From Thermoanaerobaculia bacterium (GTDB lineage: Bacteria; Acidobacteriota; Thermoanaerobaculia; UBA5066): a stretch of 64,000 bases of DNA. Of the stretch, positions 1 through 64,000 are shown piece by piece. Every line of letters begins with the position of its first letter. Position 1 is the stretch's first letter. The position numbers and the translations under genes are program-made. A model generated the notes under the pieces. It worked only from the letters and a program-made list of their open reading frames with translations, was not told the DNA's origin and ran no database searches. Where the stretch lies: contig CAWFJJ010000001.1 in NCBI GenBank assembly GCA_963816185.1, forward strand, positions 1-64,000, in the 5' to 3' direction.

Positions 1-15
1 GCGGCGGTTACTAAT

Positions 16-1074
16 GTGGCAGCAGGGCGTACCGAGCCTCCCGGACTTCTTGTCGTAGGAAGCTTCCCCGGCTCGGCGCCGATGGAGAGGTATCCGAGCG
101 GCGATCTGGCTGTCCGCCTCCACACACGGGGCTGGCGAGTCGTGGCAACGTCGAGAGGTGAGACTCGCCTTGGGCGCCTGTGGAACATGGTTCGGACGGT
201 TCTACGTGATCGCAGCGAGTACGACGTCGCGCTCGTTGACGTGTTCAGTGGCCCGGCATTTTTGTGGGCTGAAGCGGTGGTGCTCGCGTTGCACGCGCTT
301 CGGAAGCCGATTGTGCTCGTCCTCCACGGTGGAAATCTCCCGGAGTTTTCGCTCCGCTGGCCGAGCCGGGTCAAGCGGCTTCTTGACGGAGCCACGGTAG
401 TCACGTGTCCGTCGGCGTTCCTCGCGGAGCGGCTCCGGCGGTTTCGAGAAGGAATTCGTTGCCTGCCGAATGCGATCGACGTGTCGCGGTTCATTCCCCG
501 GGCGCCCGATAAGATCGGGTTCGAATTAGTGTGGCTGCGGGCGTTTCATGAAATGTATAACCCGACGCTGGGTCCCGCGGTTTTGGCGTGCCTCATCGGG
601 GAGTATCCGGAAACCCGGCTGACGATGATCGGCCCCGATAAGGGCGATGGTAGTCTGGAGCGGACGCGGCGGGTTGCTGAGTCGCTCGGTGTTCTTGATG
701 AGTGTCGTTTTGTGGGGCGCGTCGCGAAGGATGACGTGCCGGCCTGGCTTGCGAAGGGTGATATTTTTCTGAACACGACGAACGTGGACAATGCGCCGGT
801 CAGCGTGGTCGAGGCACAAGCGGCTGGCCTCTGCGTGGTAAGCACGAACGTCGGCGGAATCCCGTACCTTCTCGAGGATGGGAAGAATGCATTGCTGGTG
901 GCGCCCGGCGCTTCTCGTGCAATGGCAGACGCCGTTGCCAGGTTATTCAAGGAGCCGGACCTGGCCGCCGCTCTGTCGCGAAATGGTCGACGGGAAGCTG
1001 AGAAGTGCGACTGGTCGTTGATACTGCCACAGTGGGAGTCGCTGCTGCGACGCGTCGCGATTGGTGACACATGA
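16..1074 (+). CDS. Glycosyltransferase family 4 (GT-B)
   Basis: GT4 C-terminal motifs DIFLNTTNVDNAPVSVVEAQAAGLCVVSTNVGGIP; ATGA overlap with next gene; start codon uncertain. Confidence 0.9.
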   Translation: MAAGRTEPPGLLVVGSFPGSAPMERYPSGDLAVRLHTRGWRVVATSRGETRLGRLWNMVRTVLRDRSEYDVALVDVFSGPAFLWAEAVVLALHALRKPIVLVLHGGNLPEFSLRWPSRVKRLLDGATVVTCPSAFLAERLRRFREGIRCLPNAIDVSRFIPRAPDKIGFELVWLRAFHEMYNPTLGPAVLACLIGEYPETRLTMIGPDKGDGSLERTRRVAESLGVLDECRFVGRVAKDDVPAWLAKGDIFLNTTNVDNAPVSVVEAQAAGLCVVSTNVGGIPYLLEDGKNALLVAPGASRAMADAVARLFKEPDLAAALSRNGRREAEKCDWSLILPQWESLLRRVAIGDT

Positions 1075-2483
1075 GTGACGCGGCGCACGTTCTCTATCGG
1101 ATGCTGCCCTTCCCGGCGAAGACAGCGCTGGCGAGCGCCCATGGTTACAGGTTGCGCCGCTGGCGATATGGCCCGGAGACGGACCGCCTCGTGGCCGAAG
1201 CGCTCGAAAGAGACAAGTTTACGCCGGACAAGTGGAAGAGATGGCAGGCGGAACGTCTCGGACCTCTCCTTCATCGCGCGGCGACCACGGTCCCGTTTTA
1301 TCGGGAGCAGTGGGCGGGCCGCCGCCGGGCCGGTGATCGTACGCCCTGGGATGAACTCGGCAACTGGCCTATCCTTTCGAAGGAGTCCATTCGGAAGCAC
1401 CCGGAAGCCTTCGTCGCCGAGGACAGGGACATCCGAAAGCTCTTTCCCGAGGAGACGAGCGGGACGACGGGCAAGCCGCTTCGGCTGTGGCGTTCCCGCG
1501 AGGCGGAGCGTCTCTGGTACGCGCTGAATGAGGCTCGTCTCAGGATCTGGAATGGCGTTTCCCGGCATGACCGTTGGGCGAACTGCGGGGGACAGCGCGT
1601 CTCTTCGGGGAACCGCAGGCGGCCCCCGTTCTGGGTGTGGAATCACGCCCTTCACCAGCTCTATCTCTCCTCGTACCACGTCTCGCCCGGCAACGTCGCG
1701 GCGTATGCTGCAGCGCTCGACCGTTATGACGTGCGGTACCTGCTGGGCTATCCATCCGCGCTCGCGGCGCTCGCCGCAGGGGCGATCGAACAAGGCTTGA
1801 AGACGCCGCAAATGGCCGTCGTTTTGAGCAACGCGGAGCCACTTTTCGATCGACAGCGCGATGTCATCGGGCGTGCGTTTCGTGCCCCGGTCCGCGACAC
1901 GTACGGCCAGGCGGAGATCGTCGCCGCGGCCAGCGAGTGCGCTGCCGGATCGTTGCACCTCTGGCCCGACGTTGGCGTGACCGAATGGCTCGAGGACGAC
2001 GCGGATGAGCCTGTCACGCCGGGGCACGCGGGGCGGCTCGTGAGCACGGGACTTCTGAACGAGGCCATGCCGCTGGTGCGCTACGAGATGGGCGACCGCG
2101 GATTCGCGGCGGATTCCGCGGCCGCGTGCCTCTGCGGCCGTCTGCTGCCGGTTCTGAAGGGTTTCGAAGGGAGGACGGCCGATTTTCTCTACACGCCCGC
2201 AGGAAGTCCGGTCGGGGGCCTCGACACGATCTTCCATTCGGGTCTCCACATGCGGGAGGCGCAGATCGTCCAGGAGCGCCGGAATCTCATCCGGATTCGC
2301 GTCGTAGCGGCGCCGGGTTTTTCGGATGCCGACCGGATCGACATGCGGAAGGGCGTTCAAGTCCGGCTGGGCGCCGACGTCGAGGTGGTCGTCGATGTCG
2401 TCGACGAAATCGCGCGAACCCCGGCCGGAAAGTTCCGCGTGCAGGTCTGCGAACTGAGCGCGGAGGAGCGGGGCGCACCGTGA
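1071..2483 (+). CDS. Phenylacetate-CoA ligase-like / CapK-like adenylate-forming enzyme in a polysaccharide locus
   Basis: TSGTTGKP P-loop, DTYGQAE, MPLVRYEMGD, GRTAD and GKFR motifs; coupled to glycosyltransferase genes. Confidence 0.85.
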   Translation: MSDAAHVLYRMLPFPAKTALASAHGYRLRRWRYGPETDRLVAEALERDKFTPDKWKRWQAERLGPLLHRAATTVPFYREQWAGRRRAGDRTPWDELGNWPILSKESIRKHPEAFVAEDRDIRKLFPEETSGTTGKPLRLWRSREAERLWYALNEARLRIWNGVSRHDRWANCGGQRVSSGNRRRPPFWVWNHALHQLYLSSYHVSPGNVAAYAAALDRYDVRYLLGYPSALAALAAGAIEQGLKTPQMAVVLSNAEPLFDRQRDVIGRAFRAPVRDTYGQAEIVAAASECAAGSLHLWPDVGVTEWLEDDADEPVTPGHAGRLVSTGLLNEAMPLVRYEMGDRGFAADSAAACLCGRLLPVLKGFEGRTADFLYTPAGSPVGGLDTIFHSGLHMREAQIVQERRNLIRIRVVAAPGFSDADRIDMRKGVQVRLGADVEVVVDVVDEIARTPAGKFRVQVCELSAEERGAP

Positions 2484-3583
2484 CGGATTCGTCTGAGACC
2501 CTGGACGAGCGCTTCGCGGAAGTCAGGAAGACCCGTGCGGACACGGTCCCGTTCGTGAGCGTCGTCATGCCGGTCCGCGATGAGGCCGGCTTCATGACAC
2601 GGAGCCTGGGCGCCGTGCTGGCGCAGGATTACCCTCCCGATCGGATGGAGGTGATCGTGGCCGACGGCATGTCCGGGGACGGAACCCGCGAGGTGGTGCT
2701 CCGCCTGGCGGCGTCGGATCCCCGGGTGACGCTGGTCGAAAACCCGGGACGAATCGCGCCGACAGCCCTGAACGCCGCGATTGCCCGTTCGCGTGGTGAC
2801 GTCGTGGTCCGCGTGGATGGCCACTGCGAGGTCGCGCCGGACTACATCTCCCGCTGCGTCGCGCATCTGGCGGCGGGCGACGCCGACGGAGTGGGTGGTC
2901 CGCTCGAGACGGTCGGCGAGACGCCGGTGGCAAGGGTCATTGCGCTCGCGATGGGTTTCCCGTTCGGCGTGGGCGGCGCGCCGTTCCGGACGCGCCGGGC
3001 TTACACGGGTCTCGTCGACACGGTGGCATTCCCGGCTTATACGCGCGCCGCTCTCGAGAGGGCCGGGCCTTACGACGAGGAGCTCGTTCGCAACCAGGAC
3101 GACGAGTACAACTACAGATTGAGATCGTTCGGCGGCCGGATCCTCCTGGCGGCTGACGTTCGGGCCCGGTATTTCAGTCGGGGCGCGCTTCGCTCGCTCT
3201 TCCGCCAGTATTTTCAGTACGGGCTCTTCAAGGTTCGCGTCCTCCAGAAACACCCGCGGCAAATGCGACCGCGACAGTTCATTCCACCGCTCTTCGTGGC
3301 AACTCTGCTTCTTCTGGCGCTTGGAGCGCTCTTTGCCCCGGCAGCTCGGATCGGCCTCCTGGGCGTGGCGGGCACCTACGTCGTTGCGTGCCTCCTCGCC
3401 TCGGCCGCGGCCGCGCGCGGGACGGGATTCCCGGAAGCCCTTCTCCTGCCCGCGGTCTTCGCCGTCCTTCACCTGTCGTACGGGATCGGTTTCCTCGCCG
3501 GCCTGGTCCGGTTCGCGGGCCGCTGGGGAGACCGCGCAACGCGTGCACCGTCCGGCAGCCTCGGCCTCGCGGTGCATTCATGA
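2480..3583 (+). CDS. Glycosyltransferase family 2 (ExoA-like) with C-terminal TM helices
   Basis: VSVVMPVRDE, ADGMSGDGT, RVDGH, RNQDDEYNYRLR; GTG at 2480 overlaps the upstream TGA. Confidence 0.9.
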   Translation: MTDSSETLDERFAEVRKTRADTVPFVSVVMPVRDEAGFMTRSLGAVLAQDYPPDRMEVIVADGMSGDGTREVVLRLAASDPRVTLVENPGRIAPTALNAAIARSRGDVVVRVDGHCEVAPDYISRCVAHLAAGDADGVGGPLETVGETPVARVIALAMGFPFGVGGAPFRTRRAYTGLVDTVAFPAYTRAALERAGPYDEELVRNQDDEYNYRLRSFGGRILLAADVRARYFSRGALRSLFRQYFQYGLFKVRVLQKHPRQMRPRQFIPPLFVATLLLLALGALFAPAARIGLLGVAGTYVVACLLASAAAARGTGFPEALLLPAVFAVLHLSYGIGFLAGLVRFAGRWGDRATRAPSGSLGLAVHS

Positions 3584-4878
3584 CGATTCCAGCCGTTTCC
3601 CGCGGCGGTGCGACGAAGGGCATCGTCAGAGTCGCCGTGTTTGCCGTGTCGGCTGGTGCGGTGCTCTGCTTCCGGGCGGTCCTGCCCGAGAGTGCGGCTT
3701 CGAACGAGAGCTCGGATTTCACGACGTTCTACGAGCCGGTTGCCCGAAATCTCATGGAGGGACGGGGTCTCGTGCTGGACGACGGGCGCGCAGCCTTGCG
3801 GTACCCGCCCGGGTATCCCGTGATCGTCGCGGGCACCTTCGTGGTCGCCCGCGCCTTGGGCGTGTCGGAGTCGCAGGGCATCGGCGCCCTCTCGGCGATC
3901 TCGGTTGCCATCGCGGCTTTGTGTGTCTTCGAGATTGCCAGCAGAGTCTGGCCCGGGCCGCGGGCCCTCGTGGCTCCAGCGCTCGTCGCGACCTATCCGC
4001 TTCTTCTCTGGTTGTGCAAGCAGCCGAGCAGCGAGCTTCCGTTCTTGGCGCTGTTCTCGGTTGCGGTGCTCGCATTCTGGGCCACATCGGAGGGAGAGAA
4101 GCGCTACGGCCTCGCTTTGCTGGCAGGCATGTTGACGGGGCTCGCCATGCTTGTCCGTCCGATCGCGATCGGAGCCGGCGTTCTTTTCGCTGTTCTCGCG
4201 TGGTCGTGGAGTCGCGGTTCACGCCGTCATGGCGCCTTGATCGCCGGGATGCTCCTTCTGGGAAATGTTCTCGTCGTTCTGCCGTGGGAAGTGTGGGCCT
4301 TCGCCGAGACCGAAAGGGTAATCCCGCTGAGCACGGGTGGCGTCCCTGGGGTTCGTGACGGCCTGGTGTTTGCGGGCACACGAAAGACCTGGAGGGAGAC
4401 GAAGGCAGCGCCCGGAGATGTCGCGGAGTTGACGGCCGACATCGAGAGACATTACGGGGAGCTGAGAAGATTGAGAGACATTGGGTTGCTGCTCGCGCGG
4501 GAGGTCGCCGAACGGCCTCTTGCCGTCGGGAAACTCCTCGCCTGGAAGGCGGTTCGCGTCTGGTATGCGACTGACAGTCGTCGGTATGAAGTGGCCATCG
4601 CACTTCTTCAGATTCCATATTTCGTTCTTCTGGCGTGGACTGGCTACAGGGCTCGGGCGCAGGGCGCCGAGGCGGCCCGTCTCGTTTCGTTGCTCGCGGG
4701 ATGCTGCGTCTTGTTCTGGACGATGGCGTTCGTGGCCCTCTCGATCGTGCGGTACGTCGTTCCGGCGATCGTTCTCACCTTCGCAATTGTGCCGGCAGCT
4801 CTTCCGGCGCGATCTGAGCTGGCGCGTTATCTGAGGCCATCCCCGCGAGAGGGCCCCCCTCGTGGCGGTCTTACATGA
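3580..4878 (+). CDS. Polytopic membrane glycosyltransferase (GT-C fold, ArnT/PMT-like)
   Basis: N-terminal TM then SDFTTFYEPVARNL..G.G, YPPGYP, SELPF, LVRP motifs; many TM segments; ATGA overlap at 3580. Confidence 0.7.
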   Translation: MTIPAVSRGGATKGIVRVAVFAVSAGAVLCFRAVLPESAASNESSDFTTFYEPVARNLMEGRGLVLDDGRAALRYPPGYPVIVAGTFVVARALGVSESQGIGALSAISVAIAALCVFEIASRVWPGPRALVAPALVATYPLLLWLCKQPSSELPFLALFSVAVLAFWATSEGEKRYGLALLAGMLTGLAMLVRPIAIGAGVLFAVLAWSWSRGSRRHGALIAGMLLLGNVLVVLPWEVWAFAETERVIPLSTGGVPGVRDGLVFAGTRKTWRETKAAPGDVAELTADIERHYGELRRLRDIGLLLAREVAERPLAVGKLLAWKAVRVWYATDSRRYEVAIALLQIPYFVLLAWTGYRARAQGAEAARLVSLLAGCCVLFWTMAFVALSIVRYVVPAIVLTFAIVPAALPARSELARYLRPSPREGPPRGGLT

Positions 4879-4885
4879 GGACGAC

Positions 4886-6151
4886 ATGACGAGAGTCTCG
4901 GTTCCTTATTTCCGCCCGGATCTCTCCGGGGGCGAGATCGAGGAAGTTGTCGCCACCTTGAAGTCCGGCTGGCTCACCACGGGACCCCGGGTGAAGCGTT
5001 TCGAAGAGGAATTTTCCGCTGCCGTGGGCGGCCGGCACGCGGTCGCGGTCAACTCGGCGACAGCCGCCCTGCACCTCGCTGTCGAGGCGCTCGGCCTGAA
5101 GGCGGGACAAGGCGTGCTCGTTCCGACGATGACGTTCGCCGCTACTGCGGAGGTCGTGCGATATCTGGGCGCTGTGCCGATTCTCGTCGACTGCGATCCC
5201 GTGACGGGAAACCTCGACCTTTCGGACGCGTCGCGAATGCTTGCGGATCTCCGGGCTGGCCGCCTTTCGGCGAAAATCCCGTGTGACACCAAGGTCGTTG
5301 GGATCATTCCGGTCCACGTCGGCGGGCTGATGCTTGATATGGAAGCTGTCGGCGCGTGGGCAGCCGCGCGGAAGCTCTGGGTCGTCGAAGACGCAGCCCA
5401 CGCGTTTCCGGCGGCTTATCGGCGGTCGAGTCGGTCGAGATGGCGCAGGTGCGGCGCGAAGACGTCGGCCGTGTCCTGTTTCTCCTTCTATGCGAATAAG
5501 ACGATCACCACGGGCGAAGGGGGGATGGCCGTCACGGAAGATCGAGCGCTGGCGGACCGGATGCGGCTGATGTCGCTTCACGGCCTCTCTCACGACGCGT
5601 GGGGACGATACTCGGGGGGCGGGAGCTGGGATTACCGGATCCTCGCGCCGGGGTACAAGTACAACCTGACCGACATCGCGGCAGGAATCGGGATTCATCA
5701 GCTCGCGCGGGCGGAAAAGATGCGCCTCGCGCGGGAAGAGGTGGCGCGCCAATACCGCGAGGAGCTGGATGCGATCGAGGAGTTGGAGCTTCCTCCCGAC
5801 CCGCCCGACCGCATTCACGCGTGGCATCTCTTCCCGATCCGGCTGAGACTCGAGCGGCTGCGCATCGACCGGAACCGGTTCATGGAGGAGCTGAAGAAGG
5901 CAGGAGTCGGCTGCTCGGTCCACTGGCGTCCGCTTCATCTCCATCCTTACTACACGAAGACCTTCAGCTGGAGGGCGGCCGACCTGCCGGCCGCGACGGC
6001 GCTCTGGCCGAGGCTCGTCAGCCTGCCGATATTCCCGGGCATGCGTCGGAACGAGGTGGGCCAGGTCGTCGCGAGCGTCCGGAAACTGTGTAGAAACTTC
6101 CGCCGCCAGACGATGGCGCGGGCCTCGGGATCTTCTCGGACCGGGCGGTGA
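4886..6151 (+). CDS. DegT/DnrJ/EryC1/StrS family PLP-dependent sugar aminotransferase
   Basis: SGWLTTGP, VNSATAALH, EDAAHA, FSFYANKTITTGEGG, GYKYNLTD; GAGG RBS before ATG 4886. Confidence 0.95.
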   Translation: MTRVSVPYFRPDLSGGEIEEVVATLKSGWLTTGPRVKRFEEEFSAAVGGRHAVAVNSATAALHLAVEALGLKAGQGVLVPTMTFAATAEVVRYLGAVPILVDCDPVTGNLDLSDASRMLADLRAGRLSAKIPCDTKVVGIIPVHVGGLMLDMEAVGAWAAARKLWVVEDAAHAFPAAYRRSSRSRWRRCGAKTSAVSCFSFYANKTITTGEGGMAVTEDRALADRMRLMSLHGLSHDAWGRYSGGGSWDYRILAPGYKYNLTDIAAGIGIHQLARAEKMRLAREEVARQYREELDAIEELELPPDPPDRIHAWHLFPIRLRLERLRIDRNRFMEELKKAGVGCSVHWRPLHLHPYYTKTFSWRAADLPAATALWPRLVSLPIFPGMRRNEVGQVVASVRKLCRNFRRQTMARASGSSRTGR

Positions 6152-6846
6152 CCGGGCCCGCTGGCCTCGAAACCGAGCGAGTGCCGCGAGGCGGTCTTCC
6201 GCGAGTCGTGGAGATTCTCCTTTCGCTCGGAGGTCTCGTCGTTGCATCGCCGTTTGTCCTCGTGGCTGGCCTCGCGGTCGTCCTCGATTCGCCCGGCTCG
6301 CCATTCTTCCTTCAGGAGCGCATTGGCCAGGGAGGTCGGCGATTCCTCCTTTGGAAGCTCCGCACGATGAGGGCGGGTGACGGGCCGGAGGTGACTGCGG
6401 CTGGGGATTCGCGCGTGACCCGGGTGGGACACTTCCTCCGCAGGTTGAAGCTCGACGAGCTGCCGCAGCTCTGGAACGTCCTGAAAGGAGAGATGTCCTT
6501 CGTCGGACCGCGTCCCGAGGTTCCGGCTCTCGTCGACCTGACCAGCGAGACATGGAAGAGGGTTCTCAGCGTCCGGCCGGGAATCACCGACTCCGTGGCG
6601 CTGGCGTTGAAGGACGAGGAGGCCCTTCTGGCCGCCGTCCCGGGCGACCGTGAGCGTTTCTACCGGGAAACGCTTCAGCCTTACAAGTTAAGGGGTTACG
6701 TGGATTACCTCGACAGACGGACCGCCTGGGCGGACGTCGCCTTGATCGCCCGGACGATTCTCTCCCTTGTAAACGTCGTCCGTGTCCCTGCGGTGACGCC
6801 GGCGCAGATCGAGGCCGAGCGTGGGCCCGATACACCTCTTCCATGA
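6148..6846 (+). CDS. Bacterial sugar transferase (priming phosphoglycosyltransferase)
   Basis: FLQERIG, KLRTM, DSRVTRVGHFLRRLKLDELPQLWNVLKGEMSFVGPRPE, RPGIT. Confidence 0.95.
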   Translation: MTGPAGLETERVPRGGLPRVVEILLSLGGLVVASPFVLVAGLAVVLDSPGSPFFLQERIGQGGRRFLLWKLRTMRAGDGPEVTAAGDSRVTRVGHFLRRLKLDELPQLWNVLKGEMSFVGPRPEVPALVDLTSETWKRVLSVRPGITDSVALALKDEEALLAAVPGDRERFYRETLQPYKLRGYVDYLDRRTAWADVALIARTILSLVNVVRVPAVTPAQIEAERGPDTPLP

Positions 6847-6999
6847 GGACGGCGGACCTCGCGTACTGGCATGGAGAATTCATGTTAAAGTTTGGGGCAC
6901 TTTCTTCTTCACTTCCGGAGGCGGGGAGAGGATCCGGATAGTGACATCTGTCGGGTCTGAGCGGAGGAAACGGCAATTTCCGTCAGGATCGGGTCGAGA

Positions 7000-9003
7000 T
7001 TGAAGCGTTTGATCCGCGGCGCGTCGAACGCCCGGGAACGACTGCCTTTCTCCCTGAGCGGGCTGAGAATTCCGCTTGGACTCCTGACGCGGAGGACGCA
7101 GTTCGCCTCGGATCTGGTGGTCCTCGCGGTCAGTTTCCTCTTCGCCTACCTCCTGCGCTTCGACTTCGTCATCCAAGAGAAGGTTCTTTTCGACGCCCTC
7201 ATCCAGCTCCCCTATGTAGTTCTGATACAGATCGTTTCGCTGGCCCTGGCCGGCGTCTACAGCTTCATCTGGCGCTACGTCGGCATGCGCGAGGTGCGTT
7301 CCTTCGCCAATGCCTTCTTCTGGTCGTCCCTCGTTCTCACGGCGCTCCGGCTCATGCTCCCGGCTCGGTTCAGTGACTGGCGCGTCCCCCTCTCCGTCAT
7401 TCTGATGGGAACCATTCTCGGCTTTCTGGGGGTCCTGGGCCTTCGGGTGGTGCGGCGGGCCCTCTGGGAGAGCGAGGAAAGGAGCCGGCGCCGCCCGCGG
7501 TCCTCTTCAGGGGAGTTTGCGCCGACGCTCTTCTTCGGGGTGGGAGAAGCGGGAGTCCTGGCGGCGCGTGAAGTCTCAGGGCGAACGGACACCAATCTCG
7601 ATGTCCGGGGCTTCATCGACGACGACCCCAAGAAGCAGGGAACTGTGGTCCTCGGCATCCCCGTCATCGGGACCCGCGCCGACCTGCCGCGGCTCGTAAA
7701 GGAGCTCGGGATTACTCAGGTCGTCATCACCATCGCCCGGATCTCGCGTCCGGAGGTTCAGAAGTTGATGGCGCTCTGCCAGTCGATTCCAGTCGCCTGC
7801 CGGACCATTCCCGGCTTCTCGGAGGTGCTCGAGGGGAAGGTGAAGGTGACGCGGATCCGCGATGTGAAGGCCGAGGATCTTTTCGACCGGCTACCGGTGG
7901 AGCTGGACGAGAAGCTCGTGAGTGGATTCCTCGAGAGGAAGACGGTCCTCGTCACGGGAGCGGGCGGCTCGATTGGATCGGAGCTGGCGCGCCAGGTGGC
8001 TACCTTCCGGCCGGCCCGGATCCTCCTCGTGGAGAGGTCCGAGTTCGCGCTCTTCGAGATCGAGCAGGAGCTCAAACGCCGGCTCCGAAAGTTCAACGAC
8101 GTCCCGATCGAACCGCTCGTAGCCGACGTCGGAGACGTGCCGCGGATGACCCAGATCCTGACGCTCTACAGGCCGAGCGTCGTCTTTCACGCGGCGGCGC
8201 ACAAGCATGTCCCGATGATGGAGGCGAACCCGGCCGAGGCGATCAAGAACAACGTCCTCGCCACGCGCCGGCTCGGGGAGCTGGCGTACGAGCACGGCGT
8301 CGAGACCTTCGTTCTGATCTCGACGGACAAGGCGGTGAGACCGAGCTCGATCATGGGAGCCTCGAAACGGGTCGCCGAGCTCGTGATCCAGGACTTGGCC
8401 CGCCGGAACCGGACCCGTTTCCTCGCCGTCCGGTTCGGAAACGTCATGGATTCGGCCGGCTCGGTGATCCCGACGTTCCGGGAGCAGATCGCCGACGGAG
8501 GGCCGGTCACCGTCACGCACCCGGAGATGAAGCGGTACTTCATGACGATTCCCGAAGCGGCCCGGCTCGTCCTGCAGGCGGGCTGCCTGGGGCGGGGCGG
8601 CGAGATCCTCGTCCTGGAAATGGGGGAGCAGGTGAAGATCCTCGACGTGGCGACCGCCCTCATCAAGCTGACCGGGCTGAAACCATTCGAGGAGATGCCG
8701 ATCGTCTTCACGGGCCTCCGCCCCGGGGAGAAGCTGGCCGAGGAGCTCGAGCTGAGCGGCGAGGAATTCGCAAAGACCCGGCACCCGAGGATTCTCATCG
8801 GAAAGCTCGCCAGCGTGGAACCCATGAGACTCATCCGCGTTCTGGAGCGGCTCGAGGACAGGGCCTTCTTCGGAGACGGAAAGGAGATTCGGGCCATCCT
8901 GAGTGATTTCCTGCCCGAGGCCAGGCTGGATGCTCCGATCAAGTCGGCTGAGATGCCCCTCTTTCCGGAAACGACAGGAGGAAGAGGTCCGCACGCCGCC
9001 TGA
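7000..9003 (+). CDS. Membrane-bound nucleotide-sugar 4,6-dehydratase (CapD/PglF/WbpM family)
   Basis: Four N-terminal TMs; GFIDDD; VLVTGAGGSIGSEL, HAAAHKHVP, ISTDKAV, MGASKR, VRFGNV, RYFMTIPEA, GLRPGEKL. Confidence 0.95.
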   Translation: MKRLIRGASNARERLPFSLSGLRIPLGLLTRRTQFASDLVVLAVSFLFAYLLRFDFVIQEKVLFDALIQLPYVVLIQIVSLALAGVYSFIWRYVGMREVRSFANAFFWSSLVLTALRLMLPARFSDWRVPLSVILMGTILGFLGVLGLRVVRRALWESEERSRRRPRSSSGEFAPTLFFGVGEAGVLAAREVSGRTDTNLDVRGFIDDDPKKQGTVVLGIPVIGTRADLPRLVKELGITQVVITIARISRPEVQKLMALCQSIPVACRTIPGFSEVLEGKVKVTRIRDVKAEDLFDRLPVELDEKLVSGFLERKTVLVTGAGGSIGSELARQVATFRPARILLVERSEFALFEIEQELKRRLRKFNDVPIEPLVADVGDVPRMTQILTLYRPSVVFHAAAHKHVPMMEANPAEAIKNNVLATRRLGELAYEHGVETFVLISTDKAVRPSSIMGASKRVAELVIQDLARRNRTRFLAVRFGNVMDSAGSVIPTFREQIADGGPVTVTHPEMKRYFMTIPEAARLVLQAGCLGRGGEILVLEMGEQVKILDVATALIKLTGLKPFEEMPIVFTGLRPGEKLAEELELSGEEFAKTRHPRILIGKLASVEPMRLIRVLERLEDRAFFGDGKEIRAILSDFLPEARLDAPIKSAEMPLFPETTGGRGPHAA

Positions 9004-9616
9004 CGCCGTACTTGGTCAGGACATTCGAGACGTGAAACTTCGCGGTACGGCTCGAGATCCGTCGCTTCGAGGCGATCTCCTTGTTCGAGAGATTCTGGAG
9101 AAGGTCGTCCAGGATCTCCTGCTCGCGCGGCGTCAGCGTCGGGGCAGGACCCACCGGTTGCTCGGGAGCCCTGGCCGCCCGCGTTTCATCGACGAAGCGC
9201 GAGAGGAGAGCCCGCGGAACCCAGAATCCGCCTGCGTCAACCTCCTCGAGAATGCGCGGCAGCCGTTGCGAACCCTCCGAGTACGTGATGAGCCCCTTTG
9301 CGCCAAGACGAAGAAGCGAGAAGGCGGCAGGCTCCGTGAACTCCTCGGCCAGCACGATCGCTCGGGCCGATGGATTCGCGGCGAGAACCTGCGTGACGAT
9401 CGCATCCGCCGGCGGGTCCTGAGCGCTCTCGATCACGTACAGAGCCGTCTTCTGCGGCAAACGACGTTCGAGGGAAGAAAGGGATGGGGGTTCGATCCTG
9501 ACCGCAAGGAGCTCGAACGCCCCGTCCGGGAGGGCGCGCTGAACCTCCGCGAGGACCAGAGGGTGCTTCCAGAGGAGACAAACGCGAACTCGGGAGGCCG
9601 AAGAATCTTTTTTCAC
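8939..9616 (-). CDS. LuxR/NarL-type transcription factor with atypical receiver domain
   Basis: C-terminal LTPREQEIL..LSNKEIA..ISSRTAKFHVSNVLTKYGV HTH; GAKGLI receiver remnant; GTG 9616 preceded by TAATCT; 3' end overlaps the dehydratase gene. Confidence 0.85.
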   Translation of the reverse strand: MKKDSSASRVRVCLLWKHPLVLAEVQRALPDGAFELLAVRIEPPSLSSLERRLPQKTALYVIESAQDPPADAIVTQVLAANPSARAIVLAEEFTEPAAFSLLRLGAKGLITYSEGSQRLPRILEEVDAGGFWVPRALLSRFVDETRAARAPEQPVGPAPTLTPREQEILDDLLQNLSNKEIASKRRISSRTAKFHVSNVLTKYGVRRRADLFLLSFPERGASQPT

Positions 9617-9732
9617 TGCCGGGAGATTATTCCTTTCGCGGTTCCCCGGGGAGCGCCGGGACAAGGCTCGAAAAGAAACCGGCCTCCTCCGGCCTCTATA
9701 CTCGGTTCGTGCCTCTTCTTCGGCTGAGACGT

Positions 9733-10998
9733 ATGAAGCCCTGGCGAGTCGTGTTCGCCGCCGGGGCGCTCCTCCTGCTGCCACGCGGCCTTGTGGGACA
9801 GGAGTCGACAGGGGAGGGGCTCTCCGAGCGAAGTCTCCTCCCGCGAACCGAGATCGACCAGGCGATTGCCGAGAGCCGTTTCCGGCTAGGCCCCGTCTAT
9901 CTCTCGCCCGCGATCGCGATCCGGGAGGCGACGTACGACAACAACGTCTTCGGGACGAGCGAGAATCCGACAGGAGACTTTCGGACGACCGTTCTGGCGG
10001 GCGCCGGTCTCGTTCTTCCGGTCGGGAAGAACGTTTACTTCCGGGCGGGCGTGTTTCCGGAGTACACGTGGTACGCACACCTCGTGGAGCGGCGGTTCTT
10101 CGGAGGGAACTACGGCGGGGCAGTTCGCGTGTTCGCCAACAGGCTAACGCTGGATGCCTCCGGCGACTACTCGAAGGCCGATGTCCTCTTCTCGTCGGAG
10201 GTGCAGACGCGCGTGGTTCAGGAGCTCGGTGCCCTCCGGCTTGGCGCCGAGCTCAGAATTCTCAATCGTCTCTTCGTCTATGGGCAGGGGCAGGTCCAGC
10301 GCTTCCGATTTGTCGGAGCGGAAGACGAGGCCCTCGCTCCCTCGACGACGGACCGGACAGAACGGCTCCTTCGGGGCGAGATCCGCTATCGCTGGAGCGA
10401 CAACGTGCGCCTCGCGGTCGGCTACGACGAGACTCGAGCCGAGTTCGCCTCCCTGCCCCAGCAGCGCGACAACGTGACGAGGGCAGTGGTCGGAACCGTC
10501 TACTACGACCGCCGGAACCTCTTCCTCAACGTGTCGGGCGGCTATGCCGCGGAAAGACCGATTCACGATTCGACACTTCCTCTCTTTTCGGGGCTCATCG
10601 GCTCCGGTTCAGTCACGTACACCGTTCTCCGGCCACTCGATCTCCAGGCCTTTGCGGGACGGGGCGTGACCTACGGCGTGGGTACGCCGTACTACATCGC
10701 CGACCGTTACGGCGCCGGCGTGGTGATCAGGACCGGCTGGCGGGTCAGCATGAGGGGCTTCGGATCCCTGGGAACCGACGACTACTCCACGCCGTTCGCG
10801 GTGGCCGATGAAGGCCTCGTCCACCGGCGGGACAAGGTGAAGACCTACGGCGGCAGCCTCGATTTCTTCTTCACGTCGCGAGTCCAGGCGAGATTCGCCG
10901 CGACGAAGAGCCTGTACAATTCCAACGTGACGGGAAACGACCGCTCGTTCTTTCGCTGGTCGGTGTCGTTGTTGGTCGGAGGGAATCTCCTGAAATGA
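9733..10998 (+). CDS. Outer-membrane beta-barrel associated with polysaccharide export (EpsL/BBP2-like)
   Basis: Signal peptide, YDNNVF motif, alternating amphipathic beta strands, ATGA-coupled to the OPX gene. Confidence 0.7.
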   Translation: MKPWRVVFAAGALLLLPRGLVGQESTGEGLSERSLLPRTEIDQAIAESRFRLGPVYLSPAIAIREATYDNNVFGTSENPTGDFRTTVLAGAGLVLPVGKNVYFRAGVFPEYTWYAHLVERRFFGGNYGGAVRVFANRLTLDASGDYSKADVLFSSEVQTRVVQELGALRLGAELRILNRLFVYGQGQVQRFRFVGAEDEALAPSTTDRTERLLRGEIRYRWSDNVRLAVGYDETRAEFASLPQQRDNVTRAVVGTVYYDRRNLFLNVSGGYAAERPIHDSTLPLFSGLIGSGSVTYTVLRPLDLQAFAGRGVTYGVGTPYYIADRYGAGVVIRTGWRVSMRGFGSLGTDDYSTPFAVADEGLVHRRDKVKTYGGSLDFFFTSRVQARFAATKSLYNSNVTGNDRSFFRWSVSLLVGGNLLK

Positions 10999-11834
10999 AG
11001 TGCGGCCGCCCGAGTCTGGCGGTGCTTCTCGTCGCGATGCTCGCGCCGGCGGCCCTGCGTGCGCAGAACGTCAGCGGCGAGTATCGCGTCGGACCGAGGG
11101 ATCTTCTCGAGATCAAGGTGATCGAGGTCCCGGAGCTGAACGTCGAGCGACGCGTCTCCGATGGAGGCACGATCAGTCTTCCGATGGTCGGGGACTTCCC
11201 GGTGTCGGGACTCACGGCCGCCGAGGTTCGCAGCAGCCTCGAGACCCTTCTGAAGTCGAAGTACGTCAATCACGCGGATGTCTCGGTCGTGATCAAGGAG
11301 TTCGCCGCGAAACCGGTCTCCATCCTGGGCGCCGTTCAGCACCCGGGAGCCCTCAACATCTCGGGGCGCTGGTTTCTCCTGCAGGCCATTTCGGCGGCAG
11401 GAGGCCTCACGGAGGCCGCCGGACGAAAGATCTACATCCTGAGGAAAGGTGAGAACGGGCCGTCCCAGACGCTCGAGGTTCCAACCGAGGATCTGTTGCG
11501 CGGTGCGACGCAGACCTGGAACATACCCATCTATCCCGGGGACGTCGTCAACGTGCCGGCCCGGGGCACGGTCCGGATATTCTGCCTCGGCGAGGTCAAG
11601 ACGCCCGGAGCGATCGAGCTTTCCACCGACGACCGGATCACGCTCCTCTCCGTCCTCGCAAAAGCGGGCGGCCTGACGGACAAGGCTTCGAAGAAAATAC
11701 ACATCAAGCGCCGGGATGCCTCGGGGAAGGACGCGGAATACGTCTCCGACTACAAGCGCATTCTCGCGGGAAAGGATCCCGACCCGGTTCTGAAGGGCGA
11801 CGACGTCGTCGTCGTGCGAGAGTCCTTCTTCTAG
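10995..11834 (+). CDS. Polysaccharide export (OPX/Wza-like) protein, Poly_export + SLBB domains
   Basis: YRVGPRDLLEI, DGGTISLPMVG, two SLBB repeats (AISAAGGLT, VLAKAGGLT), ends DVVVVRESFF. Confidence 0.9.
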   Translation: MKCGRPSLAVLLVAMLAPAALRAQNVSGEYRVGPRDLLEIKVIEVPELNVERRVSDGGTISLPMVGDFPVSGLTAAEVRSSLETLLKSKYVNHADVSVVIKEFAAKPVSILGAVQHPGALNISGRWFLLQAISAAGGLTEAAGRKIYILRKGENGPSQTLEVPTEDLLRGATQTWNIPIYPGDVVNVPARGTVRIFCLGEVKTPGAIELSTDDRITLLSVLAKAGGLTDKASKKIHIKRRDASGKDAEYVSDYKRILAGKDPDPVLKGDDVVVVRESFF

Positions 11835-11870
11835 GCCGGTGCGTCCCGCCGGGTCGAAGCCGCCGCGGGC

Positions 11871-12635
11871 ATGATCGAGCTCCACTTCCACTGTCTCCCG
11901 CGCGTAGACGACGGACCTGCGTCGTGGGTCGAGGCCGTCGCGCTCTGCCGCGCCGCGGCGGCGGAAGGCACGACGCGGATCGTCGCGACGCCGCACGTTC
12001 TCCGGGGCCGCTGGGCGAACACGAATCCCGTCGTCCGGGACCGTCTCGTCCATGCTCTCAACGAGCGGCTTGGCGGCTCTCCGCGCATCCTGCCGGGCTG
12101 CGAGTACTACTTCTCGGACGAAGTGATTTCGCTCGCCAAGAAGGGTCCCGTGAGCCCCCTGACGGGGCTCGCGCGCGGCGCATACCTTCTGATCGAGTTC
12201 GGTCCTGGCCACGCTCCGCCCTCGATCGTGTCCGTGTTCCACGAGCTGAGGGTTCTCGGGGTCCATCCGATCGTCGCGCATCCGGAACGCAATCTCGTGT
12301 TCGCGCGGCAGCCGGAACGTCTGGTGGAGATCGCTGTTCGGGGCGCGCTCGTGCAGATCACAGCGGGAAGCCTTCTCGGCGACTTCGGAAAGACCGCACA
12401 GAAGGCGTGCGAGGATTTTTTCCGGCTCGGCCTTGTCCACGCGATCGCGTCCGACGCGCACTCCATGTCACAGCGGCCTCCGCGGATGGCCCCCGCTCGT
12501 GAGAGGGTCCGGAGGAAGTGGGGGGCCGACGCCGAGCGGGGCCTCTTCGTCGACAACCCCGAGGCCATCCTCGCGTCTCGCCCCGTCCCGTACGCGCCCC
12601 CGCCTCCGGCTGGCCAGCGGGCCCGCACGCCTTGA
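11871..12635 (+). CDS. PHP-family tyrosine-protein phosphatase (CpsB/CapC)
   Basis: LHFHCLPRVDDGP, IVATPH, PIVAHPERN, IASDAH. Confidence 0.92.
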   Translation: MIELHFHCLPRVDDGPASWVEAVALCRAAAAEGTTRIVATPHVLRGRWANTNPVVRDRLVHALNERLGGSPRILPGCEYYFSDEVISLAKKGPVSPLTGLARGAYLLIEFGPGHAPPSIVSVFHELRVLGVHPIVAHPERNLVFARQPERLVEIAVRGALVQITAGSLLGDFGKTAQKACEDFFRLGLVHAIASDAHSMSQRPPRMAPARERVRRKWGADAERGLFVDNPEAILASRPVPYAPPPPAGQRARTP

Positions 12636-12643
12636 GCTGATCC

Positions 12644-14224
12644 TCAATGGCTGGCCAGTGAGGTTGTCGGTACGATTTCAAAGAGAGAGAGGTTCCCGTC
12701 AGACCAGGCCAATCGGAGCCATTCGGGTCTTCGATGAGGATCGGTCCAGCTTGCCAACGCCGGACGGCTTCGGATCTCCTGGGATCCAATGACGAGAAAG
12801 GCGCTTCCGCTCGCCCGGATCCACCGATCCATTGCGCCCTCGGAATCGAAGTTCGGCAAGAAAACAGCCTTCTGACCGCAGACGAACGCCAGATGCGGCT
12901 TCCGGGACAGAATCGGCGCGTTGACGATCCCACGCTGGCGGAGGTAGTCGCAGGCGGCAAAAATCTCGCGAGGCTCGTCGGCATACGATCTCTTCAGCCG
13001 CCGGACAGAAGCCAGGGCCAAAGGGGCTGCGATCAGAAGCAGCGCCGAGACGAAAGCCACTTCGAGAGCTGCCTTGGTGAATGACATGCGCTCGGCGATC
13101 CAGGCGACAATCGCTCGAATCGCGAGCGCCGCAAATCCTGCATAAAGAGCCGTCACGAAAAGGTAGTACCTCGGCTCGAAATGGTTAAGCCCCATCAACA
13201 GAAGAAACAGAACGCCGGAAAGCAGGAGAACGATCATGCCCTTCGCCTTCCGCGACCTCAGGACGAGGAAGAGTCCCACGGTTGCGCAGACAGCGACTGG
13301 CAGGGGACGGAGGCTCTTGCGGATACTCAACGCCAGATTCACCGGATAGCGCGTCGCGATCCGAATGGGATCGTAAAGGATTACGTCGCCGAAAGAGCGG
13401 AACCGGGAACGGATCTTGTCCAGGCCGTCTCTGTTTGGTGCAGCACTGAAATCCTGTCCATAGAATTCTTGCGCGATGTTGAGATAGTTCTCGTTGTAGA
13501 GGGCGGCACCCCGATGCCGCTGGTTGGCGTAGAGCCAGGGTGCGGTAACGGTCAGGAAGATCGCCCCTGAAAGCGCTAGTAAACGCAGCCGCTGGGACCA
13601 GGTCTTTGCAAACAGGTCAACGGGAAGGATCGCCAGCACGAAGGTCGCTACGAGAAAGACGCCATTGTAACGAGTCAGAAAGGCGAGCCCGGCCAGGGCC
13701 GCGCTGCCGGCAACTCTCAGGGCTGGTGTCAGTCGCGTTGTCAGGAAAACCACGATGGCAGCCAGGCAGACCATGAGGAACGGCATGTCGGTGACGGGCT
13801 CGGTGGCAAGCGTGGAGAAGACGGCACCCGAGAGCAGCAGCACCTGTGCGCCGAGCCCCACCGCATCGCCGCACAGCTCGCGGAAGAGTGCGAAAGCGAA
13901 GAGACCGGCAAGGGCCGCGCTGATCACCGAGATCCACTTGCCGGCGGTGAAGAGATCGCCGGTAACAGGCCAGAGGAGGGCAAGGGCCGTTGCGTATCCG
14001 GGACCTTGGAAGACGGAGTCCGGGAAAAGCCCGGCGGCCACACGCATCGCATCAGGTGCGTAGGCGCCGTAGAAATCCCCGTCGCGATAGTTGCAAATCC
14101 TATGGAGGGACGCGAGATGCGCGAAAGCAGCAAGCGACCCGACGAAGACCAGGAGAGCGAGACTCCAAGAAACAGCGAACCCTTGCGGGGACGCCTTTGC
14201 GCGGGGTGATCCGAGAGCGGTCAT
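12644..14224 (-). CDS. Polytopic membrane glycosyltransferase (GT-C fold, family 39-like)
   Basis: DGDFYGAY, GPGY, TDMPF, LAFLTRYNG, EPRY motifs; about 11 hydrophobic segments; codon usage visibly less GC3-biased than neighbours. Confidence 0.7.
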   Translation of the reverse strand: MTALGSPRAKASPQGFAVSWSLALLVFVGSLAAFAHLASLHRICNYRDGDFYGAYAPDAMRVAAGLFPDSVFQGPGYATALALLWPVTGDLFTAGKWISVISAALAGLFAFALFRELCGDAVGLGAQVLLLSGAVFSTLATEPVTDMPFLMVCLAAIVVFLTTRLTPALRVAGSAALAGLAFLTRYNGVFLVATFVLAILPVDLFAKTWSQRLRLLALSGAIFLTVTAPWLYANQRHRGAALYNENYLNIAQEFYGQDFSAAPNRDGLDKIRSRFRSFGDVILYDPIRIATRYPVNLALSIRKSLRPLPVAVCATVGLFLVLRSRKAKGMIVLLLSGVLFLLLMGLNHFEPRYYLFVTALYAGFAALAIRAIVAWIAERMSFTKAALEVAFVSALLLIAAPLALASVRRLKRSYADEPREIFAACDYLRQRGIVNAPILSRKPHLAFVCGQKAVFLPNFDSEGAMDRWIRASGSAFLVIGSQEIRSRPALASWTDPHRRPEWLRLAWSDGNLSLFEIVPTTSLASH

Positions 14225-14278
14225 GATGGCCAGGTTTGATGCTCGTCGTCGTGACCGCGCGGTGCGGTCTTATTCGGG

Positions 14279-16234
14279 CTAGTCCTCGAGGTACGTGTAC
14301 TGCGAGAGGACCTGCTCGAAGTCCTTCGCGATCGCCTTGGCCTCGGGCTCCTTGACCTTCTTGCGCTCCGTGGCACGCCGCAGCTGGCGCCAGATGCCGT
14401 CCAGGAGCTCGTCGCGGTCGTAGTTCATGTAGGAAAGGACCCGCTCGCACGACTCGCCGGGAAGGACGTCCTGGATGCGCGTGCGGCCGTCCTCGTCCAC
14501 GCTCGCGAGCACCTCGTGCGCCTCGCCGAAGAGGTTGTGGAGGTCGCCGAGAACGTCCTGGTAAGCCCCGACGAGACAGAAGCCGATGTAATAGGGCGTG
14601 CCCTTGCGGAATTCGTGGAGAGGCAGCGCTTCCTTGATGTCCCTGAGGTCGATGAACTTCTCGATCTTGCCGTCCGAGTCGCACGTGATGTCGGCGAGCG
14701 TCCCGTGCTCGGTGGGCCGCTCGCGCAGCCGGTGGATCGGGAGGATCGGGAAGAGCTGGTCGATCGCCCACACGTCCGGGAGGGACTGGAAGACCGACAT
14801 GTTCATGACGTACTTGTCGGCCAGCATGACCTCGAGCTGCTCGAACTCCTCGGGGATGTCCTTGAGCGTGTGGAGATGCCGCCTGATCCGTTCGCAGATG
14901 TTCCAGTAGAGGATCTCGCCCTTGCTCCGATCCTCGAGCGAGACGTAGCCGAGGTTGAAGAGCGTGAAGAGCTCCTCCTTGTACTGGAGCGCGTCGTGGT
15001 AGCTCTCGCGCATGGTCTTCGCGGTGATGCCTTGCCAGACGTCGTACATCTCGCGCACGACGTGGTTCTCGTCGCCGTCGAGCTTCACGGTGCGCCCCTG
15101 CTCGATGCGGTCCGCCACGTCGAGGACGTTCGTCACGAGGACCGAGTGATATGCCGTGAGCGCGCGCCCGGATTCCGTGACGAGCGTCGGGACCGGGACC
15201 TTCTCCTCGTCGCAGATCGTCTTGATCGTGTAGACGATGTCGTTCGCGTACTCCTGCACCGTGTAGTTCATCGAGGAGTCGAACGCCGTCTTGCTGCCGT
15301 CGTAGTCCACGCCGAGCCCGCCGCCGAGGTTCAGGAACTTCACCTCCACGCCCGACCGGTAGAGCTTCGAGTAGACGCGGCCCGCCTCCTTGACCGCGTT
15401 CTTGACCTTGCGGATGTCCGTGATCTGCGAGCCGATGTGAAAGTGGAGCATGACGAGGCTGTCGAGCATCTTCCGGTGGCGGAGGATCTCGACGGCCTCG
15501 AGCATCTCGGTCGTCGTGAGGCCGAATTTCGCGGCCTCGCCGCCCGACTTCGCCCACTTGCCCGAGCCGCGCGCATAGAGCTTGCTGCGCATCCCGATCA
15601 GGGGTTTCACACCGCGCTTCTTGGCGACATCGAGGATGCGCTCGAGCTCGGAGACCTTCTCGAGGATGAGGACCACGGTCTTGCCCATCCGGATGCCGTT
15701 CAGCGCGAGCCGGATGAACGCCTCGTCCTTGTAGCCGTTCGTCGTGATGAGGCAGTCGGAGCCGAGGTCCTGCGAGAGGGCCGCGAGAAGCTCGGGCTTG
15801 CTCCCAGCCTCGAGGCCGTATCCGTACTTGCGGCCGGACTGGATGATCTCCTTCACGACGACCTTCTTCTGGTTCACCTTGATCGGGAACACCCCGCGGA
15901 AGACGCCGTCGTATTCGTACTCCTTGATCGCGTGAAGAAAGGCCTCGTTGAGCTCCTTCACGGCGGCGTCGAGGATCTGCGGGAACCTGATCACGACCGG
16001 CGTCGAGATACCGCGCAGCGCGACGTCGTCGATGACGGCTTTCAGGTCCACGAAGCGGTGGCTCTCGCGAGTCGGGTGGACGAGGAGATTTCCGTCGTCC
16101 GAGACGGAGAAGAAGCCCTTGCTCCAGTTCTCGATGCCGTAGAGCTTCTCGGCCTCGGCGAACTTCTCGGGAGCGCGGACGCGGGAAGGTTTCGGGGCCC
16201 TCGAGCCCCGGGAGATTGCGGCGTTGCTGGACAT
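14279..16234 (-). CDS. speA: Biosynthetic arginine decarboxylase
   Basis: FPIKVNQ (PLP Lys), GLEAGSKPEL, NGYKD, HFHIGSQ, GGGLGVDYDGS, ESGRA, FQSLPDVWAIDQLFP, DITCDSDG, GAYQDVLGDLHNLFG. Confidence 0.96.
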   Translation of the reverse strand: MSSNAAISRGSRAPKPSRVRAPEKFAEAEKLYGIENWSKGFFSVSDDGNLLVHPTRESHRFVDLKAVIDDVALRGISTPVVIRFPQILDAAVKELNEAFLHAIKEYEYDGVFRGVFPIKVNQKKVVVKEIIQSGRKYGYGLEAGSKPELLAALSQDLGSDCLITTNGYKDEAFIRLALNGIRMGKTVVLILEKVSELERILDVAKKRGVKPLIGMRSKLYARGSGKWAKSGGEAAKFGLTTTEMLEAVEILRHRKMLDSLVMLHFHIGSQITDIRKVKNAVKEAGRVYSKLYRSGVEVKFLNLGGGLGVDYDGSKTAFDSSMNYTVQEYANDIVYTIKTICDEEKVPVPTLVTESGRALTAYHSVLVTNVLDVADRIEQGRTVKLDGDENHVVREMYDVWQGITAKTMRESYHDALQYKEELFTLFNLGYVSLEDRSKGEILYWNICERIRRHLHTLKDIPEEFEQLEVMLADKYVMNMSVFQSLPDVWAIDQLFPILPIHRLRERPTEHGTLADITCDSDGKIEKFIDLRDIKEALPLHEFRKGTPYYIGFCLVGAYQDVLGDLHNLFGEAHEVLASVDEDGRTRIQDVLPGESCERVLSYMNYDRDELLDGIWRQLRRATERKKVKEPEAKAIAKDFEQVLSQYTYLED

Positions 16235-16298
16235 CGCGCGAATCTTACGCAGGGAAGGCGGGATGGTGTCGAAAATTTCGGCGGTAGGATGACCCCTC

Positions 16299-17675
16299 GT
16301 GAAGGTGCCCGTCCACGTCCTTTCCGGGTTCCTCGGAGCCGGGAAGACGACCGCCGTGAAAGATCTCCTCGGCCGCCGGGCGGACCGCGAAAGGATCGCG
16401 GTCGTCGTGAACGAGTTCGGGACGCTCGGGGTGGACGGGGCGCTTCTGTCGGACTGCGCGAGCTGCATCCTCCGGGAGGTGCCGGGCGGCTGCGTGTGCT
16501 GCACCGCGATGGCCGATCTCGAGGCCTCGCTCGAGGAGGTGTCGGACCTCGTGGCGCCCACCCGCTTCGTCCTCGAGCCGACGGGGCTCGCGAGGCCGTC
16601 CGAGCTCGTCGACCTCCTCCGAGGCCCGCGCTGGGCCTCCAGGTTCGACGTGAGGCCGGTGATCACGATTCTCGATCCGCAGCAAGACGTGGAAGCCGCT
16701 TGGCGCGAGAGCGCCCTCTTTCGGGACCAGATCGAGACGGCAGACGTCCTCGTCATCAACCGGTGTGATCTGGCTTCGGAGCAAGAGATTCTTCGAGTGG
16801 AAGAGTTCGCCCGTGCTCTGGCGCCGCCGAAGCTCCGGGTCGTCCGGGCGGAGCACGGAGTGCTCGCGGACGAAATCTGGGACCTCGAGCGACCGGAGGC
16901 GGGGCGGGCGCCGACGCTCCTCGCAGCGAGCGCCTCGCATCCGCACTCTCATGGAGATTTCTTAGAAGGGCATGAGGGAAAGGGCATCGGGTACCCACCG
17001 GAGCGGGTTTTCGACGCCGATCGACTCCTTCGAGCTCTCGAAGAGCTGCGAGACGGCAAGGTGACCCGAGGGCGCGTCGCGCGCGCGAAGGGGCTCTTTC
17101 ACACGACCGCCGGCTGGCGCGTCCATGACATCGCGGGCGGCCGGCTTTCGACGGCGGAGACTTCCTGGCGGCGGGACAGCCGGGTGGACGTCATCCTCAA
17201 GGATCCGAAAGAGAAAGATTTCTTCGAATGGGAAAATGCGCTGGCGGATTCGCTCGTGCCCGCCGATGCACCGCTTCTGATGCTGGAAGACGGCGCCGGC
17301 GCGATGCGCGCATACGACCCCAGGGGGTTCGAGGCGCTCGCCCAGCACCTTTCTAAGAAATCTCCTCCTCTTTCCCCGTCGGCTTCCCGAGTTGCGGCCT
17401 TCCGGCTCGGAGACGTTCTTTCCCACTCGGGCGTCAACCGTGAAGCGGACTGGATGTGGCTCGTGATGGACTCCGGCCTCTTCGGCGTCGGCGGGCCGCG
17501 CCACGTCCTCGAAAACGGCATCGTGTTCGCGGAAGCCGAGGGCTTCCGCTTCGTCCTGCCGGACGAGGCCGCGCGGGGCGCCGAGGACGAGGTGGACGCG
17601 TGCCGCGACCTCGCGAATGTCTGCGGCGTGCGCCTCGCGGAGGCGCCTGGAGCAGCCGAGGGGACCCCGGCGTGA
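16299..17675 (+). CDS. CobW/COG0523 metal-chaperone GTPase with additional C-terminal domain
   Basis: SGFLGAGKTT, VNEFG, GCVCC, EPTGLA, INRCD, RAKGLF (CobW_C); extra ~135 aa tail. Confidence 0.88.
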   Translation: MKVPVHVLSGFLGAGKTTAVKDLLGRRADRERIAVVVNEFGTLGVDGALLSDCASCILREVPGGCVCCTAMADLEASLEEVSDLVAPTRFVLEPTGLARPSELVDLLRGPRWASRFDVRPVITILDPQQDVEAAWRESALFRDQIETADVLVINRCDLASEQEILRVEEFARALAPPKLRVVRAEHGVLADEIWDLERPEAGRAPTLLAASASHPHSHGDFLEGHEGKGIGYPPERVFDADRLLRALEELRDGKVTRGRVARAKGLFHTTAGWRVHDIAGGRLSTAETSWRRDSRVDVILKDPKEKDFFEWENALADSLVPADAPLLMLEDGAGAMRAYDPRGFEALAQHLSKKSPPLSPSASRVAAFRLGDVLSHSGVNREADWMWLVMDSGLFGVGGPRHVLENGIVFAEAEGFRFVLPDEAARGAEDEVDACRDLANVCGVRLAEAPGAAEGTPA

Positions 17676-18796
17676 CGGCGAAGCGCGGGCGGCGTACGCC
17701 TCGCGGAAGTGCCGGAGGCGGTTCGAGCCCCGGCGTGGCCGCGAAGTCCGGGTTGCTCCTCTACGGTGCGAACGGCTACACGGGGAGGCTCATCCTCGAC
17801 GTGGCGCTCCGCGAGGGGCTACGGCCCGTCCTGGCGGGTCGCCGCGCGGATGCCGTCGAGCCGATCGCGAAGGCCCACTCTCTCCAGAGCCTGTGCTTTT
17901 CGCTGGCCGACCCAGCGACCGTGTCGCGTCTCCTCGAGCCCTTCTCGGCCCTGCTCCTCGCGGCGGGGCCGTTCTCGAAGACCAGTGCCCTCGCGCTCGA
18001 GGGCTGCCTGCGGGCGAAGACCGCGTATCTCGACATCACGGGCGAGGTGGACGTCTTCGAATCGGCCTTTGCACGCGACGCGGATGCGAAGACAGCGGGA
18101 ATCGCGGTGCTCCCCGGAACCGGCTTCGACGTCGTGCCTTCGGACTGCCTCGCGAAGGCCCTGTCCGAGGCGCTGCCCGGCGCGACGTCGCTCGTTCTCG
18201 CGTTTCGCGGCTTCAAGACGAGCGCGGGCACGATGAAGACGATGGTCGAGAGCATCCCGAAGGGAGGGCTCGCCCGCGTGGACGGCTCTCTCGTGCGCGT
18301 GCCCGCTGCCCAGAAGACGATGGAGGTCCCGTTTCCCGACAAGCCGCGGCTCGCGATGACGATCCCGTGGGGCGATCTCTCGACCGCGTTTCGCTCGACG
18401 GGGATTCCGAACATCGAGGTCTACATGGCGGTCCCGCCCTCGGCGGTTTCGAGCGCGCGGCGGATGCGCCGGTTCGCGCCGCTTCTGGGTCTGTCCTTCG
18501 TTCAGTCGTTCCTCATGCGGCGCATCGAGAGGCGCGTCGTGGGCCCGACGGCGGAGGAGCGCGCGCGTGAGCGCTCCTTCCTGTGGGGACGTGTCACGAA
18601 CGGCGATCGATCCGCCACCGGCACGCTCGAAACGCTCGAGGGCTACGCGCTCACGGCCGAGACGAGCGTGGCGATCGCGAAACGCGTCCTCTCGGGCGAC
18701 GTCGCGCCCGGCGTTCACACGCCGTCGCAGGCCTTCGGCTCCCGCTTCATCGAGACGATTCCGGGGACGACACTGAAGGTCGGCAGCGCCGCCTGA
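17672..18796 (+). CDS. Saccharopine dehydrogenase-like oxidoreductase
   Basis: LYGANGYTG, AGPF, YLDITGE, GFDVVPSD, IPWGD; GTGA overlap with cobW. Confidence 0.9.
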   Translation: MTAKRGRRTPRGSAGGGSSPGVAAKSGLLLYGANGYTGRLILDVALREGLRPVLAGRRADAVEPIAKAHSLQSLCFSLADPATVSRLLEPFSALLLAAGPFSKTSALALEGCLRAKTAYLDITGEVDVFESAFARDADAKTAGIAVLPGTGFDVVPSDCLAKALSEALPGATSLVLAFRGFKTSAGTMKTMVESIPKGGLARVDGSLVRVPAAQKTMEVPFPDKPRLAMTIPWGDLSTAFRSTGIPNIEVYMAVPPSAVSSARRMRRFAPLLGLSFVQSFLMRRIERRVVGPTAEERARERSFLWGRVTNGDRSATGTLETLEGYALTAETSVAIAKRVLSGDVAPGVHTPSQAFGSRFIETIPGTTLKVGSAA

Positions 18797-18882
18797 AACC
18801 GCGCCTCGGCCTGGATGCGTGCCCCGATCTTGCATGCCCTTGTATTTTCTGGGCCGACATCGCCCGGCCCGAGGAGGAATCC

Positions 18883-19173
18883 ATGAATTCGTCCGCCCGA
18901 CTGCTCGCCGCTTTCGCCATCCTGTCCGCGCTTCCGCTGGTCGCCCAGGCGCCGGCCAAGTCCTGCACGGACACGATCCCGAAGGGATGCACGAAGGTGA
19001 CGTTCCTGGGGGAAGACCACAACTGCGCGTGCTTCGTCTGCAACCCCGGCACGAAGGAGCGAAAGGTCGTGTGCACGAACGACGATGCGACGAAGAAAGC
19101 GCTCTACAAGCTGCGCGACGAGTCCGCCGGCGAGAAACCCGGCGCAGAAGCGCCGAAAGGGGCTTCCCGGTGA
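18883..19173 (+). CDS. Small secreted cysteine-rich hypothetical protein (96 aa)
   Basis: Strong RBS GAGGAGGA, signal peptide ending AQA, six Cys, high-GC3 codon usage. Confidence 0.75.
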   Translation: MNSSARLLAAFAILSALPLVAQAPAKSCTDTIPKGCTKVTFLGEDHNCACFVCNPGTKERKVVCTNDDATKKALYKLRDESAGEKPGAEAPKGASR

Positions 19174-19784
19174 GCGCGATCCCCGACGACGAGCGTCTCG
19201 AGGCGTACCGGGCGCTTCTCGAGGAGACGAAGCGCGAGCTCCTGGCGGCGGTCCCGAAGCAGGATCCGCGCTCCTGGCGGCTCGTCTCCGTCGTGCTGCC
19301 GATCGTGCTGACGAGCCTCTTCAGCGTCTTCGTCTACCGCGTGCAGTCCGGCATCGCGGACAAGGTCGACCGCGACTCGAAAGCGCTTCAGGCGCGCCTC
19401 TCGCTCACGCAGGACTACTACCGCGAGCGGCTGCGCATCTATCAGGTCATCCACGCGACGGTTTCGGAGGTGCGCGAGAAAGCACAGACTCTGCGCGGCG
19501 CGTCCGTGGACGAGGCGGGTCTCGACTCGAGCGTCAGCGCGCTCTACCGTTCCTACGCGAACAACTCGATCTTCCTCACGCGCGACCTCGAGCAGCGCCT
19601 GCAGGACCTGTGGGCGCACAGCCTCACGGTCCTCCGCGGCGACCGCGTCTCGAAGGCCGACGCCGAGAAGATCGTCGAGGGCATCGCCGGAATCGAGAAA
19701 CAGATGCGCCGGGACCTGCTCATCGACGAGCTGACGGCCGACCAGAAGCTCCTGCAGGAGCCTGCGGCGGCACCGGGTCGGTGA
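19170..19784 (+). CDS. Hypothetical single-TM protein with helical C-terminal domain
   Basis: GTGA overlap with the upstream gene; TM LVSVVLPIVLTSLFSVFVY; typical codon usage. Confidence 0.7.
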   Translation: MSAIPDDERLEAYRALLEETKRELLAAVPKQDPRSWRLVSVVLPIVLTSLFSVFVYRVQSGIADKVDRDSKALQARLSLTQDYYRERLRIYQVIHATVSEVREKAQTLRGASVDEAGLDSSVSALYRSYANNSIFLTRDLEQRLQDLWAHSLTVLRGDRVSKADAEKIVEGIAGIEKQMRRDLLIDELTADQKLLQEPAAAPGR

Positions 19785-19831
19785 GGCCGGGCGTCTCGAC
19801 GAGGGGCTCGCGACTCCGCTAGTCTCTCCGC

Positions 19832-20983
19832 GTGACCCCGGTCCGCCTCGCCGTTCGCCACGTCACGAGCCGCCCGCTCCGGAGCATTCTCACGATCGTC
19901 GCGATCGGGTTGTCCGCGGGGCTCGTCGGGTTCCTCTATCTCGTGAACGGCGCCCTCAAGAACGACTGGTCCGAGAACATGGGCCGCCGCGCGATGGTCA
20001 TGGCGAAGTCGTCCTTCTTCGAGAAGCTCCCGATGGCGTACCTCGCGAAGCTCGAGGAGATACCCGGCATCCAGCGCGTCTGCCCGTTCGACTTCCTCTT
20101 CGCGTTCTGGCAGAACGACCGGCCCGAGAACCAGGTCCCGTTCCAGGCCGCGCCCGCGGACGCGCTGATCGAGGTCTACATCGAGGCGAAGATCCCGCCC
20201 GACCAGATCGCCGCGTGGAAGGCCGACCCGACGGGCTGCGTCCTCGGCCCGATCCTCGCGAAGCAGCACAAATGGAAGATCGGAGACCACATCGTTCTCA
20301 AGGCGCCGGTGCCGGGAGGCGTCATCGAGACGACGGTGCGCGCGATCATGACGTACAAGCTCGACAACGGCCTCTACGTTCATCGCAAGTACTACGAGAA
20401 CATCACGGGCGACGCGGGCCGGGTCTCGATGTACTGGATCCTCGCGAAGTCACGCAACGACATCCCGAAAATCACGACCGAGATCGAGCGCCGGCTCGAG
20501 AACGCGCCCGTCCCGATCCGCGCGATGAGCGAGAAGCAATGGCAGCTCGCATTCATGGAGATGCTCGGAAACGTGCAGGCGCTCCTCGGCGGGATCGGCC
20601 TCGCGACCGCGTTCACGCTCTTCCTCATCACGAGCAACACGCTCGCGATGTCGGCCCGCGAGAGGCGGGGAGAGGCGGCGCTGCTGAGAGTCCTTGGTTT
20701 CCCCCGCCAGACCGTGCTGAGACTTCTCGTCCTCGAGGGGGCGTTCTTCGGGGCCGCGGGAGCGATCCTCGCCGTCGGCTTCATGAACCTCTTCGCGTAC
20801 CTCGTCGGGAGGGCGCTCATCGACACGCAGTGGGCGGGCATCGGCGCGCTCCTCAGCGCGGCCCCGGAGATGATCTTCGCGGTGACCGGCCTCTCTCTCC
20901 TCGTCGCCGTCGCCTCCTCGCTCGTGCCGGCGTTCAACTTGTCGCGCCGGTCGGTCGTCAGCCTCGCGCAGGAGACGGCTTGA
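19832..20983 (+). CDS. ABC transporter permease, MacB/FtsX family
   Basis: RPLRSILT N-terminus, periplasmic domain, NTLAMSARERRGEAALLRVLGF, LEG motif. Confidence 0.88.
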   Translation: MTPVRLAVRHVTSRPLRSILTIVAIGLSAGLVGFLYLVNGALKNDWSENMGRRAMVMAKSSFFEKLPMAYLAKLEEIPGIQRVCPFDFLFAFWQNDRPENQVPFQAAPADALIEVYIEAKIPPDQIAAWKADPTGCVLGPILAKQHKWKIGDHIVLKAPVPGGVIETTVRAIMTYKLDNGLYVHRKYYENITGDAGRVSMYWILAKSRNDIPKITTEIERRLENAPVPIRAMSEKQWQLAFMEMLGNVQALLGGIGLATAFTLFLITSNTLAMSARERRGEAALLRVLGFPRQTVLRLLVLEGAFFGAAGAILAVGFMNLFAYLVGRALIDTQWAGIGALLSAAPEMIFAVTGLSLLVAVASSLVPAFNLSRRSVVSLAQETA

Positions 20984-21012
20984 GGGACGGCGTCCTCGCT
21001 CATAATCCCGGC

Positions 21013-21963
21013 ATGCTGTCGCTCTTCCCAGAGATCGAGCCTTTCCGGTCCTTTCGTCTGCGCGTGTCCGGGCTCCACGAGCTGCACGTCGAGGAAGCCG
21101 GGAATCCGGCGGGTCCGCCCGTCATTTTCTTTCACGGCGGCCCCGGCGCGGGGATCTCACCCCTCCACCGCCGGTTCTTCGATCCCGCGTTCTGGCGGGT
21201 CGTCCTGTTCGATCAGCGCGGCTCCGGGAAGTCGACGCCTCTCGGCGAGCTGCGCGAGAACACGACGGGAGACCTGGTGGACGATGCCGAGCGCATCCGG
21301 ACGCATCTCGGCATCGAGAAGTGGCTCGTGTTCGGTGGGTCGTGGGGCTCGACGCTCGGCCTCGCTTACGCCGAGCGGCATCCCTCCCGCGTCACGGGGC
21401 TCATCCTCCGCGGAATCTTCCTCGCGCGGAAGTCCGAGCTGGACTGGACCTTCAACGACGGGGTGCGGCACATCTGGCCTGATGCGTGGGAGGCGTTCGT
21501 GGCGCCGCTGACGCCGCGCGAACGCGGGTCCATCGTGCGCGCCTACTACCGTCGCCTCACCTCGGAGGATCCCGCCGAACGAAGGGCCGCCGCGCTCGCG
21601 TGGAACGCCTTCGAGGAGGTCGCGAGCCATCTCGTCGCCGGCGCCAGCCCGCCCGCGGAGGACATCGAGCGCGAAATCGCGCTCGCGCGCATCGAAGCGC
21701 ATTACTTCATGAACGACTCCTTCCTCGAGACGGACGATCAGCTCCTGCGCGATGCGTGGCGCCTCAACGCGCTCCGAGGGGTGATCATCCAGGGGCGTTA
21801 CGACCTCGTCTGCCCGGCGCAGTCCGCATGGGAGCTCGCGGCCGCCTGGCCCGCGGCACGGCTCGTCGTCGTGCCGGCGTCCGGCCACGCGGCGGACGAG
21901 CCCGGCATCGCGAGCGCTCTCGTCGAAGCGACCGAGTCGTTCAAAGCCTCCGCGGCCGTCTGA
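21013..21963 (+). CDS. pip: Proline iminopeptidase
   Basis: HGGPG, FDQRGSGKS, VFGGSWGS nucleophile, LILRGIF, QGRYDLVCP, GH. Confidence 0.95.
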   Translation: MLSLFPEIEPFRSFRLRVSGLHELHVEEAGNPAGPPVIFFHGGPGAGISPLHRRFFDPAFWRVVLFDQRGSGKSTPLGELRENTTGDLVDDAERIRTHLGIEKWLVFGGSWGSTLGLAYAERHPSRVTGLILRGIFLARKSELDWTFNDGVRHIWPDAWEAFVAPLTPRERGSIVRAYYRRLTSEDPAERRAAALAWNAFEEVASHLVAGASPPAEDIEREIALARIEAHYFMNDSFLETDDQLLRDAWRLNALRGVIIQGRYDLVCPAQSAWELAAAWPAARLVVVPASGHAADEPGIASALVEATESFKASAAV

Positions 21964-22026
21964 ATCGGATTTGCCTCAACGTTTTCGCCGTCGCCTCGGT
22001 AGAAGGGGTGTGGCGGAGGGAACGGC

Positions 22027-22656
22027 ATGGCGTACGGCGCGGCAGGCGGGCTGACGGTGGCGGCGCTCCTGTACGGACCCTTGCCGGGGACGACGGAAGC
22101 GGGCGCGCTCCTGCCGTTGATCGTGAAAGCCCGGGACGGCGACGTCGAGGCCTTCGAAGATCTGATGGTCGCGACCGAGGGGCAGGTCCTGAGGGTCGCC
22201 GGCCGCCTTCTCGGAGACCGTGAGCTCGCGCGGGATGCGGCGCAGGAGGTCTTCCTCCGGGTCTTCAAGTCTCTGCGGGGATTCCGCGAGCGCGAAGATT
22301 TCCGGGCCTGGCTCTACCGGATCACGGTGAACGTTTGCCGGGATGCAGGCCGCCGCAAGAGCCGACCCGGCCCCCGCGTGCCGCTCGAGGGCCGCGAAGT
22401 CGAGGACGGGGGCCCTCTCGGCGAAGCGTCGCTCCTCGCGCGCGAGCGCGTCGACGCCGTGCGGCGTGCTCTCGCCACGCTCTCCCCGCGAGAACGGGCC
22501 GCCGTCGTCCTCCGCGACCTCGAGGGGCTCACGAGCGAAGAGGTATCGAAGGTCCTCGGCTCGCGGCCGGGAACGGTGCGGGCGCAGGTCGCAAGCGCGC
22601 GGGCGAAGCTCCGAGAGCGCCTCGCCCCGTTTTTCGAGAGAGGGGAGAGGACATGA
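22027..22656 (+). CDS. ECF RNA polymerase sigma factor
   Basis: GDVEAF, DAAQEVFL, FRAWLYRITVN (region 2); LSPRERAAVVLRDLEGL..EEVS..GTV (region 4). Confidence 0.93.
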   Translation: MAYGAAGGLTVAALLYGPLPGTTEAGALLPLIVKARDGDVEAFEDLMVATEGQVLRVAGRLLGDRELARDAAQEVFLRVFKSLRGFREREDFRAWLYRITVNVCRDAGRRKSRPGPRVPLEGREVEDGGPLGEASLLARERVDAVRRALATLSPRERAAVVLRDLEGLTSEEVSKVLGSRPGTVRAQVASARAKLRERLAPFFERGERT

Positions 22657-23294
22657 CGTGCCGCGCCGCCCGCCGTCTGCTCCCTCTCTACGTTGGAGGA
22701 GACCTGAACGAGGCGAAAGCGAGCGCCGTCGCCGGCCACCTCGCGGCGTGCGCGGCATGCCGTACGGAAGTCGAGGCGTTCGCGGAGGCCCGCTCTCTTA
22801 TGCCGCTTGCGTCGATGTCTTTTGGCGAATCGGAGCGCGCGCTTCTCCGGCGGCACGTCCTCGACGAGATTGCGAGACGGGGGCGCCCATCTCGCTTCGC
22901 CGCTTTGCTTCGGCCGCGCTTCGCGATGGCAGCGCTCGCGGGGGCCGTGGTAATCGCCGCCTCGCTCGTCTCTCCGTTCTTCGTCCGGGACACCGTGGAG
23001 CCCGGGGCCATGCTCCAGGTCCGCCCGGCTCCCTCCGCGACTCCCCGGCCCGCGGTGGAACACATTGCCGAGTCGGTGCCTCTCCCCGCGGATCGATCAA
23101 CCCCAATCTCCCGCGTGCGCGTCGCAAAGAGTGCGCACCGGCCAAATGCGCCGGCTTCGGAGAAACTCGGTCCGGCCATACGCCTCGAGATCCAGACCGG
23201 GAACGTGAACGTGCGAATCATCTGGTTCACCGGAGGGAATTCTGCCGGAGAAGAGCCTTCGGGCCCTTCCGGGGACACGAACGACGTCTCGTAA
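22653..23294 (+). CDS. Anti-sigma factor with zf-HC2 zinc-binding domain and TM helix
   Basis: MTC..HLAACAAC ZAS motif; TM; ATGA overlap with the sigma gene; GGAGAGG RBS. Confidence 0.88.
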   Translation: MTCRAARRLLPLYVGGDLNEAKASAVAGHLAACAACRTEVEAFAEARSLMPLASMSFGESERALLRRHVLDEIARRGRPSRFAALLRPRFAMAALAGAVVIAASLVSPFFVRDTVEPGAMLQVRPAPSATPRPAVEHIAESVPLPADRSTPISRVRVAKSAHRPNAPASEKLGPAIRLEIQTGNVNVRIIWFTGGNSAGEEPSGPSGDTNDVS

Positions 23295-23322
23295 TGCGGG
23301 CGCGTGCTCGCAGGAGGAATAC

Positions 23323-24177
23323 ATGGTCTCTACAAAGGTGATTTCGAAAGTCTCTGCGCTCGCCGCGTCGGCGATTCTGTTCGCGCTTCCTTTCGCGCAT
23401 GAGGCCGGCGCTCAGGGCACGCCCGCTCCGGCCCCAGCGCCCGCGGCCACGGCTCATCCTGCGGCCGTCGCGCCAACCGCTCCGCCGGCGGACGTCACTC
23501 CGGAGAAAGGGCTGAAGAGCCGGATCTTCACGGTCGCCCACCGGGATCCGGACGCGCTCGTGCGGATCCTCCGCCCGCTCGGAAGCGGGGCGCGCGGGGC
23601 CGTCCTCTCGGCCGATTCGGGCTTCGGCACGATCTCGGCGCGAGATTTCCCGGAGAACCTCGCCGTGATGGAAGAGGCCGTCAAGCGCTTCGACGTGGCC
23701 GAGCCGGCCCGCGCCGACGTCGAGCTCAGGATCCACGTCCTTCTGGCGAGCAACCGTTCCGACGCGGCGTCGTCGTTCCCGGAGGACCTCAAGGAGGTCG
23801 TCACGGCTCTTCGCGGGACGCTTCTCTACAAGAGCTACACGCTCGTAACGACGTTCGTCGAGCGTGCCAAGGATCGCGCGCGCGTCATCACGGCTTCGGG
23901 GGTCGCGGCGTTGCCAGGTGCCGAGGGCAAGGAGGCGCCGGCGCTCCAGATCGACTGCGAGGCCCACGGGCTGACGATCGAGCCAGGCACGGCAGGATCC
24001 GATCTCGTGCGCCTCGAGAACTTCTCGCTGACGGCGTTCGGCCTCCACGGGTTCGCGGGACGCGCCTCCGTCCGCACGGACCTGACGCTGCGTCCGGGGG
24101 AGAAGGTCGTCGTCGGAACCTCCTCGCTGGGCGACAAGGGCCTCGTGGTCGTGGTCTCGGCGACCGTCGTGAAATGA
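23323..24177 (+). CDS. Exported protein with secretin-N (NolW-like) domain and short beta-rich C-terminus
   Basis: AGGAGG RBS; signal peptide; RIFTVAHRDP..ISARDFPENLAVMEEAVKRFD resembles the secretin N-domain; TDLTLRPGEKVVVG resembles secretin core strands. Confidence 0.6.
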   Translation: MVSTKVISKVSALAASAILFALPFAHEAGAQGTPAPAPAPAATAHPAAVAPTAPPADVTPEKGLKSRIFTVAHRDPDALVRILRPLGSGARGAVLSADSGFGTISARDFPENLAVMEEAVKRFDVAEPARADVELRIHVLLASNRSDAASSFPEDLKEVVTALRGTLLYKSYTLVTTFVERAKDRARVITASGVAALPGAEGKEAPALQIDCEAHGLTIEPGTAGSDLVRLENFSLTAFGLHGFAGRASVRTDLTLRPGEKVVVGTSSLGDKGLVVVVSATVVK

Positions 24178-24195
24178 CGACGACGGGCGAAGCCT

Positions 24196-25986
24196 TCATC
24201 CCCGCTCGAGGCGCGCCATCAGGAGCTGACGCTGGAGGACGAGCTCTTTCGGCATCGTGGCCGCGAGCTTCGTGAAGAACTCCTCCTGGTCTTTGAGCTC
24301 GGTCTTCCACGCCTCGATGTCGATGGATTCGGCTTCGTCCACGTCCTCCAGTGACACGGACATGCCGGAAAGATCGAACTCGGCCTGATGCGGGACCCAG
24401 CCGAGCGCGGTCTCCCAGCCGCCGGTGCGCCGGTGGGTGCGGTCGATGATCCACTTCAGGACGCGCATGTTCTCGCCGAAGCCGGGCCACAGAAACCGCC
24501 CGTCGGCTCCCTTGCGAAACCAGTTCACCTGGAAGATCTTCGGAAGGTCTTTGAGGGAGGTCGCCATGTCCAGCCAGTGGTCGAAGTACGCCCCCATGTC
24601 GTACCCGCAGAACGGGAGCATCGCCATCGGGTCGCGGCGCACGACGCCCACCTTCCCCGCGGCGGCGGCGGTCGTCTCCGAGCCGAGCGTCGCGCCCAGG
24701 TAGACGCCGTGCACCCAGTTGAAGGCCTGGACGACGAGCGGCACCGTCGTGGAGCGGCGGCCGCCGAAGACGATGGCGGCGATCGGGACGCCCCCGGGAT
24801 CGTTCGCATGCGGCGACATGTGCGGGTTGTTCGTCATGGGAGCCGTGAAGCGGCTGTTCGGATGCGCCGCCTTCTCCGGGGAGCCCTTCCTCCACGGGCG
24901 GCCCTGCCAGTCGACGAGCTCCTCGGGCACGGCGCCGTCCTTGCCCTCCCACCACACGTCGCCGTCCGGGGTCATCGCGACGTTCGTGTAGATCGTGTCT
25001 TTGGCGATGGTGCGCATCGCGGTGGGGTTCGTGGCGTGGTTCGTCCCGGGCGCGACGCCGAAGTAGCCCGCTTCGGGGTTGATCGCCCAGAGCCGGCCGT
25101 CGGGTCCGGGGCGCATCCAGCAGATGTCGTCGCCCACGGTCCAGACCTTCCATCGGTGAAAGCGCTTCGGCGGGATGAGCATGGCGAAGTTCGTCTTCCC
25201 GCAGGCGCTCGGAAACGCGGCGGCGACGTACGTCGTCTCGCCGCTCGGATCCTCGACGCCGACGATCGTCATGTGCTCGGCCATCCAGCCCTCGCGCCGG
25301 CCGAGATAAGAGCCGATGCGAAGAGCGAGGCACTTCTTTCCGAGAAGGACGTTCCCGCCGTATCCGCTGCCGATCGACCAGACGGTGTTGTCCTCCGGGA
25401 AATGGCAGATGAACCGGCGGTCGGGGTTCACGTCGAGCATGGAGTGGAGGCCCCGGTTGAAGTCGCTCGAAGAGCCGAGCGCGTCGAGAGCGCCCTGGCC
25501 CATGCGCGTCATGATCCCCATGTTCAGGACGACGTAGAGGCTGTCCGTGAGCTCCACGCCGATCTTCGCCATCGGCGAGCCGAAAGGCCCCATGAGGTAA
25601 GGGACGACGTAAAGCGTGCGGCCGGCCATCGAACCGTCGAAGAGGCGGCCGAGCTTCCGGTAAGCTTCTTCCGGCGGCATCCAGTTGTTGGTCGGGCCCG
25701 CTTCCTCTCTCGTTCTCGTGCAGATGAAGGTGAGCTGCTCGACGCGCGCCACGTCGTTCGGGTTGGAGCGATGGAGAGTGCAGCCCGGCAGCTTCTCGTG
25801 ATTCAAAGGGATGAGGATTCCGAGGCGCACGGCTTCGCGCGTCAGCGTTTCTTTTTCGGCGGCCGATCCGTCGCACCAGACCACGCGATCCGGCTTCGTG
25901 AGCCGGACGCACGCCTCGATCCACGAGAGGAGATGGGCGTTCCGCGAAAGCGGAGCGCCGATGCCGGTCGCGGGCGCTGAGCTCAA
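24196..25986 (-). CDS. pckG: Phosphoenolpyruvate carboxykinase (GTP)
   Basis: SNPNDVARVE, GSGYGGN..GKKCLALR, AEHM, AFPSACGKTN, VGDDI, NPEAGYFGVAPGT, HPNSRF, DPMAMLPFCGY; GAGGAG RBS before TTG 25986. Confidence 0.96.
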   Translation of the reverse strand: MSSAPATGIGAPLSRNAHLLSWIEACVRLTKPDRVVWCDGSAAEKETLTREAVRLGILIPLNHEKLPGCTLHRSNPNDVARVEQLTFICTRTREEAGPTNNWMPPEEAYRKLGRLFDGSMAGRTLYVVPYLMGPFGSPMAKIGVELTDSLYVVLNMGIMTRMGQGALDALGSSSDFNRGLHSMLDVNPDRRFICHFPEDNTVWSIGSGYGGNVLLGKKCLALRIGSYLGRREGWMAEHMTIVGVEDPSGETTYVAAAFPSACGKTNFAMLIPPKRFHRWKVWTVGDDICWMRPGPDGRLWAINPEAGYFGVAPGTNHATNPTAMRTIAKDTIYTNVAMTPDGDVWWEGKDGAVPEELVDWQGRPWRKGSPEKAAHPNSRFTAPMTNNPHMSPHANDPGGVPIAAIVFGGRRSTTVPLVVQAFNWVHGVYLGATLGSETTAAAAGKVGVVRRDPMAMLPFCGYDMGAYFDHWLDMATSLKDLPKIFQVNWFRKGADGRFLWPGFGENMRVLKWIIDRTHRRTGGWETALGWVPHQAEFDLSGMSVSLEDVDEAESIDIEAWKTELKDQEEFFTKLAATMPKELVLQRQLLMARLERG

Positions 25987-26067
25987 GGGACTCCTCGGGA
26001 GAGTCGGCCGCGCGGGCGGCGCGAGGGCGAAAAATAGCACGGGAGCCTTTTCTGCTACGGTGACGAG

Positions 26068-26910
26068 GTGCACCGCCTCGTGCGCCTTTACCCGAGGAAA
26101 GCGGGCTCTCGTGCGGCCGGCGCCCTCGCGCGAATGCGCCTTCCCGAAGGGCTGCGCCGCCCGCTCCTCGGCCGTTTCGCGACCGCGGTCGGGGCGAACC
26201 TCGACGAGGCCGAGAGAGACCTCGGAGCGTACGTCTCGTTCCTCGAATTTTTCACCCGACGGCTGAAGGCGGGTGCAAGGCCTCAGGCCCCGGCCGTGCC
26301 GGGCGCGATCAACTCGCCGGTCGACGGCCTCCTGATCTCCGAGGGCCGCGTGAAGGAGGGCACTCTCCTCCAGGCCAAAGGGCTCGACTACGGCCTCGGC
26401 GATCTCCTTGACGGGGATCCGCTCGCTTCGGAATTCGCGCGCGCGCGTTACGCGACGCTCTACCTCGCACCGAAGGACTATCACCGCATCCACGTTCCTC
26501 TCGCGGGAACGGTCCTCGCAGTGGGGCGCGTGGAAGGTGAGCTCTGGCCCGTAAACGCGTGGTCCACCGCCTCGACCCCGCGACTCTACGTGAGGAACCG
26601 CCGCGCCTACTGGATCGCGCGCGGAGCGCGGGAAGCCGAGGGGCTCACCATGGCCGTCGTCATGGTGGCGGCGACGCACGTGGGCGGCGTCGTCGTGGAT
26701 CCGCGTTGGCTCGAGGGTCGCGTCCTGCCGCGCCGCGGCCGGCTCGACGCGGCGAATCTCCCGTGCGCGAGCGGCGACGACCTCGGCGCGTTCGAGCTCG
26801 GCTCAACCGTGGTCCTCCTCGTCGGAGGAGAGAAGGCGGACGCCTGGGATCTCACGCGCGGCCTCGGGCCGGTGAAGGTGGGGGAGAGGCTCGGGCGCTT
26901 CACCGGCTAA
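26068..26910 (+). CDS. psd: Phosphatidylserine decarboxylase proenzyme
   Basis: FFTRRLK, SPVDG, QAKG, YLAPKDYHRIH, FELGSTV (LGST autocleavage site). Confidence 0.93.
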   Translation: MHRLVRLYPRKAGSRAAGALARMRLPEGLRRPLLGRFATAVGANLDEAERDLGAYVSFLEFFTRRLKAGARPQAPAVPGAINSPVDGLLISEGRVKEGTLLQAKGLDYGLGDLLDGDPLASEFARARYATLYLAPKDYHRIHVPLAGTVLAVGRVEGELWPVNAWSTASTPRLYVRNRRAYWIARGAREAEGLTMAVVMVAATHVGGVVVDPRWLEGRVLPRRGRLDAANLPCASGDDLGAFELGSTVVLLVGGEKADAWDLTRGLGPVKVGERLGRFTG

Positions 26911-26942
26911 AATCTCCCGGCCAAAGTCAGGAGCGATCTCAG

Positions 26943-27791
26943 ATGAATCGGCGGTCGACGCAGTTTTTCGGTGTCCTGGTGTGCGTCCTCGCCGCGCGCT
27001 TCGTCGCGCGGGCCGAGACGCTTCCCCCGCACGGGCACCTCGCCCAGGTCAACGGGTTCGAGCTCTATTACGAGGTCTACGGCGACGGACCGCCCCTCGT
27101 CATGCTTCACAGCTTCGGGGCCTCGGGAGCGGTCTGGATGCCGCTCGTTCCCGAGTTCGCGAAATCGTACCGGGTCATCCTGCCGGATCTCCGCGGGCAC
27201 GGCCGCTCGACGAACCCGTCGGGCCAGTTCTCGCACCGGCAGGCGGCGCTCGACATCTTCGCGCTCCTCGACCAGATGGGGGTGAAGTCCTTCAAGGCGA
27301 TCGGGGCCAGCACCGGGGCGATGACCCTCGTCCACATGGCGACCCAGCAGCCTGCCCGCGTCGAAGCGATGGTCCTCGTGGGCGGGACCGACCAGATCGG
27401 CCCGGAGGTGCGCGCCCTTTTGCGAAATCCGGACTGCGAAAAGCTTTCGCCCGAGGAATGGAAGGCGAAACGCGAGATCCACAAGCACGGCGACGAGCAG
27501 ATCCTCGCGCTCCAGCGCATCTTCTGCGCGGCCAAGGACGTTTACGACGACGTCAACTTCACGCCGCCCTACCTCTCGACGATCTCCGCTCGGACCCTCA
27601 TCGTGCACGGCGATCACGACCGGTACTTCCCGGTTCGAATCCCCGTCGAGATGTACGGTGCGATCCCGCACGCGTACCTGTGGATCGTCCCCAACGGCGG
27701 CCACATTCCCGCGTACTCGCCCAAGCTCCGGGAAACCTTCCAACGCACCGCTCTCGAGTTTCTGAGCGGCGCCTGGGAGAAGAAACCGTAA
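26943..27791 (+). CDS. Alpha/beta hydrolase with signal peptide
   Basis: LYYEVYGDGPP, DLRGHGRS, GASTGA nucleophile elbow, HGDHD, GGH. Confidence 0.88.
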   Translation: MNRRSTQFFGVLVCVLAARFVARAETLPPHGHLAQVNGFELYYEVYGDGPPLVMLHSFGASGAVWMPLVPEFAKSYRVILPDLRGHGRSTNPSGQFSHRQAALDIFALLDQMGVKSFKAIGASTGAMTLVHMATQQPARVEAMVLVGGTDQIGPEVRALLRNPDCEKLSPEEWKAKREIHKHGDEQILALQRIFCAAKDVYDDVNFTPPYLSTISARTLIVHGDHDRYFPVRIPVEMYGAIPHAYLWIVPNGGHIPAYSPKLRETFQRTALEFLSGAWEKKP

Positions 27792-27802
27792 GACACGCCG
27801 CC

Positions 27803-29335
27803 GTGCTGGCGTTGCTCGCCGCCGCCTGGCCGCTCGCGGCGGGGCCCGGCGGCACGCTGCGCTGGGGCGGCGACGCGGAGGGCGGCGCGCCGTTCGTCGA
27901 GGCGGACCCGGCGAATCCCGCGGCCGTGCGGGGCTTCGACGTTGAGATCGCCGGGGCCCTCGCGAAGGGCCTCGGACGAACGCCGCAGTTCGTCCAGGTC
28001 GCCTACCAGTCGATCGACCAGTCCGTCGAGCGCGGCGACTTCGACATCGGACTCTCGGGCATGGAGGACACACCGGCGCGCCGCGCCGCGCACTCCGTGA
28101 CGATGCCGTACTTCGAGTTTCGCGAGGTGCTCGCCGTGCGTGCCTCCGAGGCGAGCCGGTTCCGCACCCTCGACGACTTCAGGGGACGCAAGGTCGGGAC
28201 TCTTTCGGGCACGATCGCGTACGACGTCCTTCGCGCCGCCGAGACCAAGCACGCTTTCGTCACCGTGTCGTACGACGACGACGTCCACCCGTACGAGGAC
28301 CTCGCCCAGGGACGCCTCGACGCGGTTCTGCTCGACCACGTCCTTGCGGCACGTTCTCTGAGGCGCGTCCCGGGCCTCGCGGTCCTGCCCGGCGCGGTCG
28401 CGACCGGACGCTACGTCGGCGTCCTCGCGAAGGGGAACGCGGCGCTGAGGGACGCGATCGATGTCCTGCTGAAGGAGATGATGCGGGACGGGACGCTGCG
28501 GAAGATCTTCCAGAAGTGGAACGTCTGGGACGAGGAGCAGGCGGCATTCGAAGAAGAGGAGAAGAGGAAGATTTCTGTGAATGAAAATGCGGCGGACCGG
28601 GCGGCCGAAGCGCTGCGAGCGAACACGCCGCATGCGGGCGCCTCGGCGCCCCCCTCTTCACCTTCTAAGAAGTCTTCTTCTTCCTCTTCTCTTTCTCTCG
28701 TTATTTCTTATCTCCCTTCCCTCTTCCGAGCCGCGCTCGTGACGATCGTTCTCTCGTGCGTTGCGATGGCGCTCGCCGTCGCCCTCGGAATCGGGATCGC
28801 GAGCGGCCGCATTTACGGAGGCGGTCTCGTTCGCGCCGCGCTGACGGGCTACGTGGAGCTAATTCGCGGCACGCCCGTGCTCCTGCAGCTCTTCGTTCTC
28901 TATTACGGCCTGTCGTCCGTCGTGCGCCTGCCGGCCTTCGTCGCCGCGCTCCTGGGTCTCGGCCTGAACTACGCGGCATACGAGAGCGAGATCTATCGCG
29001 GCGCCCTCGAGGCCGTGCCGAGGGGGCAGCTCGAGGCCGCGCGCACGCTCGGGCTCACGGAAGGGCAGGTCCTGCGTCTCGTGCGCGGGCCGCAGGCTTT
29101 CCGCCTCGCGCTCGCGCCGATGACGAACGACTTCGTCGCGCTCCTGAAGGACTCGTCTCTCGTCTCGGTCGTGACCGTCGTCGAGCTCACGAAGCAGACG
29201 GCGATTTTCGCGACGAACATCGGAAGCTGGGCGCTCCCGGGCGCTCTGTGCGCGGCGCTGTATCTTGCGATGTCCCTTCCGCTCTCGCGTCTCGCGCGGC
29301 ATCTGGAGGAACGGTGGAGCGCGCCCTCGGCCTGA
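27803..29335 (+). CDS. Polar amino-acid ABC transporter, fused substrate-binding protein + permease
   Basis: SBP_bac_3 motifs (GFDVEIA, GRLDAVL) followed by YVELIRGTPVLLQL, AAYESEIYRG, GQLEAA, LLKDSSL; start uncertain. Confidence 0.92.
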   Translation: MLALLAAAWPLAAGPGGTLRWGGDAEGGAPFVEADPANPAAVRGFDVEIAGALAKGLGRTPQFVQVAYQSIDQSVERGDFDIGLSGMEDTPARRAAHSVTMPYFEFREVLAVRASEASRFRTLDDFRGRKVGTLSGTIAYDVLRAAETKHAFVTVSYDDDVHPYEDLAQGRLDAVLLDHVLAARSLRRVPGLAVLPGAVATGRYVGVLAKGNAALRDAIDVLLKEMMRDGTLRKIFQKWNVWDEEQAAFEEEEKRKISVNENAADRAAEALRANTPHAGASAPPSSPSKKSSSSSSLSLVISYLPSLFRAALVTIVLSCVAMALAVALGIGIASGRIYGGGLVRAALTGYVELIRGTPVLLQLFVLYYGLSSVVRLPAFVAALLGLGLNYAAYESEIYRGALEAVPRGQLEAARTLGLTEGQVLRLVRGPQAFRLALAPMTNDFVALLKDSSLVSVVTVVELTKQTAIFATNIGSWALPGALCAALYLAMSLPLSRLARHLEERWSAPSA

Positions 29336-30117
29336 GCGCGCCCGTGCTGTCGGTCAGCGGCCTCCGCCTTTCGCGTGGAGCCGTGGAGGTCCTGAAGGGA
29401 GTGGACCTTCTGCTCGCGCGCGGCGAGCTCGTGGCTCTCATGGGTCCTTCGGGCTGCGGAAAGACGACGATCCTCCGGGCGATCACGGCGCTCGAGCCGT
29501 TCCAGGCCGGCACGATTCTGGTGGACGGCGTGCCGCTGAACCCGGGGCCGATGCCGCGCGAAGCCGCGCTCGGCGCGCTGCGCCGCAAGGTGGGGCTCGT
29601 CTTCCAGCTTCATTGTCTCTTCGACCACCTGTCCGCGCTCGACAACGTCACTCTCGCTCCCATCCACGCCCTGCGCCATTCGCGCTCCGAGGCGGAGGCG
29701 CGAGCGCTCACACTGCTCGAAGGGCTCGGCGTCGCGGCCCGCGCACGCTCGCGGCCCCGAGAGCTCTCCGGGGGCGAGGCGCAGCGCGTCGCGATCGCGC
29801 GAGCCCTCGCCGTCGACCCCCCGCTTCTCCTGATGGACGAGCCCACCGCGTCCCTCGATCCGGCGCGCCGGAACGAGCTCGGAGACTCGCTGGAGGCCTT
29901 GATCGCCCAGGGACGGACTCTTCTCCTCGCGACCCACGACGTCGATTTCGCCCGGGACTACGCCACGCGCGTCCTGGTGCTCGCAGGCGGAGCCGTGGTC
30001 GAAGACGGTGCGCCCGGCGAGGTCCTCGTGCACCCGAGGCACCCTGCCACGGTTCAGCTCCTGCAGTCGAAAGGGAAGAAGGCCTCGTCGGTGAAAGGTG
30101 AGGGTCCGTCCCTCTGA
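29314..30117 (+). CDS. Amino-acid ABC transporter ATP-binding protein
   Basis: GPSGCGKTT Walker A, LSGGEAQRVAIARAL, LLMDEPT, ATHD; start uncertain (29314-29344). Confidence 0.93.
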   Translation: MERALGLSAPVLSVSGLRLSRGAVEVLKGVDLLLARGELVALMGPSGCGKTTILRAITALEPFQAGTILVDGVPLNPGPMPREAALGALRRKVGLVFQLHCLFDHLSALDNVTLAPIHALRHSRSEAEARALTLLEGLGVAARARSRPRELSGGEAQRVAIARALAVDPPLLLMDEPTASLDPARRNELGDSLEALIAQGRTLLLATHDVDFARDYATRVLVLAGGAVVEDGAPGEVLVHPRHPATVQLLQSKGKKASSVKGEGPSL

Positions 30118-30151
30118 ACGGGCCGAAAACGCCTCCCCGATCGCCTCCAGG

Positions 30152-30160
30152 TGCTACCCT
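30152..30160 (+). promoter_or_regulatory. Candidate extended -10 element (TGC-TACCCT) of the amidase-actin-SPOR operon
   Basis: TGn-TANNNT 12 nt upstream of ATG 30173 in the short intergenic gap. Confidence 0.4.
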
Positions 30161-30172
30161 TTTTGAGAGCAC

Positions 30173-31165
30173 ATGGCCACCGCGAGGCGCCTCAGGCAGT
30201 CGATCCTCAAGGACGCGATCCGCGAGAACGTGGACGTCATCGAGAACCGCCTGCCCAGGGGGCTCCGGCGCTCCGACCGCTGGCGCCGGATCCTTCTTCG
30301 GACGTCGGTCTTCGTCGTCGTGCCGCTCGCCCTGTTCCTCTCGATCAACGCGCTGACGACGGGCCGCGGCGAGCGCACGGACGTCCTCGTCGTGTCGTCT
30401 CCGTCTGCGGCGCCTGCGGCGCCCGCAAGCGTGATCAATGCTCCGAACGGCCTCGAGCCCTCGCTCTTCCACCTCGAGGTGCGCTCCATCGTGATCGACC
30501 CGGGGCACGGGGGAGCGGATCCCGGAGCGTCCGCCTCCGGCGTGTCGGAAAAGGACGTGACGCTCGACGTGGCGCGCCGCCTGAGAGACCTCCTCGTCGC
30601 CCAGAAGGTCGCCGTTTCGCTCACGCGGGAAGGGGACACGACGCTGTCGCTGCGCGACCGTGTCATCCTCGCGAACGAGAAGAAGGCCGACCTCTTCGTG
30701 TCGATCCACGTGAACTCCCTTCCGGGCGTGAAGGAGAAGCGCGGCATCGAGACGTACTTTCTCGGTACGACGACCGATCCGCACGTCGAGCGGCTCGCTC
30801 TCGACGAGAACCGGACCTCGGGCTACACGATGGCCGATTTTCGGCGTCTTCTCGAGGGTGTCCTCGCGGATTCGCGACAGGGCGAGTCCCGGAAATTCGC
30901 CGAGGCCGTCCAGGGAGGGCTCGTGACCTCGCTCCGCCCGTTCGTGCCCCGGCTCGATGACCGGGGCGTGAGGAGCGCGCCGTTCGCCGTCCTCATCGCC
31001 ACGGAGATGCCGGGCATCCTCGCGGAGGTGTCGACGGTCTCGAACGAGGACGAAGCGCGCCATCTCCGGGACCCCGAGTATCGTCAGCAGATCGCACGGG
31101 CCCTTTCGAACGGGATCCTCGCGTTCGCGGAGTCGCGGAACCATCCGCCCTCCAAACGGAGTTGA
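30173..31165 (+). CDS. N-acetylmuramoyl-L-alanine amidase (Amidase_3), N-terminally anchored
   Basis: IVIDPGHGGADPG, EKDVTL, ADLFVSIHVNS, RGIETY, APFAVL..PGILAEV; hydrophobic segment VFVVVPLALFLSINAL. Confidence 0.93.
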   Translation: MATARRLRQSILKDAIRENVDVIENRLPRGLRRSDRWRRILLRTSVFVVVPLALFLSINALTTGRGERTDVLVVSSPSAAPAAPASVINAPNGLEPSLFHLEVRSIVIDPGHGGADPGASASGVSEKDVTLDVARRLRDLLVAQKVAVSLTREGDTTLSLRDRVILANEKKADLFVSIHVNSLPGVKEKRGIETYFLGTTTDPHVERLALDENRTSGYTMADFRRLLEGVLADSRQGESRKFAEAVQGGLVTSLRPFVPRLDDRGVRSAPFAVLIATEMPGILAEVSTVSNEDEARHLRDPEYRQQIARALSNGILAFAESRNHPPSKRS

Positions 31166-31166
31166 C

Positions 31167-32186
31167 ATGAGCGGGAAGAAGGACGTTCTCCACGTCGGCA
31201 TCGACCTCGGCACGTCGCGCAGCGCGATCACGGCGTCGAACGGCGTGCATCACGTCGTCGAGAGCTACGTGGGCTGGCCCCTCGACATGGTCGCGAAGAA
31301 GGTCGTGAAAAAGTCGATCCTCTTCGGCGCCGAGGCCCTCGAGAACCGGCCGATGCTCGACTTGCACCGCCCGCTCGAGCGCGGCCTCATCAAGCAGGGA
31401 TCGGCGAAGGACGAGGAGGCGGTGCACGAGCTGTTGAAGCACCTCATCTCGCTGGCCGGCAGAAAAGACGGCCAGGTCGTCCATGCCGTCGTGGGCGTGC
31501 CGGCGGAGGCGCTCCGCGTTTCGCGGCAGCACTTGCGCGGCGCCGTCAAGGGGATCGCCGACGCTCTTCTCATCGTGTCCGAGCCGTTCGCGGTGGCCTT
31601 CGGGATGGACGCGCTCCTCCATACGATGATCATCGACATCGGAGCGGGCACGACGGACTTCTGCGTCATGAACGGACGCTACCCCACGGAGGACGACCAG
31701 CGCACGCTGACGCACGCGGGCGACTCCATCGACGAGCAGCTCATGGCGCTCGTGAAAACGAAGCATCCCGAAGGACGCTTCTCGATCCACATGGTTCGCG
31801 ACTGGAAAGAGAAGAACAGCTTCATCGGCAGCGCGCCGGGGCCGGTCGTCGTGCGGTTCCCCGTGAAAGGCAAGCCGGCCGACGTGGACATCACAGCCGA
31901 GATGAAGAAGGCCTGCGAGAGCGTCGTCGGTCCCATCGCCGAGACCATGCTCGACCTGCTCTCGAAGGTCGAGCCCGAGTACCAGGAGAAGGTGCAGCGA
32001 AACGTCGTCCTCGCGGGCGGCGGCTCGCAGATTCCCGGGCTCGCCGCCGCGCTCGAGAAGTCGCTTGCCGAGCTGGGCGGAGGCCGCGTACGCGCCGTCG
32101 AGGACCCCGTCTTCGCGGGGTCGAACGGCGGTCTCGCCATCGCGTTGGATGCGCCGGAAGGCGACTGGGAGCCGCTCTCGGCATGA
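31167..32186 (+). CDS. Bacterial actin homolog, MamK-like
   Basis: Actin motifs GIDLGTS, VSEPF, IIDIGAGTTDFC, VLAGGGS; segments VGWPLD, LDLHRPLERG, GVPAEA, DQRTLTHAGDSIDE, EPEYQ match MamK as I recall it better than MreB. Confidence 0.85.
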   Translation: MSGKKDVLHVGIDLGTSRSAITASNGVHHVVESYVGWPLDMVAKKVVKKSILFGAEALENRPMLDLHRPLERGLIKQGSAKDEEAVHELLKHLISLAGRKDGQVVHAVVGVPAEALRVSRQHLRGAVKGIADALLIVSEPFAVAFGMDALLHTMIIDIGAGTTDFCVMNGRYPTEDDQRTLTHAGDSIDEQLMALVKTKHPEGRFSIHMVRDWKEKNSFIGSAPGPVVVRFPVKGKPADVDITAEMKKACESVVGPIAETMLDLLSKVEPEYQEKVQRNVVLAGGGSQIPGLAAALEKSLAELGGGRVRAVEDPVFAGSNGGLAIALDAPEGDWEPLSA

Positions 32187-33794
32187 GCCCGATCGACAGC
32201 GGCTTCCCGCGCGATTCCGGAGTGAAGAGGAGGATGCTCCCGTCGGTGACCGACGTCGTGCGCGAGCTCGCGAAGGTCATCTCCGCGGATCCCGCGGTGC
32301 TCTTCAAGGGCGCGCGGAGCGTCGTCGCCGAAGAGCTCGCGAAGGTGAAGCAGGGTTTCGAGGCGGCCCCGCTCGACGTCCTCGTCAAAAGGGCGCGCCT
32401 GCAGCTCGAGCGGGACGGCGAGGCGACGCCCGTTTCCGATCCCGCGCCTCCGCGCATGCCCGTCTTCCCGGCGCGGCAAGGGCCCCCGCGCGAGACGCCG
32501 GGACCCTCTTCGGCCCACGCGGGCGGTGCCCCCGTGAAATCGCCGGCCTCGGACGATCCCTTTCAGGACGTCGCGTCCCGAGCAGAGCTGAACTGGGAAA
32601 AGGAGATCCCGATCCAGGCCGAGGATGCGCCCTTTCGGTCCGCCATCATTCCCATCCCGTACAAGGCGCGCGCGCCGCTCGAGATCTCCCAGCCGATCGA
32701 AGCGCCGCCGAAGGCCGCCCCGGAGCCGAAGCCGCCGCCCGTGCCGAAGCCGCAGCCGGAGCTGGAGCTGGATTTCGCAAGGCCCCGGTCCGCACCGGCC
32801 GCGCCCGAGCCGCCCGCACAGACCCTCAGGCCCGTGCCCCCGAAACCCGCGGCGGCGATGTCCGAGCCGCCGGCGCCCAAGGCAAAGCCCGTGTCTCCTG
32901 AGCCGGAGCCCGAAAAGCCGTTGCCGCGCCCTGCGGTCGCGTTCGCGCCCGCCATCCCGCTCGTGAATCCGCGCGAACCCGAGGTCGTGGAGCCGATCTC
33001 CCCGCCCGCGGTGGTCCCTCTGCCGCCCGGCCCCGAGCGGTTCCTGAGGGCGCCGACATCGCCGGTGCGACACGAGCCCGCGGTGAGGTCCATGCCGGAG
33101 ATTCCTCCATCCGAAGAGACTCTCGAGGACCGCGACAACACCCAGCCGGCCATGGAGGAGTTCAGGTTCAAGGCGGCGGAGCGCCCGGCCCCTGCTCCGG
33201 CGCCCGCTCGCTCGAGCCGCACGGGCTGGATCGCGGCGATCTTGGGAGTCCTTGCGATCGGAGCAGGCCTTACCTGGGCCGTGCGCGAGGGCGTCTTCAA
33301 GAGCGGGATCCTGAGGAGCGCCCCACCCGCCGCGCAGCAGGAGTCCGACGCGACGCCTCCCGCGAGCGCCGTGCCCGCGCCGGTGCCCACGGCTGCCCTG
33401 GTACCTGAAGAGAAGCCGGCGGCTCCGCCGCCGAAGGCCCTTGCCGCGCCGGCGAAGACAGCCGGCCGCCGGTCCTCCCTCGGGTGCCGCGGTCCCGAAG
33501 GGCCGCGCGGCGGTGCTCCTGACTCCCGACTGGGCGGGGAAGCCCATCGTCTACGTCATCCACTTCTCGTCGACGAAGGATCGCGAGGGCGCGGAGAAAG
33601 AGGCGCGGAAGCTCGGCGCCGCGCTCGGCGCTCCCGCACACGCCGTCGAGGTGGATCTCGGCGAAAAGGGGATCTGGTACCGCGTCGTGATCGGCGAGTT
33701 CAAAGACGTGGACTCCGCGCGCGCGTTCCGCGCCGAGCTCGAGGCGAAGAAGACGCCCGGCATGGGCTTCGTCTACGAGATGCGGGGGCGCTGA
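32183..33794 (+). CDS. Pro-rich single-TM protein with C-terminal SPOR domain (apparent +1 frameshift near 33460-33470)
   Basis: ATGA overlap with the actin gene; long Pro/Glu-rich region; TM GWIAAILGVLAIGAGLTWAV; SPOR-like YVIHFSS..A..EARKL..KGIWYRVVIGEFKD..ARAF lies in the next frame (33441..33794). Confidence 0.75.
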
Positions 33795-33799
33795 CGGCG

Positions 33800-35019
33800 G
33801 CGAAAAGCGCGTCGGCCACCAGCGATCGCGCGGGCAATGCGTTGCGATATCGCATCTTGCTTGCATTGATGCTCCTCGCGGTACGGAGATGGTGACCGCG
33901 ATGGCGGTGATTTTTGTCGCGGTGTTGGGCTCGTGGAGCGTTTGGCAGCATCGGCGGACCGGCCCGTGGGTGCTCGTTTCGCAGAAGGGGCCGCTCGTCC
34001 TCCAGTTCGGCAACAATCCCAATGCGAACGGTACGTACAACGCAACACTGAAGCCGGTCGTCTCACCGGCTGGCTGGGAATTCATCCAGGCGCGCCCTTG
34101 GATGGCGGCAAAGCTCGCCGTGAGGAAATTCGCGTACTTCTTCGGCTTCCTGAAGGACGGGTGGAACGTGCCACGTGCGTCGGCGCTGCTCATCGCACGA
34201 TTGACGTTTGGCGCGGTCTCGCTCGTCGTGTGCGAGGCGCTCATGCGAAGCACGGCATCGGTGTTTGCGCTGGCGGGCGCCGTCGTGATCCTCGCGACTC
34301 GTCGACTGCGCAGCGAGCTTTGGGTTCTCCCCGCCGTGATCGGCGCGACACTGGGTCTGCACGTCGTGTCGATCTCCTCGCACCGATTCGCGATCCCCGT
34401 GCTTCCGGTGCTTTTTCTCCTCGCGGGGATCGCCGTTGCGACCGGTGCGCATTGGTTATTGCGGCGCGTTCCCGCCCTGATGCTTTGGGCCGGGCTGTTC
34501 GTGTTCACCGCGTGGGCGGGGGTGGCTGCAGCCTGTCATCCAAACGTGCACGCGCGCGTTGAGGGCGAGGACCTCGATGGAAACCTCGCAGACGACGTCG
34601 TCGACGAACGGGCGAGCAATGGGCACGCTCGTTACGCGGACATGGGCCGAGGCCAGCGCGGGATGGCCATCGTGACGGACGAATTCCTGCCGAAAGGGAG
34701 GTTTCGGCTGACGCTCGATTTGCGTGCCGACCGGGCAGGTGAGGTGGCAGAAGTAACGATGCCAATGGAGGGAGGGAGAGACGCATGCAGGGAGATGTTG
34801 CGTTCATCTGGCCGAGCTCGTTACGAACGGGTCATCGTGGACGGCATGCTGCCTGCGGACACGTCGGTGAAGGTGATCGTCACCAGCAATGGTGTCGCCG
34901 ATGTTTGGCTCGACGGGCTTTACATCGAAGCGGGCCTACGGGACAGAATGAAAGGCGACCTCTTCGGCAATGTGCACGTCGAGGAGCTCGTCTTCGTGAG
35001 CCGCGGCACCGCGCCTTGA
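33800..35019 (+). pseudogene. Truncated or internally deleted GT-C (ArnT-like) membrane protein
   Basis: ORF 33889..35019 begins mid-family (W..R.TG..VLVSQKG..GNNPNANG; RFAIPVLP); a short hydrophobic N-terminal-like piece (LRYRILLALMLLAV) lies in another frame; atypical codon usage. Confidence 0.5.
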
Positions 35020-35045
35020 CTGCCGTGGCCGTCGACGGAGGCGAC

Positions 35046-35074
35046 TTGACATCTGATGCGTGATGCGTGATGCT
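35046..35074 (+). promoter_or_regulatory. vapBC promoter/operator: TTGACA -35, GATGCT -10, three tandem TGATGC(G/T) repeats
   Basis: TTGACA 35046-35051, 17 nt spacer, GATGCT 35069-35074, 6 nt to ATG; heptamer repeats 35054-35074. Confidence 0.7.
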
Positions 35075-35080
35075 GTTCGC

Positions 35081-35308
35081 ATGAGGACGACACTCGAGAT
35101 CGACGACGACGTCTTGCAGGCGGCGAAGGAGATCGCGGCCAACCGCTCGACCACGGCCGGTCGAGTCCTCTCGGAGCTGGCGCGAAAAGCGCTAGAGCCT
35201 GGAAGATCGCCGCGCGTGCGCAACGGTGTTCCGCTGATTCCTCGCCGGCCGAAGGGGAGCGTTCGCCCGACGATGGCTCTCGTCAACCGGCTCCGGGACG
35301 AGGCGTGA
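35081..35308 (+). CDS. vapB: Type II TA antitoxin, VapB (ribbon-helix-helix)
   Basis: MRTTLEIDDDVLQAAKEIA..TAGRVLSELARKAL..RNGVPL..VNRLRDE; GTGA overlap with the PIN gene. Confidence 0.9.
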   Translation: MRTTLEIDDDVLQAAKEIAANRSTTAGRVLSELARKALEPGRSPRVRNGVPLIPRRPKGSVRPTMALVNRLRDEA

Positions 35309-35748
35309 CGCGCGTCGCCCTCCTCGACGTCAACGTCCTCGTCGCGCTGTTCGATCCTGATCACGTGCACCACGAAGCCGCGCACCGGTGGTTCGGCGGC
35401 AACCGTCAGGCGGGCTGGGCCACGTGTCCGATCACCGAGAACGGGCTCGTGCGGATTCTTTCGAACCCCGCATACATGGCCAGCCCCGAGACGCGGGGAG
35501 CGATCATCCGTCGCCTCGGCGAGTTCTGCGCGAGCGGTGGTCACGTCTTCTGGCCGGACGAGATCTCGCTTCGGGACCCCGGTCTTTTCAGGTGGACCGC
35601 GCCCGTAGCTCATCAGAAGCTGACAGACGTCTACCTGCTGGGTCTTGCCAGGAGCAAGACTGGGAGACTCGCCACATTCGACCGGGGCATCCCTGCCGCG
35701 GCCGTGGTCGGAGCCGAGCGGGGAACGCTCGAAGTGATCCCGGCCTGA
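35305..35748 (+). CDS. vapC: Type II TA toxin, VapC PIN-domain ribonuclease
   Basis: LLDVNVLVAL..HVHHEAA, WATCPITENG, TDVYLLGLA, LATFD. Confidence 0.92.
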   Translation: MTRVALLDVNVLVALFDPDHVHHEAAHRWFGGNRQAGWATCPITENGLVRILSNPAYMASPETRGAIIRRLGEFCASGGHVFWPDEISLRDPGLFRWTAPVAHQKLTDVYLLGLARSKTGRLATFDRGIPAAAVVGAERGTLEVIPA

Positions 35749-35813
35749 CACGCGGCGATCGACTCGATCTTCCTGATCGGCCGAAAGACCCGTCGCCTCT
35801 CTTGGTAGCGGCG

Positions 35814-35839
35814 AAAAAAGGGCCGCGCGAACGCGGCCC
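35814..35839 (-). terminator. Rho-independent terminator downstream of korB
   Basis: Minus strand GGGCCGCG-TTCG-CGCGGCCC-TTTTTT. Confidence 0.85.
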
Positions 35840-35862
35840 GAGGCACCCGTGGACGAGAGCCG

Positions 35863-36741
35863 TCAGAACGACGGCTGGAAAGTCTTGATGACGTCCGCGA
35901 CGGTCGGCGCCGGTTTGCCGGCGAGCGCGGCGACCTTGACGGCGGCGAGGCGGTCGAGGAGGGTGGGCGCCGAAACTTCGTAGAGAAGGCCCGTCGTCAT
36001 GATCTCCGTCTCGCGCGTGTACGCGAGCGCCGCCGCGCGCGACGAGGCGTCGTGGTTCTCGGGGAGCTGCCTCTGCTTCGCCTTGAGGGTCTTGAACAGG
36101 TCGTCGCCGCGCCACGTGACGCAGGGAGACATGACGTTCAGGAACGCGAAGCCCCTGTGCGAAAGGGCTTTCACCATGAGCTCGACGGTACCCTTGACGT
36201 CGCCCGAGAAGGTGCGCCCGACCCACGTCGCCCCGAACGAAATCGCGAGCTCGCAGGGGTCGACCGCGGGCTCGGGGTTGCCGTAGTGCGTGGATTTCGT
36301 CTTGTCGCCGGCGGGGGTCGTGGGCGCGGCCTGCCCCTTCGTGAGGCCGTAGATCTCGTTGTCCATGAGGATGTAGGTGACGTCCAGGTTTCGCCTTGCG
36401 GCGTGCATGAAGTGGTTGCCGCCGATCGCGATGCCGTCGCCGTCTCCGCCCACCGCAATGACCCTGAGGTCCGGCCGCGCGACCTTGACTCCCGCGGCGA
36501 GCGGGATGGCGCGGCCGTGGAGGCTGTTCACGCCGAACGTGGCGACGTAGCCGGGAAGGCGCGACGAGCAGCCGATGCCCGACACGACGACGGTCTCCCA
36601 GGGCTTCACCTGCAGCTCGGTGAGCGCGCGGTAGAGGCCGGTCAGGACGCCGAAGTCGCCGCAGCCTGCGCACCAGACGGGCTTCAGCTCGGTCTTGTAG
36701 TCGGCGGGCTTGAACTCGGGGAGCGTGGCGGTTTCGCTCAT
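35863..36741 (-). CDS. korB: 2-oxoacid:ferredoxin oxidoreductase beta subunit
   Basis: WCAGCGDF, SGIGCSS, HGRAIP, GGDGDG..IGGNH, DNEIYGLTKGQ, SPCVT. Confidence 0.93.
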   Translation of the reverse strand: MSETATLPEFKPADYKTELKPVWCAGCGDFGVLTGLYRALTELQVKPWETVVVSGIGCSSRLPGYVATFGVNSLHGRAIPLAAGVKVARPDLRVIAVGGDGDGIAIGGNHFMHAARRNLDVTYILMDNEIYGLTKGQAAPTTPAGDKTKSTHYGNPEPAVDPCELAISFGATWVGRTFSGDVKGTVELMVKALSHRGFAFLNVMSPCVTWRGDDLFKTLKAKQRQLPENHDASSRAAALAYTRETEIMTTGLLYEVSAPTLLDRLAAVKVAALAGKPAPTVADVIKTFQPSF

Positions 36742-38510
36742 GCGGGCACCTTTTCCGAGACGTGTTCGGCCGCGAGGAGCGCGACGATCTCCGCATCCAC
36801 TTCGGCGACGGTCAGGTGCTTGCCGCCCGACCTCTTGAAGACGTGCGTGCGCTCGGCGGGCAGGTCGATGACCGTGCGGAGGTATTTGTAGAACTGCGCT
36901 GCGTACGAGAGCTCGACGACGAGGATGTTCTTGACGCCTTTCAGGAAAGCTTCGAGCTCCTTCTTCGGGAACGGATAGATCATCTGAGGCACGAAGGCGG
37001 CGACCTTCTGGCCACGCGCGTTCGCGCGCCGCACGGCCTCGCGCACGACCCCTTTCGAAGAGCCCCAGCACAGGATGCCGATGTCCGCGTTCTCCGGGCC
37101 GTAACGCCGGTGGAAAGTGTGGGCGTTCCGGATGGGGAGGAGCTTGCGGTAGCGCTTCTCGTTCATCTTCTCGTGAAGGAGAAACCCGGAGCCGGGGCTG
37201 CCCTCTTCGTCGTGCTCGAGGCCGTTCGTCTGGTAGATCCCGCCCTTGATGCCCGGGCGCGCGATGGGCGAGACGCCGTCTGCGGTCTCCCGGTAGCGGT
37301 GGTAGCCGGTCAGCTCCTCGGGGGACGGAAGGCGCCGCTCGCGCACGGCGTGGACGAGGGACGCCGGGTCGAAGGTCTCCCGCCGCTGCCCGACGAGCTG
37401 GTCGGAGAGCACGATGACGGGGATCTGATACTCCTCGGAGATGTTGAAGGCTTCGACGGTCGTGTGGAAGCAGTCTTCCACGTCCGAAGGGGCCAGTACG
37501 ACGCGCGGCGCGTCGCCGTGGCCGGCGAAGACCGCCTGGAAGAGATCCGACTGCTCGCTCTTCGTGGGAAGGCCGGTGGACGGGCCCCCGCGCTGAACGT
37601 TCACGATGACACAGGGGAGCTCGGCCATCGACGCGAGGCCGAGCATCTCGGTCATGAGCGAGAGCCCGGGGCCGGAGGTGGCCGTCATCGCCTTCTGCCC
37701 CGCGAAAGACGCGCCGAGGACGGCGCCGATCGCGGAGAGCTCGTCCTCCGTCTGTGAGAGCGAGCCGCCCATCTTCGGAAGCCACTCGTCGAGGAACATG
37801 AGGATTTCGGTGGAGGGGGTGATGGGGTAGCCCGCGAAGTAGCGACAGCCCGCGTGGAGGGCCCCGATCGCGGTCGCTTCGTTACCCGACATGATGACCT
37901 TGACAGGGCCCGGCGTGAAGTGGAGCTGGCGCTCCGGCATCGGCGGGAGCGTCTGGCCGAGGAGATAGCCGGCTTCGAACGCTTTCAGGGCGCCTTCGCC
38001 GACGGCCGCTTTCTTCCGCCCGAAGCGGGAGACGACCGCGCGGCGAAGCGTGGCCGCGGGCAGGCCGAAGAGGGCCGTGAGGACACCGAGTCCGACGAGA
38101 TTCTTCGATCCCTTCGCGCCGGAATCCGTGGACAGCTTTCCGAAAGGCAGCTTGATCCAGACCGCGTCCGCGCCGAGGCCGAGGTCCTCGGGAGTGCGGG
38201 CGACGGGATCGGCCTCGTCCGACAGGACGACGGCGTTCTTCACGGGCGTGCACTCGCCTTTGAAACGGCCGAAGTCGGCCCAGCTGAAGACCACGAGAAC
38301 GTCCGCGCCGTCGCCGGATTCGTAGATCGGATCCCCACTGAGGCGGACGACGCAGGAGGATTCGCCGCCTCGGATCTGCGGGCCGTAGGCCTCGGTCTTG
38401 AGAACGTTGAGCCCTTCGCGCGCGGCGGCCTGGGCCAGGACGTCGCCCATCGTGACGATTCCGTCGCCCCCGGCGCCGACCATGGCGATGGTGAGATCTC
38501 GTTTCGGCAT
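36738..38510 (-). CDS. korA: 2-oxoacid:ferredoxin oxidoreductase alpha subunit (gamma-alpha fusion)
   Basis: GAGGDG, QIRGGES, YPITPSTE, QTEDE, TSGPG, QRGGPSTGLPTKSEQSD. Confidence 0.93.
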   Translation of the reverse strand: MPKRDLTIAMVGAGGDGIVTMGDVLAQAAAREGLNVLKTEAYGPQIRGGESSCVVRLSGDPIYESGDGADVLVVFSWADFGRFKGECTPVKNAVVLSDEADPVARTPEDLGLGADAVWIKLPFGKLSTDSGAKGSKNLVGLGVLTALFGLPAATLRRAVVSRFGRKKAAVGEGALKAFEAGYLLGQTLPPMPERQLHFTPGPVKVIMSGNEATAIGALHAGCRYFAGYPITPSTEILMFLDEWLPKMGGSLSQTEDELSAIGAVLGASFAGQKAMTATSGPGLSLMTEMLGLASMAELPCVIVNVQRGGPSTGLPTKSEQSDLFQAVFAGHGDAPRVVLAPSDVEDCFHTTVEAFNISEEYQIPVIVLSDQLVGQRRETFDPASLVHAVRERRLPSPEELTGYHRYRETADGVSPIARPGIKGGIYQTNGLEHDEEGSPGSGFLLHEKMNEKRYRKLLPIRNAHTFHRRYGPENADIGILCWGSSKGVVREAVRRANARGQKVAAFVPQMIYPFPKKELEAFLKGVKNILVVELSYAAQFYKYLRTVIDLPAERTHVFKRSGGKHLTVAEVDAEIVALLAAEHVSEKVPA

Positions 38511-38637
38511 CGTTTGGCCTCGCCTTCTCCGAACGGATCGCAGACTCGCCGGAGGGTCCCTTCGGGTGCTCGCACAGAGTGCGTGCGGACGGGGGCCACC
38601 TCAATGGTGCAAACGGATCACCCGTCGCGACTGCGTC

Positions 38638-39417
38638 TCAGGCTGAAATCAGCCGGGCGAGGGAATACGCCGCTCCCGAGGCGAGAGCGCCTACGAGGAC
38701 GGTCCGGACGGCTTCCGCCGCGGGCGGCCGTCCGGTCAGGCGGCCTTTCACGCCGCCGAAGACCGCGAGCGCGGCCAGCGTGACGCCCACCGACACCGCG
38801 AGCGCGGATGTGACGGGGATCGCGAGGAGATAGGGGGCGAGCGGGATCGCTCCGCCTGCGACGTACGAGCCTCCGATCGTGAGCGCGGAGATGCGTGCGC
38901 GCTTCGGATCGGGCTCCATGAGGTTCAGCTCCTCGCGCATCATGAAATCCACCCAGCGCGTGTGATCCGCGCAGACGGCGTGGGTAGCCTTCTCCAGCGT
39001 GTCGCCTTCGAGGCCCCATCCCCGGAAGACCTTGCGGACCTCCTCTTCCTCCTCGCTCGGAACCTCGGCGACCTCCTCGCGCTCTCGCTTCCGCTCGCTG
39101 GTCCAGGTGTCCGCTTCGCTCCGGGCGGCCAGATAGCCGCCGAGGCCCATCGCGATCGCGCCGGCGGCCAGCTCGGCGACACCCGCGATCAGGATGACGC
39201 GTGCGTTCGCGACGGCGCCGGAGAGCCCCGCGGCGAGCGCGAAGGGAACCGTGAGGCCGTCGGACATTCCGAGGACGACGTCGCGCACGATCTCGGACCC
39301 CGAGAAGTGCGCCTCCACGTGGTGGTGGCGGGGGCGTGGGCGCGACGTGCCCTTCGCGTGTGGCGGCGCGGCGGGCGTGTGCGGGCGGGGTCTCTTCTCC
39401 GGCTTCTCCGCCGTCAC
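38638..39417 (-). CDS. VIT1/CCC1 family Fe/Mn transporter
   Basis: RDVVLGMSDGLTVPFALAAGLSG, GAIAMGLGGYLA, FMMREEL; His-rich N-terminus; GTGA overlap with SDR. Confidence 0.92.
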   Translation of the reverse strand: MTAEKPEKRPRPHTPAAPPHAKGTSRPRPRHHHVEAHFSGSEIVRDVVLGMSDGLTVPFALAAGLSGAVANARVILIAGVAELAAGAIAMGLGGYLAARSEADTWTSERKREREEVAEVPSEEEEEVRKVFRGWGLEGDTLEKATHAVCADHTRWVDFMMREELNLMEPDPKRARISALTIGGSYVAGGAIPLAPYLLAIPVTSALAVSVGVTLAALAVFGGVKGRLTGRPPAAEAVRTVLVGALASGAAYSLARLISA

Positions 39418-40124
39418 GGGTTCGTCTGCCAGATCTCGAGGCTCTTCGTGAGGGCGCGATCGTTCGTCGCGACGAGAGCGACGACGGCCTTCGCCACGTC
39501 TTCCGGCTGGATCGCGCGTGTGGGCTCGAAGGGGAGTCCGGACTTCTTCACGAGATCGGTGCCCACGGTCGACGGAAAGACGCACGTGACGCGCACGTCC
39601 GAGGTCCGCGCCTCGTACAGGAGGACCTCGGAAAGCCCGGCGAGGCCGAACTTCGACGCGCAATACGCGCCGCCGCCCGGAAACCCGCGGCGGCCCGCGG
39701 TCGAAGCGATGTTCACGATGTGCCCGCGCTTTCTCGACTTCATCCCGGGCAGGACGGAGCGCGACATGAGGAACGGCCCGCGCAGGTTGACGGCGAGGAC
39801 GCGGTCGAAGACCGCCGCGTCCATCTTCTCGACGGGGGCGGCCGCGTAGATCCCGGCGTTGTTCACGAGGACGTCCACGGGCCCGAGCTGCTGCTCGACG
39901 GCCGACACGGCTCGCGAGACGGCTCCTTCGTCCGAGACGTCCGCCGTGACGACGAACGTCGTGGCGCGCGAGTCCTTCAGCTCCTTCTGGACCTCGAGGA
40001 GGTTCTTCTTCGTCTTCCCGAGAAGCGCGACCTTCGCTCCGGCTCCCGCGAAGGCATGCGCCAGCGCGCGGCCGATGCCGCGTCCGGCGCCCGTGACGAG
40101 AACGACCCGGCCCTCGAGCTCCAT
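39414..40124 (-). CDS. Short-chain dehydrogenase/reductase
   Basis: VTGAGRGIG, VNNAG, NIAS, YCASK. Confidence 0.93.
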   Translation of the reverse strand: MELEGRVVLVTGAGRGIGRALAHAFAGAGAKVALLGKTKKNLLEVQKELKDSRATTFVVTADVSDEGAVSRAVSAVEQQLGPVDVLVNNAGIYAAAPVEKMDAAVFDRVLAVNLRGPFLMSRSVLPGMKSRKRGHIVNIASTAGRRGFPGGGAYCASKFGLAGLSEVLLYEARTSDVRVTCVFPSTVGTDLVKKSGLPFEPTRAIQPEDVAKAVVALVATNDRALTKSLEIWQTNP

Positions 40125-40191
40125 CTTTGCGTCTCCGGACGGGATTCTAGAGCCGCTCGCGGGTCCGGGTGGTACCTTGGAGGCCGCCCCG

Positions 40192-41273
<1,082 letters not shown>

Positions 41274-41274
<1 letters not shown>

Positions 41275-42665
41275 TGGAGCTCCGGCGGGTCCTCGGCTTT
41301 CGGGACCTCGTCTTTTTCTACACGCTGACGTGCTTCAGCCTCCGGTGGATCGCGACGGCCGCCGAAGCCGGGCCGTCCTCGCTCGTCGTGTGGGTCCTCG
41401 CCGCCCTCGGGCTCTTCGTCCCGCTCGTGGCGTCGGTCCTCGAGCTCTCCTCGCGCCATCCGGAAGAGGGCGGGCTCTACGTGTGGACGCGCCGAGCCTT
41501 CGGAGACTTCCCGGGCTTCATCGCGGGATTCCTCTACTGGGCGAGCAACCTGCCGTTCTTCCCGGCTCTCCTTTACTTCACGGCCGCAAACGCGCTCTTC
41601 CTCGGAGGCGCGAAGGGCGCCGCGCTCCAGGAAAGCCGCGGCTTCTTCCTGGCGTTCTCCCTTCTCGGGGTGATCCTCGCGACCGCCGTGAACGTGCGCG
41701 GCCTGAAGTACGGCACGTGGCTGCACAACGCCGCCGCCGTCGCCACGTGGATTCCGGCGATCCTCCTCGTCGTCTGCGGCGCCGTGTCGTTCGCGCGCTT
41801 CGGCCCGGCGACGTCCTTCGCGGCGTCGCAGCTCATTCCCTCGATGGGACTCAAGAACGCCCTCTTCTTCTCCACGATCGCGTTCGCGTTCGGGGGAATC
41901 GAAACGGCCTCGTTCCTCGGCGACGAGATCCGGGATCCGCGGCGAAATCTGCCGCGCGCGCTTCTCGTGGTCGGCGCGCTCATCACGGCGACTTATCTCG
42001 CGGCGACGGCGAGCCTTCTCGTGGCCCTGCCCGCGAGCGAGGCGAGCGGCCTGACGGGCATCACGAAGGCGATCGCCGCGGCCTCGGCGAAAGCGGGGCT
42101 GCCCGCGATGGGGTCTCTGGCCGCCCTTCTCATCACGCTCTCGGGAGTCGGCGTGACGGGCGCCTGGCTGGCGACGTCGTCTCGCCTGCCGTTCGTCGGC
42201 GGTCTCGACCGCTTCCTGCCGCCCGTGTTCGGGAAGATCCATCCGAAGTGGGGCACGCCGGCCGTCGCCATCCTCGTCCAGTCGGCGCTTTCGGCGGTCT
42301 TCGTGCTCCTCAGCCAGGCGGGGACGGGCGTGAAGGGCGCCTACGACGCCCTCGTCGCCATGAGCGTGATCGCGTACTTCGTGCCGTTCCTCTTTCTCTT
42401 CGCGTCCACGATCCGGCTCTCGAAGGCGCCGCTTCCCGAGGGTGCGATCCGCATCCCGGGAGGCCGGCCCGTCTCCGTCGCCCTCGCAGTCCTCGGCTTT
42501 CTCACGACGGCCGTCTCCCTCCTCCTCGCCTTCGTGCCGCCCGGCGACGAGCCGGACAAGGTCTTCGCGGCGGCGAAGATCGTCCTCCTGACGCTCCTTC
42601 TCGTTGCGGGGGGCGCGGCGCTCTACGCCTCCTCGGCCCGGCGGCGGAGGATGCTTCGCGCGTAG
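41274..42665 (+). CDS. APC family amino acid/polyamine permease
   Basis: ELRRVLG, ELSSRHPEEGGLYVW, FAFGGIE, PRRNLPRA, HPKWGTP; TGATG coupling. Confidence 0.92.
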
Positions 42666-42706
42666 ACGCCGACGCACCTCAGGCCGCCTGCTACTCTTCT
42701 GCGCCC

Positions 42707-44185
42707 ATGTCCGCCTCGGTCGCGCCCCGCTTCGACCCCGCGCGACGACGGGCGGTGACGATCGCGCTGCTTCTCGTCACGGCGCTCGCGTCTTTCGAGT
42801 CGACGATCGTCTCGACCGCGATGCCCACGATCATCGGCGAGCTCCATGGCCTGCCCCTCTATTCCTGGGTCTTCTCGATCTACCTCCTCGCCTCGACCGT
42901 CACGATGCCGATTTACGGGCGGCTCGCGGACGTATACGGGAGGCGGCGCATCCTGATGACGGCTACGGCCATCTTCCTCACCGGCGCCGTCACGTGCGCG
43001 CTGGCACGTTCGATGCCGCAGCTCATCGTGGCGCGCGGCCTTCAGGGTCTCGGGGCCGGCGGCCTCATGCCGATCGCGCTCACCGTTTCCGGCGATCTGT
43101 ACTCCCTCGAAGAGAGGGCGCGGGTGCAGGCCTTCTTCAGCGGAGTCTGGGGATTCGCGAGCCTCGTGGGCCCGCTCCTGGGGGCGTTCCTGACGATCAC
43201 GTTCGGGTGGCGTTCCATCTTCACGATCAACGTGCCGCTCGGCATCATCGCGTTCGTCCTCGTCGCGACGAAGATGATCGAGTCGCGCAAGCCTGGCTCC
43301 GACCCGGTGGACGTCGCCGGCGCCGTGACGCTGGCGCTCGGCATCACCGCGCTCCTCTTCGCGGTTCTCCAGCGAGCCGGAGCCGGAACCCTCGGAGCCG
43401 GCAGGCGACTCGCCGTCGGAGGCTCGGGGCTCGTGCTCCTCGCCGCTTTTGCCCGCCTTCAAGCGAGGCGGGAGCATCCGCTCGTGCCTCCCGATCTCTT
43501 CCGCCGCGCGCGGACGGCGGCTCCGTACGTGGGAGGCGTTCTCCTGGGCACGACGATCTACGGCGTCGACACGTTCGTCCCCCTCTTCGTTCAGGGAGCT
43601 CGTGGCGGAACCGCGGGAGCGGCCGGAGCCGTCATCACGCCGCTCGTCCTCTTCTGGTCGCTTTCCGCGGCAGCCGCCGCGCGCGTCATCGTCCGGTTCG
43701 GCTTCCGGAGAACAGCCCGGGCGGGGGCGGTCCTGATCCTCGCAGGCTTCATCGGCCTGCTCATCGCCGTGCGGCTCGACGCGCCCGTCTTCGCGATCAG
43801 CGCCGCGTGCGGCCTGATCGGCGCCGGCCTCGGGCCGTCGTCGCTCGCGCAGGTGCTCGCGATCCAGAACGTCGTGGACGAGAGCCGCCGGGGCGTCGCA
43901 ACGAGCCTCGTGCCGTTCTTTCGCACCGTCGGGGGCTCGCTGGGCGTGGGTGCTCTCGGAGGCATCCTCGCCTCGGGTCTGACGAGGCGGATGGGAGCCG
44001 CCGCCGATTCGGCCGGAGCGGCCCTCGCGGAAGGGCGCGTGCCGCGGGAGCTTCGCCTCGCGCTCGAGCAGTCGCTCCTGCCCGTCTTCGCCGTGCTGCT
44101 CGTCCTCGCGAGCGTGAATCTCGTCGTGACGTCGCGGTTTCCCGACCTCGTGGTGGCGCCGCGTACGACAGCGAAGCGCGCGTAA
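42707..44185 (+). CDS. MFS transporter (DHA2/EmrB-like)
   Basis: TIVSTAMPTI, YGRLADVYGRR motif A, RGLQGLGAG, GPLLG, GWRSIF.IN.P.G. Confidence 0.92.
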   Translation: MSASVAPRFDPARRRAVTIALLLVTALASFESTIVSTAMPTIIGELHGLPLYSWVFSIYLLASTVTMPIYGRLADVYGRRRILMTATAIFLTGAVTCALARSMPQLIVARGLQGLGAGGLMPIALTVSGDLYSLEERARVQAFFSGVWGFASLVGPLLGAFLTITFGWRSIFTINVPLGIIAFVLVATKMIESRKPGSDPVDVAGAVTLALGITALLFAVLQRAGAGTLGAGRRLAVGGSGLVLLAAFARLQARREHPLVPPDLFRRARTAAPYVGGVLLGTTIYGVDTFVPLFVQGARGGTAGAAGAVITPLVLFWSLSAAAAARVIVRFGFRRTARAGAVLILAGFIGLLIAVRLDAPVFAISAACGLIGAGLGPSSLAQVLAIQNVVDESRRGVATSLVPFFRTVGGSLGVGALGGILASGLTRRMGAAADSAGAALAEGRVPRELRLALEQSLLPVFAVLLVLASVNLVVTSRFPDLVVAPRTTAKRA

Positions 44186-44243
44186 GGGCGCCGAGAAGAG
44201 TGCGTTTGCGCGCGACGCCCGGTTCGCGAGACGATGGTCGATC

Positions 44244-45969
44244 ATGCGCCTGAAGCTCGGACTCTTGCTGGTCGCGCTCGGTACCGGCCTACCCGCGTGT
44301 CCGGAAACGGCCCCTCTTCTCGTCGACGGCCTGCGCGCGGACCTCTCCTCCGCCGCCGAGTTCGCCCTCGGAGACGCTCCGGACGGCGTCGCGGGTCTCG
44401 ACCGCCTCGAATGGCGCCCCATCCGCGTCCCCGGGTCGTGGCAAGAAGCCGGCATCCCGGAGCACGGGTATGCGTGGTACCGGTTCCGATTCACTCTGTC
44501 GGCCGCGGCTGCCGTACATCCGCTTGCGTTCACGTGCTCGCAGATCCGTGACGTGGACGAGACCTTCCTCGACGGCGTCCGCGTCGGGGGGACGGGCGCG
44601 TTCCCGCCCCGGTACGACAAGGGCACGCTTCAGGCGCGCCTGTACGAGCTTCCGGCGTCGCTCACGAGCGCCCCAGGCCCGCACGTTCTCGCCGTGCGCG
44701 TCTTCAACGCGGGTCCGCGGCCCGGAGGCCTCACGGCCGCGCCTTTTCTCGACACCGTGTCGGGCGCGTTCTGGGACCGGACGATGTTCGAATCGCCGCT
44801 CGCCCTCGTGGCCGCGGCGATCTTCTCGCTGGGCGTCTTCGCGCTTTTCGTATTCCTTCGCGACCGGCGGCAGCGCGAGTTCCTGCTCTTTTTCCTTCTG
44901 ACCGCCGGCGTGGCGGCGTACGTCGCCTCCTGGTTGTCGCTCTGGTCGCGTTTCGGCGTGTCCCTGTCGTTCATCTTCCGGGCGAACTTCGCCCTCGCCT
45001 TCTCTCTCGGCCCTGCTCACGCTGTTCTTTCACTACTTCTTCGTCCTTGCGGTCCCGCGGTGGATGCGCGTCGTTCTCGCGATCCAGCTCGCCGGCTTCC
45101 TCGTGACCTGCGCGTTGCCTCGGGTCGACGACCTCTACTTCATCCTGCCGGTTTGTTATGCAACGGTGATCGTGAGCGGCTTCCACGTCGTGCACGTGCT
45201 CGTGCGCAAGCTGCGCCGGCGCGCTCCGCACGCTCTCACGATCCTCGTGGGCTTCGGGCTGATTTTTCTCGCGACGCTCCGCGACATGGCGCAGGACCTC
45301 GGGCTGATCCCCTGGGGCGTGAGGACGCGTTACGTGGGCCTCGCCTTCCTCGTCTTCGCAGTCCTGTTCCTGTCGGTCGTCGCGGACCGCATGGCGCGCC
45401 TCCGGGTGGCCGCGTCGACGGACCCGTTGACCGGCCTTCCGAATCGCGCGGGCCTCTTCGAGCGCATCCGGATGGAGCTCGCGAGAAGCCAGCGCTCGAA
45501 TCTCTCGCTCGCGCTCGCCGTCCTCGACCTCGATCGCTTCAAGGAGTTCAACGACCGCTTCGGACACCTGGCCGGGGACCGGCTTCTCATCGCGGCGGGC
45601 GAGCGCCTCGCGGAGTCGGTGCGCACGACCGATCTCGCCGTGCGCTTCGGGGGAGAGGAGTTCGTCCTTCTCCTGCCCGAAATCTCCGCCGAGGAGGCCA
45701 TGCGCTGCTGCGAACGGATCCGCGAGGCCGTGCGCGGCATCCGTGTGTTCGGCGCCGAGACCGGTACGACGATCTCCATCGGAGTCGCCGTCCACGAGCC
45801 GAAAGGCGGCTCGCCGCCCACCGAGGCCTCTCTTCTGCGCGTGGCCGACGCCGCGCTCTACCGGGCAAAGGCCCTGGGGCGTGACCGCGTCTTCCTGGCG
45901 GAGGGTCCGGTGCCCCGCGAGACCTCGCGGACCGCGAGCGGCGATTCCGTGCGGAGTGAAGCCATCTGA
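44244..45969 (+). CDS. Diguanylate cyclase with periplasmic sugar-binding-like domain and multi-TM region (apparent +1 frameshift near 45009)
   Basis: N-part IRVPGSW..GYAWYR..HVLAVRV; removing one G at ~45009 joins AFSL-ALLTLFFHYFF to the 45064 frame; DPLTGLPNR, DLDRFKEFND.FGH..GD, RTTD I-site, RFGGEEF. Confidence 0.85.
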
Positions 45970-45994
45970 CCCTTCACGGATCTACAATTCCGCC

Positions 45995-46613
45995 ATGAGG
46001 GTCACGATCCTCGCCCTCGTCTCGTTCGCGGCGGCAGCGGCCGGATCGGCCGCCGCGCAGCAGCCGACGCTCGTTCCGGAAGCGAGGCCGACACCCGCCG
46101 AGGAGCACGTCGTGGCGCCGTCCCTTCCCGATCAGCCGAACAAGGAAGGCGTCGTCCGTCCCAGCGGCTCGATGCCGACCGACTCGGAGGGCTACGTGCG
46201 AACGAATCGGGGTGCGATCGACCCGACCACCAAGTCGCCGGCTCCGGGTTCCGCCCAGGGCGCCGTGCCGGGCCCGGGACTGGCCGGCACCACCCCGGTC
46301 CCGACAGCGTCGCTTGCCCCCCAGCGGAAGCCGACCGTGAAGGCCGCGTACCTGTCGGTGCGCGGCACGGTGAAAGCGTACAAGAAGGGCGTCTCGATCA
46401 CGGTCGTCGAGGCCAACCGGCGCGAGCGCACCGTGAAGATCGCGGGGAACGCGTCGGTTTACGAAGGCCTCGCCGTGGGCGACAAGGTCGTCGTGAGGAT
46501 CCCGCTCGGGAAGCCGGCGGACGGAAAGACCCTGGACCACGATCGAGAGGCAAAGACCGCTCAGGGCGCCGCCGAAGTCGAAGTTCAGCAAAGCGCAATC
46601 GCCGGCGAGCTGA
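45995..46613 (+). CDS. Exported Pro-rich protein with C-terminal OB-fold-like domain (apparent +1 frameshift near 46537)
   Basis: Signal peptide ending AAAQQPT; GTVKAYKKGVSITV..GLAVGDKVVV; the shifted frame gives TIERQRP..QSPAS-TGA at 46611-46613, just before the next gene. Confidence 0.6.
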
Positions 46614-46629
46614 GGAGCCGCATACCGGG

Positions 46630-47211
46630 ATGCCACGGTTTCTCGTCCCTTCGCTCCCTCTTCTGGCTGTCCTCGCGGGGCCTCTCGCCGCGCAGCAGCC
46701 CACCCCGACGCCTGCAAATGCGGTCGATCCGGCCGACCAGTCCGCCGTGGCTCCCGCGCTCCCCGTGCGCGCGAACGAGCCGAATCCCGAGGTGGTCCTC
46801 GGCGCTCCCCCCGCCGCGACTCCCGCGGTGGCGCCGTCGCCGTCTCCGCCAGAGCCGGTCCCCGCTTCCGTCAAACAACAGGAGGCGCCCACGGTCTCCT
46901 CGCCGCCGATCTCCGTGTCCCCTGCGGCCGGCAGCCCGCACGCGAAAGCGGGTGTGATTTCCGCGAAGCCGGTCGCCGTCTCGCACGGGGCGGCCTCTAC
47001 GGTCACGAGCTATCGGAAAGGCAAGTCCCTGACCGTGAAGACGCCGGCCGGATCGCTCGTTCAGTACCGCCTCGGGAAGCACACGATCCTGCCGGACGGT
47101 CTCGCTCCCGGCCGCCAGGTCCTCGTCGAGACGAGAATCATCAAGAAGCGTCGCGTCGCGACGAAAGTTTCGTACGCCGAGGGCCGCGTCGTCCTCACGA
47201 ACGTGAACTGA
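46630..47211 (+). CDS. Exported Pro-rich protein, paralog of the upstream gene
   Basis: Signal peptide ending AAQQPT; STVTSYRKGKSLTV..DGLAPGRQVLV. Confidence 0.7.
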   Translation: MPRFLVPSLPLLAVLAGPLAAQQPTPTPANAVDPADQSAVAPALPVRANEPNPEVVLGAPPAATPAVAPSPSPPEPVPASVKQQEAPTVSSPPISVSPAAGSPHAKAGVISAKPVAVSHGAASTVTSYRKGKSLTVKTPAGSLVQYRLGKHTILPDGLAPGRQVLVETRIIKKRRVATKVSYAEGRVVLTNVN

Positions 47212-47248
47212 GAGCCGTCGCGCTTACGCGCCGTGACGTAACCGCCGC

Positions 47249-47938
47249 GTGATCCTCTTCGAGAACGACGACGTCCTCGCTCTCGACAAACCGCCGGGCG
47301 TCTCGATGGCGACGTCGACGAAAATAGGGAAGTCGGCGGCGGACGCGGTCGCGCGCGTGTTCGCGGCATGCGGCGTTCGCCGGCCGGACTCGCCTCTGCT
47401 CCTCGTACACCGGCTGGACGCCGGGACGTCGGGCGTCGTCCTCTTCGCGAAAACGCCCGAAGCCCACCGAGCGCTCAGCCTTTCGCTGCAGGAGCGCCGT
47501 GCGAAGAAGACGTACCGTGCGCTCGTCTGGGGCCATCCGGTGCCCGCGAAGGGGACGATCGACCTCGCGCTCGCCCGCGACCCGAAGGATGGCCGCAAGA
47601 TGCGCGTTTCTCGGGAGGGGAAGCCGTCCATTACTCGTTACGTGACGCTCCGGAGGTTCTCGTCCCTCGCCGATCTCGAGCTTCGGCCCGAGACCGGACG
47701 CACGCACCAGATTCGGGTTCATCTTTCGGCGAAGGGGCACCCGATCGCAGGCGACGACTTCTACGGCGGCGCCAGCCGGTGGCACGGCGTGCGCGACCCC
47801 CGTCTCCGCGAGGCGCTCAAAACGATCGGGCACCCCCTCCTCCACGCCGTGCGCATCGAGATTCCGGAAATGGGAATCGACGTGACGGCCCCTCTGCCCG
47901 AGGATTACGAGGAGATTCTTGCTTCCCTCTCTTCCTAG
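47249..47938 (+). CDS. RluA family pseudouridine synthase
   Basis: LDKPPG, VHRLDAGTSG, TGRTHQIRVH, GHPIAGD, LLHA. Confidence 0.95.
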   Translation: MILFENDDVLALDKPPGVSMATSTKIGKSAADAVARVFAACGVRRPDSPLLLVHRLDAGTSGVVLFAKTPEAHRALSLSLQERRAKKTYRALVWGHPVPAKGTIDLALARDPKDGRKMRVSREGKPSITRYVTLRRFSSLADLELRPETGRTHQIRVHLSAKGHPIAGDDFYGGASRWHGVRDPRLREALKTIGHPLLHAVRIEIPEMGIDVTAPLPEDYEEILASLSS

Positions 47939-50889
47939 AAAATCACCTTTGCCGCGAGCTGGACGATGCGCGGGCCCGCCGAGGTCGTCGGCGTACCGAA
48001 CGCGGAGAGCCTCGTGAGAGTTGTTCCGCTCACGGCGTAGTAGCCCTGGTTCACGCCGTTGACGTTCGAGCGGTTGAAGACGTTGAAAGCCTCGGCGATG
48101 AGCTGGAGCGTCGCCGGGCCGATCGGAATGTCCTTCGTGATGCGCGGGTCGACCGAGAAGAACGTCGGGTAGGTGAACGTGTTGCGCCCGAATCCCTGCG
48201 CGCGGTCGTTCTGAACGTTGCCGTCATTGTTGATGTCGCTGAGCGGCGCGAGGATCGCGGTGTAGGGCTGGCCGCTCGCGATCGTGACGATCCCCGAGAG
48301 CGACCAGCCTCCGAAGACAGCCTGCTCCATGCCCCCTGCGTTCCGGTAATACGGGAGGCTCCAGTAGGCCGAGAGGACGAAACGATGGCGCTGGTCGGCG
48401 TTGCCGACGGCGTAATCGGCCTGGAAGTTCTTCGGGTCGGAGGCCTGCTTCCCGTCGTCGCCGACCCCCGGCACGACCGAGGTGGCGTCAGGCTTCGTAT
48501 CGAGAACCTTCCCGTACGTATATGCGACGCGCGCCTGCCAGTTGTCCGAGAAGCGCTTGTTCAGCTCGAGCGTGATGCCGTTGTAGTTGGACTCCGCCGT
48601 GCTCTGGAACTCGATGACGCGGTTGAAGTTCGCAAACGGGCGGTCCGCGCCGTACCGCACGACGGGGTAGACGTTCCCGGCCGCGTCCGTGTAGTTGACG
48701 ATGGTGGGAGACCCGACGTTGATGTCTGCCGAGCGCTGGAGGTCCGTGGCCTTGACGTAGAGGTAGGAGAGGCCGAGCGAGACGTCGGCGGACATCGCGT
48801 GCTCGATGCCGAGGCTCGCCTGGTGAACGAGCGGGTTCTGGAAGTTCGGGTCGAAGACGAGAATCGTCGGCTTGGGCAGCGAGACGCCCGTCGGAATGGA
48901 GGGGAAGATGTTCGGGTACGTGGGCATCTGCGCGCCCGTGAACGTGATCCCCTGCACGTTGATGCCGTTGTTCGACATCGCGGTGCCGATCATGATCGAC
49001 GGCGTGCGGCCGTAGAACATGCCGTAGCCGCCGCGTACGACGGTCTTGTCCTGGCCCTTCGGCGTCCACGCGAAGCCGAGCCGGGCGGCGACGTTGTTCG
49101 TGTCCTCCGGAATGACGCTCGTGTCGATGCCGGCCGCGAGGAGCTGAGCGTCGGGATTCCGGGTGGTCGGCTGCTTGATGCCCTGCCTGTCGTATCGGAC
49201 TCCGAGATTGATCGTGAGGTTCTGGATCGGCCGAAACTCGTCCTGCAGGAAGAGACCGATCTCGGACAAGTCGGGGTTCGTGTACGGGCCGCTCGTGCCG
49301 GCGCCCGGAAAGTTCTGGATGAACCGGATGGGCTGCCCGAGGTTGTAAGCCGCGACCGAGTTGAACGTGTACTGGCCGGAGAAGAGGCCCGGGAACCAAT
49401 TCAGGATGAGATCGCGGTTGAAGTCGAAGCCGCCCTTGACCGTGTGGTTTCCGAACAGAAACGTCACCGCGTCGGCGACCTGATAGCGCGTGATCGTCGT
49501 CTCACGCGGGCTGAAGTTGTTCCGCCCGATCGTGAAGGAGAAGTTTCCGACGTCCTGGATGATCGACTCGGGGTCCGTGCTGTTCGCGAGGCCCGGCTCG
49601 GAGTCCTTCGCGTACTGGCCGCGCAGCTCGTTGAAGAGCGACGAGCCGAAGGAATTCGTCACGGCGGCGGTAACCGTGTCCGTGTTCACGAGGGAGTCGC
49701 CCGAGTGCGTGACCGACTGCGTCGTGCCGCCGTTCTCGTTGTTGACGCCCGTGAAGCGCTGCCGGTTGTACCGGACGGACACATGCGTCGAGGTGCCGGC
49801 TTCGTAGTCCGCCTTGGCCAGGAAGACGTCCTGGTTCTGGCCGCGGTCGTACGGCCCGGTGAGAGGCGTCAGCTTCGCGAGGCCGGCCGCGGTGTTCGGG
49901 TCCGTCGGGAGACCGGCCGTGGAAAGGATGACGGGCTGACCGTTCGTGTTGCGCTGGCCGTCGTAGTTCGCGAAGAAAAACAGCTGGTCCTTGAGGATCG
50001 GCCCACCGAGGCTCGCGCCGAACTGGTTGTAGTGGTAGTTGCTCTTGGCGCGGCCGTTGATCACGTTGACGTAATCGTTCGCGTTCAGGCCCTTGTCGCG
50101 GAAGAACTCGAAGGCCGAGCCATGGAACTCGTTCGTGCCGGACTTCGTCACGACGTTGATGACGGCGCCGCCCGCCCGCCCGTATTCGGCCGTGTAGGCG
50201 TTGCGGTTCACCTGGAATTCCTTCACGGCATCCTGGCTGAACTGGTAGGGCGCGCGGCCCGAACCCGTTCTGCCGAGCGCCTGGCCGAAGAACGTGTTGT
50301 TGTTGTCGGCCCCGTCGATCACGAGGCTGTTCAGCGTGCCGCGCTGGCCCGCGAAGCTGATGTCGCCGAGGCGCGGGTCCTTTGTGACGCCCGGCGTCGT
50401 GAGAACGAAGTCGATGAAGTTGCGCCCGTTCGTGGGCAGGTTCCCGATGTAGTTTTCGTTCACGACGTCGCTTTGCTGCGTCCGCGTCGTCTCGATGAGC
50501 GGCGCCTCCTCGGTGACGGTCACGGCCGTCTTGACGCTCGAGAGCGCGAGGGTGAGCTTGAGGGTCACGTCGCCGCCGACGTTCAGCTCGATGCCCGGCT
50601 TCGTTGCGGACGTGAAGCCGGAAAGATCGGCGGTGACGTCGTAGAGGCCGACGGAAAGTACCGGAAACGTGAAGGCGCCCGAGGCGTTCGTCACGGCCGT
50701 GCGCACGGCGCCGGTTTTCACGTTCTTCGCGGTGACGCTCGCGCCGGGCAGGGGCCCTCCGGCGGCGTCCGAAACGGTGCCCGAGATCGAGCCCCCCGTG
50801 CTCTGCGCGAGGAGATCTGTGGCGGGCCACGCGAGGGCGACGGCCAGGATCGCGGACAGAACGGCGACAGAACGAAACGATCGCGACAT
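47935..50889 (-). CDS. TonB-dependent receptor, Oar-like, with carboxypeptidase-regulatory-like N-domain
   Basis: Signal peptide; GSISGTV.D..G..LPGA; LPTNGRNF; AEYGRAGGAVINVVTKSGTNEFHGS; PRIVQLAAKVIF C-terminus; AAGGAGG RBS. Confidence 0.93.
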   Translation of the reverse strand: MSRSFRSVAVLSAILAVALAWPATDLLAQSTGGSISGTVSDAAGGPLPGASVTAKNVKTGAVRTAVTNASGAFTFPVLSVGLYDVTADLSGFTSATKPGIELNVGGDVTLKLTLALSSVKTAVTVTEEAPLIETTRTQQSDVVNENYIGNLPTNGRNFIDFVLTTPGVTKDPRLGDISFAGQRGTLNSLVIDGADNNNTFFGQALGRTGSGRAPYQFSQDAVKEFQVNRNAYTAEYGRAGGAVINVVTKSGTNEFHGSAFEFFRDKGLNANDYVNVINGRAKSNYHYNQFGASLGGPILKDQLFFFANYDGQRNTNGQPVILSTAGLPTDPNTAAGLAKLTPLTGPYDRGQNQDVFLAKADYEAGTSTHVSVRYNRQRFTGVNNENGGTTQSVTHSGDSLVNTDTVTAAVTNSFGSSLFNELRGQYAKDSEPGLANSTDPESIIQDVGNFSFTIGRNNFSPRETTITRYQVADAVTFLFGNHTVKGGFDFNRDLILNWFPGLFSGQYTFNSVAAYNLGQPIRFIQNFPGAGTSGPYTNPDLSEIGLFLQDEFRPIQNLTINLGVRYDRQGIKQPTTRNPDAQLLAAGIDTSVIPEDTNNVAARLGFAWTPKGQDKTVVRGGYGMFYGRTPSIMIGTAMSNNGINVQGITFTGAQMPTYPNIFPSIPTGVSLPKPTILVFDPNFQNPLVHQASLGIEHAMSADVSLGLSYLYVKATDLQRSADINVGSPTIVNYTDAAGNVYPVVRYGADRPFANFNRVIEFQSTAESNYNGITLELNKRFSDNWQARVAYTYGKVLDTKPDATSVVPGVGDDGKQASDPKNFQADYAVGNADQRHRFVLSAYWSLPYYRNAGGMEQAVFGGWSLSGIVTIASGQPYTAILAPLSDINNDGNVQNDRAQGFGRNTFTYPTFFSVDPRITKDIPIGPATLQLIAEAFNVFNRSNVNGVNQGYYAVSGTTLTRLSAFGTPTTSAGPRIVQLAAKVIF

Positions 50890-51000
50890 CGAAATCCTCC
50901 TTCGGACCGCCGAATGATCGTCACCCCTCGGCGCAGGGGGTGTGAAGTTCGCGTGAAGCCTATCTCAAGATCGGCCGGCGGATTCTCGTCGCTGACGACA

Positions 51001-52146
51001 TCAGCGTGAAGGCGCGGACGAATGAGAGGGGGAGCGAACGGGGGCGCAACCGCGCGCCGCGAGAAACGTCGCGACCCCGGCGAGGAGGACGAGACTCGCC
51101 CCGAACAGCAGCAGGAGAGGGCCCTTCTTCGGAGGGGGAAGCTCGCTCGTCACGGGAGCGGCCGGCGGGCGCCTCGGCCTCAGGGGAGCCGTGGAGTCCG
51201 CGAGGGAGACCGGCTCGGCGGCGCCGGCGAACGCGGGGACTTCGCGAGTGATCGCGCTGCGGGTGGGTTTCGCGTGGAGCTCGCGCCGTGCGACCACGAG
51301 GTCGAGGATCATCTGGCCGGCGCTTCCGTACCGTTCCAGGGGCTCCTTCTTGAGGGCCTTGGCGACGATCTGCTTCAGAGCCTCGGGCACGAGGTCGGGC
51401 ACCGGCCACGGATCGGCATCTTTGGTCATCATCTTGGCCACCATCTGGGTCACGCTCGCGCCCGAGAAAGGGTGCACGCCGGCCAGCATCTGGTAGAAGA
51501 CGATTCCGAAAGAGAAGAGATCCGAACGCTCGTCGAGCGGGTTTCCGAGCGCCTGCTCCGGAGAGAGATAGTCGAGCGTGCCGACGATCATCCCCTCGCC
51601 GGTCTGCCGGTGCGAGCGGGACGTGTCGCGCGCGCCCTCGGCGAGCAGCTTGCTGAGGCCGAAATCGAGCACCTTCACGCGGCCGTCCGGCGCGAGCATG
51701 AGGTTCGAGGGCGTGACGTCGCGGTGAAGGATGCGGCTTTGGTGCGCGACCTTCAGGCCCTCGAGCGCCTGGATCGCGATGTCGAGGCATTCCGTGACCG
51801 AGAGTCTCCGCTTGTCCATGATCTCATCGAGGCCTTCGCCTTCCAGGTACTCGAGGACGAGATAGAGGGCGCCCGGCGGGAAACCCACGTCGCGCGCTTC
51901 CGTCGTGGCGAGGTCGTGGATCGTGATGACGTTCGGATGATTGAGCGCCGCGACGGCGCGCGCCTCGTTCATGAAACGGCCGCGCATCTTCGTGTCGCTC
52001 TGGAGCGCCGCGGGCAGGACCTTGATCGCGACGCGGCGGCCGAGCGCCGAATCCGACGCGAGATAGACCTCCCCCATGCCGCCCCGGCCGAGTAAGCGGA
52101 GGATCTCGTACCGGCCGATGCTCTTGGGAAGTGGTTCCGCGGCCAC
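51001..52146 (-). CDS. Hanks-type Ser/Thr protein kinase with C-terminal TM
   Basis: LGRGGMGEVY, VAIK, HPNV, HRDVTPSN, DFG, GTLDYLSPEQ, SDLFSFG. Confidence 0.92.
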   Translation of the reverse strand: MAAEPLPKSIGRYEILRLLGRGGMGEVYLASDSALGRRVAIKVLPAALQSDTKMRGRFMNEARAVAALNHPNVITIHDLATTEARDVGFPPGALYLVLEYLEGEGLDEIMDKRRLSVTECLDIAIQALEGLKVAHQSRILHRDVTPSNLMLAPDGRVKVLDFGLSKLLAEGARDTSRSHRQTGEGMIVGTLDYLSPEQALGNPLDERSDLFSFGIVFYQMLAGVHPFSGASVTQMVAKMMTKDADPWPVPDLVPEALKQIVAKALKKEPLERYGSAGQMILDLVVARRELHAKPTRSAITREVPAFAGAAEPVSLADSTAPLRPRRPPAAPVTSELPPPKKGPLLLLFGASLVLLAGVATFLAARGCAPVRSPSHSSAPSR

Positions 52147-52181
52147 CGAGCCGCAAGTATAGGGAGTCCCCGCTCCCTCGA

Positions 52182-52763
52182 TCAGGAGGGCGTGGACGCG
52201 GCCGCGTCGATCGCCAGCAGGATCGTCAGCGTGCTTCCCTGATCGCGCGTCGTCGAGGTGAGGCCCGTGCGCGCGAAGAGGCGAAGCATCCGCTCGTTGT
52301 TCTTCAGGACCTCCGCCTCGAAGACCGTGATCTCCCTCCCGCGGGCGAGGGTCGCGAGGCGCTGAAAGAGAAGGCTGCCGAGGCCGCGGCCCTGGAAGTC
52401 GTCTGCGACCGTGAACGCGACCTCCGCGTGGGAGGGCCGATCGGGGAAGCGCTCCCACCGCGCAACCCCGACGATCGCCCCCGCCGCCTCGGCGACGATG
52501 GCGTAGCGTCTGTCGTAATCCACGTGCGTGAGGTACTCGGCTTTCCCCGCGTCCTTGTCGGGCACGGCGAAGAAGCGGAAATAGAGGCTGTCCGGAGAAA
52601 GGCGGTCGTAGAGAGCCAGTAGACCGGGTCCGTCGTCTCCCCGGATGGGACGCAGGTGCAGCGCCGTGCCGTCGCGAAGAACGACATCCGACTCGTCCGC
52701 GGCCGGATAGATCCCGCTCGCGCGTGATCCGCTTCCCGGCTCCTCCCGAATCGTTCGAACCAC
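52182..52763 (-). CDS. Stand-alone GNAT acetyltransferase (similar to the GNAT domain of Pat-type protein acetyltransferases)
   Basis: DVVLRDG..LRPI..LSPDSLYFRFF, AEVAFTVADDFQGRGLG, VLKNN.RML; GGAGG RBS before GTG 52763. Confidence 0.88.
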   Translation of the reverse strand: MVRTIREEPGSGSRASGIYPAADESDVVLRDGTALHLRPIRGDDGPGLLALYDRLSPDSLYFRFFAVPDKDAGKAEYLTHVDYDRRYAIVAEAAGAIVGVARWERFPDRPSHAEVAFTVADDFQGRGLGSLLFQRLATLARGREITVFEAEVLKNNERMLRLFARTGLTSTTRDQGSTLTILLAIDAAASTPS

Positions 52764-52845
52764 GCGTCCTCCGGCGGGCTGTTCTTCGACTCCGAAAGAC
52801 GATACAACGCGCCATCGTTCGAGGGGACGCGGACGGGAGGGTGCC

Positions 52846-53244
52846 ATGAAACTCATCACGACGATCATCCGGCCCGAGAAGCTGGCCGACGTGAAGGCCG
52901 CCCTGTTCCGTGCGGGCGTGACGGGGATCTCTCTGTCGCGGGTGCAGGGGCACGGCGGCGAACACGAAACCGTCGAGCAGTACCGCGGGACGACGCTCGT
53001 CTTCGAGTTCGTCGAGAAGGTGCGGATCGACATCGCCGTCTCCGAGCCCTTCGTCGAGCCCACGATCGCGGCGATCCTCGCGGGAGCACGCACGGGCGAG
53101 GTCGGCGACGGCAAGATCTTCGTCCAGCCGCTCGAGCGCATCATCCGGATCCGGACGGGGGAGCAGGACGTGCAGGCGCTCACGCCGGTCTCGGCCGACG
53201 AGGTTCAGGCGCGCGCGATGCGAGCGAAAAGAGAGCCCTCGTGA
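52846..53244 (+). CDS. glnK: PII nitrogen regulatory protein
   Basis: IIRPEKL, YRG, ARTGEVGDGKIFV, RIRTGE; coupled to amtB. Confidence 0.93.
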   Translation: MKLITTIIRPEKLADVKAALFRAGVTGISLSRVQGHGGEHETVEQYRGTTLVFEFVEKVRIDIAVSEPFVEPTIAAILAGARTGEVGDGKIFVQPLERIIRIRTGEQDVQALTPVSADEVQARAMRAKREPS

Positions 53245-54548
53245 ACACCGCTCCCGCGATCAGCGCCGGGGACACCGCGTGGCTGCTCGGCTCGGCCGCG
53301 CTCGTCTTCCTGATGAGCCCGGGACTCGCGTTTTTCTACGCCGGACTCGTGAGGCGGAAGAACACGCTCAACACACTCATGATGACGTACGTCGCGATGG
53401 GCACGGGCGCGCTCGTCTGGATGGCCGCCGGCTACTCCCTCGCGTTCGCGCCCGGGTCGCCTTTCGTCGGCGGCCTGAGGTGGCTCGGGCTCTCCGGCGT
53501 GGGCGGGACACCGGAGCCGGCCTATGCCGCCACCGTCCCTCACCTCGCCTTCTTCGCGTTCCAGGGCATGTTCGCGACGATCACTCCCGCCCTGATCTCG
53601 GGCGCGATCGTCGAGCGGATGAGCTTTCGCGCCTACGTGCTCTTCATCGGCCTCTGGAGCCTCGTCGTCTACGCGCCGGTCGCGCACTGGGTCTGGGGCA
53701 CGGGCGGCTTCGTGCGAGCCTGGGGGGCGCTCGACTTCGCCGGGGGAACGGTCGTGCACGTGACGGCGGGGACGGCGGCTCTCGTCGCCGCGACATTCCT
53801 CGGTCCGCGGCAGGACAACAAGCGCATCGCCCTGATCCCGCACAACGTTCCGTACGTGCTCCTCGGCTCGGGCCTCCTGTGGTTCGGCTGGTTCGGCTTC
53901 AACGCGGGCTCGGCCCTCGCGGCAAACGGGACCGCGGCCCTCGCGTTCGTCACGACGAACGCCGGCGCCGCGTCGGCCCTTCTCACATGGATCCTCCTCG
54001 AGAATTACTTCGGGGGCCACGCGACGGCGGTCGGCGCCGCGACGGGCGCGGTCGTCGGGCTCGTCGGCATCACGCCCGGGGCCGGGTTCGTGCCGCCGCT
54101 CGCCGCGGTCGCGATCGGCTCGCTCACGGCGCTCGCGAGCTTCAGCGCGCTTCGCCTGAGGGCGCGCACGTCGCTCGACGACACGCTCGACGTCTTCGCG
54201 TGCCACGGAATCGGCGGGATCACCGGCTCGATCCTGACCGGCGTCTTCGCGTCCAAGGCCGCGAATCCGGACGGCGGCAACGGCCTCCTCGCGGGAGGTG
54301 CGGCGCTTCTCGGTATCCAGGCGGGCGCGGTGGCGGTCGTATTTGCCTATACGGCAGCGGCCACGGCGGCCGTCGTCCTTCTCGTGAAGCTCGTGACGCC
54401 GCTGAGGATCGAGCTCCACGCGGAGCTCGAAGGCCTTGACCGGCAGGTGCACGGGGAGGAGGCCTACCGCGGCGGCAGCGCGGCGGGGGGCCTAGGGGAA
54501 TCCGTGATTCTGCTGCATTCCGAGCGAACCCGCGCCCACGAAAGCTAG
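53241..54548 (+). CDS. amtB: Ammonium transporter
   Basis: GDTAW, PGLAFFYAG, FQGMFA, HWVWG, DFAGGTVVH, WFGWFGFNAGS, DDTLDVFACHG. Confidence 0.96.
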   Translation: MNTAPAISAGDTAWLLGSAALVFLMSPGLAFFYAGLVRRKNTLNTLMMTYVAMGTGALVWMAAGYSLAFAPGSPFVGGLRWLGLSGVGGTPEPAYAATVPHLAFFAFQGMFATITPALISGAIVERMSFRAYVLFIGLWSLVVYAPVAHWVWGTGGFVRAWGALDFAGGTVVHVTAGTAALVAATFLGPRQDNKRIALIPHNVPYVLLGSGLLWFGWFGFNAGSALAANGTAALAFVTTNAGAASALLTWILLENYFGGHATAVGAATGAVVGLVGITPGAGFVPPLAAVAIGSLTALASFSALRLRARTSLDDTLDVFACHGIGGITGSILTGVFASKAANPDGGNGLLAGGAALLGIQAGAVAVVFAYTAAATAAVVLLVKLVTPLRIELHAELEGLDRQVHGEEAYRGGSAAGGLGESVILLHSERTRAHES

Positions 54549-54556
54549 ACAGCGCG

Positions 54557-56062
54557 CTAGCCGGACGGCGCGGCGCGTCCCGTCAGCGCCGCGAGGCGCC
54601 GCAGGCGCGCGGCGAGGTCCGGCGAGAACGCGTCCCTCGTGGCGCGCCAGTCCCAGTTCGCGCCGATACGGCCCGGCATGTTCATGCGGCCCTCCGGGCC
54701 GAGGCTGAGGTAATCCTGCATCGGCGCGATCGCGCGGTCGGCGACGGACGCGAAGGCGGCGCGAATCAGGTCCCAGGCCGCATCGTCCCCCGACGTCCCG
54801 AGATAGTCGCGGAAGCGGGCCTTCGCGCCGTCGTCGAGCGCCGCGAACCACGAGCGGGACGTGTCGTTGTCGTGCGTGCCCGTGTAGACCACCATGTTGG
54901 GGATGTAACGGTGCGGCAGGTGCTCGCTGTCGGTCTCGCCGAAGCCGAATTGCAGGACCTTCATGCCGGGAAGGCCGAGGGTCTCGACGAGTTTGCGGAC
55001 GTCTTCCGTGAGAAGGCCGAGGTCCTCGGCGACGAGCGTGACGTCTCCGAGCGCGTGCTGGATCGCCATGAAGAGCATGAGACCGGGCCCGTTCACCCAC
55101 CGCCCGTCGCGCGCGGTGGCGGCGCCCGCGGGCACCTCCCAGTACGCCGAGAAGCCGCGGAAGTGGTCGAGGCGTACGACGTCCGCGAGCCGGAGGTTCA
55201 ATCGGATCCTCTCGATCCACCAGTCGTAGCCGTCCTCGGCGAGAACGTCCCAGCGATAGAGGGGATGGCCCCAGAGCTGCCCGTCGGCGCTGAAGTCGTC
55301 GGGCGGAACGCCCGCCGAAGACGTGGGACGCCCGTCCTCGCCGAGCACGAACAGCCGGCGGTGCGCCCACACGTCGGCGCTGTCGCATGCGACGTAGATG
55401 GGCAGGTCTCCCATCACCGAGATGTCGCGCGCGTTCGCCTCCGACTTCACACGCTGCCACTGCCGGAAGAAGAGGAACTGTGCGTACGTGTGAAACGCGA
55501 TCTCGCCCGCGAGCTCGGTCCGCGCGGCGGCGAGGGCCGCTTCCTCTCGCGTCGCGAGCGCGGAATCCCATGCCGTCCAGGGCCGCCCGGCGTTTCTCTC
55601 CCGCAGGGCGGCGAAGAGAGCCCAGTCGGAAAGCCACGCGGCGTTCGAGGAGGCTTCTGCGAATCGCGCGACCTCGTCGAGGATGCGCCCGCCGAGAGAC
55701 TTCGCGTGGCGGAACGAGTCCTCGAGAAGGCGCCGTCGAAACGGCACGACGCGCTCCCAGTCCACGCGCCCCTCGGGGAACTCCGGCGCGCCGTCGAGGG
55801 CGCCGGGAGGGAGGAGACCTTCCTCGACGAGCCACTCGGGCGAGATGAGAAGCGGATCGCCCGCGAAGGCCGAGAGCCCGTCGTAAGGCGAATGGTGCGG
55901 TCCCGTGGGTCCGGGAGGCAGGACCTGCCAGAGCCTGAGCCCCGCTTGTGCCGCCCAGTCCAGGAAGGCATCGGCGGCAGGGCCGAGATCTCCCACGCCG
56001 AACCGCGAGGGTAGCGACGTCGGGTGCAGGAGCACGCCGGCTTGTCGCGTGGGTCGGGTCAT
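54557..56062 (-). CDS. malQ: 4-alpha-glucanotransferase (amylomaltase, GH77)
   Basis: GVLLHPTSLP, WQVLP, GDLPIYV, GVPPDDFS.DGQLWG, RLDHFRG, AEDLG, YTGTHDNDT, RMNMPG. Confidence 0.96.
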   Translation of the reverse strand: MTRPTRQAGVLLHPTSLPSRFGVGDLGPAADAFLDWAAQAGLRLWQVLPPGPTGPHHSPYDGLSAFAGDPLLISPEWLVEEGLLPPGALDGAPEFPEGRVDWERVVPFRRRLLEDSFRHAKSLGGRILDEVARFAEASSNAAWLSDWALFAALRERNAGRPWTAWDSALATREEAALAAARTELAGEIAFHTYAQFLFFRQWQRVKSEANARDISVMGDLPIYVACDSADVWAHRRLFVLGEDGRPTSSAGVPPDDFSADGQLWGHPLYRWDVLAEDGYDWWIERIRLNLRLADVVRLDHFRGFSAYWEVPAGAATARDGRWVNGPGLMLFMAIQHALGDVTLVAEDLGLLTEDVRKLVETLGLPGMKVLQFGFGETDSEHLPHRYIPNMVVYTGTHDNDTSRSWFAALDDGAKARFRDYLGTSGDDAAWDLIRAAFASVADRAIAPMQDYLSLGPEGRMNMPGRIGANWDWRATRDAFSPDLAARLRRLAALTGRAAPSG

Positions 56063-56083
56063 TCACGGGATGCTATCCCGGCG

Positions 56084-56097
56084 GGCATGCTTCTTGA
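56084..56097 (+). promoter_or_regulatory. Sigma54-like -24/-12 motif (GGCAT-N5-TTGA) upstream of pilin 1
   Basis: GGCATGCTTCTTGA 34 nt upstream of ATG 56132. Confidence 0.45.
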
Positions 56098-56131
56098 GTA
56101 CGTACCCGGAATCGAGCGATCGAGAGGGAGA

Positions 56132-56617
56132 ATGACGAGACGCCGGGGATTTACGCTCATCGAGCTCTTGATCGTCGTGGCGATCATCGGGATCATCGTC
56201 GCGATCTCAATCGTGAACATGATCAACGTGATTCAGCGCGCCAAGCAGAAGCGCTCGATGGCGGACATGAAGAGCCTCGCCACGGCCATCGAGGCGTACG
56301 CGACCGACCGGGACTTCTACCCGGCGGCGGCGGGCTTCACGTTGCCTTCGGGGCTCTCGCTGCCGACCGGCACCGTCGGAACGGTCTCCGCCTCGCTCAC
56401 CCCGACGTATCTGAGGGTGACGCCGCTCGTGGACGGCTGGAGCTCGTATTTCACGTACGGAACGAACGCCGCGCGCAACGACTACGCTCTCCGGTCGGGG
56501 GGCGCCGACGGGGCGCTCGAGACGACTCCGGTCTGGGGCATAACGACCAATTTCAACGCCGACATCATCCTCGTGGACGGCACATTCACGCAGTATCCGG
56601 AGGGCGTCCAGAAGTGA
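56132..56617 (+). CDS. Type IV pilin / GspG-like pseudopilin 1
   Basis: Class III signal RRRG|FTLIELLIVVAIIG; DGW..Y and S.G.DG motifs; GAGGGAG RBS. Confidence 0.9.
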   Translation: MTRRRGFTLIELLIVVAIIGIIVAISIVNMINVIQRAKQKRSMADMKSLATAIEAYATDRDFYPAAAGFTLPSGLSLPTGTVGTVSASLTPTYLRVTPLVDGWSSYFTYGTNAARNDYALRSGGADGALETTPVWGITTNFNADIILVDGTFTQYPEGVQK

Positions 56618-56745
56618 GCAGCGCGGCGACGGGCCGACAAACGGTGGCCCGGCCTCCCCGCCTCCTCCGACAAAATTTCGTCGCCCGCCCGGCGTTCGGA
56701 CCCGATTCGTGCCCGAACCAGTCGGATTCCGGCTCTGGAGCCCGC

Positions 56746-56759
56746 GGCACGCGTCTTGA
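56746..56759 (+). promoter_or_regulatory. Sigma54-like -24/-12 motif (GGCAC-N5-TTGA) upstream of pilin 2
   Basis: CGGCACGCGTCTTGA about 30 nt upstream of ATG 56791; CCGACAAA direct repeats at 56634 and 56667 as candidate activator sites. Confidence 0.55.
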
Positions 56760-56790
56760 AAGCAGATCGGCACATTAGGAGGTTCATCTC

Positions 56791-57303
56791 ATGAAGAAGA
56801 GGAACAAAAAGGGCTTCACCCTCATCGAGCTTCTGATCGTCGTCGCAATCATCGGCATCATCGTCGCGATCGCCATTCCGAACCTGCTGAACGCCATCCA
56901 GCGTGCGAAGCAGAAGAGGACGATGGGCGACATGCGGTCTGCGGGTACCGCCGCGGAGGCGTATGCCGTCGATTTCAACCACTACCCGGCGGCCGCGGGT
57001 TACACGCTTCCCTCGGGGCTCACCACATTCCCTCCGACCTCGAGTTTCGGCGCACCGGGCACGGGCTTCAACGGACAAGTCGTGCCGACCTACATCCGCC
57101 TCCTGCCCTTGACGGACGGCTGGAATTCGTTCTTCCTTTACGTCGCCGGCACCACCCAGCAGGACTACGCCATCTCGTCGAACGGCAGAGACGGCGCTTC
57201 ACAGGGCGGCTCAGCCCCCTGGGGCGAGACGACGAACTTCAACGACGACATCATCTTCGTCGACGGCCAGTTCGCTCAGTACCCCGCGGGCGCGCAGAAC
57301 TAA
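56791..57303 (+). CDS. Type IV pilin / GspG-like pseudopilin 2 (probable major subunit)
   Basis: KKG|FTLIELLIVVAIIGIIVAIAIPN; AGGAGG RBS; own terminator. Confidence 0.92.
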   Translation: MKKRNKKGFTLIELLIVVAIIGIIVAIAIPNLLNAIQRAKQKRTMGDMRSAGTAAEAYAVDFNHYPAAAGYTLPSGLTTFPPTSSFGAPGTGFNGQVVPTYIRLLPLTDGWNSFFLYVAGTTQQDYAISSNGRDGASQGGSAPWGETTNFNDDIIFVDGQFAQYPAGAQN

Positions 57304-57329
57304 ACGTCCTCCCTCTGCAAGCCCGATCC

Positions 57330-57362
57330 AAGAGCCCCCGAGACGGGGGCTCTTTTCTTTTC
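57330..57362 (+). terminator. Rho-independent terminator after pilin 2
   Basis: AAGAGCCCCCG-AGA-CGGGGGCTCTT followed by a T-rich tail. Confidence 0.9.
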
Positions 57363-57381
57363 CAGGCCTAGAATTGCCGCG

Positions 57382-59670
57382 GTGCTAGGCCGCGGGACGA
57401 CGGGACGGACGGCGCTCCTGGGCGGCGCCATGGGGCTCGTGTTCGCGAGCCTCCTTCTCCTCCCCTGCGCCTTCTCGGGTGGCGTGCCGGCTCGCGGTGA
57501 TCTCGCCGACTTCTTCTGGCCGATGAAGACCTACACGGCCGCGCGCTGGGCCTCGGGGGTGCCGCTCTGGAATCCGCTCTCGGGATGCGGCGAGCCATGG
57601 CTCGCCCAGCTTCAGTCCGGAGTTTTCAACCCGGGAGACCTGCCATTCCTGCTGACCGGCGCCTGGGGTCCGCTGCTCGGCATCGCTCTTCACATCATGA
57701 TCGCGTCCTCCGGAATGGCGGCCTGGCTTTCCGGCATCGGTACGTCTCGCGCCGCCGCCCTTCTCGGCGCCGGTGTCTTCGCGGGAGGAGGCTGCTTTCT
57801 CTCGCTCGCGCTCGTCTACAACAACTTCGAGACGGCAGCCTTCCTGCCGTGGCTGTTCCTGGCGGCACGGCATGCGGCGCGAGGCGGTTCCCTGGCAGGG
57901 CTTGGCGTCGCCTTCGCTCTCGCATTCCTGGGCGGCGAGCCGGCGCTGGCCGCCGTTGGCGCCGGGTCCGCAGCCCTTGTCGCCTTTGCCACGCGAGGCG
58001 ACGAGGCCGGCTCCAGGCCCCGGGGCCTTCGCGGCGCCTCGCGCCTTGCCGGAGGACTCGTCCTCGGCGCGGGCCTCGCGGCGGCCACGGCGGTTCCCTT
58101 TCTCGAATACGCCGCATCCGCCGGCCGGCTCACGGGCGTGACGAAGAAGGAGGCGCTCGCGCGGCCGGTCGGGTCCTCGGACCTCGTCGACCTCGTTCTT
58201 CCTCCGTCCGACGCGCTCCTTTTCCGCCCGTCCGAAGGCCGCGGGGGTTACCTCACGACGCTCGCTCTGTCTCCGCTCGTTCTCGTGCTCGCGGCGGGCG
58301 CGGGCGCGGGCCTCGCGGCGCGCCCCCGCCTCCTCGTCGCGCTTGCGAGCCTCTCGTTCGCGGGCGTTCTCCTGTCCCTCGGGGCGCGCGGAGGGCTGCT
58401 CCCGATCCTCTGGGACGTGGGACTTGCGAGAGGTGTGCGGTTTCCCGCGCGCTGGTTCGTCTTGACGCATCTCGCCCTCGCGGGCCTCGCGGGCGCCGGC
58501 CTCGACGGCTGGCTGCACGGGCGGTTTTTCCGCTGGCCGAAGGGCCGTGCGCCCGAGGATGGCGCGGAGGCGTCGCCCTCCGTCATTTCGCGCCTCGCGC
58601 CGGCGGGGCTCTTCGGCGTATCTGCCGCGGCGCTCCTCGGCGCCGGGGCGGCGACGGGCCGTCTGACCGGCCTCCCCGCGTGGACGGCTCTTCTCGCGGC
58701 CGGAGTCGGCGCGGTGCTTCTCGCGTTCGCGCGCGCCGCCGGACGGCCAGGTCCCTGGCTCCAGGGCGTCCTTCTCGTCGTGGTCCTGGCGCCGCCTCTT
58801 CTCGCGTCCGTGAACGTGTTTGCACCGGCGCGCCTCGCGCGTCCGCCATCCGCCGTGACGGAGCTGGCCGGGGCACCGGGGCGGGTGTTTCCGGTGGTCT
58901 CGGACGCGCCTTTGCTCGCGGCGCTCGTCCGCGAAACCGGCGGAGAGTGGGGCGGCGCGTCCGGCGCGAACGCCCGCGCGGCTCTTTCGGGCTACACGAA
59001 CCTGCCGCTAGGCCTCTCCTCGGCGGCCTCACCGTCGCCGATCGGGAATCCGCGGCGCACGCGTCTCCTCGGCGCGGCGCTTTCGGGAGGAGACGCGGAG
59101 ACCATCCTCGCGCTCGTGGATGTGCGCCACGTCGTGTCTCCTTTTCCGACGACGATCCGAGGCGCGCGGCTTGAACGGCGGGAAGCGGGCGTTCTCGTCT
59201 ACGCTCTTTCCCGGACCCTGGGACGCGTCTTTTTCGCGCGATCGGCCCGTGAAGCGGACGATGAAGCGGTGTTTCGCGCGCTTGCCGCGCCGGACTTCGA
59301 CCCGGAGTCGGTCGTGCTTCTCGCTCCGCCCGCCGGATCCCTGCCGTCGCCGCGCGGGGGGCGGGGCTTCTCGGTTGCACGTGTCGTCCGGGACGAGCCG
59401 GAGGCTCTGACGGTGGACACAGAGGCCTCGGAAAGCGGCTATCTCGTCCTCACGCGCTCGTATGACAGCGGGTGGAAGGCGCGTCTGGACGGAGCCGGTG
59501 TCCCGCTTCGTCGCGCGGACCTCGCCCTCTCGGCCGTCCTCGTTCCCGCGGGCGCCCACAGGCTCGAGCTCGCGTACCGGCCCGCTGCGTTTCGAGCCGG
59601 CGCGATTCTCTCCCTGGCCTCCCTCGTCGTCCTTGCCGGTCTCCTCCTCGCGGGACAGAGGCCGCCATGA
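57382..59670 (+). CDS. YfhO-family polytopic membrane protein (GT-C-like)
   Basis: GDL.DFFWP, PLWNP..CGEP, RFPARW, C-terminal GYLVL..SYDSGWKARLDG..AVLVPAG.HRLELAYRP. Confidence 0.85.
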   Translation: MLGRGTTGRTALLGGAMGLVFASLLLLPCAFSGGVPARGDLADFFWPMKTYTAARWASGVPLWNPLSGCGEPWLAQLQSGVFNPGDLPFLLTGAWGPLLGIALHIMIASSGMAAWLSGIGTSRAAALLGAGVFAGGGCFLSLALVYNNFETAAFLPWLFLAARHAARGGSLAGLGVAFALAFLGGEPALAAVGAGSAALVAFATRGDEAGSRPRGLRGASRLAGGLVLGAGLAAATAVPFLEYAASAGRLTGVTKKEALARPVGSSDLVDLVLPPSDALLFRPSEGRGGYLTTLALSPLVLVLAAGAGAGLAARPRLLVALASLSFAGVLLSLGARGGLLPILWDVGLARGVRFPARWFVLTHLALAGLAGAGLDGWLHGRFFRWPKGRAPEDGAEASPSVISRLAPAGLFGVSAAALLGAGAATGRLTGLPAWTALLAAGVGAVLLAFARAAGRPGPWLQGVLLVVVLAPPLLASVNVFAPARLARPPSAVTELAGAPGRVFPVVSDAPLLAALVRETGGEWGGASGANARAALSGYTNLPLGLSSAASPSPIGNPRRTRLLGAALSGGDAETILALVDVRHVVSPFPTTIRGARLERREAGVLVYALSRTLGRVFFARSAREADDEAVFRALAAPDFDPESVVLLAPPAGSLPSPRGGRGFSVARVVRDEPEALTVDTEASESGYLVLTRSYDSGWKARLDGAGVPLRRADLALSAVLVPAGAHRLELAYRPAAFRAGAILSLASLVVLAGLLLAGQRPP

Positions 59671-60845
59671 CCGCGGCCGATGGCATCCTCTTGGGCCTGT
59701 TCTTCGCGACGGGCGCCGTCGTGGGCTCCTTCGCAAACGTGTGCATCCACCGCCTGCCGCGTGGAGACTCGGTGGTCCACCCGGGGTCGCACTGCCCGGT
59801 CTGCGGAACGCCCATCGCGTTCTACGACAACGTGCCGATCGTGTCCTGGCTCGCGCTGCGCGGCCGCTGCCGCCGGTGCCGTGCTTTCATTCGTATCCGA
59901 TACCCGGCCGTCGAGCTGCTCGTCGCCCTCCTCTTTCTCGCGGCGGGCCTCCTGTACGGGCCCACTCTCGTCGCAGCCTCCGCGGCCCTCCTCTCGGCGG
60001 CCTGCGTCATTCTCGCGGCCACCGACCTCGAGGCGCGCACGCTGCCCGACGAGGTGACGTTCTCGACCCTCGGGTGCGGCCTCGTCCTGGCGGCTCTTCG
60101 CGACCGCGCGGCCCGTGTCTGGGATCGTCCGTTCGGGTTCCCGTTCGTCGAGAGCCATCTCCTCGAGGCGCTCTTGGGCGCTCTCTTGGGCGCGATCTTT
60201 CTCGAAGGCGTCAGGCGCGCCTACGCGAGGCTGCGCGGCCAGGAAGGGATGGGAGGCGGCGATGTGAAGATGCTCGCGATGGCGGGTGCGTTCACGGGAC
60301 CGGCGGGAGTCTTTTTCACGCTCTTTTTCGCTTCTGTCGCGGGCACGGCCGTGGCGGGCGGAGCGGCGCTCGTGCGAGCCCTGCGATGGTCTCTCGAGGC
60401 GAGGCGCGCCCGCCGCTCGTCTTCCGCGGCCCGTGCGGTCGCCGCGCGCGCCGGAATCCTCGTGAGCGAGGACGGCCGCGTCCTTTCGGCCTCTGGTCGA
60501 TTCCGTGAGATCCCGGGAGCCGCGGCCGAGGGAACGCGATTCACGGCTGACGCGAACGCGGCAGGCCGCCTGCTCGCGTTCGTTCGTCTTGCCCGGAGAC
60601 GGGCGCGGCACGGCGCGCGGACGGCGAGCGGACGCCTCGCTCTCGACGACGGCGCGGACTTTTTCCGGGTTCTCGCGGCCCGCGCCGAGGCGACGCCGGC
60701 CGGGCTCCTCGTTCTCCTCGCCCGCGCCGACGTGCCATTCGGCGTGTTTCTCGCGTGCGGAGCGCTCGGGGCGTTCGTCGCCGGGCGGTCCCTGTGGGAG
60801 GCGCTCGCCGCGGGCGTGCCGTGGATCCCGAGGCTTCTGCCGTGA
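59667..60845 (+). CDS. pilD: Prepilin peptidase/N-methyltransferase with large insertion
   Basis: GSFANVCIHRLP, SHCPVC..RGRCRRC, RYPAVE, TDLE..LPD and GMGGGDVK catalytic Asp motifs, VPFGVFL. Confidence 0.9.
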   Translation: MTAADGILLGLFFATGAVVGSFANVCIHRLPRGDSVVHPGSHCPVCGTPIAFYDNVPIVSWLALRGRCRRCRAFIRIRYPAVELLVALLFLAAGLLYGPTLVAASAALLSAACVILAATDLEARTLPDEVTFSTLGCGLVLAALRDRAARVWDRPFGFPFVESHLLEALLGALLGAIFLEGVRRAYARLRGQEGMGGGDVKMLAMAGAFTGPAGVFFTLFFASVAGTAVAGGAALVRALRWSLEARRARRSSSAARAVAARAGILVSEDGRVLSASGRFREIPGAAAEGTRFTADANAAGRLLAFVRLARRRARHGARTASGRLALDDGADFFRVLAARAEATPAGLLVLLARADVPFGVFLACGALGAFVAGRSLWEALAAGVPWIPRLLP

Positions 60846-62674
60846 CGGATCGGGCGTTCGAGCGCGAGGTCCGCAACGTGATCGTGGGCGGCCTCGCGAC
60901 GCTGCTCTTCCTCGCCGGGACCGCCGTCGTCGTCCTCAGGAACACGGTCGAGTGGGGTGTGGGCGAGAACCTGCGGCGCCTGACGGTCGAGACGCGCGCG
61001 ATCGCGGACCGCCTCGGAAGGGCACCCGATCCCGAGGCGGCGCTCGCGTCGGATGAGGCTGTGGCGCGCCTCTTCCGCGACGTGAACGCGCGCAGCGCCG
61101 CGCTTTACGACCTGAAGGGCCGGCGCGTCGCCGACGCCCCGTTCCTGCCGGACGCGGGGCTCGCTCCCGTGACGGCGATGTCGGCCGCCGATCTGCCTTC
61201 CAGCGAGGCGCTCGTCGGGGCCGGGGACGGCGCTCCCCCGACGATCTCCGTGATCTTGCCCGGAGGGGCGCGAATCCTGCGGGTCGTGTGGGACGGCACA
61301 TCGATCGCGGAGGCGCGCCGCAACGCCCGCATCCTCTCGATCGCGGTGCCCGCGGCCGCGCTCGTGCTCGTCCTTCTCGTCGTGCCGTTCCTGAAGCGCC
61401 TTCTCGGGCCGATCGACGCGCTCACGCAGGCGGCGCGGGGCGCCGGCGGTCTCGTCCCTCCCGTGGGCGCGGGCGGCGACGAAGCCGAGACGGCGATTGC
61501 GACGTTTCAGCGCACGGTCGAGGAGCTGAAGAAACGCACGAACGAGCTGGAAGGCCTCCGCAGCTCCGAAAAGCGACGCGCCGACGTCCTCGCGGTCACG
61601 GCCGACACTCTCGTGAGGTCACATCCCGGCGGGCTCGTGGTCGTGGACGCGGCCGACCGACTTACACAGGCGAACGGCCCCGCCCGTGAGCTCCTTGGTC
61701 TCGCAGAGGACGAGCTCGGCACGGCGGCCGCGGAGGCCGCGGTCGATGCGGTGCCCGCGATCCGCGAGGCGGCGCGGGAGGCGTGCGCCGGCACGCCGAC
61801 GCTCTCGAAGGAGATCGCGCTCGGAGAGGGGCCGGACGCGCGCCTCGTCGAGCTCACGGCCGTTCCGATCCTGGATCCCTCGAAGGCGGTTCTGGGCGTC
61901 CTTCTTTTCCTCGAGGACCGCACGACGACGCGGCGCCTCGAGCGCGAGCTGTCGTCCCGGCGCGAGCTGGCGGCGCTCGGCGAGATGTCGGCGGGCATCG
62001 CGCACGAGTTCCGAAACGCGACGGGGACGATTCTCGGCTGGGCGCGCCTCGCTGCGAAGACCGAGGATCCTGCGGCGCGCTCCCGGCAGCTCGAGGCGAT
62101 CCAGGCCGAAGCCGAGCACGTCGCGCGCGTGACGGGCGATTTTCTCTTCTTCGGCCGGCCCGAGCGGCTCGAAGCGGGATCGTGCGACCTCCGCGCTCTC
62201 GCGCTCGAGATTGCCGACGAGCAGCGCACGCTGACGCCCGGAGTCTCGGTCGAGGTGGCGGGGACGTTCGCGGCCGCGTTCGCGGACGCCGCTCTCGTGC
62301 GCCGCGCGCTCGTGAACCTCGTGAAGAACGCGTGCGAGGCGGCGGCGGCGGGCCCGCGCGCGGGCCGCGTCGCGCTGCGCGGCGAAGGCGAAGCCGCCGG
62401 GTTCGTCAGAATCGCAGTCGAGGACGACGGCTCGGGCGTGCCCGACGAGGCCGCGGCGAAGCTGTTCGTTCCGTTCTTCTCGACGAAGGATACGGGGACG
62501 GGCCTCGGCCTCGCGATGGTCGCGAAGATCGTCACGCTCCACGGCGGAACGGTCTCGGTGGGGCGGTCGACGACCCTGCAAGGCGCGCGGTTCGCGCTCG
62601 AGTTCCCGGCCGCGGCCCCGAAAACTCGGCCGAATGCCGTGAGTGGCGAGAGACCCGGGCCGGACCCGGCGTAG
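60842..62674 (+). CDS. Membrane sensor histidine kinase with HAMP and PAS domains (NtrB/PilS-like)
   Basis: Two TMs; PAS GLVVVD..QANGPA; LGEMSAGIAHEFRN H-box; NLVKNA, DDGSG, FVPFFSTK..GTGLGL. Confidence 0.92.
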   Translation: MTDRAFEREVRNVIVGGLATLLFLAGTAVVVLRNTVEWGVGENLRRLTVETRAIADRLGRAPDPEAALASDEAVARLFRDVNARSAALYDLKGRRVADAPFLPDAGLAPVTAMSAADLPSSEALVGAGDGAPPTISVILPGGARILRVVWDGTSIAEARRNARILSIAVPAAALVLVLLVVPFLKRLLGPIDALTQAARGAGGLVPPVGAGGDEAETAIATFQRTVEELKKRTNELEGLRSSEKRRADVLAVTADTLVRSHPGGLVVVDAADRLTQANGPARELLGLAEDELGTAAAEAAVDAVPAIREAAREACAGTPTLSKEIALGEGPDARLVELTAVPILDPSKAVLGVLLFLEDRTTTRRLERELSSRRELAALGEMSAGIAHEFRNATGTILGWARLAAKTEDPAARSRQLEAIQAEAEHVARVTGDFLFFGRPERLEAGSCDLRALALEIADEQRTLTPGVSVEVAGTFAAAFADAALVRRALVNLVKNACEAAAAGPRAGRVALRGEGEAAGFVRIAVEDDGSGVPDEAAAKLFVPFFSTKDTGTGLGLAMVAKIVTLHGGTVSVGRSTTLQGARFALEFPAAAPKTRPNAVSGERPGPDPA

Positions 62675-62721
62675 GCGGGGGGTTGCCGCGGTCCGACCCG
62701 AGGGACAGGCTGCCGGCGCTA

Positions 62722-63258
62722 TCAGTCGTCGCGCTCCGCGGAAGCCGTCGAGACCTGTGCTGAGGCCGGCATCAAGCTTCGAACGCCCATCTCGTGGACG
62801 AGACGCCCACCCTGATGGGCCGTGTTCACGAGCGAGAGGGTGCCGGCGGCGTACATCAGGAGGAACAGGAGTGTGAAGGCGGTCGTCGGCACACGCCCGG
62901 GCTCCCGCCGCATCACCGTGGGGAGGGCGAGCAGGCCGGCGAACACGATCGTCAGCAGCGCGAAGATCAGACGCGTCCGCTCGGCCAGCTCCTCGTGGTG
63001 CTCAAGCGCGACCGCCACCCCGCCGCTGCGGTCCGCGAGCTTCCCCGCGGCCTCGCCGCTGGCCACGGCCATGAACGTCGCGGCGGTTCCGAGCACCATG
63101 AGGACCAAGGCCGCGAGCATCACCCCGCGCGACCTCTCGCGCAGGAAGAGTCCGAGGAGGACGAGGAGCGGCGCGACGAGGAGGAGGGCCACGGGGAAGT
63201 GGACGACAAGCGGGTGAAGCGCGTCTAGCGAGCCGGGGAGGGGCGGGAATTCGATCAT
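62722..63258 (-). CDS. DUF2231-like membrane protein with conserved His residues
   Basis: LHPLVVHFPVALL, SGE.A, EHHEELA, AHQGGRLVH; four TM segments. Confidence 0.75.
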   Translation of the reverse strand: MIEFPPLPGSLDALHPLVVHFPVALLLVAPLLVLLGLFLRERSRGVMLAALVLMVLGTAATFMAVASGEAAGKLADRSGGVAVALEHHEELAERTRLIFALLTIVFAGLLALPTVMRREPGRVPTTAFTLLFLLMYAAGTLSLVNTAHQGGRLVHEMGVRSLMPASAQVSTASAERDD

Positions 63259-63262
63259 CCGG

Positions 63263-63874
63263 TCAGCTCACCTTCACGTAGCGGTCCTTTGGGTTGAAGC
63301 ACGCGGGGCACTTCTCGAAGTCGAGCTTCGTCGTCGTGTAACCGCAGACCGTGCAGACGTAGAGTGATTCGGACGCCGAGCCCTTGGCACCGTCGAGGCC
63401 GGCGAGCGCCGCGGTGTAGAGCTTGGCGTGCTCGGCCTCGGCCATCTTCGCCATGTTGAAGGTCTCGATGGCGGCGCGGTTCCCGTCCTGGCGCGCCTTC
63501 ACGAGGAACTGCGGATACATCGTGTCGCGTTCGTAGGTCTCGCCCTCGAGGGCGGCCTTCAGGTTCTCGCGAGTCGACTTGACGTCCGCGGCCTTCAGCT
63601 CCGCTTTCGCCTCGACGCCGATCTTCTTCAGGACGTCGGCGTGATTCTTCGCGTGGATCTCCTCGGCGCGCGCGGCGGCCCGGAAGAGGCTTGCCACGCG
63701 GCCGTAGCCCTCCTGATCAGCCTTCGTGGCGAATGCGACGTAGCGCGCGTGGGCGTTGCTCTCGCCCTGGAAGGCGGCGAGCAGGTTCTCCTTCGTGGAG
63801 GTGGAGGAGGCGGCCGAGAGGGGAAGGGTCACGAGGGCCAGGGCGGTGGCGACGAGGATGGAGAGGCCTTTCAT
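63263..63874 (-). CDS. Rubrerythrin with N-terminal signal peptide
   Basis: TKENL.AAFQGES.A..RY, AEEIHA, GETYE..MYP, EAEHA di-iron motifs; CTVCG..CPAC rubredoxin-like domain; AAGGAG RBS. Confidence 0.92.
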   Translation of the reverse strand: MKGLSILVATALALVTLPLSAASSTSTKENLLAAFQGESNAHARYVAFATKADQEGYGRVASLFRAAARAEEIHAKNHADVLKKIGVEAKAELKAADVKSTRENLKAALEGETYERDTMYPQFLVKARQDGNRAAIETFNMAKMAEAEHAKLYTAALAGLDGAKGSASESLYVCTVCGYTTTKLDFEKCPACFNPKDRYVKVS

Positions 63875-63916
63875 CGGTGTTGACTCCTTTGCGCTCGATC
63901 GAGCGCAGAGGGCGTC

Positions 63917-63931
63917 TCAAGGTCCGTGCCG
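63917..63931 (-). promoter_or_regulatory. Sigma54-like -24/-12 motif (CGGCAC-N5-TTGA) upstream of rubrerythrin
   Basis: Minus strand CGGCACGGACCTTGA about 42 nt upstream of ATG 63874; inverted repeat GCGGGAC-N4-GTCCCGC at 63945-63962. Confidence 0.5.
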
Positions 63932-64000
63932 AGCCTCACGCGGGGCGGGACACGCGTCCCGCAAGGAGTTGCGCGGATGAGACCGCGTGTCGCGTCGAAA

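Follow-up and report, generated by a model that had tools for sequence, protein, structure and literature searches.

A candidate operon for a cytoskeleton-coupled peptidoglycan amidase in a Thermoanaerobaculia bacterium

Few bacterial actins have known jobs (MreB, FtsA, ParM and its relatives, and MamK), and to our knowledge MamK-like genes outside magnetotactic bacteria have so far had no assigned function. The locus described here raises the question of what such an actin does when its gene stands between those of a peptidoglycan amidase and a SPOR-domain protein. The locus lies in a window of 64,000 nucleotides, the whole stretch of DNA that was analysed (positions 1 to 64,000 of contig CAWFJJ010000001.1, assembly GCA_963816185.1, from a Thermoanaerobaculia bacterium). 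The reading we favour, with a probability of roughly 60%, is that these genes form an operon whose peptidoglycan amidase is coupled to the cytoskeleton.

Locus layout and conservation

Three co-oriented genes occupy the plus strand, as the first-pass annotation had described: the amidase stop codon (TGA, 31163-31165) is separated by one base from the actin ATG at 31167, and the actin stop overlaps the start of gene 3 in an ATGA at 32183-32186. The features of the locus are the following.

30173..31165, + strand: membrane-anchored N-acetylmuramoyl-L-alanine amidase, 330 aa (Pfam, PDB and fold matches, AF2)
30185..30250, + strand: cytoplasmic N-terminal helix of the amidase, aa 5-26, predicted actin-docking peptide (alignments, complex model, AF2 helix 2-23)
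30308..30355, + strand: TM segment of the amidase, aa 46-61, with an Arg-rich stretch before it (sequence; AF2 helix 29-61)
31167..32186, + strand: MamK-family-like actin ATPase, 339 aa (NCBIfam MamK, PDB 5ljw, motifs)
32183..33455, + strand: first frame of gene 3, with three-helix domain, acidic motif, linker, TM segment and start of the periplasmic linker (ORF list, AF2, alignments)
32234-32416, + strand: three-helix N-terminal domain of gene 3, aa 18-78 (AF2)
32552-32605, + strand: conserved acidic motif of gene 3, DDPF...LNWEKE (alignments)
33224-33283, + strand: single TM segment of gene 3, aa 348-367
33440..33470, + strand: apparent +1 frameshift in gene 3, one base too many near 33455 (frame plot, two frames, relatives)
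33456..33794, + strand: second frame of gene 3, with periplasmic linker and C-terminal SPOR domain (Pfam; stop 33792-33794)

The module is flanked by an ABC transporter, PEPCK, a PIN gene and POR (Pfam, window ORFs), and the upstream ABC transporter, of the amino-acid type (SBP_bac_3 + BPD_transp_1), is kept in 25/147 loci. No sigma-70-like promoter was found in 29800-34300 by a sigma-70 scan that may not suit the host phylum. The module comes on top of what the genome encodes elsewhere: besides a canonical FtsA (410 bits) and an MreB-like gene, there are two other loci with Amidase_3 and three other loci with SPOR.

A gene-neighbourhood survey, set beforehand as the refuting test of the proposed module, found the synteny kept, with the amidase gene preceding that of the actin wherever the locus could be evaluated. 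The two are direct neighbours in this order in 14/14 loci of relatives, in 79/80 loci of a genome-contig survey that shares some genomes with the former set (the 80th locus has only 136 nt upstream), and in 12/12 more distant loci with 48-67% actin identity. The same holds for 75/75 evaluable loci of clade B, a sister to the clade A of the window actin (the script gave 74, to which L147, with a 4 nt overlap, was added). The surveyed pair spans Acidobacteriota, Methylomirabilota, Nitrospirota, Thermodesulfobacteriota, Aminicenantes and Proteobacteria. Because the arrangement recurs in every evaluable relative examined, it is more than chance, and the view of the three genes as a conserved module, not a chance neighbourhood, is supported. 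Among 41 relatives, a count that takes in the unpublished genomes G030 and G025, 30 carry the actin and the same 30 carry an orthologue of the whole amidase (E <= 6e-56, with the alignment starting at residue 1-6, barring cut contigs or a frameshifted copy), with no discordant genome. The 11 actin-less relatives have only catalytic-domain amidase paralogues (E 3e-31 to 3e-36), and the actin is present in 24/24 genomes of the genus.

The conserved core of the module is the amidase-actin pair. Some adaptor follows the actin in 89/172 loci, and 83/172 have none within 3.5 kb downstream; the loop is therefore not essential to the core. Of the self-contained three-part loop initially proposed, in which the amidase makes denuded peptidoglycan that the SPOR protein tracks while tethering the filament, the part that is supported is a conserved module with an invariant core of amidase and actin, its SPOR protein being confined to about half of the loci.

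The amidase, its cytoplasmic tail and the actin

From its N terminus the amidase comprises a cytoplasmic tail and one TM segment, with a presumed N-in topology, and then, in the periplasm, a disordered linker (aa 62-100) that leads to the Amidase_3 catalytic domain (aa 106-316). The earlier call of an anchored Amidase_3 was borne out by Pfam (3.4e-48 over residues 106-316; 164 bits against a cut-off of 27) and by the basic N-terminal tail with its TM segment. In the PDB, its sequence is matched best by Bartonella AmiB 3ne8 and by AmiA 8c2o of E. coli, and AmiA 8c2o is also the best fold match (E 4.5e-18, TMt 0.81). Scores remain below the AmiA/B/C equivalog level (AmiA 115, cut-off 400; AmiC 104, cut-off 700; AmiB 82, cut-off 532), and in place of the soluble periplasmic architecture of these enzymes (signal peptide; AMIN in AmiB/C) the protein has a cytoplasmic helix and a TM anchor. 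The metal ligands and catalytic Glu (H112, E126, H179, E285) are invariant in 38 homologues, and the amidase is presumably active. Its alignment to 3ne8 and 8c2o is unbroken across aa 205-245, where the 4rn7 alignment splits, and AF2 places helices of lower pLDDT at aa 203-254. This insertion, which is absent from short amidases, may be auto-inhibitory, and the enzyme would probably be auto-inhibited like AmiA/B/C. The linker between TM segment and catalytic domain measures ~40 residues, with AF2 pLDDT <50 at aa 59-98.

The actin had been annotated as MamK-like in a non-magnetosome context, and this assignment was upheld. The best match is the NCBIfam MamK model NF040964 (376 bits, below its cut-off of 400), against 217 bits for BeeR (cut-off 530) and 71 for MreB, and PDB MamK 5ljw, which aligns end to end with 252 bits, is the closest solved and curated relative. 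The FtsA model reaches 22 bits only, and in Pfam the actin has no ParM family match, only a weak match to Alp7A_C (E 0.0022). No magnetosome-type genes or domains were seen among the 37 window ORFs (Pfam), the actin being flanked by the amidase and the SPOR gene. Clade-A relatives score 370-378 on the MamK model, below the 400 cut-off, and the amidase-linked clade-B actins pass it with 418-435; against Magnetospirillum MamK, clade B scores 303 bits and the window actin 252 bits. Residues D13, G15, T16, E139, D157, G159, G161, T162, G284 and G285 are invariant in 38 sequences and cover the phosphate-1, phosphate-2 and adenosine motifs, with E139 as catalytic Glu. Mean column identity is 78% over 38 homologues, and the actin sequence has no membrane-targeting helix of its own.

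The amidase N-terminal helix carries a family-wide motif in both actin clades, and its N19 (Asn) is invariant in the alignments. This motif, defined post hoc, occurs in 75/81 clade-A and 71/75 clade-B tails, with 0.6 and 1.0 expected from shuffles. Modelling of the actin with the amidase cytoplasmic tail (residues 1-44), a check suggested at the outset, predicted a complex with ipSAE values of 0.83, 0.82 and 0.83, the best of 3 controls giving 0.00; the calibration mark, reached by 58/80 solved complexes and 2/110 mismatched pairs, is only rough since the complex alignments were self-built. The runs agree in >=96% of contacts, with a partner pLDDT of 63-64, and bring actin 120-151, 170-172 and 325-339 together with amidase 4-25 in the cleft between actin subdomains IA and IIA. 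The amidase's own helix is thus predicted to dock on the actin, and it is the only tether with evidence in this analysis, in place of the SPOR protein to which the tethering had first been ascribed. Helices have been solved in the same cleft of actin-fold proteins (ParM-ParR, actin-WH2), so the pass of the complex may partly reflect memory. Because the cleft takes part in longitudinal filament contacts, binding of the amidase helix may be restricted to monomers or to the ends of filaments, which would suit a role in capping, nucleation or end-tracking more than travel along the filament.

The SPOR adaptor and its frame break

Gene 3 was originally described as one protein with a helical domain, a Pro-rich linker, one TM segment and a SPOR domain; the architecture stands, and the single reading frame does not hold in this assembly. 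AF2 predicts three helices over residues 22-77 with pLDDT 85-90, and the linker contains 25% Pro, 16% Ala and 10% Glu. The frame from 32183 stays open as far as 33895 but there encodes Arg-rich, out-of-frame sequence, the SPOR domain (33552-33749; 40 bits in the genome scan, Pfam 6e-10) lies one frame over in an ORF at 33441-33794, and a GC3 frame plot puts the switch at ~33440. The end coordinate 33794 given originally is that of the second frame, and the first pass had therefore silently bridged the +1 frameshift. Gene 3 is a single ORF ending in SPOR in 35/35 relatives scanned with Pfam, and one low-depth contig of a related strain has one base fewer at 33455, which would restore the frame; for these reasons the break is probably, though not conclusively, an assembly error or a very recent mutation. 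With the frame shift bridged, gene 3 has a C-terminal SPOR domain after a single TM segment, as bitopic SPOR proteins do, and it scores 18.8 bits on the FtsN model TIGR02223 (cut-off 107.65). The analogy to RodZ and MamJ drawn earlier holds for the architecture only; the N-terminal domain has no detectable relative outside its own adaptor family.

Among the 172 loci, the three-helix domain and SPOR share one ORF in 46; in 2 more a frameshift separates them, and in another 10 the gene is truncated where the contig ends. A Response_reg-like domain is joined to SPOR in 25 loci, with 2 more split and 3 that have the receiver-like domain only. SPOR adaptors thus stand 3' of the actin in two separate clades and bear unrelated cytoplasmic domains, a three-helix bundle here and a pseudo-receiver in Nitrospirota, a sequence pattern that supports a putative link of the module to denuded glycan. 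The suggested connection between the amidase product and a SPOR reader is plausible, since the SPOR protein is recurrently attached to the module.

Proposed mechanism, alternatives and known systems

As a coupled system, the locus would work as follows. The MamK-family actin would polymerise in the cytoplasm, and the bitopic amidase would insert its conserved N-terminal helix into the IA/IIA cleft, so that the position or clustering of an AmiA/B/C-type periplasmic amidase could be set from inside the cell. In this lineage, the periplasmic SPOR domain of the third protein would read denuded glycan made by the amidase, and its three-helix domain, on a ~270-residue Pro-rich spacer, might report back to the actin or the amidase tail. 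We infer that the filaments position the amidase, with feedback through SPOR, and that the process served is division, pole or shape remodelling.

The same docking could also let the actin regulate the amidase across the membrane, with ATP-dependent polymerisation clustering or pulling the anchor helix and relieving auto-inhibition, much as FtsEX-EnvC couples cytoplasmic ATP hydrolysis to periplasmic AmiA/B activation across the membrane. There the ATPase is of the ABC type and works with a LytM activator; the module has an actin in its place, and the neighbourhood survey found no LytM activator gene conserved beside the module, in keeping with direct regulation. The continuous alignment of the aa 205-245 insertion with AmiB 3ne8 and AmiA 8c2o, the extra AF2 helices at aa 203-254 and the predicted tail-actin docking point the same way; however, a disordered linker of ~40 residues is a poor conduit for a conformational signal, although clustering could still act, and we give such regulation a small but real chance. 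It is unlikely that the amidase mainly serves to anchor a filament to the membrane, to nucleate it or to cap it, the filament having another task (positioning of a different cargo, of the chromosome or of an organelle, or pole marking) and wall cleavage being secondary. Such a role would suit an actin that lacks a membrane-targeting helix of its own, and the predicted site is the cleft where ParR binds ParM, an end- or monomer-binding site; yet the Zn-ligand and catalytic residues do not vary among the 38 homologues, which come from several phyla, two clades have recruited SPOR adaptors, the readers of the amidase product, and the neighbourhood survey found no other conserved cargo gene nearby.

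The genes might instead be kept together for joint expression, as accessory division genes could be, with no physical contact between their products, the predicted complex being an artefact. Support for binding is in silico only, and gene neighbourhood alone is weak evidence. This explanation is nevertheless improbable in view of an adjacency that holds without exception in at least six phyla and at actin identities as low as 48%, the strict co-presence and co-absence of actin and amidase, the 0.00 of all three complex controls, and a conserved cytoplasmic motif on a periplasmic enzyme, which needs a cytoplasmic partner. Plasmids and phages carry both actin-like genes and amidases, and together with the weak Alp7A_C match this could suggest a mobile-element cassette of a ParM/Alp-type segregation actin and a lysis amidase. 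Such an origin is scarcely credible for a chromosomal locus among housekeeping genes (PEPCK, ABC transporter, POR), with an actin found throughout the genus in a steady vertical pattern and conserved to an unusual degree (78% mean column identity), an N-in anchored amidase with an AmiA-like domain, and no ParR or parC-like partner seen.

Literature searches found no description of a system of this composition, in agreement with the original statement that none was known. The closest analogue of the coupled operon is the septal self-enhancing loop of FtsA, FtsN and AmiA/B/C in E. coli, taken here from parts of PMC7613929, PMC6895207 and PMC9426451 and from general knowledge. It fills the same three roles with a membrane actin-fold protein, a bitopic SPOR protein and Amidase_3 enzymes making SPOR-bound denuded glycan. 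Gene 3 resembles FtsN in its putative cytoplasmic contact element, TM segment, linker and C-terminal SPOR domain, but has a folded three-helix domain and a ~270-residue cytoplasmic spacer where FtsN has a short basic, FtsA-binding peptide. The module actin belongs to the MamK family, whereas the canonical FtsA is encoded elsewhere in the genome; the module amidase is membrane-anchored with a predicted actin-binding helix, whereas the E. coli enzymes are soluble, periplasmic and recruited by AMIN domains or LytM factors; and all three roles lie in one predicted operon here.

Other actin systems share single traits with the module. In MamK-MamJ, MamK is joined to its membrane cargo by an adaptor that is acidic and repetitive, and MamK is the closest solved and curated relative of the module actin; the partner here is instead a peptidoglycan amidase, and the window actin falls below the MamK cut-off that its sister amidase-linked clade passes. 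ParM-ParR has a counterpart in the short adaptor helix predicted in the actin IA/IIA cleft, which would suggest end-binding or insertional polymerisation, but no centromere or DNA-binding adaptor was seen with the module, which is chromosomal, highly conserved and wall-linked. The MreB-RodZ elongasome and Bacillus MreBH-LytE exemplify an actin filament that guides wall enzymes via a bitopic adaptor and cytoskeleton-dependent hydrolase placement; their enzymes, however, are synthases or a secreted endopeptidase, and this genome has a separate MreB. We know of no hydrolase that carries its own actin-binding peptide. MamK-related actins in non-magnetosome contexts include BeeR, Bbp, saltatorellin and Mad28 (PMC11929497, PMC10580974, 10.1101/817700, PMC12713370, each in part). 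BeeR is a separate family by the score given above, the Bbp neighbours named there include a Kelch-domain protein, and the main texts of PMC11929497, PMC10580974 and 10.1101/817700 contain 0 occurrences of "amidase".

One large MamK-like group, with hundreds of species in at least six phyla, gains an invariant partner and a concrete predicted contact, a ~20-residue helix on a peptidoglycan amidase, hinting at a hitherto undescribed route by which cells could direct the cutting of their wall from the cytoplasm. If the coupling is true, this would be the first hydrolase known to us that is wired directly to a cytoskeletal filament, the operon would encode a compact analogue of the FtsA-FtsN-amidase feedback loop, and the module would be a candidate ancestor for the magnetosome cytoskeleton. 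A bolder version, which we regard as rather doubtful, has the amidase helix occupy the barbed-end cleft in the manner of ParR on ParM. Growing or treadmilling filament ends would then move the membrane-anchored amidase along the inner membrane and leave tracks or zones of denuded glycan; SPOR adaptors, independently recruited with different cytoplasmic domains in Acidobacteriota and Nitrospirota, would read these and act back on the filament. Magnetosome MamK would be a specialised offshoot of this older and widespread actin for wall remodelling, and the whole would be a fourth kind of bacterial actin machine. The offshoot reading is in line with clade B passing the MamK model and lying closer to Magnetospirillum MamK (303 versus 252 bits). 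Because amidase-linked clade-B actins pass the NCBI MamK model, a MamK match in a metagenome is not evidence of magnetotaxis.

The amidase-actin pair and its distribution

The invariant and widespread unit found here is an actin together with an amidase that carries a cytoplasmic N-terminal tail. In the window this pair is followed by a third gene (gene 3), which encodes a SPOR adaptor, and the reading frames are arranged as follows.

30173-31165, plus strand: amidase ORF, 330 aa; Pfam Amidase_3 at residues 106-316 (3.4e-48)
31167-32186, plus strand: actin ORF, 339 aa; starts one base after the amidase ORF
32183, open to 33895, plus strand: first frame of gene 3; ATGA overlap with the actin, Arg-rich end
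33441-33794, plus strand: SPOR ORF, in a different frame from the gene 3 start; Pfam SPOR 6e-10

The co-orientation, the 1-nt gap (31165/31167) and the ATGA overlap (32183-32186) claimed in the first-pass annotation are all present. No sigma-70-like promoter was found in a consensus scan of 29800-34300, a consensus that may not suit this phylum, and a terminator-like hairpin, a consensus match only, lies at 33895-33908, just past the SPOR stop. The top curated match of the actin is NCBIfam MamK (376 bits; cut-off 400), followed by BeeR (217) and MreB (71), and its closest solved relative is Magnetospirillum MamK (5ljw; 252 bits, residues 5-337). Its nucleotide-binding motifs and E139 are kept, and its mean column identity of 78% over 38 sequences from several phyla indicates unusually high conservation. 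In the amidase, H112, E126, H179 and E285, which we take to be the metal ligands and the catalytic Glu, are invariant among 38 homologues. An insertion is auto-inhibitory in AmiA, AmiB and AmiC, which are also the top fold matches of the amidase; the best, continuous alignments of the catalytic domain, to Bartonella AmiB (3ne8) and E. coli AmiA (8c2o), span this insertion (~205-245), which is missing from short amidases. Judged by these residues, the enzymes of the module look functional.

The actin occurs in 30 of 41 related genomes (24/24 in the genus, 5/7 in one sister family and 0/9 in another), and a full-length amidase orthologue is found in exactly those 30; both counts take in the unpublished genomes G030 and G025. 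The 11 actin-free genomes encode only catalytic-domain paralogues of the amidase (E 3e-31 to 3e-36), and the order amidase, actin, gene 3, SPOR is retained in 14/14 loci from related genomes. A species-representative collection yielded 317 stretches encoding actin relatives. Among the best 80 of these (65-96% identity), labelled as Thermoanaerobaculia, Holophagales, Terriglobia, Methylomirabilota/Rokubacteria, Binatia and 'Deltaproteobacteria', an Amidase_3 gene lies immediately 5' of the actin in 79, the 80th locus having sequence for just 136 nt on that side. A sample drawn evenly from the phylum placed the actin in 30 of 401 genomes and 17 of 227 genera, with the amidase upstream in all 12 of the more distant copies (48-67% identity). 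Walking outward from the most distant copy recovered 217 further actin relatives. The best 80 of these span Nitrospirota/Thermodesulfovibrionia, Thermodesulfobacteriota including Desulfobulbaceae, Aminicenantes, Chrysiogenales, MAGs of Gamma-, Alpha- and Betaproteobacteria, and two isolates, and the amidase adjoins the actin in 75/75 evaluable loci among them. The first-pass annotation had made its proposal refutable by a loss of synteny in relatives; an amidase lies upstream of the actin in every evaluable locus surveyed. No gene 5' of the amidase is widely conserved, the largest cluster comprising 25 of 147 loci.

In the open literature searched, only two papers name MamK together with an amidase, both on unrelated subjects judging by title and abstract, and no description of the pair came up there. 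The word 'amidase' occurs 0 times in the main texts on BeeR (PMC11929497), Bbp (PMC10580974), magnetotactic actins (PMC10653835) and saltatorellin (10.1101/817700). Magnetosome-type domains were not seen in the window ORFs scanned. In the second amidase-linked actin clade (clade B; Nitrospirota and others), as distinct from that of the window's actin and its relatives (clade A), the actins of five loci (L121, L128, L173, L178 and L186) score 418-435 bits on the NCBIfam MamK model (cut-off 400). Because these actins pass the model beside an amidase and not beside magnetosome genes, a MamK annotation by itself is unsafe evidence of magnetotaxis in MAGs.

Predicted contact between the amidase tail and the actin

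The AlphaFold2 model of the amidase comprises a helix at residues 2-23, a basic stretch and TM helix at 29-61, a disordered linker and the catalytic domain. Alignments reveal a motif in the first helix that is common to both actin clades and contains an invariant Asn; its approximate form is RLKRQMLRDAVRENLDxIEGR for clade A and ILRGVYEENLRIIGK for clade B. A pattern composed after inspection of these sequences, and counted on the same ones, fits 75 of the 81 tails in clade A and 71 of the 75 in clade B, where shuffled tails yield an expected 0.6 and 1.0. An HMM of the clade-A tail recovers only 4 of 77 clade-B tails. Kinship between the tail and the N-terminal domain of gene 3 was ruled out (hhalign probability 0.3%).

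Modelling the actin with the cytoplasmic tail of the amidase, which the first-pass annotation had put forward as a check, predicted a contact. With the actin and amidase residues 1-44 both supplied as alignments, the ipSAE values were 0.83, 0.82 and 0.83, compared with 0.00 for the best of three controls. Of the 80 solved complexes used for calibration 58 reach the mark applied, as do 2 of the 110 mismatched pairs, and this calibration is rough for alignments of our own. The runs agreed in at least 96% of contacts with a partner pLDDT of at least 63, and they placed amidase residues 4-25 against actin residues 120-151, 170-172 and 325-339. Counting from the phosphate-2 motif and following general actin topology, we place these actin residues in the hydrophobic cleft that separates subdomains IA and IIA. 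ParR occupies this cleft in ParM, and WH2 motifs occupy it in actin, so the predicted contact may partly reflect known structures. The amidase helix may, on this model, bind monomers or filament ends rather than the filament side. The in-silico evidence for a tether concerns the amidase tail and not the SPOR protein.

The SPOR adaptor and its frame break

The first-pass annotation proposed a cytoskeleton-guided wall-remodelling module with a SPOR adaptor as an integral part. This proposal finds support in outline, with its centre moved: the core is the actin plus the tailed amidase, and the SPOR adaptor is lineage-specific. Gene 3 was likewise described as a single SPOR protein; its domain parts were correctly recognized, but they do not share one reading frame, and a +1 frameshift had been bridged unnoticed. 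Pfam finds no domain in the frame that opens at 32183, and when GC is plotted separately for each codon position the coding frame switches near 33440. This jump, together with the separate frame of SPOR, indicates that gene 3 carries a +1 frameshift in the assembly, within 33440-33470. In relatives the gene is a single ORF ending in SPOR (Pfam SPOR in 35/35 intact homologues scanned), and it is also split between frames at four loci (L036, L058, L140 and L172), i.e., in 4 of the 76 relatives possessing both the N-terminal adaptor domain and SPOR. The splits in other relatives suggest that the GC-rich, Pro-rich linker is prone to assembly indels. Public sequencing runs were available as contigs of related strains, with at most 0.32 of sampled words found in any run. 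A 151-nt contig of a related strain (depth 2.3) has one base fewer at 33455, which would put SPOR back in frame, and a second run piece with loose ends has a 2-base gap at 33425; four runs were compared, and the pieces are short and of low depth. The frame break in gene 3 is probably an assembly error.

From its N-terminus, gene 3 encodes a three-helix domain (residues 22-77; AlphaFold2 pLDDT 85-90), an acidic DDPF...W motif, a spacer of ~270 residues with 25% Pro, one TM, a periplasmic linker and SPOR. The acidic element, DDPF...(L/D)L(N/R)W(E/D) at 32552-32605, is conserved at loci ranging from the window's genus to those labelled Holophagales and may be a short linear binding motif. A fold search of the N-terminal domain against the PDB returned nothing at E <= 0.001, the SelA N-domain (3wcn_A) ranking 25th without significance, and the ESM Atlas gave no usable match. 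The domain forms a small family, with 80 representatives at E <= 0.001 among 1.84 billion, and is nearly always N-terminal, in proteins of 320-650 aa. Two of the representatives, P0130 and P0177, carry it at residues ~214-311 instead; these may result from wrongly called starts or from reading through out of the overlapping actin gene, or may be genuine fusions.

Classification of the downstream gene at 172 loci, within 3.5 kb, separated two types of adaptor.

Adaptor types downstream of the actin (172 loci, within 3.5 kb)
Three-helix domain + SPOR, one ORF: 46 loci
Three-helix domain + SPOR, frameshift-split: 2 loci
Three-helix domain alone, gene cut by contig end: 10 loci
Receiver-like domain + SPOR, one ORF: 25 loci
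Receiver-like domain + SPOR, frameshift-split: 2 loci
Receiver-like domain alone: 3 loci
Other SPOR protein: 1 locus
No adaptor within 3.5 kb: 83 loci

On a FastTree phylogeny of 173 actins, rooted on the genome's MreB and with local SH-like values as its only supports, the three-helix adaptors group within a single clade-A subclade (59 rows, 2 changes) and the receiver adaptors in clade B (30 rows, 10 changes). The SPOR adaptor is a lineage-specific addition, recruited in two clades. At L128, L131, L144 and ~27 other clade-B loci from Nitrospirota and Thermodesulfobacteriota, a Response_reg-like domain precedes an acidic linker, a TM and SPOR; Pfam confirmed Response_reg plus SPOR in Nitrospirota examples. 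In the sequences inspected the phospho-acceptor Asp is often replaced by E, N or R, and this lack of conservation marks the receiver-like domains as pseudo-receivers. A pseudo-receiver appears to serve as a cytoskeletal adaptor at these clade-B loci. Two unrelated cytoplasmic domains have been joined to the same linker-TM-SPOR design beside the same gene pair in two clades, which suggests that reading denuded glycan is part of the module's function; this double recruitment, as judged from sequence, is the best evidence here for such a role.

Proposed mechanism and genomic setting

We propose that the amidase tail would hold the actin, which has no membrane-targeting sequence of its own, at the membrane, and that polymer dynamics would control the location, or the very occurrence, of amidase action in the periplasm. 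If a SPOR protein is present, it would bind the amidase product and signal back via its cytoplasmic domain. Such a module would share its logic with the FtsA-FtsN-amidase feedback loop but be made of other parts, and it would run alongside the normal divisome. The process served may be the splitting of the septum, or remodelling of the pole or of cell shape. The genome has its own canonical FtsA (410 bits) and MreB-like gene, together with two other Amidase_3 loci and three other SPOR loci, so the module comes on top of these and does not replace them.

Upstream, the module is flanked by genes for PEPCK, an alpha/beta hydrolase, a fused solute-binding/permease protein and an amino-acid-type ABC transporter ATPase, and downstream by a 376-aa membrane ORF, a PIN-domain gene and a 2-oxoacid:ferredoxin oxidoreductase; the other genes of the window are for polysaccharides, transport and signalling. 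The loci closest to this one, like the near-identical proteins, carry source labels of Thermoanaerobaculia/Acidobacteriota. We rejected a mobile-element cassette as a highly improbable reading, given the chromosomal, housekeeping flanks and the presence of the actin in every one of the 24 genomes of the genus. The 376-aa ORF (33889-35019) was considered as a further part of the module and discarded, as tblastn found no match to it in any of the 94 loci queried. It has no Pfam match and a lower GC3 (~0.78), and it is followed by the PIN-domain gene (35305-35748); this region, immediately 3' of the module, is a possible small insertion specific to the strain. In the ABC transporter (27797-29335 and 29371-30117), SBP_bac_3 and BPD_transp_1 are fused in one ORF with the ATPase adjacent. 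Its place directly 5' of the module is kept at 25/147 loci, in the window's genus plus a few others, and not beyond. The PEPCK ORF (24196-26679, minus strand, 827 aa) has a Pfam match that starts only at residue 253, and the long stretch before it probably reflects an ORF called too far upstream in high-GC DNA, rather than a real domain.

What the first reader, a model, noticed from the sequence alone, without database searches (positions are those of the whole stretch)
31167..32186. MamK-like actin with no magnetosome genes around it
Seen: complete actin ATPase motifs and no mreC/mreD downstream. Compared with the Magnetospirillum MamK sequence as I recall it, the match runs the whole length: GIDLGTS, VGWPLD/VGYPKD, LDLHRPLERG/LDIRYPLQDG, VSEPFAVAFG/VSEPFMVGYG, DIGAGTTDFC/DIGAGTTDIC, DQRTLTHAGDSIDE/DQVTLTKAGNYVDE, EPEYQ/QPEYQ and a C-terminal Trp. 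It lacks the MreB-typical DLGTANT and EPMAAAIG. Inference: either a non-magnetotactic member of the MamK clade, informative about MamK origin, or a hint of magnetosome genes elsewhere in the genome.
Basis: partly seen in the sequence, partly recalled or inferred. Interest (0 to 1): 0.8.

Follow-up and report, generated by a model that had tools for sequence, protein, structure and literature searches.

The report
Actin-like protein paired with wall amidase
A relative of the magnetosome actin MamK sits in a non-magnetotactic soil bacterium, always next to a membrane-anchored cell-wall-cutting enzyme whose conserved inner tail is predicted to dock onto it, which suggests an undescribed way of steering wall remodelling from inside the cell.

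Summary
Window 31167-32186 (+) encodes a complete 339-aa actin-fold ATPase. It is far closer to MamK than to MreB: NCBIfam MamK 376 bits (cut-off 400) against MreB 71, and PDB MamK at E 6e-74. No magnetosome genes were found in the 94.9%-complete genome. A canonical mreB-mreC lies elsewhere.

The new point is the context. The gene is translationally coupled to an upstream AmiA/B/C-type amidase and a downstream bitopic SPOR-domain protein.

- All 47 loci whose actin is at least 48.6% identical and that have upstream DNA carry the amidase directly upstream. This spans at least six phyla. None of the 40 more distant loci does.
- These actins form one clade, apart from MamKs that sit in magnetosome clusters.
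- The amidases share a conserved cytoplasmic N-terminal helix, with one invariant Asn, ahead of a membrane anchor.
- A complex prediction places that helix on the actin: score 0.78, best control 0.45.

Best reading: a cytoplasmic filament that positions or regulates a periplasmic peptidoglycan amidase. This is inferred, not shown. The searches made found no description of it.

The parts
30173..31165 (+). Gene for a membrane-anchored N-acetylmuramoyl-L-alanine amidase, 330 aa. It is of the AmiA/B/C type, with the regulatory insert.
   Evidence: Pfam Amidase_3 164.4 bits, residues 106-316. Best PDB hits are AmiB 3ne8, AmiA 8c2o and AmiC 4bin, each aligned in one stretch through the insert. No AMIN domain was found.
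30182..30247 (+). Conserved cytoplasmic N-terminal helix motif of the amidase (residues 4-25, including invariant Asn19). This is the predicted docking peptide.
   Evidence: A local HMM finds it in 36 of 47 amidase ORFs. N19 is invariant in 31 of 31 aligned sequences. The predicted contacts are residues 4, 7-16, 18-20, 22-23 and 25.
30290..30355 (+). Hydrophobic segment of the amidase (residues 40-61), preceded by a basic stretch. It is a signal anchor or possibly a signal peptide.
   Evidence: Read from the translation. A hydrophobic stretch sits at this place in all 31 aligned amidases. No topology tool was run.
30488..31120 (+). Amidase_3 catalytic domain.
   Evidence: Pfam PF01520 match at these coordinates, 165.6 bits.
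31167..32186 (+). MamK-family actin-like ATPase, 339 aa. It belongs to the amidase-linked clade.
   Evidence: trees. One base separates the amidase stop (31163-31165) from its ATG.
32183..33794 (+). Gene for a bitopic SPOR-domain protein, interrupted in this assembly by a one-base frameshift.
   Evidence: Its ATG overlaps the actin stop as ATGA. The GC3 frame switches near 33400. In relatives L023, L024, L028 and L029 both parts lie in one frame. The intact L023 homologue is 584 aa.
32234..32416 (+). Conserved cytoplasmic N-terminal domain of the SPOR protein, about 61 aa.
   Evidence: A local HMM finds it in 14 loci, all from the query's own order-level group. It has no Pfam match.
33227..33283 (+). 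Transmembrane segment of the SPOR protein.
   Evidence: A 19-residue hydrophobic stretch in the translation. No topology tool was run.
33455..33459 (+). Site of a one-base insertion (about 33457) relative to three relatives. It shifts the frame ahead of the SPOR domain.
   Evidence: DNA alignment and reading of the two frames. The contigs of four public runs did not bridge the place.
33525..33776 (+). SPOR domain (binds peptidoglycan stripped of its peptides).
   Evidence: Pfam SPOR 39.8 bits, cut-off 21. Coordinates come from the local HMM.

Best explanation
The gene encodes a cytoplasmic, ATP-dependent, filament-forming actin of the MamK family. It has nothing to do with magnetosomes.

It works with the amidase encoded one base upstream. 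That amidase is a periplasmic AmiA/B/C-type peptidoglycan amidase held in the inner membrane by an N-terminal anchor. A conserved helix of about 22 residues protrudes into the cytoplasm and docks into the groove between subdomains IA and IIA of the actin. The filament would thereby decide where, or when, the amidase strips peptides from glycan strands.

In this lineage a third, translationally coupled gene adds a bitopic protein. Its periplasmic SPOR domain should bind the amidase's product (denuded glycan), and its conserved cytoplasmic N-domain may also reach the filament. Together they would give an inside-outside loop like FtsA-FtsN-amidase at the E. coli septum.

**Shown:**
- family placement
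- absence of magnetosome genes among those searched
- strict cross-phylum gene linkage
- the conserved cytoplasmic motif

**Predicted by a model only:** the contact.

**Inferred:** filament formation, localisation, and the cellular role (cell separation or shape).
For: **Family.**
- NCBIfam MamK 376 bits against MreB 71.
- PDB MamK E 6e-74 over residues 5-337; MreB 1.4e-11.
- The catalytic residues that PMC5059902 (passages read) names as needed for MamK ATPase and dynamics, E143 and D161, align with query E139 and D157.

**Operon.** A 1-nt spacer and an ATGA overlap join the three genes.

**Linkage.**
- 47 of 89 loci carry an Amidase_3 gene upstream on the same strand, with hit-to-hit gaps of -20 to 181 nt.
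- These are all 47 loci whose actin is at least 48.6% identical and that have upstream DNA.
- 0 of the 40 loci at 48.1% identity or below have it.
- The 2 remaining loci, L051 and L054, lack upstream DNA.
- By record titles the carriers are Acidobacteriota, Nitrospirota, Thermodesulfobacteriota, Pseudomonadota, Rhodothermota, Aminicenantes, Binatota and Myxococcota-labelled genomes.

**One clade.**
- FastTree: 47 rows, support 96.
- IQ-TREE quick, LG+C20: 27 rows, SH-aLRT 91.

**Co-inheritance.** Pairwise identities of the amidase catalytic domain and of the actin correlate at r 0.88 over 31 pairs.

**Cytoplasmic motif.**
- Found by HMM in 36 of 47 amidase ORFs. Of the 11 misses, 5 are cut by contig ends, 1 is frameshifted and 5 are diverged.
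- Of the 5 diverged, 2 match a regex and 3 show the motif, whole or in part, by eye.
- Asn19 is invariant in 31 of 31, as invariant as the catalytic residues.

**Complex model.**
- ipSAE 0.78, 0.78 and 0.81; best of 3 controls 0.45.
- The mark was reached by 58 of 80 solved complexes and 2 of 110 mismatched pairs. These counts hold only roughly, because my own alignments were used.
- The runs agree in at least 81% of contacts; the partner's pLDDT is at least 63.
- The contacts are exactly the conserved motif.

**Clade-specific interface residues.** R124 is 89% in the clade, where other MamK relatives have L, I or V. R171, Y172, L134 and A329 behave likewise.

**Amidase type.** It aligns in one stretch with AmiB, AmiA and AmiC through their insert. 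CwlV/CwlD types align in two stretches. No AMIN targeting domain was found.

**SPOR partner.** It is found in the window and 11 related loci. Independently, a receiver-SPOR protein follows the pair in a Nitrospirae locus, L050.
Against: - No experiment supports any step.
- The complex score is a model's confidence. Helices bound in this groove are solved for ParM-ParR, crenactin-arcadin-2 and actin-WH2 (PMC5173319, passages), so the pass may be from likeness to those. One control reached 0.45.
- That the contact surface is the IA/IIA groove is my mapping by homology. It was not computed from coordinates.
- In filaments this groove often takes the next subunit, so the peptide might bind only monomers or one filament end.
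- The interface is not better conserved than the rest of the actin within the clade: 0.74 against 0.72.
- The hydrophobic segment might be a cleaved signal peptide. E. coli AmiA and AmiC are Tat substrates (recalled). The link would then not persist after export.
- The SPOR gene is not conserved outside the query's order. In one search, the 54 downstream ORFs I chose from 29 other loci gave varied families, and only L050 had SPOR.
- In this window the SPOR gene is frameshifted.
- The IQ-TREE support for the clade is 91, not starred, and the backbone is weak.
Confidence: 0.5

Rival explanations
1. The actin acts on the amidase before or during export rather than on the mature enzyme. The conserved N-terminal helix would be the extended n-region of a signal peptide. 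The actin-fold protein would bind it to hold, proof-read or deliver the precursor to a given site of the membrane. After cleavage the two would part.
For: - A basic stretch with paired arginines precedes the hydrophobic segment in the window's genus, and the segment ends in I-N-A.
- E. coli AmiA and AmiC are exported by Tat (recalled, not checked here).
- The predicted contact fits this reading as well as the main one.
Against: - The paired arginines and the A-x-A-like end are not conserved across the 31 aligned amidases. L047, L060 and L052 lack them.
- A filament-forming ATPase with intact catalytic residues is an odd chaperone.
- No signal-peptide predictor was available.
Confidence: 0.15
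2. The actin and the amidase merely share an operon for a common process, such as cell separation or envelope turnover. They do not touch, and the N-terminal motif serves another cytoplasmic partner.
For: - Gene linkage alone does not show contact.
- The tool's own text says only 7 of 44 blind-picked neighbours passed its test.
- One control reached 0.45.
Against: - Linkage in 47 of 47 testable loci across several phyla.
- The predicted contacts coincide with the motif and with clade-specific actin residues.
- The actin is the only cytoplasmic protein conserved beside the amidase.
Confidence: 0.2
3. It is a true magnetosome MamK, and the magnetosome gene cluster lies in the unassembled 5% of the genome or is too diverged to see.
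For: The MamK score of 376 lies close to the cut-off of 400. The genome is 94.9% complete.
Against: - MamB, MamE, MamO and MamN models give only generic CDF and HtrA-level hits on scattered contigs, as in non-magnetotactic controls.
- The gene sits between an amidase and a SPOR gene in 24 of 24 genomes of the genus that hold it, and in eight fetched relatives.
- MamKs in verified clusters (L097; L098, L087 and L069) fall in other clades.
Confidence: 0.02
4. It is a DNA-segregating actin of the ParM or Alp kind, or a second MreB-like shape determinant.
For: The actin fold and weak Pfam matches to MreB_Mbl (77.7 bits) and Alp7A_like_C (18.2 bits).
Against: - All MreB models are far under their cut-offs.
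- A canonical mreB-mreC exists on C29.
- The gene is chromosomal and is found in all 24 of 24 sampled genomes of the genus.
- No adaptor gene lies beside it. No ParM model is among the NCBIfam matches.
Confidence: 0.03

Closest known systems
MamK, the magnetosome actin (Magnetospirillum; PDB 5ljw, 5jyg)
   Same: It is the closest solved structure, aligned over the full length at E 6e-74. The catalytic Glu and Asp are conserved. It belongs to the same NCBIfam family neighbourhood, at 376 of 400 bits.
   Different: There is no magnetosome gene cluster around it, and none was found in the genome. It falls in a separate clade. Its conserved partner is a peptidoglycan amidase, not magnetosome proteins.
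BeeR, the MamK-related actin of non-magnetotactic Verrucomicrobiota (PDB 8r2n; PMC11929497, passages read)
   Same: It is a MamK relative in bacteria without magnetosomes. It is the second-best PDB hit, E 4e-45.
   Different: BeeR model 216.8 bits against a cut-off of 530. BeeR-like representatives branch outside. The query has only about 8 residues before the core, so no long disordered N-terminal domain. BeeR has no reported amidase partner.
Helix-in-groove binders of actin-fold filaments: ParR on ParM, arcadin-2 on crenactin, WH2 and thymosin on actin (PMC5173319, passages read)
   Same: A short amphipathic helix from a partner protein is predicted to bind the groove between subdomains IA and IIA (the mapping is by homology).
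   Different: Here the helix is the cytoplasmic N-terminus of a membrane-anchored periplasmic enzyme. There is no sequence likeness to ParR or arcadin-2. Its effect on the filament (capping, tethering or depolymerising) is unknown.
The FtsA - FtsN - AmiA/B/C - SPOR loop of the E. coli divisome (established knowledge; reviews listed, listing only)
   Same: The same cast: an actin-fold protein in the cytoplasm, a bitopic protein with a cytoplasmic N-terminus and a periplasmic SPOR domain, and an AmiA/B/C-type amidase whose product SPOR domains bind.
   Different: - The actin is MamK-like, not FtsA.
- The SPOR protein scores 18.8 against FtsN's cut-off of 107.65.
- Here the amidase itself carries the cytoplasmic tail.
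- The three genes form one operon.
MreB - RodZ and the elongasome
   Same: A cytoplasmic actin coupled through bitopic membrane proteins to periplasmic peptidoglycan enzymes.
   Different: MreB guides synthases. This module pairs the actin with a hydrolase. The genome keeps its own mreB-mreC.

Membership tests
MamK (magnetosome-organising actin) | Score at or above the curated cut-off of NCBIfam NF040964 (400 bits) | tested here: not met
   376.0 bits and 376.3 on the genome. It is a near miss. Some clade relatives pass (P0123 425.2) and others do not (P0121 392.7).
MamK (magnetosome-organising actin) | Gene lies in a magnetosome gene cluster | tested here: not met
   The neighbours are an ABC transporter, an amidase, a SPOR protein and a VapBC pair. 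By contrast, L097 has MamE-like, MamM/B-like and MamN-like genes around a MamK of 476 bits.
MamK (magnetosome-organising actin) | Genome encodes core magnetosome proteins | tested here: not met
   MamB 95.5 of 350, MamE 153.9 of 800, MamO 95.3 of 800 and MamN 34.6 of 500 bits, in a 94.9%-complete genome. MamI, L, Q, A and P were not searched.
MamK (magnetosome-organising actin) | Groups with cluster-borne MamKs in a tree | tested here: not met
   It forms a separate clade (support 96, 91). L087, L092, L097 and L098 form their own clade at 100. The backbone between the clades is weakly supported.
MamK (magnetosome-organising actin) | Actin-fold ATPase with the catalytic Glu and Asp (MamK E143, D161) | tested here: met
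   Query E139 and D157 align with them. Their role is taken from PMC5059902 (passages).
MamK (magnetosome-organising actin) | Forms two-stranded non-staggered filaments | not testable with these tools
   Needs polymerisation assays and cryo-EM.
MreB / Mbl | Score over the MreB model cut-offs, with mreC and mreD downstream | tested here: not met
   71.1 of 293 and 58.5 of 365.75 bits. The true mreB (487.7 bits to Pfam MreB_Mbl) and mreC lie on C29.
BeeR | Score over NF053558 (530 bits), with a disordered N-terminal domain | tested here: not met
   216.8 bits. The model match starts at residue 8.
AmiA/B/C-type division amidase (upstream gene) | Amidase_3 domain with the regulatory insert | tested here: met
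   Pfam 164.4 bits, with 211 residues matched on a 174-position model. It aligns in one stretch with AmiB 3ne8, AmiA 8c2o and AmiC 4bin. That the insert is autoinhibitory is recalled.
AmiA/B/C-type division amidase (upstream gene) | AMIN septal-targeting domain (AmiB, AmiC) | tested here: not met
   Amidase_3 is the only Pfam match. The N-terminus is instead a conserved helix plus a membrane anchor.
FtsN-like SPOR protein (downstream gene) | C-terminal SPOR domain on a bitopic protein with a cytoplasmic N-terminus | tested here: met
   SPOR 39.8 bits in the window and 38.9 in the intact L023 homologue, residues 505-570 of 584. A hydrophobic segment lies before it. The topology is inferred.
FtsN-like SPOR protein (downstream gene) | Score over TIGR02223 ftsN (107.65 bits) | tested here: not met
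   18.8 bits.

The most novel reading that the evidence does not exclude
This would be a third kind of actin-guided cell-wall machine in bacteria, beside MreB (synthesis along the side wall) and FtsA (septum). A MamK-family filament would directly hold a peptidoglycan hydrolase by its cytoplasmic tail and so write the pattern of wall cleavage from inside the cell. The module has been kept as a two-gene unit and passed among at least six phyla. If the amidase-linked clade is sister to all other MamK relatives, as (weak support), the magnetosome actin may have been recruited from a cell-wall cytoskeleton.
Probability: 0.4. Interest if true: 0.85.

Novelty: new variant of a known kind. Interest (0 to 1): 0.68.

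Why it matters
How bacteria aim their potentially lethal wall hydrolases is an open problem. Known answers use periplasmic targeting domains (AMIN) and activators (EnvC, NlpD). A hydrolase tethered by its own cytoplasmic tail to an actin filament would be a new principle. It is directly testable, with a 22-residue peptide and one invariant Asn.

It would also give a function to a large, widespread group of proteins now annotated as 'rod shape-determining protein MreB'. It would show that MamK-like actins are not markers of magnetotaxis. And it bears on where the magnetosome cytoskeleton came from.

Tried and rejected
- **Wide alignment for the locus search.** The 35-sequence alignment A1 was too diverse for the search for related loci. 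The 10-sequence A2 worked.
- **Is the frameshift near 33457 real?** The best public run held 0.41 of the sampled words. The contigs of X1-X4 left 33442-33471 unbridged by any near-identical piece. The question stays open.
- **SPOR domains in distant loci.**
  - A local HMM built from the window's group found only its own 12 loci.
  - An HMM seeded with L050 found only L050. One search had timed out.
  - These local profiles are weak, so a SPOR gene elsewhere in those loci is not excluded.
  - Pfam was run on only 54 downstream ORFs that I picked, from 29 loci.
- **N-terminal extensions of fused MamK-like representatives.** No Pfam domain in 8 of 8 tried.
- **Promoter scan of 29900-34200.** 0 sigma-70-like sites. 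This is uninformative for this phylum.
- **Literature.**
  - 'MamK' with 'amidase' gave 2 unrelated papers.
  - 'actin-like', 'amidase', 'SPOR domain', 'MamK' (3 of 4 terms) gave only divisome papers without MamK.
  - 'MamK-like' gave 31 papers, none on an amidase link by title or abstract.
  - 'MamK', 'Acidobacteria', 'homolog' gave 5 papers, none relevant.
  - The library lacks most subscription journals.
- **Rejected readings.** Magnetosome function, MreB paralogue and ParM-like segregation; see the rivals.
Full report
**What is there.** The window has a G+C content of 63-73%. ORF 31167-32186 (+) encodes 339 residues.
- Pfam sees only a generic actin fold: MreB_Mbl 77.7 bits, Actin 44.
- NCBIfam separates the families. 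MamK scores 376.0 bits (cut-off 400), BeeR 216.8 (530), and the best MreB model 71.1 (293).
- Against solved structures the best match is MamK (5ljw, 5jyg, 5ljv) at E 6e-74 over query residues 5-337. Next comes 8r2n at 4e-45, and MreB only at 1.4e-11. In all, 18 distinct sequences matched.
- In that alignment query E139 and D157 stand at MamK E143 and D161. PMC5059902 (passages read) names these residues as required for ATPase activity and filament dynamics.

**Whose genome, and is it magnetotactic?**
- Proteins 91-95% identical are named by their sources as 'rod shape-determining protein' of Thermoanaerobaculia or Acidobacteriota metagenome bins (4974 proteins at E <= 0.001 among 8000 scored candidates).
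- The genome (G000) is 5.09 Mb in 30 contigs and 94.9% complete. It holds a canonical MreB on contig C29 (487.7 bits to Pfam MreB_Mbl), with MreC about 400 nt downstream (103.8 bits).
- The MamK model matches only the window's gene strongly.
- I took the accessions of magnetosome models from a verified magnetosome cluster, L097: MamK 476 bits, flanked by MamE-like, MamM/B-like and MamN-like genes. Those models give only generic hits in G000:
  - MamB 95.5 of 350 bits
  - MamE 153.9 of 800
  - MamO 95.3 of 800
  - MamN 34.6 of 500
- These hits lie on different contigs. 11 to 13 of the 14 non-magnetotactic control genomes ring below the cut-off in the same way.
- MamI, L, Q, A and P were not searched.

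No magnetosome gene cluster was found.

**The neighbours.**
- Upstream, 30173-31165 (+) is an Amidase_3 protein (164.4 bits). Its stop is one base from the actin's ATG.
- Downstream, an ORF starts at 32183 with its ATG overlapping the actin's stop. It is Pro-rich and has a hydrophobic segment. After a change of coding frame, seen in the GC3 plot, it continues as a SPOR domain (39.8 bits, cut-off 21).
- In four of the eight relatives (L023, L024, L028, L029) both parts lie in one frame. The L023 homologue is an intact 584-residue protein with SPOR at residues 505-570.
- The window differs by one extra base near 33457. Public contigs did not bridge the place. It may be an assembly error or a recent mutation. 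The preserved GC3 pattern and the 89% identical SPOR part speak for a recent or artefactual change.

**How far the arrangement goes.**
- In the same genus 24 of 24 sampled genomes have the actin. In a second family of the order 5 of 7 have it; one of these, G030, is flagged unpublished. In a third family 0 of 9 have it.
- All eight fetched relatives show amidase - actin - SPOR protein in the same order.
- A scan of one genome per species returned the best 80 of 219 confirmed relatives.
- Over the window, the eight relatives and these 80 loci, 47 of 89 carry an Amidase_3 gene on the same strand just upstream, with hit-to-hit gaps of -20 to 181 nt.
- These 47 are all the loci whose actin is at least 48.6% identical to the query and that have upstream DNA.
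- The two exceptions in that identity range, L051 and L054, have 1 and 381 bases of upstream DNA. None of the 40 loci at 48.1% or less has the gene.
- By record titles the carriers include Acidobacteriota, Nitrospirota, Thermodesulfobacteriota, Pseudomonadota (Chromatiales), Rhodothermota, Aminicenantes and Binatota.
- In an even sample of the phylum, 25 of 301 genomes have the actin at E <= 1e-80, mostly in the query's class.

**Trees.**
- I aligned 86 locus-borne actins, the actin domains of 69 representatives from the exhaustive search, and the genome's MreB. The exhaustive search gave 188 representatives at E <= 1e-30.
- Three partial locus matches were dropped (L051, L072, L103). Representatives shorter than 320 residues or only partly covered were left out.
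- FastTree puts all 45 amidase-linked locus rows, plus two representatives without context, in one clade of 47 with support 96. No locus without the amidase falls inside it.
- An IQ-TREE quick search with LG+C20, on 96 rows that I picked from these, recovers the clade: 27 rows, SH-aLRT 91.
- MamKs from loci with magnetosome-type neighbours fall elsewhere. These are L097 and L098, L087 and L069, which have MamB/M-like CDF, FeoB and HtrA genes. L087, L092, L097 and L098 form a clade at 100.
- The representatives with the highest MamK scores (P0162 508, P0211 472, P0205 446) form yet another group. BeeR-like rows branch outside.
- The order of the main clades is weakly supported and differs between the two trees.

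The protein belongs to the MamK family in the wide sense, but to a distinct orthologous group defined by the amidase.

**The amidase.**
- Its best solved relatives are the catalytic domains of AmiB (3ne8, E 8e-30), AmiA (8c2o) and AmiC (4bin). Each aligns in one stretch through the insert that these division amidases carry. CwlV- and CwlD-like enzymes align in two stretches.
- It has no AMIN domain.
- Residues 1-39 are predicted to be cytoplasmic, residues 40-61 are hydrophobic, and a variable linker leads to the catalytic domain.
- A profile grown from the window's first 45 residues finds the N-terminal motif in 36 of 47 amidase ORFs.
- The 11 misses break down as follows:
  - five are cut by contig ends;
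  - one is frameshifted;
  - five are diverged. Two of these match a regular expression. Three show the motif, whole or in part, by eye.
- In the alignment of 31 full-length amidases Asn19 is invariant, like the catalytic residues. Mean pairwise identity is 0.36 in residues 5-27, against 0.24 and 0.22 in the next two segments and 0.51 in the catalytic domain.
- Pairwise identities of amidase and actin correlate at r 0.88. The Binatia and 'Deltaproteobacteria' pair (L066, L075) sits among Acidobacteriota for both proteins. This fits transfer of the pair as a unit.
- The genome has at least two further Amidase_3 genes, so this one is a specialised paralogue.

**Do they touch?** One complex prediction was allowed. 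I gave the actin (alignment A4, 31 rows) and amidase residues 1-40 (A3, 31 rows, same order).
- Scores were 0.78, 0.78 and 0.81. The best of three controls was 0.45, and the other two were 0.00.
- The verdict was 'the model supports binding; it does not show it'. The mark was reached by 58 of 80 solved complexes and 2 of 110 mismatched pairs. These counts hold only roughly, because my own alignments were used.
- The runs agree in at least 81% of contacts, and the partner's pLDDT is at least 63.
- The contact residues of the amidase (4, 7-16, 18-20, 22-23, 25) are the conserved motif. Asn19 touches actin residues 134-136.
- The actin residues are 120-124, 134-151, 170-172 and 325-339. By homology to actin this is the helix after the catalytic Glu, the loop after the second phosphate-binding hairpin, and the C-terminal helix. 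Together these line the groove between subdomains IA and IIA. This mapping is my inference from the known fold, not a computation.
- That groove binds ParR in ParM, arcadin-2 in crenactin and WH2-type helices in actin (PMC5173319, passages read). The prediction may therefore lean on remembered complexes.
- In a filament the groove may be occupied by the next subunit. The peptide could then bind monomers or only one end.
- Several contact residues are specific to the clade. R124 is 89% in the clade, against L, I or V elsewhere. R171, Y172, L134 and A329 behave likewise.
- The interface as a whole is no better conserved than the rest of the protein: 0.74 against 0.72.

**The SPOR protein.**
- Its N-terminal domain of about 61 residues is found in 14 loci, all from the query's order-level group.
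- The SPOR domain is found in 12 of these. L030 and L031 end before it.
- In one search, Pfam on 54 downstream ORFs that I chose from 29 more distant loci gave varied families. Only L050 (Nitrospirae) has a SPOR protein there, with a receiver domain instead of the N-domain.
- The conserved core is therefore amidase plus actin. SPOR is a lineage-specific addition that was acquired at least twice. It makes sense if the amidase's product matters, because SPOR domains bind denuded glycan (established knowledge).

**What is known.**
- MamK relatives outside magnetotactic bacteria are in print:
  - BeeR of Verrucomicrobiota (PMC11929497);
  - a filament-forming MamK-like protein of Saltatorellota (10.1101/817700);
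  - mamK-like genes of giant sulfur bacteria (10.1101/2022.04.11.487978).
  
  Passages were read in each.
- None of my searches found a link between a MamK-like actin and an amidase or a SPOR protein. The library lacks most subscription journals, and no supplements were opened.

**Verdict.** The magnetosome alternative finds no support. The thing of interest is a conserved two-gene module, here three genes. It most likely couples a cytoplasmic actin filament to a periplasmic peptidoglycan amidase through the enzyme's own cytoplasmic helix. Gene linkage, the conserved motif and the clade are shown. The contact is a model's prediction. The cellular role is inferred.

Noticed in passing
window 33455-33459: One extra base relative to three relatives splits the SPOR-protein gene into two frames. 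Both halves keep their coding signature. Assembly error or recent mutation was not resolved.
   Followed up: partly
window 35060-35748 (+): A likely VapB-VapC toxin-antitoxin pair with a 4-base overlap. VapB_antitoxin scores 20.9 bits, under the cut-off of 23.4. The PIN domain scores 29.5 bits.
   Followed up: partly
window 35863-38510 (-): Two genes of a 2-oxoacid:ferredoxin oxidoreductase. One has POR, POR_N and PFOR_II domains; the other has a TPP-binding subunit.
   Followed up: partly
window 33889-35019 (+): A 376-aa ORF with several hydrophobic stretches and no Pfam match. Whether it belongs to the module was not examined. It is not in the order-level conservation tests.
   Followed up: no
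proteins P0132-P0149: A well-supported clade of MamK-family actins (99) carries N-terminal extensions of 190-900 residues. These had no Pfam domain in the 5 of this clade that were tried (P0132, P0135, P0137, P0141, P0145). Their source organisms are unknown.
   Followed up: partly
protein P0205: A 768-aa fusion of a full FtsZ (351.5 bits) with a MamK domain that passes the MamK cut-off (446.2 bits).
   Followed up: no
L100, L101, L107 (match 9001-10005 in L100): Marine Poseidoniales archaea encode a MamK-family actin 43-45% identical to the query. Its neighbours are a thiolase and an aldolase, with no amidase.
   Followed up: partly
L050:1906-3261 (+): In a Nitrospirae bin the amidase-actin pair is followed by a protein with a response-regulator receiver domain and a C-terminal SPOR domain. 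This is an independent SPOR association.
   Followed up: partly
L080:3614-6505 (+): In an Aegiribacteria bin, a 964-aa protein joins PDZ, HtrA-like and weak MamP-like parts to a membrane pyrophosphatase. It lies 2.5 kb upstream of a MamK that is sister to that of an Omnitrophota magnetosome-cluster locus.
   Followed up: no
Planctomycetota loci L059-L109: About 30 Planctomycetota genomes carry a MamK-family actin at 41-48% identity without an amidase. The neighbours in L059, L064 and L074 have mostly no NCBIfam match.
   Followed up: partly
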